A stretch of DNA of 63,739 nucleotides, filler included, from Globobulimina sp. (lineage: Eukaryota), in assembly GCA_003354225.1 (NCBI GenBank). It is 52 parts of 52 records of this genome, joined end to end, with 100 filler letters (N's around TTAATTAATTAA, not from the genome) between each part and the next. Parts side by side here need not be neighbours in the genome. Positions count along the whole stretch, not along the records: positions 4,917 to 6,045 come from PIVH01022794.1; positions 6,146 to 7,274 come from PIVH01022795.1; 50 more parts are not named here. One strand, given 5' to 3'. Both the position numbers and the translations under genes were made by a program. The number at the start of each line of letters is the position of its first letter. Positions within the stretch are counted from its first letter, which is position 1. This document shows positions 1 through 63,739 of this stretch, piece by piece. The notes below the pieces were generated by a model that was not told the DNA's origin, ran no database searches, and was given only the letters and a program-made list of their open reading frames with translations.

Positions 1-21
1 GAAATATATAAATGAATAGAT

Positions 22-315
22 TTAGTTGAAACCATAGATGGTTCTTCCTTGTCTTTTTAATGCATATACAACATCCAAAGCAGTGACAGTTTTTCTTTTC
101 GAATATTCCGTATAAGTCACCGCATTAATGTCTTAATTACAGATCGCGACTCATCATAAATCTGGCCAGAGATTCTTTTTACGCCACCTCTTCACGCTAA
201 ACGTCGATCTGATGGCTGGTTTTGTAATTCCTGCAATGTTTCCTTTTCCTCCTTTTCTGAAACGTTTGGCACCGCCTTTTCCTAAACCTTTGCCTCCTTT
301 TCCACGACCTGACAT
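22..315 (-). pseudogene. H4: Histone H4 pseudogene (not in ORF track)
   Basis: Minus strand reads [35 protein letters not shown], then after a 4-nt insertion [24 protein letters not shown], then after a deletion of about the FLENVIRD segment [33 protein letters not shown]. It carries frameshifts and an in-frame TGA. Confidence 0.93.
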
Positions 316-812
316 TCTGAATAATAAATTAATGAATTAAGGTAAAATGGAATATATCGATCAATTGAATATGAAAGAGATTGATGTTGTTTTGGTGAAG
401 GAATTCTAATCGACACTCAGCTGCAGTTAGTTGGTGATAAACAATTAGAAATGTTATTGGTCTGCGCCCGCTTCCATTTTATTCAAACATGTACGAAAAA
501 TATATTGAATCCATTGATGTTTTTAATTCTGTAGGTAACAATATGATCAGTCATGCTTTGAGGAATAGTGGATTTCATATAAAAATGATTGATTTGAACT
601 TCAAAAAGAAAGGTTTTGACCCTTCACTTTAATAGCAGCTGTAATATTAAATTATGCACAGAACAGAAGTATAAATAGGAATAATTATATAAACTCCGCA
701 TTAATTACACAAAAAAAAATCCACTAAATCCCACATTTCTAATTCAAGAAAAAATCCACTAAATCAAATCCATTAAATCTCACAGTTAAGAATAATAAAC
801 AAATAATTAGCA

Positions 813-989
813 ATGAAAAAAAGCATAACATTAATTATTTTGTTGTTTATTGGTGTTGCAATGAGCTTGGACCAGTCAAGGACAGCACGAAGATTATTAC
901 CACCAGCACGGGAGAACCAGTTCGACAGATCAGTCTGGGCCCGGACCGCCCGGACCGCCCGGTGGGGAAACAGAAACCGTCTGCGTTAA
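813..989 (+). CDS. 58-aa putative secreted Arg-rich peptide precursor
   Basis: ATG813..TAA989 gives MKKSITLIILLFIGVAMSLDQSRTARRLLPPARENQFDRSVWARTARTARWGNRNRLR. It has a signal-peptide-like N-terminus and is a GC-richer island in AT-rich flanks. Confidence 0.55.
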   Translation: MKKSITLIILLFIGVAMSLDQSRTARRLLPPARENQFDRSVWARTARTARWGNRNRLR

Positions 990-1129
990 GGATGAACAAA
1001 GATTTTAATTTGCGTGTTTAAATAGTAGTAAATACATTAATTATTATAACATTGTAAAGCTCCTTTTTTAATTTAATTTAAATTGAATTGAATTGAATAA
1101 AGAATTAATTGCTTTTTAGTTTGTTTGTA

Positions 1130-1229
1130 NNNNNNNNNNNNNNNNNNNNNNNNNNNNNNNNNNNNNNNNNNNNTTAATTAATTAANNNNNNNNNNNNNNN
1201 NNNNNNNNNNNNNNNNNNNNNNNNNNNNN
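1130..1229. other. Artificial contig spacer (first of 51, recurring about every 1228 bp)
   Basis: 44 N + TTAATTAATTAA + 44 N, identical at every junction. Contig lengths fall from 1129 to 1127, consistent with a length-sorted assembly. Confidence 0.99.
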
Positions 1230-1251
1230 GCGAGCCTTCCAGCGATTTATT

Positions 1252-2261
1252 GTGCCGGTCATATTCCTGCCAAACAATGCCTGCATCGCACGCAGCGCCA
1301 CCTTATCCAGCTCCGGCGAGCTGCTTTTCAATAAATCCAGCACCTTCGTGGCAAATGCAATCAATTACAATGACAGCACAAACACGACCTATGCCTCACC
1401 AATCGGCAATGATTTGGATATTTTACGTTCAGCTGACATTAAATTATTAAAGTCTTTAAACATTAAATTTATTTGCGATTTGATGGTGGAAAAAAAGAAA
1501 AAATTGTATGTAAAAACGTTTTGTGTCTATTTATAACGTGAATAAAAACATATTAATATAACTAATACTTTTCAGTGTTTATAGCAACATTTTTTTTGTT
1601 ATAAAATTTGTGCATATAACTCTGGAAAAATTAAACGTATCTTACAAAAAATACTTCTATACTCAGTGGATTTGGTGGTTATGGAATGAAAATTGCCTCT
1701 TCGGAGAAAGCAGACAAAGCGCAGAGATATAAATCCTTCCATTTGAATTGCATTCCATATCCAGGCTGTGAATTATTTAAAATATTCAAGAAGCGAAACC
1801 ACAATGGAACCGATTTGATGCCGGTTTGGGATGATCCAATCAATGACGCGGTGTTAAGTTTAGATGATGGGAATAATACAAAATGTAAAGCAAATTGGAA
1901 TCAATATAAAAAATGGGATATTGTGCAATTGACGCAACGTTATTTGCGGTTAATTCTCGATTATGTACAAATATCATTTGCATCCAGCTTTAATTCGAAA
2001 CATAACAATACCACCAACGTTGGCATACTGATACATTGCGTGTGCGGATGGGACCGAACTCCATTGTTTATATCATTGATTCGATTAAGTTTGTGGGCCG
2101 ATGGTGTGATACATTGCGAGCTGAGTCCGTCGCAAATATTGTATTTAACATTGACATATGACTGGCTTCTGTATACACACAAATTTGGTTTTCGCATAAA
2201 AAGATCACTGAAAATCTTTATCTCGTTTATGAACCATATTATTACGAAAGATCGAGAGTAA
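1252..2261 (+). CDS. MTMR14: Myotubularin-related protein 14-like phosphoinositide phosphatase, partial; intron 1506-1666
   Basis: Motifs CDLMVEKKK|FG...SSEKADKAQRY and ILIHCVCGWDRTPLFISLIRLSLWADG (CX5R intact). A GTATGT...CTCAG intron joins the two ORFs in frame. Homology ends at about 2185. Confidence 0.88.
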
Positions 2262-2358
2262 ATATTTGGGTAGTTAAAGGCACAGAATGCATTTTGGTAA
2301 TTGATACAGGACTGGGCGTGTCATATCTTTACCAATATATAAAAACACACATCGACGA
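2186..2358 (+). CDS. Metallo-beta-lactamase domain protein (MBLAC2-like), N-terminal fragment with no start codon
   Basis: A different frame reads WFSHKKITENLYLVYEPYYYERSRVNIWVVKGTECILVIDTGLGVSYLYQYI, matching the MBLAC2-type W.AHK...ANIW.VRG....VIDTGLG pattern. Confidence 0.75.
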
Positions 2359-2458
2359 NNNNNNNNNNNNNNNNNNNNNNNNNNNNNNNNNNNNNNNNNN
2401 NNTTAATTAATTAANNNNNNNNNNNNNNNNNNNNNNNNNNNNNNNNNNNNNNNNNNNN

Positions 2459-2556
2459 TAGGCATTTTTGCTTTATCGTAAAAATCTATTTTCTAAGGGA
2501 AAAAACTGATTTTTTCTGTTTAAAAACAGATTTTTACGATAAAGCAAAAATGCCTA
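2459..2556. mobile_element. MITE-like foldback element
   Basis: 29-bp perfect inverted repeats TAGGCATTTTTGCTTTATCGTAAAAATCT / AGATTTTTACGATAAAGCAAAAATGCCTA with TA at both ends. Confidence 0.65.
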
Positions 2557-2643
2557 TTATAATTATATGGATGAAAAATAAAAATGGGCAAACAATATAC
2601 AATGGTTTATTAATCATTTTTTTTACATGATACAGTATCATTA

Positions 2644-3587
2644 TTATTCTTTCCAAACTTCGATCGATGTTTGAAAAATAAATGATTTTTGTGGTTGTGC
2701 CCGTTGTGTAAAACTGTCGATATCACTCAATCCAGACTCAGATGGTGACATAAATTTTCTTGGTGTAACATTTGCTTCATTAAATTTGGGATGTAAGGCC
2801 CGTAGGAATTCTTCATAATCAATTTGTCCATCATCATCCCAGTCTGCATCGATGATGCAATCCCCTATAAATACAGAAATAAGCTTCTTTCGCTGCGTAT
2901 CACATTCTTCCTTTGTCAATGGCATTGGCATATTAATATTAGTGGCTTGGAAATTTTCCAATTCCTTAATACCTTCATCAAAAGCCTCTGGATTTACGAC
3001 TGCTAAACATCGCTTAATCTCTGCCTTTGTTATGAAACCATCATTATCAACATCCAAACAAGCAAATGCTTCCCATAACCGTTCGTCCACTGCAACCAAC
3101 CTTTGATATGAAAATGCGGTTAGTAAAGCGTCAAATTTTATGGTATCTGTTTCATTCCAGTCCAATGATGCAAATATTGACTCAATTTGATAGTCTTTAT
3201 AGTTATGATTATATTCGGCCATTACTTTCTTAAATTGTTCTAATGTCAATGTTCCATCGCAGGTCTTATCAAATTTATGCCATGTGTCTTCTAATTGTCT
3301 CTGCTGTTTTGGGTCTATTTGATGAGCAAACAAACGAGCGATCATCACCTAAATAACAAATCAGATCAAATAATGGAAATATAACACATACAGTATATGT
3401 ATCCGACACGTACCTTAAAGTGGCATTGCCCACTAAATTTGTTAAACGCATCGATTATAGTCAATGGGAGCTTAATTTAGTTGGTTGATGTGGGGAGAGC
3501 TCTTCTCGGCGTTTGTCTTTCCCACCAACTGCACATGTTCTTGTCGAGTGTTCCTTTCGCACATGCTCCGTCACGTCCCGCGCCAAG
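2644..3587 (-). CDS. EF-hand protein, probably the junction plus calmodulin-like C-terminus of a CDPK-type kinase; intron 3349-3413; 5' partial
   Basis: Four EF-hand-like loops (DKTCDGTLTLEQF, DWNETDTIKFD, DVDNDGFITKAE, DWDDDGQIDYEEF). The GTACGT...TTTAG intron splices in frame. Confidence 0.8.
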
Positions 3588-3687
3588 NNNNNNNNNNNNN
3601 NNNNNNNNNNNNNNNNNNNNNNNNNNNNNNNTTAATTAATTAANNNNNNNNNNNNNNNNNNNNNNNNNNNNNNNNNNNNNNNNNNNN

Positions 3688-4356
3688 CAAGTTGAGGATT
3701 TTTTGGAAAACGAGTTGACGGATGCTTCGATTTTAGGGATCCGGAATTATTCGGGCAGGCAAATGTGGATTGCATCGTGTTTGAAAACAAATAAATTTAT
3801 GGCGAAATACAATGATTTGTATCCGAATTTGATGCGACAATTTCAGAAATTGACAGGAATTGCAAAGGATATTAATGTGCCGACGACGCTGCATTTAAAA
3901 GCATTTTTTGTTGATTATGTTAGTTTGAATGAGGAGAAATATGAAGAAAATGAGGAGTTACTAATGCGTTCCAAAGATTTTGATGGGTTTTATGTTTGGT
4001 TTGCATCCATTTGTGAGATAATAGCAGATTTCCAACAGATTTATGATGAGAATGGATTGCTTGAAACGTTATTTTATGATGAAAATAAAACGCATGAGAT
4101 CTTAATGCAAAATGAATATAAAATTGGTGTGTTTTTATTGAGGCTATCAAGTAAAAAAAAAGAAATATTCATTTCATTCAAACATAAAGATAATACGATT
4201 AAACATATTTCATTGATAAGATGTCAACAGCAAATATATCAAATCAGCAAAACTACCAAACAATTGCCAATATCTACATTTATTAAACAATCCAATCTAT
4301 TCAAATTTTTATTTATTAAAAATAATGTGACAAAAAATAAAAGTCAATATTTTTAG
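3688..4356 (+). CDS. C-terminal SH2 domain protein with STAT-like linker, 5' partial
   Basis: FYVWF...IYDENG...THEILMQNEYKIGVFLLRLSS...IFISF...IKHI follows the STAT-type F.xWF...W..G...G.FLLRFS pattern. Confidence 0.7.
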   Translation, partial: QVEDFLENELTDASILGIRNYSGRQMWIASCLKTNKFMAKYNDLYPNLMRQFQKLTGIAKDINVPTTLHLKAFFVDYVSLNEEKYEENEELLMRSKDFDGFYVWFASICEIIADFQQIYDENGLLETLFYDENKTHEILMQNEYKIGVFLLRLSSKKKEIFISFKHKDNTIKHISLIRCQQQIYQISKTTKQLPISTFIKQSNLFKFLFIKNNVTKNKSQYF

Positions 4357-4541
4357 CTGAGACTTTTTGTATTTTTGTGAATGCCAAACCTATTTTTATC
4401 TGTGTTTCATACGCTATTATATAGAGCGTGTTAAACCCAGTGTTTCTATGATTAATTAAGAATTTACCATAATATCTATGTATAAATCAGATAATTATAA
4501 ATACTTCTTAAAAAAACTTCTTAAATGTTGGTCAGATCTAA

Positions 4542-4816
4542 ATGTTGTTGTTGCTTTCCTCGAGTAAAATAATCACTAACTACACGATACACATTATTGC
4601 CAATTGGGCTAAGAAATACTCCAACAGATTCCCATCAGATTTATTTGATGAAATTAGTAAATATTTTCAAGTAATTGCTATATTTGGTAATATTGACTAT
4701 AAAGCAACAGAAATATTGCAAATAATAATAATGTCAGAAATAGCTCAAAGATATGATGAAATGGCACAATTAATGATTATATATCTACAGTGTATTGATT
4801 ATGATAATATTGATTA
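4542..4816 (+). CDS. Divergent 14-3-3-like protein, 3' partial
   Basis: MSEIAQRYDEMAQLM resembles the 14-3-3 signature LAEQAERYDEM and follows a N-terminal extension of about 60 aa. Confidence 0.5.
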
Positions 4817-4917
4817 NNNNNNNNNNNNNNNNNNNNNNNNNNNNNNNNNNNNNNNNNNNNTTAATTAATTAANNNNNNNNNNNNNNNNNNNNNNNNNNNN
4901 NNNNNNNNNNNNNNNNT

Positions 4918-5172
4918 AAACGAAAACCAGCTAAAAAACAAGGAAAAAAACGAAAAACTAATCGAAAAGGGGGAAAAAGATCGAAAAAACGAGTTGGTGC
5001 AGGTAAAAAAAGCGTTAAAAAACGAAAAGCTGTTAAGAGTGTTAGAAAACCAAAATCTAAAGTTAAAAAGAGGGTAGGTGGTAAAAAAAGGTCATATAGA
5101 AAACGAAGTACTCCGATTTGTAAACTAACTAAAGCCCAACTCATAAAGAAAGTCAGAGCACTGAGTAGATAA
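4918..5172 (+). CDS. Highly basic Lys/Arg-rich protein, putative Polinton core/DNA-condensing protein, 5' partial
   Basis: Open frame KRKPAKKQGKKRKTNRKGGKRSKKRVGAGKK...KKVRALSR*, ending 8 nt before the MCP ATG. Confidence 0.65.
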   Translation, partial: KRKPAKKQGKKRKTNRKGGKRSKKRVGAGKKSVKKRKAVKSVRKPKSKVKKRVGGKKRSYRKRSTPICKLTKAQLIKKVRALSR

Positions 5173-5180
5173 AATATAAA

Positions 5181-6018
5181 ATGGCTCCTATCAAAAGAAG
5201 TAGAAAATCAAACAGTTTGACTCAACCTGTAACTGATGTTGCTAGTCTGGATGTGAGTTTGAGTTTTAACTAGTTTATTTATGTGTTGATTTACGTATTG
5301 TAATTATGTAAACACTTTGCGTATTGTAATCGTGTAAACACGTTGCGTATTGTAATTGTGTAAACACGTTGCGTATTGTAATTGTGTATAAATTTAGGTA
5401 TTTAATTTGAATCCAGTACAACTAAGTATCCTTAATGAAAAATGGGAATGGTATTTGCCTTTGACCCAGGTTCAAAATACGCAACAAAGTATAACCATCG
5501 CAGTACCTGCAAGTGGCAGTCAATGGACAGATTCTCAGCTTATGTTGGAAGTTGATTACAAAATATTCAATGGTGATGACACTGCATTGGCTCCCAATGT
5601 TGAGGTGGCTGTTGCTGAAAATATGGGTCATGTATGGATGTCAGATGTTGATATCAGCATCAATGGTGTTACCGTTAGTGGTCGAACTGGTGGTCTCTAT
5701 CCATACATAGCATACCTTAATTCTGTTTTTGAATTGGATACTGGTAAAAAAATACAATTGGATGCTTTGGAAATGTTATACCAAAGCAAAAACGGAAAAT
5801 TTGACTCGTTTTCAAACCAGAACCCTGCATTTAAAGTATAAATATGGTAATCTCATGTGTATACACTACACATATTGTTTATTTTCAGACACGTAGGGAC
5901 ATGGCTGCTCTGAGTAGCAGTGTATACACCTTGAATGTAATAAAATCGCCCATATGTCTGCAAGATAAACCATTGCCACCTAATATCCGTTTCGATATAG
6001 TTATTCGTCAAAAAAATG
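5181..6018 (+). CDS. Polinton/Maverick (adintovirus-like) major capsid protein, N-terminal part, spliced: exons 5181-5252, 5398-5835, 5889-about 6018
   Basis: The spliced product SLD|VFNLNPVQLSI...WEWYLP...GHVWMSDVDISING...YPYIAYL...NPAFK|TRR...ICLQDKPLPPNI matches the F54H12.2/PY MCP N-terminal motif order. Introns are GTGAGT...TTTAG and GTATAA...TTCAG. Confidence 0.82.
5294..5388. repeat. 26-bp minisatellite (about 3.6 copies) inside MCP intron 1
   Basis: Unit CGTATTGTAATTGTGTAAACACGTTG starts at 5294, 5320, 5346 and 5372. Confidence 0.92.
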
Positions 6019-6580
6019 GTATTATATAGGCTTAAAAGTAGAAAANNNNNNNNNNNNNNNNNNNNNNNNNNNNNNNNNNNNNNNNNNNNTTAATTAATTA
6101 ANNNNNNNNNNNNNNNNNNNNNNNNNNNNNNNNNNNNNNNNNNNNTTTCATCCAATGTGATGTATCCACATTACATAAAAAATAGAAAACCGCCACAATT
6201 TGCACATTATAAAAAGGATAAAATGGATAAAAAGGAGGTCGAGATTGTTGATAACGAGGAAGAGAAAAAAAGCGAGGATATATATGATGAGGGTGATGAA
6301 GAAAATAATAAAATCAGAGCGAATTGGTGTAAATTTGGTTTTATTCATCAACATTATAACCCAAAACCACTTGTTATTCCAACTAGAAAAGCTATTATTC
6401 CACAAAAAAAGTGAATAAAAGTTATATTAAATTTTTTGACTTGTTTATGAATGATATCACTAAGAAATCAATTTTGGTCATTGTGTTTGCGATGACTACA
6501 AAAAAATGAAATATTAAGTGAACTATGTATGTTTATATAACAGTCTTGTTTAATACCGTAACATGCACAGTCACGTAGCT

Positions 6581-7141
6581 TCATTGTAGTGTGTTATCAC
6601 TGTCATAAATCACCATTCCATTATTTTCATCATTATACTCATGATCATAATCCATGGATGATTTTTTACTTTTACTTTTCTTATGTTGATCACCTGATCT
6701 TTGCGAATGGACATTTAAAAACTGATTTGGCGATGGTCGTGCATGACATATTAAGTTTGGAAGATCATTAACATCGTCTTTCGGCGGTGGTGGCGGTGAT
6801 GGCGGCTCAACCACATGTTTTATAACATTCTCCTTCATCAGCGACACAGATGATTTTTGATCTCCATTGTAATCCTCAATCATACTCCTACTCAATGTAT
6901 CAAATTTACTTTTCAACAAAATATTCTTCATTTCTGCAGTCCTCAATTTAGATTTCAGTTTCTTAATTTCCAACTCATAAACACAAATATTCTCCGACTT
7001 CTGTACATTTCCAGTATCATTTACTGCCACTTTCCTAGCTGCCAACTCCTCATTTCTTTTCTTCAACATTTCATTCCTTTTTTTAAACAAAACAATCTCG
7101 GACTTTTTCCCAACACTTTCCAACTTAACGCAGTACAGCAA
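6581..7141 (-). CDS. Coiled-coil/Pro-rich hypothetical protein, last exon
   Basis: 186-aa ORF with heptad-like Lys/Glu segments and a PPSPPPPP stretch. Confidence 0.5.
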   Translation of the reverse strand: MLYCVKLESVGKKSEIVLFKKRNEMLKKRNEELAARKVAVNDTGNVQKSENICVYELEIKKLKSKLRTAEMKNILLKSKFDTLSRSMIEDYNGDQKSSVSLMKENVIKHVVEPPSPPPPPKDDVNDLPNLICHARPSPNQFLNVHSQRSGDQHKKSKSKKSSMDYDHEYNDENNGMVIYDSDNTLQ

Positions 7142-7382
7142 TTTGTTACTATGTATATATATTTCATTTTTAATTCACATACTACCTACCTTAAGTTGCT
7201 CAAATCCAGATTTCAATAAAGCCACTTCACCGTCATACTGCTCCTTCATATCATTCATCTTCTCCATCAAAACTNNNNNNNNNNNNNNNNNNNNNNNNNN
7301 NNNNNNNNNNNNNNNNNNTTAATTAATTAANNNNNNNNNNNNNNNNNNNNNNNNNNNNNNNNNNNNNNNNNNNNCGGTCTTG

Positions 7383-7727
7383 CTACTGTGCTGCAGTATA
7401 ATTTAAACCATAAAAGGATAATAAGTCAGGTGGGAATTGCCGAATAATATATTCTGGCAAATATCCACTCTCAACTAATAGTGTTTTGGTGGTTGGGTCG
7501 TAAAGAAAATTGGGATCTGTGGCATTCATTAAATGGAGCATAAGTGTTACATTCCAGTGACAATATTGAGCGGTGATATTATAGGTATTGCCTACTTTTG
7601 TTTGTAGATAACCAACAACCAATGGTGACACGGTAAGTGTTGGCGTGCTCATAAATGTCGTTGTTGTCATATTCTGTGCTTGATATGGGATAATAAGCAG
7701 CCTGATGAGAAGTAATATGTAGCACAT
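7383..7727 (-). CDS. Small putative secreted glycoprotein
   Basis: Hydrophobic N-terminus, Thr-rich stretch and several N-x-T sequons. Confidence 0.4.
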   Translation of the reverse strand: MCYILLLIRLLIIPYQAQNMTTTTFMSTPTLTVSPLVVGYLQTKVGNTYNITAQYCHWNVTLMLHLMNATDPNFLYDPTTKTLLVESGYLPEYIIRQFPPDLLSFYGLNYTAAQ

Positions 7728-8603
7728 TGATAAAAAATCTGAATAAGGATGACTTCAAACTAGCTCACTTCAAAAAAACTTCAATATCTAAGTTTTTTAT
7801 ACAGCTCACAGGTTTGTTTATCCATCCAGTGTAAACTAACTGAAAATAAATCCTTTCGAACCAATCTACTGGGAAAGTACGTATCTTATTAATCTAACCG
7901 GCGTTGTGATATTATAGCTTTTGGTTTCGGAAAAGTTGATTACTGTTTTCGACTTTCTTAATTAAAAAAATTAGCCGACCCACACCGGGACACCCCTCTT
8001 AATTTAAATAGAATAAAAAAATCGTTCAAAAATCATTGTCATTCGTTTGATTCATCACATCCTTTCTGGTTACCATTATTTATTTGTGATAATGGATTTA
8101 TAATATTTGAATTATATCCGTTCAATATTTTAGGCAAAGGAATATAATCAATTATTTCACCATTTCGTTTTATTTTATCTGAATTAATTTGTGGTCCATC
8201 ATCATTTTGTATATTATCATCTTTCTTTGTATCACATACTTTCGATGCTGACTATGTTTAAAAACATTTAATTTTAATTGTTTTTGGTTTGATGGTACAC
8301 AATGATGTTTAATTAATCATCATTTGCATTTCGCAAACCATCAAACAATAAACCTGCATAAATATACCTGTTGTTGTTGTATACAATTATGGGATGATTT
8401 CATTTTGAAGCAACACATATAGAGTGCCCATAAATTGCCATTTTCATCAATAAAGTTCATATAATTTCCAAATGAATCTCTCGGAGTATATGACACAAAT
8501 ATTNNNNNNNNNNNNNNNNNNNNNNNNNNNNNNNNNNNNNNNNNNNNTTAATTAATTAANNNNNNNNNNNNNNNNNNNNNNNNNNNNNNNNNNNNNNNNN
8601 NNN

Positions 8604-9640
8604 AATCCAGCGACGACAGTTTGCTTTCATTTAATTTGTCCCGCAGATATCCATTTTATCATATCATTATAAAATTTACTTTGATCCTTAAAATTTGTAA
8701 CCAGTATCCCGCGAATATCAATTTCTTTATAAATTAATTTATGAAGCATTGGACGTAATGTTGCTTTTGTATTATCCGAGTTATAATGCGATATTTGGCC
8801 ACAAACAATGACTCTTGCTTTGACGTTTAAAATGTCCCACGTTGCCGCTGTAAATGGACCACCACAATTATCCCAAAATAAATCAATTCCATTTGGAAAC
8901 TCTGCTTTTAGCCGTTCTTGTATTTTTGCAAAGTCATCACCATATTCTTTATAATTGATAGCTCCATCAAACGATAGATCTTTTAACCACTGCACTTTTT
9001 CTTTAGTTCCACAGATACCGACCACGTGACAGCCATATATATGCTTTGCAATCTGTCCACAAATACTTCCCACTGCACCGGCAGCGCCTGAAATTAATAT
9101 ATTTTCGCCTTTTTTTATTTCTCCTCGACATAGCAAGCCATAGTAAGCAGTCATTCCGGGCATTCCAACGGAACCAATATAATATGAATGAGGAATTGAA
9201 CTGACATCGGCCAGTTTTTCATCATCAACGTTTGGTGGAACAATACTTTGAACAGATTTAGCATCAATAATATTGAGTGTAGACCAGCTCCAGGCACCAT
9301 ATACATAATCGCCTGTTTTATATTCATCAACATTGGATTCAATTACTTTTGAGACTTGATGTCCATACATTTGTTTGGTGGGAGTTTTGTACCACGTTTT
9401 CATGGCACTTCTCATATATGGATCAACGGATAAATATTCGGTTTCCACCAATAATTGATTTGACCATAATTTTGGTAATTTAACATCTCGTGCGATCTCA
9501 AAATGTTTACCAATGTTTGGCAACTCCGCTCCTGGTAGGCCTTTGAGACGAACTTGGGTTGCTGAATATGTCACTGTTGTGGATATAGGTAATTCAGTAT
9601 CTAAGAGCGCAAGCAGTTTATCGATTGTTTGAAGAGCCAT
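8604..9640 (-). CDS. NADP-dependent oxidoreductase (MDR family, PTGR1/CurA-like), with in-frame TGA at 8627-8629
   Basis: YLSVDPYMR, GMPGMTAYYGL, ISGAAGAVGS, CGQISHYN. Homology continues past the TGA (GQIK*KQTVVAG) to the contig edge. Confidence 0.92.
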
Positions 9641-9833
9641 AATATCGTATTAAAAAAACTTCAGATTCTGATAGGAAAAATTTTTGTAATTTTGAATAGA
9701 GTTTTCCTATTTGACCTTGATTTTGCTCATGNNNNNNNNNNNNNNNNNNNNNNNNNNNNNNNNNNNNNNNNNNNNTTAATTAATTAANNNNNNNNNNNNN
9801 NNNNNNNNNNNNNNNNNNNNNNNNNNNNNNNAG

Positions 9834-9933
9834 ATGTTTCGTATGTAAACCGCTATCGTAGTTTAAAAATCCAATCTCGGCTAGAAGTGACTGTAAAGGT
9901 GACATGCTTTCGAATGTTTAACCTCCGAACTTA
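9834..9933. repeat. Dispersed repeat, copy A (reverse complement of 53043-53142)
   Basis: 100 bp with one visible mismatch (TGACTGTAAAGG vs TGACTGAAAAGG). Confidence 0.93.
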
Positions 9934-10240
9934 ATTGGCAGTAGTCAATTAAATGCTACATCAGATCGAGGCCAATTCCACCAAACATATAGTTACTCAT
10001 AGCAAACCAAGGACATTCAAGCAATTTAATTCAACGATTGAGTTGTCCAACATAGCAACAATTCGCATGTTTCGAAGATGTTTTCACTCACTACCTTACT
10101 GTTTTTAATTTCCTCATCATTTCGATACCTAGTAATTATTTCCTGCAATTATTGTGAGAATAATAATAATTTCTATCAAAAGACTAAAATATGAGTGTAA
10201 CTGAGCCAATTTTCAGTGAATTACTAAATATTACCAGTAT

Positions 10241-10959
10241 TTGCTAAAAAATAGTGTTGATTGTTTTGAAACTATGCAATTAATTATTGATCAAAATCGG
10301 ACCGATTCATTGCCAGAAATTCCATTTGGTCATTGGCTGATGATTAAGAACAATATTTATTCTTTGCAAAATAAAGAAAATCATAATTCGAAACGAAGAA
10401 ATTCGTCATTTGCATTGAAATTAAAACAAAAGAAATTAAAGAAAAATAAGTTGAAAAAAAGAAATCGACAAAGACAGAATCAAAAATTAGTGAAAACAAA
10501 AAAAATTAAAAAAATATCGCGGTCAAAAAATAAAAATGGACGACGATGGACAGTAAAGGAAGAAAGAAAATTAATTAAATTAATACGTCGATGTTTAGAA
10601 AATAATAATATTTCCGCTGTAAATTGGAATAATTTATCATATAAATTTGATAATCGATCAGCTGCGGCATTACGGGCAAAATATAATAAATTAAATAAAA
10701 AAGAAACTGTTCCCACAATATTCCAAAATGAAAATGAAAATGAAGAAAATGATGACAATGATGTTGAAATGTTATTAGATGACAATGATCAGATTGATAA
10801 ACATAAAAAACGTGCAATTTGCATAAAATGTCCATTTACAATGAACGTAATGGCATTTCCATGGAGATCAAAAATCTGTGGACATTCATTTGAAAAAAAC
10901 AATATTATCAATTATTTAAAACAAGAAAGAAAACGTAAAAAGGAAACAATTAAATGCCC
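10241..10959 (+). CDS. Myb/SANT + SP-RING (Nse2/Mms21-type) protein, 3' partial
   Basis: RRWTVKEERKL...W...FDNRSAAALRAKY, then CPFT...SKICGHSFEK...IKCP. Confidence 0.78.
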
Positions 10960-12755
10960 NNNNNNNNNNNNNNNNNNNNNNNNNNNNNNNNNNNNNNNNN
11001 NNNTTAATTAATTAANNNNNNNNNNNNNNNNNNNNNNNNNNNNNNNNNNNNNNNNNNNNCGGCTTGGTCAGGTTGGTAGCAAATAACTGAAAGAAACCAT
11101 TGAGATGTTAGGTTCGACCAGGGGGGTAACGTGGCCATATTAGAGAAATATGATGCATGCCACTTGGTGAAAGTTGCATTAGCTTCCCAACACTAGGGGT
11201 TAAAATACTTGAAACTTGGTATGGATATACTATGGACATATACTTTGTCAACCAACCCAGTTTACCTCCGACGCCACTTATCGTCCCTATGAAATAGGGT
11301 CATTTCCCTCAATGGTTCGGACTCAAAATATGACCATCAGTCAGTCAAAATGTGACCATTTTACCACACTATGAGCTATAAACCACAGGTCGACCCCAAA
11401 GCCTTCTCTAGACTCCTGCAAACAACTTCCAACAAAACTCATACTCCATACAATCCCTTGATCCAGAGATATATCAATTGGCGTTTGACACCTTTTTGGA
11501 AGCAACAAATTTAAATATTTCGCAATTTCCGGTCCCGTTTTTCTTCAGTTATTCGAGTGAAACTGCCTTATTAGGCGACTTTCGGTATCGATATTTGTCT
11601 CGTTCGAATCCTCTTGATCACCCACACCGCACCATTGGCAATTTGTCTGAAAACGGTCAATTAATGGGTTTTGGAACCCTCAAATATGAACCCAACTCTT
11701 TGTATACCTCTTTGTCTTTGTCCAAGCCAATTTATCTGCCATCTCTAGAACTTTCGATTCGATATTAAACGTCGAAATTGAACATCGTTTTGCCCTCAGT
11801 ACTAGAGATGTTGTGATACTATGTAGTTGTGACAACTTTGTTCATACCCGGGACTTTGTTGCTCAGCAGATATAGCTAGAACGATTCGAGAGTGTGTGAA
11901 TAGAGAGTGGCATAATGATGAAAAGTTTTATACACTTTAAAACGATGCTATTCATCTTTCCGTTCCCCTTCCCCTTTCACTCATCCGAACTGACCAGAAG
12001 GGATGGGAGGGCCCTTGGGGTGGGCGTTTGACAACCGGGGGGCATGGCACTCTGGGGACGCATCTTTTCCCACCCAAAAATATTTGTAAACAAGTTTGTA
12101 CAGCCATACCTGCAGGAGCTCAATCGGCCAAAGGGGGTAGAAAAATTTGTCCAAGGGGGAAGGGGCGGAAATCGGTCACAAATGCTCNNNNNNNNNNNNN
12201 NNNNNNNNNNNNNNNNNNNNNNNNNNNNNNNTTAATTAATTAANNNNNNNNNNNNNNNNNNNNNNNNNNNNNNNNNNNNNNNNNNNNAATTTATAAATTG
12301 TATTTTTTTTGTACCTGGCGCTTTCCACCACATATGGTGGAAATAAACATGTACACATTCACCTTTTTTAAACTGCTGAATAAATTAGTTGAGAATATAT
12401 ATTAGTCCATTTATATAAACGTAATTTGACATATTTGTTTGTTTGATTTTATAAATTCTCGACATGTTTTTTGTTTTTTAGTATTTTTGCAGAATTTATT
12501 TTTTTATTTGTTGATTTTGCAATTCTTTTGTGTGAAATGCATTGTATCATAGTTTAATTACAAACTTCTCACCCTCACTTCTTTGAAAAATCTGCTTGGA
12601 TCTGGTCCTGCGATGACAATAACAATGCACATTATGCCGATTTATACGTCTTGTTATTCATTTTTTTGTATTCTTTGTTTACTCGTTCACAGACAAGCAA
12701 CGTTGCTGTACTTATGTTTTTGTGTTCGGAGAATGTGCATTCTTAAAGGTTTTAA

Positions 12756-12861
12756 ACTTAACGATATATTCAGATATATACCCCCTGTATACCGAATATT
12801 TCCCTGACGTTTCCAACAAACGTTGAAACGAGAAAATGGTTATCTTTTTAATAGCATCGTT
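12756..12861. repeat. Diverged dispersed repeat, related to 36275-36393
   Basis: Both copies share AACGATA.ATTCAGATATATA..CCCC..TGTATAC..GAATATT.CCCT..CGTTTCCAACAA...AAATGGT...TATCTTTT.AATA.CATCGTT. Confidence 0.75.
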
Positions 12862-12979
12862 TAAAGGTTTTCTTGAGTAAAAATGTTCAGTGAAGTGCAA
12901 CTGATTTTGAACAATTCAAATATCGCAACACAAAACAACGTACAGTTTGCTATATTCTACAAAGCATATATCATTAAAG

Positions 12980-13415
12980 TCACTTAGCAGCATTTATAGT
13001 TAAATTATTATTTCCAGTTCTCCCATTCGATGGTGGTGCAGTAGTACCACCGCCTAATCGCGATCTATATCTATTCGTAGCAGAGGAGCTGATACCCATT
13101 GATCTACGTTGTAAATTATACGTTGGTCTGCCACGATATTGTGGCTTACGCACAATCTCCGCATGTGTGATATTTTTGATTTTATTCTTATCATATTCAT
13201 TCACTGCCTTTTGACTCCAATCGTCAATAAATGAATGTCCCTCTTTCTCAAACTTCTCCTTTGTGATAAACAATTCCTCCACAAATCGCGAGGTTAAATC
13301 ACCATAAATCGAGGCACCGACAAACATGCGAATATTGGATGGAAACTTAGATGCAATCAAACGGAATCTATGCGACACATTATGTAATTCTGCATATTTT
13401 TTCATAGTCATTGCT
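12980..13415 (-). CDS. Actin-related protein C-terminus, 5' partial
   Basis: MFVGASIYGDL...LFITKEKFEKEG matches the actin/ARP W.GGSI.A.L...WITK.EY.E.G motif. Confidence 0.7.
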
Positions 13416-14947
13416 NNNNNNNNNNNNNNNNNNNNNNNNNNNNNNNNNNNNNNNNNNNNTTAATTAATTAANNNNNNNNNNNNNNNNNNNNNNNNNNNNN
13501 NNNNNNNNNNNNNNNGGTCCCGCAAATTTTCATTTAGGACATGATTGGCCAATCAGGACGTTTCATGGACAATTTGGTACGGTACTGGGATACTGTAAGA
13601 TGACGTGTTTATGGGTCAAAGGAAGACTATGTTGCACGTGGCATTGACATGGAAGAATGGTGTTGTTGAAATTATGATGCTGGGGATGGGTATGAAAAGG
13701 ACAAAGGGATCAATTATGGAACATAAATTTTGGCGAAGAGGGACAGATTTGCCTTGAAATTTATTGGTTTGTGCCGACGCGACCCCCAGTATACCGGTCA
13801 TTGCTCAATTATCAGGTGTTTTTCTGATAAAAACGAGAAAATGGCGTCAAAGTGTTAAAGAGAGCAGAGTGCCGATGATCAAGTAATAATCGTCAGTGTC
13901 AGAAAGAGTAGGTTTGAGAACGTGGAGTGCGAAAAATTGTAAGAAATGTGTAACGTCGAAAGTATCAGAAGAATGACAAAATGGGTCCGTGAAAACATGA
14001 CAAAATGTATGATCTGGACTCGTGCCATCGGAGGAGTCATCGTTCAAATTGCCTGTGCTATTTACGACAGTGAACAAGAATAAAGGTTGGCCAGAAATTT
14101 CAATTTTATTTATATTATTTGCCTGAAAGTGTTTGAAACAGTAACTGGCGGCGTTCTTGTCATTCACCCGTTTGCTACCGTAACCCGTCATGGTTAACAA
14201 TTGTATTAAAATATGGCTGTTTACGGAGAGTAAATGGAGAAAGTATGTATATAAAGGAACTTATATTATAGATTCAATCATAGGAGGCGATGGCAAGTAG
14301 ATATAACAACCAAGTAGTCAGGAGCAAGTAGTGTAGAAAAAGTGAATCAACAAAGTGATGCATTGATGTATTTGGTGATTTTGTATGCAATAAAATAGAA
14401 AAGAGATGGAAATTGGGTTTTTGTATGGTAGAATAGATTAATCGAAATGTTGTAACTGTGCTCAAAGAAATCGGTAAGGTGTTTAACCTTTTTAACGGTA
14501 ATTTTAAAAGTAACCAGTAACATGTATGGTAACATGGTAACGGATGTCCCTCCGATTCTGTATGGAGAATTTTTGGAGAAAAGGGAGTGACAACAATATT
14601 GAGCTATATTTGTACAAATTCACTCACTAAAACTTGGTTCTTTNNNNNNNNNNNNNNNNNNNNNNNNNNNNNNNNNNNNNNNNNNNNTTAATTAATTAAN
14701 NNNNNNNNNNNNNNNNNNNNNNNNNNNNNNNNNNNNNNNNNNNACATCGTTTCGAAATCAGTAATACAAAATGTACCGCTCTTTTAACATAATGAAACAT
14801 GGCGGTATAGAAATTCACACGATATATCCGTTGTATTTATTACCGATCGTATATTTACCAACAGCACAAAAATAAATAATGTATAAAATATAATATTATG
14901 TAAAAAGATCACAAAAATTAGTTTCACATTGTTCAAAATGAAAATCA

Positions 14948-15871
14948 TTAGCATTTACAACAACAAACAGAATCAGTTTTAGTGGCAGCAACATGCAAAA
15001 CATTATGCAAACTAGTTTGTATTGTTGTTGTTTGTTTTGGTGATAACGGATTATTTATATCAGTCCCTATAATATTATTAAACGGATCCGCCAATTTATC
15101 CTCGTCATATTCATAACTAACCGCTGAAGTTGCACTTTTTTCTTCTGTTTCCTGCGCACTGTCAGATAGATCGCAGTCACTGTCAGGCTCCATAGCATCC
15201 GCTCTTTGTGCGGTATTCAATGAAAACGATTTTATCATTGGTATTGGTTGAACTTGCAATGACGGCGAATTGTTACCAACACTCACCACCGATGGCGCAG
15301 ACTTTTGTTTTTTCATTTTATAATTCAATTTTTTTAAATATTTATCCCTCGATTTTGCTCTACTCCGTTTTCGTTTATATTTTCGTTTCTTTCCACGATA
15401 AATTTTTTTAAGTAAAATTTGTGCGGAATCTGACGCATCGATAAAGCGCTTAAATGAATCCAATTTCAATAATAAATAAATATCTTTATATGCTGAGTCA
15501 AACATATGTTTCAACTCCACATTGCTCACATTCTCCAGATCTAATTCCAATATTTCTTTCTTATTTTTGCCATTTAAATTCACGGCAAATTCTGATTTGG
15601 ATGCAATAAATTTATCCCTTATAATGATAGCTTGATGCACGGGGTTAATATTATCGATAATGGTGGCTGATAATGGGACATGTTCACTTAATTGAAATTT
15701 ATATTCCAGTTCTTCATCTTTTTCGTCTATTTCGTCTATAATTTGCAAGTGATCCGTTTGTATTGTGCTTAGCGTTATTGTTGGAGCCTGCGGCTGCGTA
15801 GAAACGATAACTTGCAACGAAGAGCCATCCTCGACAGTGATATCAAACTGATTTCGAAATTGACTCACTTC
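14948..15871 (-). CDS. RGS-domain protein with split RGS box and C-terminal Cys cluster, 5' partial
   Basis: KFIASKSEFAVNL...MFDSAYKDIYLLLKLDSFKRF; the protein ends VCCCKC. Confidence 0.85.
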   Translation of the reverse strand, partial: EVSQFRNQFDITVEDGSSLQVIVSTQPQAPTITLSTIQTDHLQIIDEIDEKDEELEYKFQLSEHVPLSATIIDNINPVHQAIIIRDKFIASKSEFAVNLNGKNKKEILELDLENVSNVELKHMFDSAYKDIYLLLKLDSFKRFIDASDSAQILLKKIYRGKKRKYKRKRSRAKSRDKYLKKLNYKMKKQKSAPSVVSVGNNSPSLQVQPIPMIKSFSLNTAQRADAMEPDSDCDLSDSAQETEEKSATSAVSYEYDEDKLADPFNNIIGTDINNPLSPKQTTTIQTSLHNVLHVAATKTDSVCCCKC

Positions 15872-16006
15872 NNNNNNNNNNNNNNNNNNNNNNNNNNNNN
15901 NNNNNNNNNNNNNNNTTAATTAATTAANNNNNNNNNNNNNNNNNNNNNNNNNNNNNNNNNNNNNNNNNNNNTTTTATGAAAAAAAAAACACCTAGTCTTT
16001 CTCCAA

Positions 16007-16630
16007 ATGTTTACATCGACCCATATATGGCTGGTTTGCACAGCTGCGGAATGCATGGGCGAGCAATTATCAAGATGCGGAACATCAAAAAAATATGCAC
16101 TGCCATTCCAAAGCACTGCGTTGGAGGCAATGTATGGTAGATTTCATAAATATCGCTTGATAAATTATTATGCGAAATTTGGTTCGATGCATGAAGGCCG
16201 ATATGAGTTTGTATTGGAGGGCAGCAATGATTATGAGACCTGGGAAAAATATGAATTTTTGTTCAAACCATCGACGGCAACACAGATACCTCCCATTGTA
16301 CCATTACATGTACCTCGCTTAGATTGGAGGACATGGTTTTTGCCATTGTATTGGAAGAGATATCGGAATTATTCATATTCATGTTATACAGCACCGAATT
16401 GGTGGTATAAATTAGAGGAGAAACTAAAAATAAATGAGAAAGCGATATTGAAATTGATTAAATATAATCCATTTCCAATTGATGGGCCGGAATATATTCG
16501 AACATATGTTCATAAATTTGATTTTACGGAATGGGACGAGAGGTATAATGATGAGGATGGTGGAGCTGATGCAAAACGTATTTGGTGGGTCACGCGACCA
16601 CAAAACCCGTTGGATGAATATAATGAGTAA
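16007..16630 (+). CDS. Lipase maturation factor (LMF) family C-terminal domain
   Basis: INYYAKFGSM...RYEFVLEGSND..TWEKYEFLFKP...HVPRLDWRTWF...NPFP..GPEYIR. Confidence 0.88.
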   Translation: MFTSTHIWLVCTAAECMGEQLSRCGTSKKYALPFQSTALEAMYGRFHKYRLINYYAKFGSMHEGRYEFVLEGSNDYETWEKYEFLFKPSTATQIPPIVPLHVPRLDWRTWFLPLYWKRYRNYSYSCYTAPNWWYKLEEKLKINEKAILKLIKYNPFPIDGPEYIRTYVHKFDFTEWDERYNDEDGGADAKRIWWVTRPQNPLDEYNE

Positions 16631-17931
16631 ATGTAACAACTGTATAATTGTATTATTCGCATTTTTAATAATTTTAATTAAGACATATATAAAAACATGT
16701 GCAATACTTTAGAATAGGACCTGTTTGAAACACCGCGTTTTAGAAAAATTTTAAAACCTATGGAGAGGTGATCACCATCTCCTAACAAAACGACTTGCGA
16801 ATTTGCGGATTTTAAAAACAATGTGTTTCAAACCCTAAAGTATCCATACACAATTTTCAAGTATTTTATAAAAACTGTTTTCTGCTTCGACCATCCTGAT
16901 TTCCTGAACAATACCCCCCTCCCCTTTTGTATACATAAAATTCAATTGTACATTTGTTATAACTTGTGCTGGATTTGCAAACCCCAGGCAACGTTATAAC
17001 AAATCAAGTACAAATCCAACACAAACCTATAGCAAACCGTTTCTGGATTTGCAAACCGGTTCTAGTATAATTGAAAAATGTATACAACTTATCGCCACGN
17101 NNNNNNNNNNNNNNNNNNNNNNNNNNNNNNNNNNNNNNNNNNNTTAATTAATTAANNNNNNNNNNNNNNNNNNNNNNNNNNNNNNNNNNNNNNNNNNNNT
17201 ATATTAAGGGGGTGAGATTAAGAGAAGGAATCCCGTCACGTATTAAGGCGGCGAGAATGAGAGAATAAATGCCGTCATAAGGCGGTGAGAATGAAAAGCA
17301 ACTCATTATTTGAATATCAATGGGCGAAATCCCAAGAACTAATTATTATGGGACGTCAGACAGATAGAATGGGATCATTAAAAAATAACAATCAATTGTA
17401 TGACGCCGAAATTTTCTCCCTTGATATCTGTTTTTTTCTATTTGCAATCTGCTTTTGTATGATTGTGATTTGAACCCAAATATTCTGGTTATATGGCTAT
17501 GTGGCTAGGTGGCTATGTGGCTATGTGGCTTCTCTCTTGTAAAATGTAAATATGCCACCGTTTTTGTGTTTATTTTTATGTATTTACCCCAGAAATGAAA
17601 TTCTGAGTGGCGTTGCTTTAATAATTCATTACTTTCTTTGGTTGTTTTTTCGATATCTAATTTTTTCATTGATAAATCAAAACATAATTCATTAAAATCA
17701 CTGCAATCATTCAAATCTTTTTCTTTTTCCTCATTTAAATATTTTGTGAGATCAAATTTTAAAATATGAAAGACCCAAAAATGTAATGTGTCCAAAATCT
17801 GTTGCATTACAATACTTTTTACAGATTCATCGCTTTCCATTAATGTATGATCACATGGACAACCACACGGGTCGCCCGCATTAAAAAAAAAATTATAGTT
17901 TATATAGGAATTCGTTTCTATAGCTTTGACT

Positions 17932-17980
17932 ACTTAGTTGAGTACATGAACTAAGTCTTAGTTGAGTAGATGAACTAAGT
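17932..17980. repeat. Tandem pair of palindromic 24-25-bp units
   Basis: ACTTAGTTGAGTACATGAACTAAGT followed by CTTAGTTGAGTAGATGAACTAAGT; the arms are ACTTAGTT/AACTAAGT. Confidence 0.8.
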
Positions 17981-18498
17981 GGTGGGATGACTTTCCATTC
18001 CAGTCGCAAAAAATATCTCTTTTCGTTTATTATTTGCTTTGCCCATTAATGATTTATTTCGTCAAATAACATGATTCAATATCACATACAATTGATACAA
18101 ACGATTCTTGCCACATTTCAAAGGCATTTCGATTCTCATCCACAACGTATCGATAATCACGCAAAAATAAATACATAACGTATCGATAAATCTTGCAAAT
18201 ATGCAGTATAAATTCCACTATAATTTGGAAGGAAAATAGGTTATAAATAAAATGTTAAAAGATAACATTTTATTAAGAATGTTAAAAAAGTTTTTTTGGT
18301 GCATGATGAAATATGAAATGTTAATTANNNNNNNNNNNNNNNNNNNNNNNNNNNNNNNNNNNNNNNNNNNNTTAATTAATTAANNNNNNNNNNNNNNNNN
18401 NNNNNNNNNNNNNNNNNNNNNNNNNNNCAAAATTAGAAATAGTGTTACGTGACAAAAATATGAATAATGCTACGTGACAGAAATAGGAATATTGTCAC

Positions 18499-19555
18499 GT
18501 GACAAGTGTAACGTCACCATGTTACATAACACTTCATGCTGCCATGATTGGTAGTGACAAGGCCAGACAGTTTTCAGCATCCTCATGCTGGGATAATAGC
18601 TTTTTACCACCACAAGCCAGATGGACAGCAAATGGATGGGGTTCAGGCTTAGTTAATAAGCCATGGTTACTGATAGATTTAGGCGACGAATATGTGATTG
18701 AATCAATCTCAACAAAAGGTGCTAAGTTACTTGAAGAATGGACTGAAAGCTATAATTTCCAATATGCCTCAGTTGTAGAGACTGGCTCATTTTCTTCTTA
18801 TCCCATTAACTTTACAGCGGATTTCGATCAGCATACAGCAGTCAATCAGACACTAAATCCACCGATAATTGCTCAATATATTAGATTCCATACAAAAACA
18901 TGGAACTCATGGCCTGCGCTGAGAGTAGAAGCATACGGATATCTTTGTATGTTTTTTTTGTCTCATTATGAAATATAAACAATACCAAGTGTACGTTAAT
19001 TTGTATCACCAGTTTCTACCATAACAACGACGTCAACATCACCAACCAAGACACCAACATCAATTTCAACATCAACACCAACCCAAATACCAACAACATC
19101 AACACCCAGTTCGGCACCAATAACAACAGCACCAACTACATCGATTGCAACCACTTTAATACCGACTACTTCACCAACTACATTAACGCCAACCAGTTCA
19201 GCTCCCCCAACAACAATTGATCCAACCACTACATGTGTTATATGCATATAATTATAAATGTGTTTTTGTTATATATTGGTTGGATATTTTTTATGATTAA
19301 CCAATGATAGTTCCAACTGCATCTCCAACATCGTTTCCAACAACCACAGCACCAACAAAACAACCGAGCAATGTACCGAGCAAACAATTGTATTTGCAAA
19401 CAACTGCACCGCCAACTAACACACTCACTCAATTAATATTCACCAATATACCCACTATATTACCCATAGTCGTTGATATTGATATTCCCGCAGCTGATGA
19501 GGCAACATCAACAATGCTATCCACTGTGGAAAATAATGGAGAAAATAGTCTGAAT
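18499..19555 (+). CDS. Discoidin (F5/8 type C) domain + mucin-like Thr/Pro stalk protein; introns 18947-19012 and 19235-19310
   Basis: PWLLIDLG...ISTKG...EWTESY...PPIIAQYIRF...W..WPALRVEAYG. Both GT-AG introns join T/P/S-rich exons in frame. Confidence 0.85.
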
Positions 19556-21559
19556 NNNNNNNNNNNNNNNNNNNNNNNNNNNNNNNNNNNNNNNNNNNNT
19601 TAATTAATTAANNNNNNNNNNNNNNNNNNNNNNNNNNNNNNNNNNNNNNNNNNNNATGACTCATTTAATAAACGAAAATGTGACACTAAAATAATATGAA
19701 TTAATAATAGTTTATTTTCAGAGATACCATCTTTGCCATCAATAAGATAATTAATAAATCCATCAAAAAATACTTCAATTTTATCAATTTCAAACGGTTC
19801 AGATTTACTAGATTTACTCGACAGAATATCTGTGAAAAATGGTGTGTATAAATTTATTAAAGTCGGATTATTTTTTATTTCTGCTGTAATCTCTTGCAGA
19901 ATTTGTCCCTGTTTGTCAATTGACGATTGTTTGCTTGCTTTCTTGTTTAATCTTTGTCTTTGTAACGAATTTGCCATGCGATACTGTAAAGTTTTTCACA
20001 ACCACGGATATTGGGTACATAAACTTCATCAGTCAGGAAGAATGGGAGATTAATGCGACCAGATAAAACGTACAACAAACACGAAGAGATGTGACTTGGT
20101 CATGATACAAAAATAAAAAGTAACAAAAAACAAAAACAGTCACCCATAATTTCAAAACAATGTCCAACATTAATTGAGAATAAAACATACAAAGATACGA
20201 CTAAAATATTAATTCAATCTGCAATATTATCAATTTCCGCCTGTAATGCACCGTCTGTTGTTATATATGTATTTTGTGTTTTTAGTATTATAATTATTTA
20301 ATTAATATTTATCATTAATTCAATATATCACATTCACACTCAACAAAAACAAATATAAACATATGTGTATCAAATACATCACAAATTCAAAAACAAACAG
20401 TTGGTAATTGGTATAATACAATATTTATAAACAATATATTTGATACAAAACATATGGATCAGATTGAACAATACAAATCATATAATTTGCCAACCTGACA
20501 TATCATCCATATCATCCGCGTTAACCTCTGCCAATATATCATCCACATTATCTACGTCAACATCAATATCCATATCAACATCGACATCATTGTTCCCTAT
20601 AAGTTATAAAACATCATTCGAACAATATAAATATCAAAAGCAGCAAATAAGCCATACCGTCGATGCCTAACTCCTTTTTCATTTTAGCTTTTTCAGTTTC
20701 AGATAAAGCATCAATGTGGAGATCATCCGCCAAAAAATCTTCATCTTCCCGCAGATCATTATTTATATTTATATTATCTGCATNNNNNNNNNNNNNNNNN
20801 NNNNNNNNNNNNNNNNNNNNNNNNNNNTTAATTAATTAANNNNNNNNNNNNNNNNNNNNNNNNNNNNNNNNNNNNNNNNNNNNTATCCTCTTATGTGCAG
20901 CATAATACATGAGAACGCTGCATCCGCTTATCACCAGCAATTGAGAGGCATATCAACGGGTGATACATATCGTTTTGCACTCGTTGAAAATGACGAGGGG
21001 ATGGTTAGTTTAGTGGGGTGGAGGGAAAATTGATTCTTACAGTTTTGAAGAAAGTATTAGTATCTAAAAGCTGACGCATGTAATGTCTGGCATCTCCTTT
21101 GATGTATTCACTGTGGAATTAAAACTAGATGCATTAGGCACACCATATAGAACTGTATCTATTCCATCATTCTATACATTTGGTATATATATTTAAATAC
21201 GTTTTTAATAATTTTTCAACTTGTGTTATGTCATATAATTATAAATATAAATCGATAGATAAACTGCACGCAATGATTGTATGGCTTTTTCAATGGAGGT
21301 ATGAATATGATTGGTTTGTCCAATTGCAATGTTAATTGAATATTATGATGTTAATTATTATTAAATTTAATGTAACAGTGACGAACATGCGCATACATTT
21401 AAAATACCAACAAATAAAAATGAAAATGAAGATAGAAGTAAAGAGCAGCTAGAATACGAAGTATACGATTCCTCGTCATCCTTAATTCAAAATAAAAATG
21501 ATGAAAAAGAAAAAGATAAAGAAAAAGACACCGCTGCAAAGGCTGAAGCTGAAGCAGAA

Positions 21560-22011
21560 GTGTTATATTATTGGGTTTCAAATATTAAATCGTTTCCAAC
21601 GCATTGTTGTAATATAAAAAAGAAACTTGAGTCTCGTGTTATGATTCAAAATGCATTGCGTGATAAAAATGATTGTATTATATATCAATACGATTTTGAT
21701 TCAAATATTAATTCAAATTGGACTGTTTTTGTTACATTATTAGCGACGAAGTCTATTCGTAATTTGCCGATCTGTGATTTTGATCCGTTTGAATTTGTAG
21801 AGATTATCGATGGAAATGGCAAAACAATTCCAGAATATGATATATTTTATGATATTAATGATATTAATGACAATTGTGAATATGAGCAGGAATTAAGAGA
21901 ATATCATCCAAAACGATTAAATGAAGAACTTCAAATTATGCGCAGTAAATATACCATGTTTTATGAAGATTATAAGAAAAATAAAAAAAAGAAACGAAAA
22001 ATGAGAGAGAA
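21560..22011 (+). CDS. Hypothetical protein, partial
   Basis: Long open frame that extends upstream through an acidic/charged stretch; no family recognised. Confidence 0.45.
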
Positions 22012-22117
22012 NNNNNNNNNNNNNNNNNNNNNNNNNNNNNNNNNNNNNNNNNNNNTTAATTAATTAANNNNNNNNNNNNNNNNNNNNNNNNNNNNNNNNN
22101 NNNNNNNNNNNGAGGAC

Positions 22118-23239
22118 GTGATGGTATCCAATATAAAAAGCAGCAAATTGAAGTCGCCCAACGTGAATTATGTGGTGGATCGAGCACGCAAATTAAGCGG
22201 GATCGACGTGGATAAATTATCCACCACTTCTTCGTCATTACGACGCAGAAAAACGCCCAATTACAACTTGATAGCAAACCCGAATACAAATTCAATGCCC
22301 CCGCCGTCATCACAGCACATAGCAACGGTGAGCAATACGTTGGTGATCACGCGTAGTGAATGGGAGAAAGGCGCGATTAGTTTGCGTTTGGGTGAGATTG
22401 GAATCGTAACAGAGCACAAAAACGATATGGAAGAAAAGGGAGAGAGTTATAAATACTCATTGATGAGCAACTTGTCACTCCGCGATCGAGCTAGTTATAT
22501 GACTTTAGGTAATTGTGCAGTGTCCGAATTATTGCAAGAAACGGACGGCTGCTCCAAGGAATACTGGGTGCCTTCGGACAGCAAGACGCCGCGTGGTATC
22601 TTCGTGTACAAATTCATCCATTCCGGCGAGCGGTATTACCATTATATGGGTAAAGCGATATTGCACCACGAGCCCTCGTTTATTTATGAGGCGATTTGCG
22701 ACCCCTCGTTCCGGTTTCGTTACGATAAGATGTTGGACGAGATGCAGATTATCGACAAGTTGGATGACAGCACGCTGAATAAGACGTATCTGGCGCGGTA
22801 TTTGCACACTGCGAAGCAATGCTACTTTTCGCAGCGGAGAGAGACCATCGTGGTGGTCAAGCATCGCTGCGTGGATGTGAATAATAAGTATGTGGCGGCC
22901 GGGATGAGTATCGAACATAAGGATTTCCCGACGGATAGCCACCAGTTGCAGCGGTCGACGAGCATAGCGAGTGACAGTCGCAGCGGCAGCCGGAATGAGC
23001 AGAGTCGGGAGAGTGCGAAGAGTAGCAATGCCAAGCAATTGTGCGGAAAGGGGCCGTCTAAATCTATCAATTCTGGTATTTTGCGGATGGATATTAAGTC
23101 GTCGGGGTGGGTCATTGAAAGGAATGTGAAGAAGCCGAGCGATTCGATTGTGTCATATATTACGAATATCAATTTCGGAGGGTCTTTGCCGTCTGCGTTG
23201 CTGAAAGGAATTGCCAAGAAACAGCCGTTGGCGATATTT
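22118..23239 (+). CDS. START (lipid-transfer) domain protein, partial
   Basis: RFRYDKML...QRRETIVV...AAGMSIEHKDFP...SGWVIE...IVSYITNINFGGSLPS. This contig is GC-richer than most. Confidence 0.85.
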
Positions 23240-23339
23240 NNNNNNNNNNNNNNNNNNNNNNNNNNNNNNNNNNNNNNNNNNNNTTAATTAATTAANNNNN
23301 NNNNNNNNNNNNNNNNNNNNNNNNNNNNNNNNNNNNNNN

Positions 23340-23535
23340 TCAGTCGGTGACTCAGCAGGAAATGTTTGTTAAGCCAAACTTAAATAAATTTGTTGTGATC
23401 AAAGCGAATGAAGACGACAATATTTTGATTGAAAACGGCAAACAACACATTAATTTGCAAAAAGGGAATATATTTGTTGCTAGATATAAAAACTTTAAAC
23501 ATCTCATTGCTCTCGGAACTGTTGATCTTATTTAA
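23340..23535 (+). CDS. SLD5: GINS subunit Sld5 C-terminal domain, 5' partial
   Basis: KPNLNKFVVIKA...LQKGNIFVARYKNFKHLIALGTVDLI* matches the Sld5 C-terminal pattern. Confidence 0.8.
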
Positions 23536-23745
23536 ATTTTAATATATTTATTCTGTGTTTTTTTAATTATAAAATTTTAGAGAATGAAAACGGAGAAACA
23601 AGCATTTAACTTAATGTAGTTACTCCAAATCCATTTAATTTGTAATTTAGTTGGTAATTATAAGTATTTGGCAATAAATGCACGTGCTCTTTTGACTACG
23701 TTGATCTTATAATTATTGGTTTTTGTTTATTTCCAAGTTAGACAG

Positions 23746-24467
23746 ATGGCAAATGTTTTACCACTATGCCTGCTGACCATACCGTTAATTATATTAACGA
23801 CTACTGCAGTAACTGTACAATCAAGCATTCGGTTAGTTGGTGGTCCGAGTGATTTAATTGGTCGATTGGAAATCTTACATGATGGTGAATGGGGTACAGT
23901 TTGTGACGATATGTTTGATGACAAAGATGCAACAGTCGCATGCCGTCAACTGGGCATTGATGAGGAAACATTAAAACATGCGGAATGGATACAGGAATTC
24001 TGTGGGGGAACAGGCAAAATTTGGTTGGATGATCTTGCTTGCAATGGAACTGAAAAAACGTTGAATGAATGCAAACATCCTGAATGGGGCGAACATGATT
24101 GTGATCATAGCGAAGATGTAGGAGTAATTTGTGGTATGTCCCTAAAATATATTTACGCTATATATACATGTATTATTTTTGAATATTGACAGATGGATCA
24201 GCGGTATATAGCTCTTTAGTGGAAATTAACAGAACATATATTTACATATTGAGTTACATGCAACAAATGAAACAAATTAAATTTGAATATATCGAATGGA
24301 ATGATGTATATCAAAACCTTTCAAATGATATTGAAAGTAACATAAATTTAATGAATAATTCTTTGAACGATTGGAATTCTGAATTTGTTGCAAGGATTAA
24401 TAGTATCAAAGCTGTGATTGTTCCAAAAGAATCGGAATACAAAAGTTGGGATTTAAATCAAATATGT
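23746..24467 (+). CDS. Secreted SRCR-domain protein with downstream helical region; intron 24134-24192; 3' partial
   Basis: Signal peptide, then IRLVGG...GRLEILHDGEWGTVCDD...ACRQLG...IWLDDLACNGTE..L.EC.H..WG.HDCDHSEDVGVIC. Confidence 0.93.
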
Positions 24468-24567
24468 NNNNNNNNNNNNNNNNNNNNNNNNNNNNNNNNN
24501 NNNNNNNNNNNTTAATTAATTAANNNNNNNNNNNNNNNNNNNNNNNNNNNNNNNNNNNNNNNNNNNN

Positions 24568-25695
24568 ATCCATCTGAAAAGGAACAACAAGTCCCGAATG
24601 AGACTTAACATATGCAATGTCAGTCAATCTGCAAATGTCCAATATAGCACTTGCTACAGTGCTAAGATCATCTTTTATCACTTGGTCTGGTTTTAAATTC
24701 ATTTGTGGCGCAATTCTAGAACCAAATGACTTGACTGAATCTGAAAGCATTGCATGATATTTTGTATCTAATTTCTGCACTTGTTTCATATAATAATTAT
24801 CCAATGACCATTGTGATATTGTTAATGTTTGATTCAGTTTCGACTGATAAGCTATTTTCTCTCTCATGTACAGATCAACTAAATATTGTAAATATGGCAA
24901 ATTGTTTTTTTGTCCGATTGCAATCACTTTCATTAAAGATGAGTTGACATTAATTCCTTGCTTCCATATCGAATTACATTGCTTTTTATATTTATTTTCT
25001 GTCTCTGCAATGAAAGCAGCAGAAACCTCAAAAAATGAATGTGTGGGAGCCCATCGATCCTTTTCTGATTTTTTTATAAATTTAAGTTGATTATTTTTAC
25101 ATTGAATAATTATATCAAATATAAATTCATTTCTTTCTGCATCTTCCATCGGAAATTCTAAAGGAAAGCCATCGTCCATATCTACCAACATACTCTCTTG
25201 CGCATTAACTAAATCTTCATCAATATTATCATTATCAAAACCATTTTCATCGCAGTAAAATTGAAATTTTCCGATTCCTTTGGCATTAAAATAATTATCA
25301 CGACCCATCACTTTATAATATACACCAAGTCCTTTATCAATTTGTTCAATCACACCTTTTATAGTGTTTTGCTTTGAATTTTCTTTTGTTTCATCGTCAA
25401 TGTTTTTAGTTTTAATTTCATCAAATATCATCTTTAAGGATGGCAATGATATCCATTGATTGCGTTTGTTTTTGAATTGTTTTACATTTGGAAAAAGAGC
25501 AACGATTTGTACCACATTAATTTCACATTCTTTATTTTTAAATAATATTTCAAATAACGATGGATCCATTCGCTTGGATTCGGACATAATACAACTTAAA
25601 TCAATAAATGTTCTGGCTTTGTTATCACAAAAATGCTCAAATAGCTCACAAACATATTTGGGAATATCGACTTGAGTTTGATTATCAAAACAAAT
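24568..25695 (-). CDS. Large hypothetical protein, internal fragment
   Basis: Open frame of at least 340 codons covering nearly the whole contig. Confidence 0.6.
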
Positions 25696-25795
25696 NNNNN
25701 NNNNNNNNNNNNNNNNNNNNNNNNNNNNNNNNNNNNNNNTTAATTAATTAANNNNNNNNNNNNNNNNNNNNNNNNNNNNNNNNNNNNNNNNNNNN

Positions 25796-26911
25796 CATTT
25801 GTTTCTGGACACTCTCACGATACAAATCATGATCTTTCTCCCTTTCCTGTGCATATAATTTCCATTCCAACACATCCACTCCGTCCCTATTCGTCACCTT
25901 ATCCTCCACCACATCCATATCATTGTTGTTATCCACATCATCTTCCGCTTCTTCCTTCAATTTATTCCCTTCCAATGTCTGTATTTTCTGCGCCATTAAA
26001 TCCAACTGTTTCTGCATTTTTTCCTTTTGGTTTTCCGTTTGCTGTCGAGTTTCATTCAAGTTCTTAAACTTCGCCGTGGCTTTTTCAATATGACTTTTGT
26101 ACGACTCCAGCTCCACTGTCTGTTGCCGCAATTGCGAGGTTAATTGTTGCTGTTTGTATACTAACTGCTGGATGTTGCTAAATTGCATATATTTCTTCGA
26201 CAATTGGTCCGATTGCGACGAGCCTGCACCGGCACCACTCACTGCATAATTGCTGACATTCCGATCGTATAAATTCTGCACCAAATTCCTATTCAATTCG
26301 TCCCTTTCATGCAAAGCTTTGGCGTATTTCTTGCGCAAATCCTCATATTGCAACAGTTGTTTATCATACACATCCCGTAAGGCATTCAGCTCATATCTTA
26401 GCTCTTCGCCTTCATTAAAAATAGCGTCATTCTCTCGTTTAATGCGCTCATATTCCAATTTCTGATGTTGTGAGATAGGTTGTTGTCGATCTAATAACTG
26501 CTGTAAGTCTTTGACTTTCTCCCTCAAACTGCCTTCGATGCCGTACAATAACCGTACAGTCTCGCATAATTTCACAAATTTCTGCTGATACTCACAACAG
26601 CAATCACCACCACCAGTGGTCACTGTGTCTGCCATTGAATCGCTGTCAGGTTCACCGCTCCCATCAAACGCATTTGTGTCATGATTGAGATGGACATCGT
26701 TGCTAAAGGCTGAGCTCTCGGTGCCAGTGCCTTCAATCTGTGAGTTATTGGCATTGGAGGAGGCGCACGAAGGAGTTTTATAATTTGTATTTTTTAATTT
26801 GGCATTGTCGACGTCCCATTGCGACGGATCAGTCTTAATTGCATGCAATTGGTATTTCAATTTCTTATTCTGTTGAGTTAAGAGATTGATTTTCTTTTTG
26901 CATTTTTGCAA
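25796..26911 (-). CDS. Long coiled-coil protein, nucleoprotein TPR/Mlp1-like fragment
   Basis: Extended heptads, and YMQFSNIQQLVYKQQQLTSQLR resembles the TPR/Mlp F.NI.EL..QN..L motif. Confidence 0.55.
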
Positions 26912-27223
26912 GTGGTTATTTATNNNNNNNNNNNNNNNNNNNNNNNNNNNNNNNNNNNNNNNNNNNNTTAATTAATTAANNNNNNNNNNNNNNNNNNNNN
27001 NNNNNNNNNNNNNNNNNNNNNNNGTACCCTATGAGTACAGCACCTACCGAGCTCAGGTATTGTTCTTTATGTATATCTATACCTATTACCTAATAGAAGA
27101 ATTAGAAAAAATTAGACGGTGCTGAACTATATAATTTTGCAGGAAATTTCTGGTATAAAGAAACTGTCTGGACAACAAAGGGAAGACCAAAGGTATCATG
27201 ATCAACAAATATTGTTTCAATGG

Positions 27224-27288
27224 CGTCGCTTAGCTCAAGCAGAGCACTGGATGCGTCCAGAGATTCAGGTTCAAATCCTGAGGCAACT
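27224..27288 (+). pseudogene. tRNA-like element (tRNA pseudogene or SINE head)
   Basis: TA-GCTC AAGCA GAGC-A-CTGGA TGCG TCCAG-AGAT-TCAGG TTCAAAT CCTGA-GGCAAC: D, anticodon and T stems are intact, but the anticodon loop is 4 nt, the D loop lacks GG and the acceptor stem has two mismatches. Confidence 0.7.
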
Positions 27289-27590
27289 CTAACTAATGAA
27301 TTAAATAGATATAATGAAAGCAAATTGCAAATGAATTAAATAAATTAAATTATAATGTGAATTATGCAACGGATTGGGAATTAAGAAATGAATTATATAA
27401 ATAAATTAAATGAATTGAGGGATGAATTAAATGAATTAAGATAACCCAGTTTTTCATGAGGTGAGAACCCTGATATTAAGATAATTTAAGATTTTCTTCA
27501 TTTTTCTTGAAGTGAGCTAGTCGTCGCTTTACTATCTTCAAAAACCTCTTACAAACAAAAACATTAATTACAAGTTTTAATTTATTTATT

Positions 27591-28151
27591 TTAAACAATT
27601 CGATCATCATTTTCTATTTTTGATAATTTTGCAAATAAATCATTTTGATCTAAACTGTATTCTTTTTCTTTATAATTATTTGTTTCTTCAATTTGTGAAT
27701 GAGATGGTTTTGCGTGAATTTTAGGAGGATTTTTATATTTTGTTTGTGATTCTGATTCAACACCGTTTTGATTTGCAATTGAATTCTGTGATTTTGATTT
27801 GTTTGTATACGGTGGTTCCGGTGAATGGATACGTTGTAATAAGATGGATGGCGGAGGCAAATGAAAGGGTGATTTTTTTTGCATTGATAGTGGTGTAATA
27901 GGCATAGTATTTGATAATGCTTTCGGTGATAACGGAGCAGAAACTGGTTGCGGAGTATTTGATATTGGACTGAATGGGCCGGTGCCGCCTGAGCCGAGTG
28001 ACCGATCCCTTTTACTTTTACTTTTATCCATTTCTTCAATGTCCTCAATGTGCTCAATCCGAATTTGTATTCGTTTCTTTTCTTCTTTTGTTTCTTCTTT
28101 TTTTTCTGTTTCTTTTTCTTTTTCCTTTGCTCGAAGTGGAAATGGAATTGA
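27591..28151 (-). CDS. Low-complexity Pro/Ser/Lys-rich protein C-terminus
   Basis: 146-aa ORF preceded by a charged Lys/Glu-rich stretch towards the contig edge. Confidence 0.45.
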   Translation of the reverse strand, partial: SIPFPLRAKEKEKETEKKEETKEEKKRIQIRIEHIEDIEEMDKSKSKRDRSLGSGGTGPFSPISNTPQPVSAPLSPKALSNTMPITPLSMQKKSPFHLPPPSILLQRIHSPEPPYTNKSKSQNSIANQNGVESESQTKYKNPPKIHAKPSHSQIEETNNYKEKEYSLDQNDLFAKLSKIENDDRIV

Positions 28152-28251
28152 NNNNNNNNNNNNNNNNNNNNNNNNNNNNNNNNNNNNNNNNNNNNTTAAT
28201 TAATTAANNNNNNNNNNNNNNNNNNNNNNNNNNNNNNNNNNNNNNNNNNNN

Positions 28252-28341
28252 ATATTAGTACTAAAATATATATTTTATCTAATCATATATTTTGTAAATG
28301 GTGGAGCTGTCAAGGGCTAATATATATTTTAGTACTAATAT
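28252..28341. mobile_element. MITE-like foldback
   Basis: 23-bp perfect inverted repeats ATATTAGTACTAAAATATATATT / AATATATATTTTAGTACTAATAT. Confidence 0.6.
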
Positions 28342-28366
28342 GCGTACCTCTTATCCGGAACACTAC

Positions 28367-28425
28367 TGTATTCCATACTGTCGGCCTAGCTCAAGAAGAG
28401 CGCTAGGCCGACAGTATGGAATACA
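28367..28425. repeat. Perfect 24-bp-stem hairpin with 11-nt loop
   Basis: TGTATTCCATACTGTCGGCCTAGC-TCAAGAAGAGC-GCTAGGCCGACAGTATGGAATACA. Confidence 0.92.
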
Positions 28426-28704
28426 TTTTTTGTCTTCATCATAATCGCCTTTATTGTCGATACACAAATGGAAAAGGTAATAAATAATGAAATTTCTTGT
28501 CAAAAACCGCGAAAATATGATTAAAGTGTGTAAATATGATTTTAATTTTTATCGTAAAAAGTACTAAAAACGCATATTGCTAGTATGTTCAAAGTAGATG
28601 GTCAAATTATGCTGTTTTTCACAACCGTATATCCAGACTACTTTAGAACCGTTTTTGAAACATTTTTATTTATTATAAATAAAGTTTTTGTCAGTATAAG
28701 CTAA

Positions 28705-29343
28705 ATGTCAACAACACGCTCAGATTTTGAGTATATTTCGAATTGCTCAATTTCAGACATAACAACATCGATTATATCAATAATTATCAATATTATATTC
28801 CTTGTATTGAGCATACTTCTGATCGACAAATATGTGAAAAACAACGCCAAAATCACTAAAGCGAATAAAGTGGCAATACAAAGACAAGGATCATTGTCTG
28901 GCCGCAGTATGTCTAAAACGGTGGTTCCTAAGCCATTGTATCATATTGGCCTAATATTTATTATTACGACTGCTGTTACATTGATTATGTCCATTCCATT
29001 CCATTTTTACTGTGATGAACATTGGATATTTGATATTTTTACCGAGATATTTTCCGTTTTATATTCATTTCATGGATACCTAATGTGTGTATTGTGGGTC
29101 ATGCGCTTATTTTATGTGTTTGGTGCGGCATTTATTCATCTCCTCTGTGTCGCGTTCGTATTTATTGGTGATGGTCAACAACCTGAAATATTTTGGACAC
29201 GTGATCAGCGTGGCAGATTTGGGTTAGATACTTCAGGATGCTCTAATTCATCTGAACTAAAGGTCAGTCATTTGAGTTTGACACATTGCAAAAAAAACCT
29301 GGGTGGTAGTGGATTACTAGAAAGTCACAGCTTGTGTACGTAA
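28705..29343 (+). CDS. Multi-pass (7TM-like) receptor N-terminal part, probably truncated or interrupted after about 29130
   Basis: Three to four hydrophobic helices ending WVMRLFYVF, followed by non-membrane-like sequence. Confidence 0.5.
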   Translation: MSTTRSDFEYISNCSISDITTSIISIIINIIFLVLSILLIDKYVKNNAKITKANKVAIQRQGSLSGRSMSKTVVPKPLYHIGLIFIITTAVTLIMSIPFHFYCDEHWIFDIFTEIFSVLYSFHGYLMCVLWVMRLFYVFGAAFIHLLCVAFVFIGDGQQPEIFWTRDQRGRFGLDTSGCSNSSELKVSHLSLTHCKKNLGGSGLLESHSLCT

Positions 29344-29684
29344 AGTATTATAGGTATTTAGTAACTCAAAGAAACACTANNNNNNNNNNNNNNNNNNNNN
29401 NNNNNNNNNNNNNNNNNNNNNNNTTAATTAATTAANNNNNNNNNNNNNNNNNNNNNNNNNNNNNNNNNNNNNNNNNNNNTTTTATTTACGAAGATGTTCT
29501 CAATTTTCGCATGATACCATTTGTTATCTGATCGTGAATAAATTAAACAATATGAATTTACTTTCCATGATGCTCGAATATCTTCTTCTTTTGCTTCCTT
29601 ATCAGATGTGTTTATATTTTATTGGTGACATCGAACACAAAATACGCGCGGAGTACCTCTGTCTTCGACTGGACGGTTTGACTC

Positions 29685-30566
29685 ATGTTAAAGAGATGTG
29701 ATATGCAAAAGGGCCAAAACCTAGTAATGGCACATTATTTTTTGCCTTTACTGGCGATAATGTCGCTTGTAATAGGTGTGTCTGATTGCGACAATCAATG
29801 CAGTGTTTCTGAATCGAGCAAAGAATTGTTTGTGACACATATGGAATTAGTGATTTACAACCAATTAAATGAAATGGGAGTGATAAAGAATGATTTGATA
29901 CTATTTTTCAATGAAACTGAATTGGATTATATTTGCGTGGAACTGAATCTTAGTAAGATTGACTCATTTAAATTGAAAGCAATTGTACGAAAATTAAAAT
30001 TTCAACATAAAATTGATGCAAATCATGTCATTGTAATTGATGCAAACAAAGGATCAAAATTGAAAACAAATAAAATAAAGAATGAAGCAAAAATCGAATT
30101 GATAGTTTATTCGCATAGAAAGAATATGCAAGATGGGCAACAAGGACATCCTCAGAATTTATTGTATGACAATGAGAATCGGTATTATTCGGATCGATAT
30201 TTCGGATTTTCGAGCGGTGAAAATGATTGGATAATATTTAAATTTAAGCAAGAAAATAAGTACTATTTACCTACAAAAGTTTTCATTCGAAATTGGTCAT
30301 CGTCATCGGATAACGGTGTGGCAGCACTGAGTTTATTTATTGGTGATGCAATACAAAATGAATGGATTATATTTAATCCGAATCAGATAAGAATACATAA
30401 TTTGAATAAAGAGGCACAAATGGTTGTCATTGATGTGAGTGATATTGAAGATAAACAATATGGATACATTAAACTTGAATTGAAGGAGAATCATGGAGGG
30501 TGGCTATGGCTTTCACCCAAGTTTGTGTTGATTTCAGTCGAGTTATATGGTGAATTGATAGTATAA
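29685..30566 (+). CDS. Putative secreted protein with C-terminal galactose-binding/discoidin-like domain
   Basis: Hydrophobic N-terminal segment, then HPQNLLYD...DWIIFKF...PTKVFIRN...YIKLELKENHG...VELYG. Confidence 0.55.
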   Translation: MLKRCDMQKGQNLVMAHYFLPLLAIMSLVIGVSDCDNQCSVSESSKELFVTHMELVIYNQLNEMGVIKNDLILFFNETELDYICVELNLSKIDSFKLKAIVRKLKFQHKIDANHVIVIDANKGSKLKTNKIKNEAKIELIVYSHRKNMQDGQQGHPQNLLYDNENRYYSDRYFGFSSGENDWIIFKFKQENKYYLPTKVFIRNWSSSSDNGVAALSLFIGDAIQNEWIIFNPNQIRIHNLNKEAQMVVIDVSDIEDKQYGYIKLELKENHGGWLWLSPKFVLISVELYGELIV

Positions 30567-30760
30567 CTGTACTGAAGTAAACTTGCGCACGAGGCATTAT
30601 TTTGACANNNNNNNNNNNNNNNNNNNNNNNNNNNNNNNNNNNNNNNNNNNNTTAATTAATTAANNNNNNNNNNNNNNNNNNNNNNNNNNNNNNNNNNNNN
30701 NNNNNNNAAAAGTATCACTGAGTATGGTAAACTGGGGTATACTTGATCAAAAAATATTGG

Positions 30761-31835
30761 TTACTTTTTCCTCTTCTTTTTCGATTTACAGTTCTTTTTC
30801 TTGTGTTTCTTTTTCATAATAATATCGACCATTTCAAATGTTGCATTAGAGTCCGGAGCAACAGCTAAATCAGACGATCTCAAATCCGGAGCAACTGCTA
30901 ATTGAGGCGATTCATTAATTATGCCATCCACAGGCATTGCCTCGGTCGAAAGTTGATTTTTCTTTTCCAAGTGACGTTTTTCTCCTTGATCCATCAAATT
31001 CCTTGGACCCTGCAATGTAGTACACGAGCTCTTATCAGCTGACGATGAACAATACTCACCCGTATGGGTGCCTGCGACCCACTCCTGGTCAACGGCACTC
31101 TCATAATTAGCATAGGAGTGATTTTCCATGTCATATGAGCTGACTGATGACTGACTGGACTGACTGGACTGAATTGTCTCTATTGAAAGACCGAATGTCT
31201 CTGGGGGAACAATTGACACAGGAACATGATGACCAGACTCATAATAATCAGTAATGACCTTCCACAGCCACGCTGGATCCTCAGTGTCAAAAATACCTGA
31301 GTAGACTGGGCCAAGAGGTTGAGTTTCCCAGGGAATGCGCAAATATATTAACCGCCATGCACATTCTGACCTTTGAATGAATTCTTCTTTAACTGGCATA
31401 TCTGTTCCATTACAATGTTCTTTACCCGTTACAATAGTCCACAGACCTTTGAATTTGAGAGCTAAGACAACTTCTTCACGCCACTGTTTGAAATTACTGT
31501 CAGTCAATATGGGAATAGACCATATTCCACGATAAACATAATTACTGTCATCAACCACCGCTTCGTCAGGATAACTGACTCCATCTGAGCTGGATACTCC
31601 TTCGACTATTGAATTGATGACCTGCTGTGGCACGGAACAACTGGCAATGTCCAGTTTTGGCACAGGACTGACGACGACCGGTTTAGACACGACGACGACC
31701 GGTTTGGGCACAGAAAAATTGACGACCGGTTCACGAACAGATGAAATAACCGGCTCTGGCACGGGGGAAACGGCCTGTCCTTGCACGGACTCCACAACTT
31801 CACTTCCAGTCGAAATTCGCAACACTGACGAATCC
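30761..31835 (-). mobile_element. Ty1/copia-type Gag N-terminal domain-containing ORF, 5' partial
   Basis: IPILTDSNFKQWREEVVLALKFKGLWTIVTG...DPAWLWKVI. No zinc knuckle or pol follows before the stop. Confidence 0.75.
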
Positions 31836-31935
31836 NNNNNNNNNNNNNNNNNNNNNNNNNNNNNNNNNNNNNNNNNNNNTTAATTAATTAANNNNNNNNN
31901 NNNNNNNNNNNNNNNNNNNNNNNNNNNNNNNNNNN

Positions 31936-32192
31936 AGAAGATTTCCCCAATCATCTTCAACAAATTCAATCTGCCAACCCTCTATCTTTGCAACATCTTG
32001 AATGACATCAATTGCCAATCCCGTTGGTTCTGATTTTTCATTTCTAATTGTTAGAGGCGGGTTTTGACCAAGACCTATTTTCACACGTTGATTATTAGCA
32101 AGGGCTGATCCAGTCCACATGATCAACACGAACCAAATCAGGATTGGGATGATCGTCCTCTCGATTTTAAAACGATCCATTAGATACAACAA
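31936..32192 (-). CDS. Bacterial extracellular solute-binding (family 3-type) domain protein, N-terminus
   Basis: Signal/TM segment, then VKIG..QNPPL......PTGLAIDVIQDVAKIEGWQIEFVEDDW. Confidence 0.82.
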
Positions 32193-32780
32193 TTACCAAT
32201 AAGTGATAAAACTCGTAAGAATTGGGCTGCGCGATTCATTGAAATGTTTCCTTCATATCTTTTTTAATTGAGGTAAGCTATCGAAATATTAGATTGATAA
32301 GTCGTTCAAAGTCAAGGGTATTTCTTAAATATGATTTCTTATCATATGTACATTATGGTGAAGTAAGTAATTATGGTATTATCAGTCGTGAGCAAACTTT
32401 TTGTTCAGGCGACAACTTCCAAAAGAAAAGCTCAGGGGTTTGGTATTGACTGGCAGTGATCCCTATAACGTGAATTAAACCGTTTACAATTCCTAACAAA
32501 CTGAATTTTTCTCTGGTGTTCAATACTGGCCATAAACAGGCCCCCAAAACTCTCTCAAAAAAACCAGACGTATAGACAAAGTCCGGTGTTAATTTTTCCT
32601 CAAACTTTTGTTGATAATTAAATTTTTTCTGTTTGAAAATGTTGTAATTCAGCCATTAATTCTGAAAGAAGATTAGTGAAAATTGGATTAATTCACTTGC
32701 AGTAAGCAGGTTGCACTGTATAATTATAGAAAAATTAAATTTTCTTTCCTTTATATTCTTTGAAATAAGATCAGGTCGTT

Positions 32781-33023
32781 ATGCAAAAAGAGGGTTTTCG
32801 TAAAACATTCGTTCCGCTTGTTGCCAATGAAATCAAATCCGTACAATCTCTTGTCTATGGAGTCTGCGGTTTTATTATTTGGTTTTTACTCTATTTTGCC
32901 AGCACGTATATGGACTTTGAACCAAGCAAGTATCTGGTTGCCTGCTCAGCTATTCTCACCGTGTTTCTGACAGCTGTAGTCTATATGAAGTCCAGTTTTT
33001 TTATTGTTAAGGTTTTGAATTAA
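32781..33023 (+). CDS. Small two-TM membrane protein (bacterial contig)
   Basis: 80-aa ORF with two hydrophobic helices. Confidence 0.55.
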   Translation: MQKEGFRKTFVPLVANEIKSVQSLVYGVCGFIIWFLLYFASTYMDFEPSKYLVACSAILTVFLTAVVYMKSSFFIVKVLN

Positions 33024-33220
33024 TATGAAAAACCGTATTATTCAAAACCATTAAAATTATTTTNNNNNNNNNNNNNNNNNNNNNNNNNNNNNNNNNNNNN
33101 NNNNNNNTTAATTAATTAANNNNNNNNNNNNNNNNNNNNNNNNNNNNNNNNNNNNNNNNNNNNGAAAAATACAAAAAAAAGGAAATGTTATGATCTAAAA
33201 TATTACGCTTTTCGAACGCT

Positions 33221-33672
33221 AGGGTTTTTTACCTATTTTGATCCTGAATATGGCAAGAAACCAGAAATACGTACGGCAAACCTTAAAGTAGAGCGTCTGT
33301 CTTTGTACCAATTGTGCTGCAAATACCATTAATTTGCAAACACAATATGACAAATAGAAACAATATACAGTCATATGACAACGCTATACTGTCAGATAGA
33401 AACAATATAGGGTCAAATGGAAACAATATAAAGATAGAAACAATATTTGTAGACTTGTACTGTACATACAACACTTAACCACAGTATATTGTTTCAGTTG
33501 TACATACATATTTTCTTGCCATATTTTCTAAAAGTAAAAAGTAATGATATTGCAAAAAAGATGAAATTCCTAAATTTGTGGAATCTGGATTATCTTTTCC
33601 ACCTTTTTTGACAAAAAATACAAATACAAATACTTTTTCTGCAATTATTCAGGATCAAAATAGGTAAACCCT
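33221..33672. mobile_element. Non-autonomous TIR element (MITE), about 450 bp
   Basis: 23-bp inverted repeat TTTACCTATTTTGATCCTGAATA (33228-33250) / TATTCAGGATCAAAATAGGTAAA (33646-33668), extended by AGGG/CCCT, with internal AAACAATATA repeats and no ORF of note. Confidence 0.75.
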
Positions 33673-33690
33673 TTCGAAATAGGTAATATA

Positions 33691-34291
33691 TCATTGTTGG
33701 TTTAATGCTTGCATAACATATTTAAAATCACTTTTATGCTTAAATCTTGCAAATGAATTATCCATTAATCTAAACATAGACGTTGCCACAGCATCATATA
33801 AACAAAATAATTCGCTTGGACTGATATTAGAAGTCATCCAAAAAACGTGATCCGATAATAAAATTGTTAAATTTTCTCTGACCGCATATGATACATTTAC
33901 TTCTAATTCGGAGCCACTTTTAATATATTTTACATACAACATTAAACATATTTTTTTAGCCTCACTCATAAGACGCCCATTATCATCATTTAATTTATAT
34001 TTTGCTAAATCTGCCTCAAACTGTTGAGTAATAAACGATAACGGCGCACTATCCCGAAATGAAAGTGCGTAATTCATATTTGTTGGTTTCAGTGTTTCTG
34101 GATTAATAATTTGAAATCTTTCAAACATTAAGAAATTAAATTGAACAATTTCTGTAAAACAAAGCAAGCATTCCATCGAAAATTCTTTCGCCAAATGTTG
34201 CATAAATAATTTATATGTCTTTGGGTTTGCTAATATTGTACCTCCTTTATATGAAATTGACTGAGAATCAACAATCCGAACAGCCGCGAAT
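33691..34291 (-). CDS. RGS domain C-terminus (7TM-RGS-type), 5' partial
   Basis: FMQHLAKEFSMECLL.FTE..QF...KYIKSGSELEVNVS...LMDNSFARF. Confidence 0.88.
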
Positions 34292-34391
34292 NNNNNNNNN
34301 NNNNNNNNNNNNNNNNNNNNNNNNNNNNNNNNNNNTTAATTAATTAANNNNNNNNNNNNNNNNNNNNNNNNNNNNNNNNNNNNNNNNNNNN

Positions 34392-34677
34392 CAATGAATG
34401 TATGGCTCATCATTGTTTCTTTACAAAATTGTGATACACATAATACAATTGATTCTGTTCCAGATGGCCATGGTTCCAATGTTACAAAGAATATGAATGC
34501 GTTCTTTGCCCCATCATCATTATAATTTGCAATTGGATGCACACCCAGTATAAATTGTAAATTCGATAAGTAATGCGTTCTTTCCCATACATCATCATTT
34601 TTAGCATTTAACATTTTGGTTAATGCTTTGGACTTGATTTTCCATTGAAATGTACCAGTTGAGCCTGACATGCTCAC
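34392..34677 (-). CDS. MATH/TRAF-like beta-domain fragment
   Basis: GTFQWKI...LQFILGVHP...AFIFFVTL pattern. Confidence 0.4.
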
Positions 34678-34694
34678 TCGATCACAAAAACGAG

Positions 34695-34833
34695 GAGTTT
34701 TAATAGATAACCCCCCCTCTGGTCGATATTTTGTATATCTTCAAAACTTTAAGAATCAACTGTACATTTATATTGATCGATGTGCACACAAAGGGGGCTG
34801 GTTATCTAACCACGGGGGTTATGTATAAAACTC
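34695..34833. mobile_element. Small MITE-like element with imperfect TIRs
   Basis: GAGTTTTAATAGATAACCCCC ... GGGGGTTATGTATAAAACTC. Confidence 0.5.
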
Positions 34834-35050
34834 ATTGTTAAACAAAATCTTCAAAACTTTAAGAAATCAACTTAATTCTAAACAAACGTGATATTTTATT
34901 AAGCAAATGAAGCATAAAATGGATGTTGCTGGCAATTTCTGAACCGCTGGATGTATTAAACATGTTAGGATTCATGCAAACAAATTCTGATAAAACTATA
35001 AAATAATACTTAGTAATTTATAATATCTTATTAATTATACAGTTATAAAG

Positions 35051-46561: not shown

Positions 46562-46853
46562 NNNNNNNNNNNNNNNNNNNNNNNNNNNNNNNNNNNNNNN
46601 NNNNNTTAATTAATTAANNNNNNNNNNNNNNNNNNNNNNNNNNNNNNNNNNNNNNNNNNNNCTAAACAGTAAATATATTGTTTGCCTATTTGTTTTTTCA
46701 GAGAAAAACAGTGGAAGTGGATATTGTTTTTTTGATACCAAAACATGGTGTACCCAAAAACATTTTGATATGCACTATTTAATTAAATTTGAACTCCAGA
46801 AAACACACAAAAGAAGTGAAAAGAAGTGCGAACCTAAAATGTCAAATGTTTCT

Positions 46854-47788
46854 TTAATTAATACCAATCTGCAATGTTATGGTATAGCTCTGATGTATAA
46901 TTTCCACACAAATGTTTAATTGTTTATCACAGTTTTGTTTAATTGTTTGTTGAATGTCTGATATATATTTTTCACATAAATAAAAGGTCGGACAGCAAAT
47001 ACATCCAACTATTGAAGTTTCAATCTGTGAAATTCCAATTTGTTTCATTATTTGTGTTGTAATCCTTAAAAATGGTTTCAACTTTGCATCATATGCTTGT
47101 ATGAATTGGGTTGCAATTTGTTTACTTTTTATTTTTAAATCATTATCTGTGTCGTTTGCATTTGGTCGGACATCACAAAGCATCAAAAATCCTATTTTAA
47201 ATTTTGAAAACCGTTTCTGTTTTGTATTAATTAACAATGAAACAAATTCATTGATATCAACGGTTTGCCCAAGAAAATCCACTGATAAACTTGCAAAATT
47301 ACACAATGATGAAATAGTTCCCATTGCATTAAAAGTCTCTTTCCATTGTGACATGGTCTTAGGTTGACATACAACAACATTAATGCCTATATTCTCCACT
47401 TTTTTCTTTTTCATGATTTTCATTGAATTTGCAATATCACTCAACACCGAATTGGCCGCGATTGAACCATTAAAACGCAATTTAATTTCTTTTAAATTTT
47501 GCAATGTATTTGCACCAATAAACTCAAATAATTTAACATCTGAATAATATGTCACTGAAAGCACTTTTTTGTTTTTCTTGTCATTTAAAAGCCATTTAAC
47601 AAAGTTAAACAATTTGCGTATGAATGCAGCATTTATTTCAAAATATTTTATCCGATGCAATTGTTCCAACTGCGATAACATTGGATCATTATTAATATTT
47701 TCATCATCATCGATTGCAACACATTTAAGGGACAAACTTTCTAAATTGACACAGCGAACCATTGCTTTTAATATTTCTTTGTTAAAAT
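46854..47788 (-). CDS. Hypothetical protein with LRR-like segments, 5' partial
   Basis: CVNLESLSL and LQNLKEIKL motifs. Confidence 0.55.
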
Positions 47789-47891
47789 NNNNNNNNNNNN
47801 NNNNNNNNNNNNNNNNNNNNNNNNNNNNNNNNTTAATTAATTAANNNNNNNNNNNNNNNNNNNNNNNNNNNNNNNNNNNNNNNNNNNNATG

Positions 47892-48007
47892 AGTGGGATT
47901 GGCATCCAAAATGCATTTAATATATCTGTAAGAAGTGAGATTGGCATCGGGAATGCATTTAATATATCTGTAAGAAGTGGGATTGGCATCCAAAATGCAT
48001 TTAATAT
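47892..48007. repeat. 42-bp tandem repeat (about 2.8 copies), followed by short CTATA/ACTAAGCTCTACAT repeats to about 48145
   Basis: Unit AGTGGGATTGGCATCCAAAATGCATTTAATATATCTGTAAGA starts at 47892, 47934 and 47976. Confidence 0.9.
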
Positions 48008-48144
48008 GCATTTAATATAGACTAAGCTCTACATTGCTGATCCGCATATACTATAGACTAAGCTCTACATTGCTGATTTAATATAGACTATCCTATACTA
48101 AGCTCTACATCTACTATCCTATACTATCCTATACTATATATCCT

Positions 48145-48283
48145 ATAATAACGCCAATGTAAACTGAAATAATAATTCAGTTTCAGAGTTATGTATATAT
48201 GGTGGGGGCGCTTCGAGCCCCCCCACCATATATACATTATAAACAAACTGAATTATTATTTCTGTTTACATTGGCATTATTAT
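48145..48283. repeat. Long imperfect palindrome (about 140 bp)
   Basis: Outer arms GCCAATGTAAAC.GAAATAATAATTCAGTTT / AAACTGAATTATTATTTC.GTTTACATTGGC; inner arms ATGTATATATGGTGGGGG / CCCCCACCATATATACAT. Confidence 0.88.
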
Positions 48284-48443
48284 TTCTGTTTGAAACAAAA
48301 TCAATATTTGGTGGCAACGCGGTAATAATTAATTATTATTTCAGTTTGTAATGGTATTATTATTTTAGTTTGAAAGTAGATATTGTTTGGTATGCAATGT
48401 GGTAATAATTATGGACCAATGTGCCGTAATTATGTCCGTAATT

Positions 48444-49001
48444 TCACACAATAAAAACACCCGTAACATGCCTGCCAGCTTTGTTTATGATATCGATGAT
48501 GTGTTTATATGTTTTATTCACAGCATGCTTTCTAAATTCTTTATCTTTTCTATATTTAATATCAAATTCCCTCAATACAAAATCCCGCCATGCATCGTCA
48601 TCATCTGCATTAATACCTTGTACATTTTTAATAATGTTTTTGATTTTATCGTCTCTAAATCTTTGATGTTTCACTCCAATTTTTAATTTCCTAATTCTAG
48701 TTAGACCGAAGTGTCTGTGCATTTTCCGCAATGCTCTTCCTTTTCTCCAGCACTTGCATTTCCATCTATTTGTCTTCTTTCTTTCTCTTTGCAATTTTTG
48801 TTTCAATTTAATATTTTCTTCGCGAATTTTATCTTCTCGAGCTTGGAATTCTTTTACCAAATCTAATACATCCATTTGCAAATAGTTTCTATGTCGGGAG
48901 TGAACACGGTCACTCATTGGACCTAATTTACCATGAATCTCCGTCAATAATTGGTTATTTGCTTGTGTTGCACGTATTATTGGCTGCAGTATAGCAAGCA
49001 A
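48444..49001 (-). CDS. Basic coiled-coil hypothetical protein, probably 5' partial
   Basis: 185-aa Lys/Arg-rich ORF ending next to the palindrome/repeat block. Confidence 0.5.
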   Translation of the reverse strand: MLAILQPIIRATQANNQLLTEIHGKLGPMSDRVHSRHRNYLQMDVLDLVKEFQAREDKIREENIKLKQKLQRERKKTNRWKCKCWRKGRALRKMHRHFGLTRIRKLKIGVKHQRFRDDKIKNIIKNVQGINADDDDAWRDFVLREFDIKYRKDKEFRKHAVNKTYKHIIDIINKAGRHVTGVFIV

Positions 49002-49114
49002 CAGAGTTTGTAATANNNNNNNNNNNNNNNNNNNNNNNNNNNNNNNNNNNNNNNNNNNNTTAATTAATTAANNNNNNNNNNNNNNNNNNNNNNNNNNNNN
49101 NNNNNNNNNNNNNN

Positions 49115-50140
49115 NGTTGCCATATTGTTTGATGTTAATTCTTGTTTTAATGAATCATATTTTGATTTGACACAAATCATTTTAGATTTACCCATATAAT
49201 CAAAATCATCCTCCAGTTCATACTCATCATTGCAGACAGTGCTAATTCCATATTCATCAATGTAATCAAATTGAAATCCAATGCTATACATTTCAACATC
49301 AATATCTTTCTTTAATTCATCAGTTTGCAACTTAAAACAATTAAATTTATTACTTGTTGGATTATTTAAACGGTGACGAATTTCATTATATATTTTTCTA
49401 TTTTTATATAGTATTTTATGTACATTTGGCACGCTCACATTTACTGCAATATCATCCGCACTTTGTTCATCCACAATATTTTGATTAATCACAGCTTTAT
49501 CTTTTATTGTTAATCTATTTGAAATATCATAACAATGTACAAAATAACAATGTATTTTGTCGATAACTTGACCAAATACAATATCATTTATCTCCAAATC
49601 ACGGTCATTATCCATCTTAACACTTTTGTTTCGATTATTTCTCATAAACATTTCACACTGTTTAATGTCACAATATTCAAATTTATCCACAATATGTTCA
49701 AAATGTTGATCTGAATCATGTTTATTTATTAGATGTATAAAATCGTTAATTATTTGCTGCATTCTTTCAGAACTTCGATCCTTATCATTTTTACCTTGAT
49801 TATATTCTCCAATTGCATTTAACAGCGTGTTTAAATGAAGACAACTTTCAATAACTCCATTACAATTATAATCATCATGCATTTTATAACTAAGATTTGT
49901 ATTTACAATAACATCACATTTTCGTTTATATAAAAGTCCACATAAATCACATTGCATTTTATGCCTTGATAAAAAAACAAGAGATTGACAATTAGGACAT
50001 TTAGGACATTTATTTTTGTTGTTATCGATAATATAATGTTTCAATAACAAATTTTTAGCTTTTTTTAAATCTTTTATTTGTTGGAGGCCTGGTTCACACA
50101 ATAACTTGTTTTTAATTTCGTCAGCTTGAAAAAACCCCAT
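49115..50140 (-). CDS. Hypothetical protist protein with zinc-ribbon-like Cys pairs, partial
   Basis: CPNC...CDLC, then DFIHL...H and IDKIHCYFVH helical motifs. Confidence 0.6.
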
Positions 50141-50354
50141 TACTGTTAAGAAAATGTTAATCCATTCTTTTGGATTTATTAATGTTTCGTAAAATTCTTG
50201 AACATCAATATATGGATATTCTTGACCTCGATAATATGCAATNNNNNNNNNNNNNNNNNNNNNNNNNNNNNNNNNNNNNNNNNNNNTTAATTAATTAANN
50301 NNNNNNNNNNNNNNNNNNNNNNNNNNNNNNNNNNNNNNNNNNGATAATGATTTA

Positions 50355-51469
50355 TTGACAAATAATTACAAATACTGCAATGCTAAAGAACTGGCACCGA
50401 ACGATTTGTTAGCTTCGCTGTGTTCGTTTGACGACGTTTTTAAGATTAGATTGATGAATAAAAACTGGATTCGACTCTCATTGATGTTAATAGCTTATGC
50501 ATTGTACGTTATTTTCTATTTTTTAATCCGAACCATTGTGCATAATCACAACAATTCGGAGGTTATATTCTCCGCTTTGTCGCCTATTTTCTTGTATGTG
50601 GTGATAGCACAATTATGGAGCTGTTGGTGCGCAATGCATTTCGAAGTCTGCTATCCGCAGTTTCATATGTTAGAGCACGTATCGATGTTCTTTGAAGACT
50701 CTCTGTTATACTCACGAATACATGTAATGGCGTCGGACTTTGCCTCGTCCAGAACATGGAATTGCATCACCTATCCCTGGCATTATCCCATCCAATGGAA
50801 GAAGAGGCTGATTGTCCCCGCCTTGATCTATCCGTTAATGTGCAGATTGCCGGCGTTACTGCACAGCGATCAGTTATTTGATTTCCCGGACCATACACCC
50901 TATGCTAACAAAGCAAACAATGGCTGGGATGTATTGATTGAGTCATTGGCAGCTTTGCTGATGTTTTGGTTTTGCTATATATTGTTTTGTGCCTTTAATA
51001 CCATAACATTGCGCACATTGTCGTATTGGAAGGAGGTGCACAGCATTACGGAACTGATTACATTGAAATCAAATTCGTTTTTTACGACGCGGATAAATAA
51101 TCGAAGTTCGTTTAACTTTTTGCGACTGGATAATGAAAATAATTTATTTGCGTGGCTGTCATTGCGATCATTTATTCACAGAAAGGGAGATGTGGTATTT
51201 TGTGGGTTGGAAATGCAAGGATTGTTTTTGGTCATTATGGTATTTTTCAATTTGGCGACATTGGTCATTATAATATTTGTGCTCATCGATGATTTAAAGG
51301 CGGAAGACGATGATTTTAAAAATATATTATTAAATTCAGGATTTATTTTATCGCAGTCGTGGTTTCTGTGCGTTTGCATGTATTATATGTCATATATGTT
51401 ATTGATCGGATATTGGTTTGGTAAAGAAAATGAGTATCAATTAAATAGAGTTGAAAGACAGAAATTATT
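50355..51469 (+). CDS. Multi-pass membrane protein, partial
   Basis: Open frame across the contig with about six hydrophobic helices. Confidence 0.65.
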
Positions 51470-53042
51470 NNNNNNNNNNNNNNNNNNNNNNNNNNNNNNN
51501 NNNNNNNNNNNNNTTAATTAATTAANNNNNNNNNNNNNNNNNNNNNNNNNNNNNNNNNNNNNNNNNNNNTGCTGGTATGCCTCACCATTTAAACCCAAAT
51601 GGTGCATCTGGAAGGTTTGTCCATGTTGGTGCAGCTGCCATGATGCGACTGAGTTCCCTTAAAAGAGTAGTTTCCTTATAGCTTCAATGTACAAGCAACC
51701 AGTGGCATGCAACAAATTCATTAAATGGAAGCACAAATCGAAACTAGAATTAAAGGGGAAAATTAAATCAAATATCGACAAACGTGGCGCAAAATTGGCA
51801 GAAATAACGAATACATTAATTAAGGAAATAATTCCCAACACAAAATTGTTGTATTCGCCTGATGCCTTAAGTGTAATGTCAATAAATGAAATATGCACAA
51901 GAGTGGATGGGTGGAGAGGTGTCAATGTCGACGCAATGCGTAAGAAACCAAAAACATTTACAGAATATCACAAGCGAGCTGATAATTGGTGGAATAGATA
52001 CAAAGCAGAGTGGATTGGCGATTATTTATTTCATCCTTTTTTATGCAATGAATTATTAAAATATCTATCCATTATAACCTCGGACCACATCATTATCGAA
52101 TTATTATATTTTATGGTTTTATCCAATGTGCTGAATGCTGAAATTTATTATCACAGAACCAAAGGACAGCCGTTATTATTGGACCAATCCTTTACTAAAT
52201 CCAAGCTATTAAAGCAATTGTTTTATAATATCGGCCAACAAAACCGTAAGCGGTGGCAAATTCCAATAAATGACAACGTTGAGTTCGAAGCGCAGTGCCT
52301 TGCAATTGTTTTAATGTTATTTCACTTGTTTTGTTTGTTTATAATTCATAGATTAATGGTCGTTATCGTGTTACTGTCCGCAATTACGTTAAAAAATGGG
52401 TGCGAAGTATATTGGATGAAAAACAAATTATATTCAATGTGTATTATAACACATGCAACGTTCAATGCGCACCGCCAAATGACATGGATATTGACGAAAA
52501 TAACAATTTTAAACAGGAAACCGAGCAAAAATGTACGTGCGCATCGAGTCAGTGCAGTGTTAGTGGTGTTGGTGAAATGCAAATCGGTTATAACTGGTCG
52601 CATAATTATAATACGGACGTATTGGGTTATTTACCTGTTACGGATGGTGGTGATAAGGGTTCTGATCACAATGATGCTATGATGAAATTAACATATNNNN
52701 NNNNNNNNNNNNNNNNNNNNNNNNNNNNNNNNNNNNNNNNTTAATTAATTAANNNNNNNNNNNNNNNNNNNNNNNNNNNNNNNNNNNNNNNNNNNNATTG
52801 TACATATCTTTCATGTCCGCATTAATTAATTTTAAATCATTTACATTGATGTTATTATTTGAAATAAATTGATTAGTTTTGATAATCATAGATGTTAATT
52901 CAATGACATTTGATTCCACAGCAATTTAAAGCACAAGCTATCTGCCTACAGGTTGGATGCCCATGGACGAAATGGTGATTTGTGTACTCGTTCAACAGAA
53001 AAATTAGCAGAAATATACAAAGAACAATTGGTTGGGGTCAAC

Positions 53043-53142
53043 TAAGTTCGGAGGTTAAACATTCGAAAGCATGTCACCTTTTCAGTCACTTCTAGCCGAG
53101 ATTGGATTTTTAAACTACGATAGCGGTTTACATACGAAACAT
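53043..53142. repeat. Dispersed repeat, copy B (reverse complement of 9834-9933)
   Basis: 100 bp nearly identical to copy A. Confidence 0.93.
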
Positions 53143-53480
53143 TTATGAAACATAAGAGTAAGTATACCGGTCAAAACAAAACACATTATAAAACAACGCA
53201 AAACATGATAAAACAGTGATGAAACAGTTAAAAAACAATACAAAACACAACATAAAACATAACAAAACACAATATAAAACATAATAAAACATTTGTAAAA
53301 CACCCAAAAAAATTTATAAAACACAATAAAACAATTTCTGAAACATAATAAAACACAATATAAAACATAATAAAACAAATTGTAAAACACCCAAAATAAT
53401 TTACAAAACAAATGAAAAACAACATAAAACATTTGTAAAACAAACAATAAATTAGAAAACACCAAAAAAACTGTAACAAC
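53143..53480. repeat. A/C-rich degenerate simple repeat (AAAACA/ATAAAAC-like)
   Basis: Strongly G-depleted plus strand made of about 10-bp degenerate units. Confidence 0.85.
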
Positions 53481-53657
53481 TTAAGTCAAGATAACTGAAG
53501 TCTACATATAATGACATGAAGAGACCATGGTTAAACCGACCAAACTGAATGAAAATTCAGTACATATCGGAGACCCCTATTAAGCTTAAAGCAAAACTTT
53601 TTTGTGTTCCAGCATCAAAAACAATGGATGCTGCAGCCGTCTCATTATGCTATTGAT

Positions 53658-53923
53658 TATGGTACTTATGGCGGCGAAGCCGCCCCATCGATATGGCATT
53701 TATGGTATTTATGGCGGCGAAGCGGCCGCAATGTATTCATTATGGTATTTATGGCGGCGCAGCATCGATATGGTATTTATGGTGTTTATGGCGGCGAAGC
53801 CGCGTTATTGAATTTATTATGGTATTTATATGGTATCTATGGCGGCGAAGCCGCCTTATTGTATTTATATGGTATTTATGGGGCGAAGCCGCCTCATCGT
53901 ATTTATTATGGTATTTATATGGT
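53658..53923. repeat. Array of six hairpin-bearing repeats TATGGTATTTATGGCGGCGAAGCCGC with variable linkers
   Basis: Units start at 53658, 53701, 53741, 53778, 53829 and 53868; the array runs to the contig edge. Confidence 0.9.
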
Positions 53924-54024
53924 NNNNNNNNNNNNNNNNNNNNNNNNNNNNNNNNNNNNNNNNNNNNTTAATTAATTAANNNNNNNNNNNNNNNNNNNNN
54001 NNNNNNNNNNNNNNNNNNNNNNNC

Positions 54025-54936
54025 CTTGAATATGTCATTTGGTTTGATAATTCGTGCAAAATAATAAACAACCAATGCGATGAAATAATATTTGGAATCA
54101 GCGATATTATTCAAATATTGCTTGGTAATACAAACAAAATATCTGTAGCGACATTACAATTCACAGAGAGTGCAAGTATTAATGTGTTGGTTGCTTTTAA
54201 TAATTCGGAATTACAGAAGAATGCGACTAAATATGTTGAGTATCTACAGGAAAATACTAAATGTACACAGAATGAAAATGGAAATACAAATCTAAAATAT
54301 GCATTACATAAAGCACTGGAACACTATACAAATATTAATAGTATCGATACGAATGTAAATTATATAAGAAAACTTATCATTATTTCAGCATGTTATGATG
54401 ATAAAGAAGCAGCAATTTGTCATCATTCAGTGTCATTATTGAAACAACTAAATATAGATTCATTTATTGTAAACATTATAGATATCTCAAATTCGATTAA
54501 TGTCATCACACATTATGAAGCTGATAAATATTTGAAATGTATTGCAACAAATAATTACATGAATTATAGCAAGAGAGTATGCAATGGCACTGCATTTAAA
54601 ACAATTATGGATAAATGCTTACTGCCAACCCTTTGTACGCCTTCATTTGAAATAGAGATTGGAATATCGCACATATCACAAATTACAACAACGATGACAC
54701 ATCATATGCATCCATATCATGATGATGCCCGACTTAATAAGAAAATGATGAACAATCCATATTATAAATATCACCAAATTACAAATCATGAATTATTTGG
54801 GAAATTCGAGCAATACAAATCGAACCAATTTAATCATTGGATAAGGATAGTAACCATAATTCTGGTTGTCATTACTATGTTAATTACAATGTGTGTATTG
54901 TTGTATATGGTGTTGCAAAAATACAGGAAAGTATAG
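54025..54936 (+). CDS. vWA-like domain + C-terminal TM protein, 5' partial
   Basis: YVIWFDNSC (DxS), ISVATLQF, TNLKYAL..A, RKLIIIS, and a C-terminal TM helix. Confidence 0.72.
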   Translation, partial: LEYVIWFDNSCKIINNQCDEIIFGISDIIQILLGNTNKISVATLQFTESASINVLVAFNNSELQKNATKYVEYLQENTKCTQNENGNTNLKYALHKALEHYTNINSIDTNVNYIRKLIIISACYDDKEAAICHHSVSLLKQLNIDSFIVNIIDISNSINVITHYEADKYLKCIATNNYMNYSKRVCNGTAFKTIMDKCLLPTLCTPSFEIEIGISHISQITTTMTHHMHPYHDDARLNKKMMNNPYYKYHQITNHELFGKFEQYKSNQFNHWIRIVTIILVVITMLITMCVLLYMVLQKYRKV

Positions 54937-55305
54937 AACATAAATCCACCGCCGGCTAGATATGCTTTTTCTGGTGTCCATATTTTACTGATTCCTGTTT
55001 TTTGTGTTTTGCGACGCAAGTTCGAAAGCTAGTTAATTAAAAAAAACATGTACATGTCATGATAAAATCATAATATATAAACAAAAATGTTACAATTTAC
55101 TTTGATATTTAATCTGTTTTCTCTGATTTATTAATTGTTTGACAACTTTTNNNNNNNNNNNNNNNNNNNNNNNNNNNNNNNNNNNNNNNNNNNNTTAATT
55201 AATTAANNNNNNNNNNNNNNNNNNNNNNNNNNNNNNNNNNNNNNNNNNNNTCGAACAAAAAAGAAACAATTATTTGGCAATACTGTCATATATAATTTTA
55301 TTGTA

Positions 55306-55962
55306 TTGATTTCTTTTTCTTTTTATTATTTAACAAAATATCCAAAATGGAAAAAAATGTTTGTTCAAAATTATTTTCGTAGTGATTTAAATTTAAATCA
55401 ATGGTTCAAAGAGCTGGAGAAATTATTTAAAAAAGAAAAAAATGGCAATAAAGATCCTTTTTTGTTGCTATTTTTATCATCATTGATAAATTTACAAATT
55501 GAACAATTTGTAAGAATAACATATAAAGAAATTTATAATTTAAGTTGTACAGTGTTTAGATATAAATGGAACGAAATCGAATGTCATAATCATAAATGTA
55601 ATAACAGACGATATGAAATGAATAATTTCTATAAATGTAAGAAATGCAAAGTAGCTCGATATTGCAGCAGATTTTGTCAAAAAATTGATTGGAATATAAA
55701 TGATCATAAATATGTTTGTTATGGTTTAACGGCATTAAATATGAAATATAAAACAATCAAAGAAAAACATAATAACATTGATAAAGACAAAGAAACTCAA
55801 AAATTAATTCGATGCGAAAAGAGAGTGAATTTGGCGCGTAAATATAGGATACAATTAAAATTGAAAGAGTTGGTAGATAATCCAGAGAAATTTATGTGTT
55901 CTCCAAACTGTCAATGTAGCAAATGCCAACATGTAGATTTTGATTGTAGGTGGGTATGGTAA
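55306..55962 (+). CDS. MYND zinc-finger protein
   Basis: CHNHKC...KCKKCKVARYCSRFCQKIDW...HKYVC. Confidence 0.9.
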   Translation: MISFSFYYLTKYPKWKKMFVQNYFRSDLNLNQWFKELEKLFKKEKNGNKDPFLLLFLSSLINLQIEQFVRITYKEIYNLSCTVFRYKWNEIECHNHKCNNRRYEMNNFYKCKKCKVARYCSRFCQKIDWNINDHKYVCYGLTALNMKYKTIKEKHNNIDKDKETQKLIRCEKRVNLARKYRIQLKLKELVDNPEKFMCSPNCQCSKCQHVDFDCRWVW

Positions 55963-56092
55963 CTTCGATCTGAACAACACGAAGCAACCGAATATCTTAA
56001 CAAAATAAAACAATGAAAAACGTTCGTTTGAGCCAGAACTAAATGCAGAACTTTTAATAACTTGTCGGATTTATAAATTTACAGGAAAACAA

Positions 56093-56377
56093 ATGTCACC
56101 ATTCTTTTTCGCCAAACTATTAATAATATTTCCATGCATAGGGATAATGTTTGCAATGTGTGCCATATATGCCACAGCATATGAAAATTCATGGCTAAAT
56201 GGAATGTATGATCATGATATTTCTGATTTAGGCACAACTTGGTCCAAATATCATGTAATATTTGCCATTGGATTTACTGTAGCATCGATAATAATTATAT
56301 GTGGAGCATTGATTAAAATTCATTTAATGTCAATCTTATGGAAAATAGCCTGTAAATTAATTACAAATATGTTTTTT
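56093..56377 (+). CDS. Frag1/DRAM/Sfk1-like membrane protein N-terminus
   Basis: TM helix, then ISDLG...IFAIGF TM helix. Confidence 0.5.
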
Positions 56378-56671
56378 NNNNNNNNNNNNNNNNNNNNNNN
56401 NNNNNNNNNNNNNNNNNNNNNTTAATTAATTAANNNNNNNNNNNNNNNNNNNNNNNNNNNNNNNNNNNNNNNNNNNNTTGTTTTTTTTTTATTTTCTATA
56501 ACTGAAGTTAGATTCCTTTAATTTTTATTGAACAATAAAGTAATTTGACAAGTTCTCACAATGCTAAACGAAATGCAACACGAATGTAATATTATTAATA
56601 CAGAAATTGGATTTAAGCTCAAACATAATTTCTATATCATAATGAATCAAACTGTTAATTTATCGACACAA

Positions 56672-57291
56672 TTAGGCCCACCATCTCCTTTTCATTTTCT
56701 TGATTGTTTTTCCCATATTGTCCAATAAATTATTACTTTCAACTACATTCTGTTTTATTTTTTTGATTTGAACGGTTTGCTCATCCAACTTATCCATAAT
56801 ATCTACAGCATTTAAATCTGTTTCGTGCAATTCTTTTTGAGCATCTTTTAACGCATTTGTATTATCTTTAGATTGCTGTATTATTGCTTTACTTTGCATG
56901 TCATGCACATGGTAAATATCTCTCCGTTGTGCGTTGTTCTTTTCTTTCTCAAACAGCGCTTTTAATGATTGATATTCCTTTTGATGTTTATTTTGGATCA
57001 TATTCCAATGTCGTGTGTTCTCCAATACTTTTATTTCTTGTTTCATCTCTTTTATCTGCATGAAATAATATATGATGTGTATCATTATGAGGAGATATGA
57101 GAAGATATGAGTCAACATACAGTTACTGCGCATTGTTTAAAATAAGTTTTAGTTTCTTCAATAATGTTACGTATTTGTTTTTGTGTCGCAGTCTTCAATG
57201 TAATAATATGTTCAGTTATTTGCTGTATTAATTCCTTAAATTGCTCATCCAACTCAATCAACATAGAGTCATCTTCCAATTTCATCGCCAT
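56672..57291 (-). CDS. Vti1-like (Qb) SNARE lacking a TM anchor; intron 57056-57120
   Basis: Habc-like N-terminus (A..T|IKEMKQEI), then SNARE motif L.ET...A.DI...L.EQ..QI...M; ends KKMKRRWWA*. The GTATGT...TGCAG intron splices in frame. Confidence 0.75.
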
Positions 57292-58417
57292 TTCGGTTGC
57301 GCAAAAGCTAGGACAATTAAATTGCTTGTTGGATTTGGAGGTACTAGGTTGAATATTGTACGTCGGATTTGGATTCAATTCAAACAAAATGACAGAAATA
57401 AGCAAGTTAGGCCAAATAAACGCACAGTATTTGGATGTATATTTAATGAATTAGAAATTCTGTATGCAATATGTATATTATTTAATTAACAAATAAAACG
57501 ACAAAAAATACAAACGTTAACGATACATTATAGTTTAAAATAACGATACGGTACAATACTACATCCCCATTATGTAAAAAAAAACAATATCAATGACAAA
57601 ATCTNNNNNNNNNNNNNNNNNNNNNNNNNNNNNNNNNNNNNNNNNNNNTTAATTAATTAANNNNNNNNNNNNNNNNNNNNNNNNNNNNNNNNNNNNNNNN
57701 NNNNTTAAAGATATATTTGTCCAAAGTCAATATGAAAGAGATGGTGTTATTAAAGTTGTCAACTTTGGTGGAATGAATAGTGATTATCGTGGAGCTGATC
57801 ATTGTGAAATATATTTACATTGTTTTGAAGAACAAATATTTGAGAATTGGAAAACAAAACCTGTTTCATTTGGTGACTTGAGATTGGCATTTTGGAGGAG
57901 TAAATCGCATAAATTTGAGAATTGGTATGAATTATATGGCGGAGCATGTGTTATACGGGATGATGAGGCAGAGAATGGTTTGACTATTAATATTGATTTT
58001 GATCATGGCTCTTGACTTGAAATGGTAACTGTGATTTCTTAGTGTTTTGAAGATCTCTTTTCCTTATCCTCTTGTCTTTTATCGGATGTTTTCGACAAGA
58101 GAAAATAAACGAAAATAGAGTATTTCAAATATGTTTCAGTTGAATAAATTTGCTAAAGACTTGCATTAAACAAATCATAAACAAACAGTCTTGCGCTTCT
58201 AAACAGTCTTTTTGGGTCAAATTTGTAATCACAAATTTCTGGAAATTTCCTTTTGGCTGAAATGCACAAATATTTTTCGATAGTTTATGCACAAGCACTG
58301 ATACAGATATATATAATTATACTTGCACACAGATCATAAGTAATAGTTACTGCACAAAAAAGTCTATTGCATGGTCATATACATTATTTTGATTCTGGTG
58401 AAATAAATCAATGTTTC

Positions 58418-58831
58418 TCATGTTGCCCCACGATCTGAGCATGCGAATACAACCAACATCCAAAGTGTCATTATCGCGGAGGCACCAACTGTGAATTTGA
58501 GTTTATTCGGAATACTATCCCATTCTATATAATCCAGATAAGTTTCCCTTTTCTTATATGGATTTATTCCAACCACACTCTTCGTATCGTTACTATTATC
58601 CACATCACTCTGTGTTACTGCTGCGTCTCTAGGCGCATTGCATAAAGTTACTACACAAACATCAATAGGGCATTTTGCTTCATATGTGAAGCCTGCAGTA
58701 CCTCCTCGACCCGGCCATAACCATACACAGTCCGCATCAGTTGAATATATCGCTGCATCAAATCGTAAACTTTGGTTATCCGGCTCCCCAGGCTCCCAAA
58801 ATTGGCTACATTCACCATCCTCAACTGTACA
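58418..58831 (-). CDS. C-type lectin-like domain C-terminus + TM helix, 5' partial
   Basis: The frame is open from the contig edge: FWEPGEPDN...DADCVWL...C...LCN, then a hydrophobic segment. Confidence 0.65.
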   Translation of the reverse strand, partial: CTVEDGECSQFWEPGEPDNQSLRFDAAIYSTDADCVWLWPGRGGTAGFTYEAKCPIDVCVVTLCNAPRDAAVTQSDVDNSNDTKSVVGINPYKKRETYLDYIEWDSIPNKLKFTVGASAIMTLWMLVVFACSDRGAT

Positions 58832-58931
58832 NNNNNNNNNNNNNNNNNNNNNNNNNNNNNNNNNNNNNNNNNNNNTTAATTAATTAANNNNNNNNNNNNN
58901 NNNNNNNNNNNNNNNNNNNNNNNNNNNNNNN

Positions 58932-63739: not shown

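Follow-up and report, generated by a model that had tools for sequence, protein, structure and literature searches.

A single 1129-bp contig in the Globobulimina sp. assembly GCA_003354225.1 encodes the first part of a Maverick/Polinton-type major capsid protein (MCP), and its reading frame is split by two putative introns with exact GT-AG boundaries. The reading that we favour, and consider reasonably probable, is that the contig is a gene junction of an endogenous Maverick/Polinton element with an intron-bearing MCP gene, from a long-resident lineage that is still under selection. An intron-split capsid gene under selection would be unusual, because the core genes of Mavericks/Polintons are normally described as intronless.

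Structure of the capsid locus

The window, meaning the whole 63,739-nt stretch of DNA that was analysed, consists of 52 separate, unrelated contigs of about 1.1 kb each with N/TTAATTAATTAA linkers between them. The capsid locus is one entire contig (4917-6045) by itself, so its neighbours in the window are uninformative on linkage, and nothing in the window beyond these coordinates is linked to it. No host flank was seen on the 1.1-kb contig, and an Rfam search of the window returned 0 families. The features of the locus are given below; on re-checking the sequence, every coordinate in the original prediction was found to be correct.

4918..5172, + strand: 3'-terminal 84 codons of a Lys/Arg-rich ORF with its TAA stop (5170-5172), open at the 5' end of the contig
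5181..5252, + strand: capsid exon 1, ATG plus 23 codons (24 in all), a basic N-terminal arm ending in S-L-D
5253..5397, + strand: putative intron 1, 145 nt, GTGAGT...TTTAG, its last three bases reading TAG in the frame of exon 2
5294..5388, + strand: tandem repeat in intron 1, 26-nt unit, 3.7 copies
5398..5835, + strand: capsid exon 2, 146 open codons, predicted to form the N-terminal portion of jelly roll 1
5836..5888, + strand: putative intron 2, 53 nt, GTATAA...TTTTCAG
5889..6018, + strand: capsid exon 3, with 43 codons and one further base should the donor at 6019 be used
6019..6045, + strand: possible start of a third intron, GTATTA, reaching the contig end at 6045

The exons provide 213 codons without a stop or frameshift, and the other frames over the same sequence close within 71 codons. 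Neither intron length is divisible by 3, both interruptions shift the frame, and exon 2 is read in a different frame from exon 1. Stop-codon reassignment (a ciliate-type code) was considered in place of introns and rejected, since read-through cannot connect exons when the 145- and 53-nt interruptions alter the reading frame. Without a third intron the frame of exon 3 closes at the TAG at 6027-6029. The GT at 6019-6020 is the sole GT between the last family-conserved residues and this stop, and full-length relatives extend about 230 residues further than exon 3. The MCP gene probably has a third intron beginning at 6019. From the contig alone a truncated, dead gene would be possible, because translation would end at 6027 if no third intron were removed. 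In run X1 one contig extends 48 nt beyond 6045.

The gene encodes a Maverick/Polinton-type major capsid protein

Exon 2 was searched with phmmer against 1.84 billion representatives and gave 101 matches at E<=1e-3, four of them at <=1e-10 and two at <=1e-30; the E-value against the relative P0011 in this library was 1.5e-9. Full-length relatives are 432-445 aa long, and exon 2 corresponds to their residues ~19-157. The AF2 model of one relative, P0007 (34% identical to exon 2), is a double jelly roll with a pLDDT of 87.9 that matches the MCPs of Sputnik, PBCV-1 and mavirus (E 5e-16 to 7e-15). In BFVD the matches to this model include LO7 of adomavirus, proteins of adintoviruses and MELD viruses and, at E 2e-23, a protein of a Cotesia bracovirus. 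When exon 2 was modelled by itself, the pLDDT was 78.3 and few strands were paired, the window containing about the first third of the MCP.

The genomic context of the relatives points to the same identity. From 438 metagenome-contig relatives of P0011, 80 were kept and the MCPs of 68 loci were tested. Exon 2 matched 66 of these 68 at E<=10, with 5e-16 as the lowest E-value within this small collection, the loci being relatives of one protein, many of them near-identical and not independent. Four long loci were scanned: all four carry an rve integrase with a chromodomain and an A32/IVa2-type ATPase, three carry pPolB (PF03175), and one gave the only match to an adenain-type protease, a weak one (L064, E 0.0066, below the Pfam cut-off). 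The MCP is thus homologous to the capsid proteins of elements that carry pPolB and an rve integrase. Together, the relatives, the fold of a relative and the pPolB, integrase and ATPase context establish the capsid identity of the gene, as the original prediction of a Polinton/Maverick-type MCP gene had proposed.

Several other searches returned little. When exon 2, exon 3 and the basic ORF were compared with Pfam, PHROGs and PDB sequences, the best result was Peptidase_M57 (E 0.011, below the cut-off), and the MCP alignment A1, run as a profile against the PDB, returned 0 matches. A search for longer homologous proteins yielded 0 among 738 candidates, and 0 relatives were found either in IMG/VR scans with P0002 and P0011 or in a metagenome scan with P0008.

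When the other 51 contigs were searched by tblastn with Maverick proteins, the sole match was another MCP fragment (36848-37441). Its contig, 36846-37972, was tried as the 3' half of the same gene and rejected, because its similarity profile across 101 full-length relatives fails to follow the exon 2 profile (Spearman -0.22, against 0.41 to 0.84 in 8 of 8 same-gene controls).

Homology continues across the predicted splice junctions

The original prediction had proposed two GT-AG introns and a profile search of the spliced protein. With the exons joined by X and a family profile built from 32 relatives, the search gave a single domain of 160 bits covering profile positions 18-204, in one continuous match across the intron-2 junction. 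Exon 2 by itself scored 132 bits (positions 18-161) and exon 3 by itself 18 bits (E 3e-7, positions 163-204), so that the match passes directly from profile position 162 to 163 at this junction with nothing lost, a continuity beyond chance. Exon 1 by itself gave no significant match to the 32-relative profile. Its support is positional, its ATG following an upstream ORF as in the relatives; at junction 1, S-L-D from exon 1 and V-F from exon 2 rebuild the ELDLF-type motif of the family.

The ends of ORFs in related proteins fall at the same places. The ORFs of P0126, P0127 and P0129 (72% identical) consist of 146 codons plus 6: they share their first codon with exon 2 and extend 6 codons beyond its last. 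The ORF of P0004 likewise begins where exon 2 begins. The ORF of P0005 (54% identical) reads through the 3' boundary of exon 2, and in all four of P0005, P0126, P0127 and P0129 the sequence G-F-K is followed by V (GTN) and, soon after, by a stop at the same place. This suggests that the intron position is conserved in diverged relatives, as judged at the protein level. A more distant relative, P0015 (37-38% identical), reads straight through the intron-2 position and would therefore be intron-free there. P0131 and P0009 were discounted as evidence for intron 1, as their L-Q-L-F may be merely the family motif. The initial M of the relatives' ORFs could be a genuine ATG and not an alternative start chosen by the ORF caller, in which case those relatives might have no exon 1.

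Collectively, homology that continues across the junctions and ORF boundaries that are conserved in relatives bear out both introns with their exact GT-AG boundaries, at the level of sequence comparison.

A basic ORF occupies the slot upstream of the capsid gene

The Lys/Arg-rich ORF (coding 4918-5169) has a K+R fraction of 0.50, and its stop lies 8 nt ahead of the capsid ATG at 5181 on the same strand. In vertebrate Mavericks the gene in the slot directly before the MCP gene has been named PW (PMC8097293), and the basic ORF lies directly upstream of the MCP gene as PW does. A comparable ORF of ~134 aa with a basic C-terminal tail, its stop abutting the MCP start, is present in 65 of the 68 related loci, where the median gap to the MCP gene is -1 nt and the median K+R of the last 40 residues of the slot ORFs is 0.33. 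The original prediction of a linked basic gene therefore stands in so far as the ORF fills a conserved position immediately ahead of the MCP gene. Homology to PW did not emerge: the basic ORF gave no match to a profile of 28 PW-slot ORFs (score -7.5), only the tail of the ORF being on the contig, with its N-terminal part expected to lie off it. The consensus of the PW-slot ORFs has an N-terminal domain with Q-R-G-H-G-L-G-S and L-G-G and a C-terminal D-I-F-S/A ending. The basic ORF ends without D-I-F-S/A and agrees with the PW-slot proteins in basic composition only. A Pfam scan of 16 PW-slot ORFs gave scattered single matches only, and the PW alignment A3, used as a profile against the PDB, yielded 1 chance match (E 2). 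The conserved position and basic tail nevertheless offer a handle on the uncharacterised PW gene.

Divergence between copies is biased towards synonymous changes

The stretch was found in three runs, all as DNA contigs of one sample that show no splice joints, and in 0 RNA runs. The same sample holds a second, diverged copy, and 18 of the 23 exon differences listed between the two lie at third codon positions. Of the 22 changed codons, 18 are synonymous (P 1.3e-5 for an expectation of 1/3), in a comparison of two low-depth Logan contigs (2.6 and 4.65) from one sample that is maybe the source of the window itself. The divergence between the copies is biased towards synonymous changes. The variant contigs could be alleles, paralogues or sequences of another organism in the sample.

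The 26-nt repeat of intron 1 is absent elsewhere in the window, all 3 matches lying in intron 1. In run X1 the repeat has a depth of 18.6 versus about 3, and its loose ends lead to other sequence.

Proposed explanation and alternatives

In the explanation that we favour, the contig would be the junction of two structural genes in an endogenous Maverick/Polinton element of an AT-rich eukaryote, made up of the basic C-terminal tail of a PW-slot gene and the first ~215 codons of a double jelly-roll MCP. Two or more introns of the spliceosomal type would have entered the MCP gene: those of 145 and 53 nt, and probably another one at 6019. With introns of this type, capsid protein would be made only after nuclear transcription followed by host splicing. 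The introns appear to be old, because their positions are common to relatives that are only 54-72% identical in protein, and the coding sequence would have been kept under purifying selection since intron gain. Old introns combined with purifying selection would point to a long-resident lineage that is still selected and not to a wreck. The basic protein may have a DNA-condensing or core role, and the lineage may still make particles. A more far-reaching version, which we advance only tentatively, is that the capsid module of this Maverick lineage has borne introns since before the divergence to ~54% identity and still makes functional capsid and core proteins, so that particle formation would depend on the host spliceosome. 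In this version splicing might also serve, as in adenoviruses, to express a promoterless downstream gene, the MCP gene starting 8 nt past the upstream stop, and surveys of endogenous viruses whose gene finders ignore introns would miss or fragment the whole lineage.

The alternative that survives best, although we regard it as rather unlikely, is a domesticated capsid locus, in which a Maverick-derived MCP gene, perhaps with the basic gene, is now a host gene kept for a host function. Conserved intron positions and purifying selection are what would be expected of a host gene, the GC3 of the exons (0.30) is near the overall GC of the window contigs (0.33), and intact Maverick core genes are reported as intronless (PMC8097293, 10.1101/2022.07.12.499685). 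However, the 8-nt spacing keeps the compact viral PW-MCP layout of 65 of the 68 loci and would be too short for an independent promoter. The same sample also contains one or more additional diverged copies, and the 72% cluster comprises four distinct members, each on its own contig.

A decaying Maverick remnant, with the interruptions being insertions that have GT and AG ends by chance and the stop at 6027 being a true truncation, is improbable. The closing of the frame at 6027 would agree with decay, as would the insertion-like recurrence of the intron-1 repeat elsewhere in the genome and the finding that 96% of vertebrate Maverick loci are degraded (PMC8097293). Decay is difficult to reconcile with 213 open exon codons where other frames close within 71, with junctions that are codon-exact against the profile, or with the same boundaries in relatives that are 54-72% identical. 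The original prediction had weighed a decayed element with insertions, which the synonymous bias in 18 of the 22 codons changed between copies makes unlikely. A further alternative, which we consider very improbable, is that the small contig was assembled from an adintovirus-like virus that is free and not integrated, belongs to the sampled organism or to something carried by it, and uses host splicing as adenoviruses do. The 1.1-kb length with no host flank seen and the adintovirus and MELD-virus proteins among the BFVD matches would allow this. Speaking against it are a composition resembling that of the other contigs, the recurrence of the intron-1 repeat in other sequence from run X1, and a genomic-like depth of about 3 in X1, Logan depth being a poor measure.

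If the capsid gene does have introns at conserved positions and is still under purifying selection, some Maverick lineages stay in the nucleus long enough for host-type intron gain, and the expression of intron-bearing lineages requires splicing. Because core genes are treated as intronless, surveys use prokaryote-style ORF calling; such ORF-based surveys would see these lineages as fragments only. The present clade appears in protein collections as pieces of 71-158 aa.

Comparison with known systems

Core genes of Mavericks/Polintons are typically described as single-exon or intronless (PMC8097293, 10.1101/2022.07.12.499685, PMC10120064, PMC9356565), and the premise of the original prediction that Polinton MCP genes typically have one exon agrees with the first three of these accounts. 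In vertebrate Mavericks (Barreat & Katzourakis 2021, PMC8097293) the module order is integrase, minor capsid, PW, major capsid and protease, as in the related loci found here; a small ORF just before the MCP gene is likewise shared, as is, for the relatives, a double jelly-roll MCP of ~435 aa. Intact vertebrate Mavericks are reported with intronless ORFs (PMC8097293), whereas the MCP gene described here has two, probably three, predicted introns. The present contig, at 1.1 kb only, is too short to show pPolB, integrase or TIRs. Nematode Mavericks (Widen et al., 10.1101/2022.07.12.499685) carry MCP, minor capsid, protease, ATPase, pPolB and integrase genes, and their MCP has been modelled as a double jelly roll, like that of the relatives here. 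Introns are described there in cargo genes only, in contrast to the core structural gene that is interrupted here.

The capsid proteins of Sputnik (3j26), mavirus (6g43-45) and PBCV-1 (Vp54, 5tip) have a double jelly-roll fold like the P0007 model (TM 0.56-0.68, E about 1e-15), but their identity is only 9-12%, and the genomes that encode them are those of free viruses. Adintoviruses and MELD viruses are Polinton-like viruses of animals whose capsid module resembles that of adenoviruses (Starrett et al. 2021, PMC8502044), and their BFVD models match the relative P0007. Unlike for adintoviruses (PMC8502044), no exogenous genome was seen here. The available text of PMC8502044 mentions no splicing of the adintovirus MCP, its sole use of 'intron' concerning similarity to a group II intron maturase.

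A parallel for introns comes from dinoflagellates, in which Maverick-Polinton-like proviruses bear introners (Gozashti & Corbett-Detig, 10.1101/2025.03.18.643946). These introners belong to protists, are recognisably transposon-derived and are mostly judged young, whereas here the putative intron positions are common to relatives of 54-72% identity, and no introner family was recognised. The loci of the relatives also have an animal-type module, unlike the dinoflagellate proviruses (10.1101/2025.03.18.643946). Both systems have intron-type sequence within Maverick-like elements that keep capsid genes, and, as in the dinoflagellate introner proviruses (10.1101/2025.03.18.643946), intron 1 here contains a repeat with further occurrences in the genome.

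Predicted introns in the capsid gene

The window (63,739 bases) consists of 52 contigs of 1127-1129 bp each, placed in size order and joined by linkers of 44 N + TTAATTAATTAA + 44 N. Since these contigs are separate, the contig of interest (4917-6045), a single entire contig that holds the finding (4918-6045), has no physical linkage to its left and right neighbours, and inference across the linkers is invalid. GC per contig ranged from 0.26 to 0.48, and given this spread the contigs may come from more than one organism. Re-checking of the sequence and its translations found all coordinates of the original prediction to be correct.

Features of the capsid-bearing contig
Contig's first bases to TAA 5170-5172: Lys/Arg-rich ORF, 84 codons, K+R 0.50, 5' end open
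From ATG 5181, eight bases past the upstream TAA: capsid exon 1, 24 codons
5253-5397: predicted intron 1, 145 nt, GTGAGT start, TTTAG end
5398-5835: capsid exon 2, 146 open codons, frame differs from exon 1
5836-5888: predicted intron 2, 53 nt, GTATAA start, TTTTCAG end
From 5889: capsid exon 3, again in a different frame, open as far as the TAG at 6027

Because neither 145 nor 53 nt is a multiple of three, both interruptions shift the frame; stop-codon read-through under another genetic code cannot join the exons and was rejected, and removal alone can. The GC content was 0.377 in the exons (GC3 0.30), 0.29 and 0.26 in the introns and 0.33 in all contigs pooled.

The exon translations, joined by X, were compared to a profile built from A1, an alignment of 32 of the longer matches to exon 2. 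They aligned as a single domain (160 bits, profile positions 18-204), compared to 132 bits for exon 2 alone and 18 bits for exon 3 alone (E 3e-7, positions 163-204). The intron-2 junction coincided with the profile step from 162 to 163, where the sole insertion was the joining X. The spliced protein that had been proposed thus aligns with a major capsid protein (MCP) profile across this junction. Exon 1 alone was not significant against the profile, and the case for intron 1 is made by other features. In the exon 2 frame the TAG of the acceptor is a stop immediately upstream, and the first ATG comes no earlier than residue ~48. The start codon at 5181 lies directly behind the upstream ORF, the same placement as the MCP start in relatives, and joining exons 1 and 2 gives S-L-D + V-F at the place of the family's ELDLF-type motif.

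Three protein relatives that are 72% identical to exon 2 (P0126, P0127 and P0129, each from a different contig, 1.7-6.1 kb in size) are ORFs of 152 codons that open exactly where exon 2 does, end six codons beyond its last codon and read G-F-K then V at its end, as a GT donor would. The ORF of P0004 also starts at the exon 2 start, and P0005 (54% identical) reads through the 3' boundary of exon 2. We infer that GT and AG stand at the ORF boundaries of these relatives, and the leading M of their ORFs could be a true ATG. A more distant relative, P0015 (37-38% identical), continues uninterrupted through the intron-2 position, showing that intron 2 is not universal.

Intron 1 contains a 26-nt tandem repeat of 3.7 copies (5294-5388). 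In X1, one of three DNA contig runs of one sample, the unit had a depth of 18.6 compared to ~3 in the flanks (about six times) and led into other sequence, which marks it as a repeat family dispersed through the genome. The repeat may have given rise to the intron or may have grown within it. Downstream, relatives extend ~230 residues past profile position 204, where the homology of exon 3 ends; here the frame stops nine bases on. Between the last family-conserved residues and the end of the contig (6045) there is a single GT, at 6019. A putative third intron starting there is the simplest reading, provided that the gene is alive.

Identity of the capsid protein

Pfam, PHROGs and PDB sequence searches returned no meaningful match. 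A phmmer search with exon 2 against 1.84 billion representative proteins gave 101 matches at E<=1e-3, four at <=1e-10 and two at <=1e-30. Full-length relatives are 432-445 aa long and exon 2 aligns to their residues ~19-157, leaving space for an N-terminal arm of the size of exon 1. The closest full-length relative, P0007 (34% identical to exon 2), was chosen for structure modelling (pLDDT 87.9, pTM 0.87). Foldseek against the PDB placed the major capsid proteins of Sputnik, PBCV-1, mavirus, iridovirus and faustovirus at the top (E 5e-16 to ~4e-12, TM 0.54-0.68). Top matches in BFVD included a protein of Cotesia sesamiae bracovirus that is uncharacterised (E 2e-23, 21% identity) and adomavirus LO7, together with capsid proteins of adintoviruses, MELD viruses and many giant viruses. 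A Maverick insertion is present in bracoviruses. Collectively, these matches of the model indicate that the exon 2 family is, by its predicted fold, a double jelly-roll major capsid protein.

Related Maverick loci

A metagenome scan with P0011, a match to exon 2 (E 1.5e-9), yielded 438 relatives, from which 80 loci were kept; in every full-length match the capsid gene was a single unbroken tblastn segment. ORFs of at least 110 aa were listed in five long loci (63 ORFs), and 33 ORFs from L001, L005, L008 and L064 were scanned with Pfam, leaving out L023 and overlapping antisense ORFs. An rve integrase with chromodomain and a poxvirus-A32/adenovirus-IVa2-type ATPase were present in all four scanned loci and pPolB (PF03175) in three; a 772-aa ORF of L008 had no Pfam match. 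An adenovirus-protease match, under the Pfam cut-off (E 0.0066), was seen in L064 only. Of 68 locus MCPs compared with exon 2, 66 matched at E<=10, with a lowest value of 5e-16 within that small set. These matches and the element genes at the loci support the assignment of the gene as a Polinton-type MCP. Downstream of the capsid module of L005 (11412-11990) lies a BIR + RING, inhibitor-of-apoptosis-like ORF (PF00653, E 1.5e-20), which is probably a cargo gene.

The basic upstream ORF

In vertebrate Mavericks the position directly upstream of the MCP gene is held by the small gene PW, to which the accessible text assigns no function (PMC8097293). We examined this slot in 70 of the 80 loci, leaving out ten with a partial match or a match too near the locus start, and dropped two more with <450 nt upstream. 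An ORF of median 134 aa ended at the MCP start in 65 of the remaining 68 (median gap -1 nt), a count that overstates independence because many of these loci are near-identical. Median K+R was 0.22 overall and 0.33 over the last 40 residues, and the tail was long and very basic in L001 (0.57) and L003 (0.47). In the slot protein (L001-L079, e.g. L008:9618-9998) the N-terminal domain is conserved and includes the Gly-rich motif Q-R-G-H-G-L-G-S...L-G-G, and the tail is rich in Arg and Lys and closes with D-I-F-S/A; its alignment matched nothing in Pfam or the PDB. We take the L-G-G motif to recall adenovirus protease cleavage sites.

The window's basic ORF fills the PW slot by position and is more basic still in composition. 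It gave no match to a profile from 28 PW-slot ORFs (score -7.5) and does not end in D-I-F-S/A; the conserved N-terminal domain would fall beyond the contig's end. The predicted tight linkage of a basic gene thus stands as to position, and homology to PW is unsupported by the profile search. Its composition suggests a DNA-binding core role.

Sequence variation in the capsid gene

Further versions of the capsid gene were present in the three runs, which are DNA contigs of one sample, possibly the window's own source, compared at 80% likeness. Over 5437-5576 one contig carried 28 differences in 140 positions, and a second contig turned into a variant near 5712-5739; both are low-depth (2.6 and 4.65) and may be alleles, paralogues or copies from another organism. 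Of 24 differences listed, one lay in intron 1 and 23 in exon 2, where 18 fell on third, four on first and one on second codon positions (P 1.3e-5 vs one third), and 18 of 22 changed codons were synonymous. Sequencing errors would not favour third positions. The exons comprise 213 codons without a stop, and the other frames of this DNA close within 71 codons. Together with the synonymous bias, this argues against a decaying remnant.

A second capsid fragment in the window

A second Maverick MCP fragment (36848-37444, + strand; contig 36846-37972) comprises the C-terminal ~198 codons in one unbroken frame. It matched L008 and P0028 (tblastn E 3e-39) and, weakly and under the cut-off, the DJR-like PF21738 (E 0.014). 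The correlation of its similarity profile with that of the spliced gene (Spearman -0.22, compared to 0.41-0.84 for eight same-gene controls) places it in another lineage. Its downstream side has, in place of a protease gene, a spacer rich in AT and an ORF whose start resembles a signal peptide; Pfam gave no match for this ORF. Elsewhere, an ORF at 154-336 (- strand) starts like histone H4 and then diverges from the usual H4 sequence, perhaps as a variant or pseudogene.

Interpretation and comparison with known elements

We favour, as the probable reading, a long-resident element lineage that is still under selection. The gene pair would be transcribed in the nucleus and the capsid message spliced at least twice, giving an MCP of ~435 aa that may form trimeric double jelly-roll capsomers. 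The long basic tail of the upstream protein may bind or condense the element's DNA. The 8 nt between the two genes are too few for a separate MCP promoter. The MCP could be expressed by co-transcription followed by re-initiation, from a promoter inside the upstream gene, or through splicing to a leader that lies further upstream. Domestication of the capsid locus is a less likely, though serious, alternative. Decay is improbable given the synonymous-biased differences and the stop-free exons, and a free virus is very improbable.

A full-text literature search, covering subscription journals in part, found no report of conserved spliceosomal introns within Maverick MCP coding sequence. The accessible text of the sources cited here describes the ORFs of intact vertebrate Mavericks as intronless, said to accord with Kapitonov & Jurka 2006 (PMC8097293), and nematode Mavericks as having introns in cargo genes and none in core genes (10.1101/2022.07.12.499685). 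It also states that endogenous viruses 'do not contain introns' and gives this as the reason for applying prokaryotic gene callers to them (PMC10120064; similarly PMC9356565). Introners are described in dinoflagellate Maverick-Polinton-like proviruses (10.1101/2025.03.18.643946), and group I introns in cryptophyte PLVs, within a small gene that lies upstream of the MCP (PMC12220804). The gene order at the related loci, integrase, ~250-aa ORF, ~130-aa ORF, MCP and small ORF, is shared with the vertebrate Maverick module, given in the accessible text as integrase, minor capsid, PW, major capsid and protease (PMC8097293).
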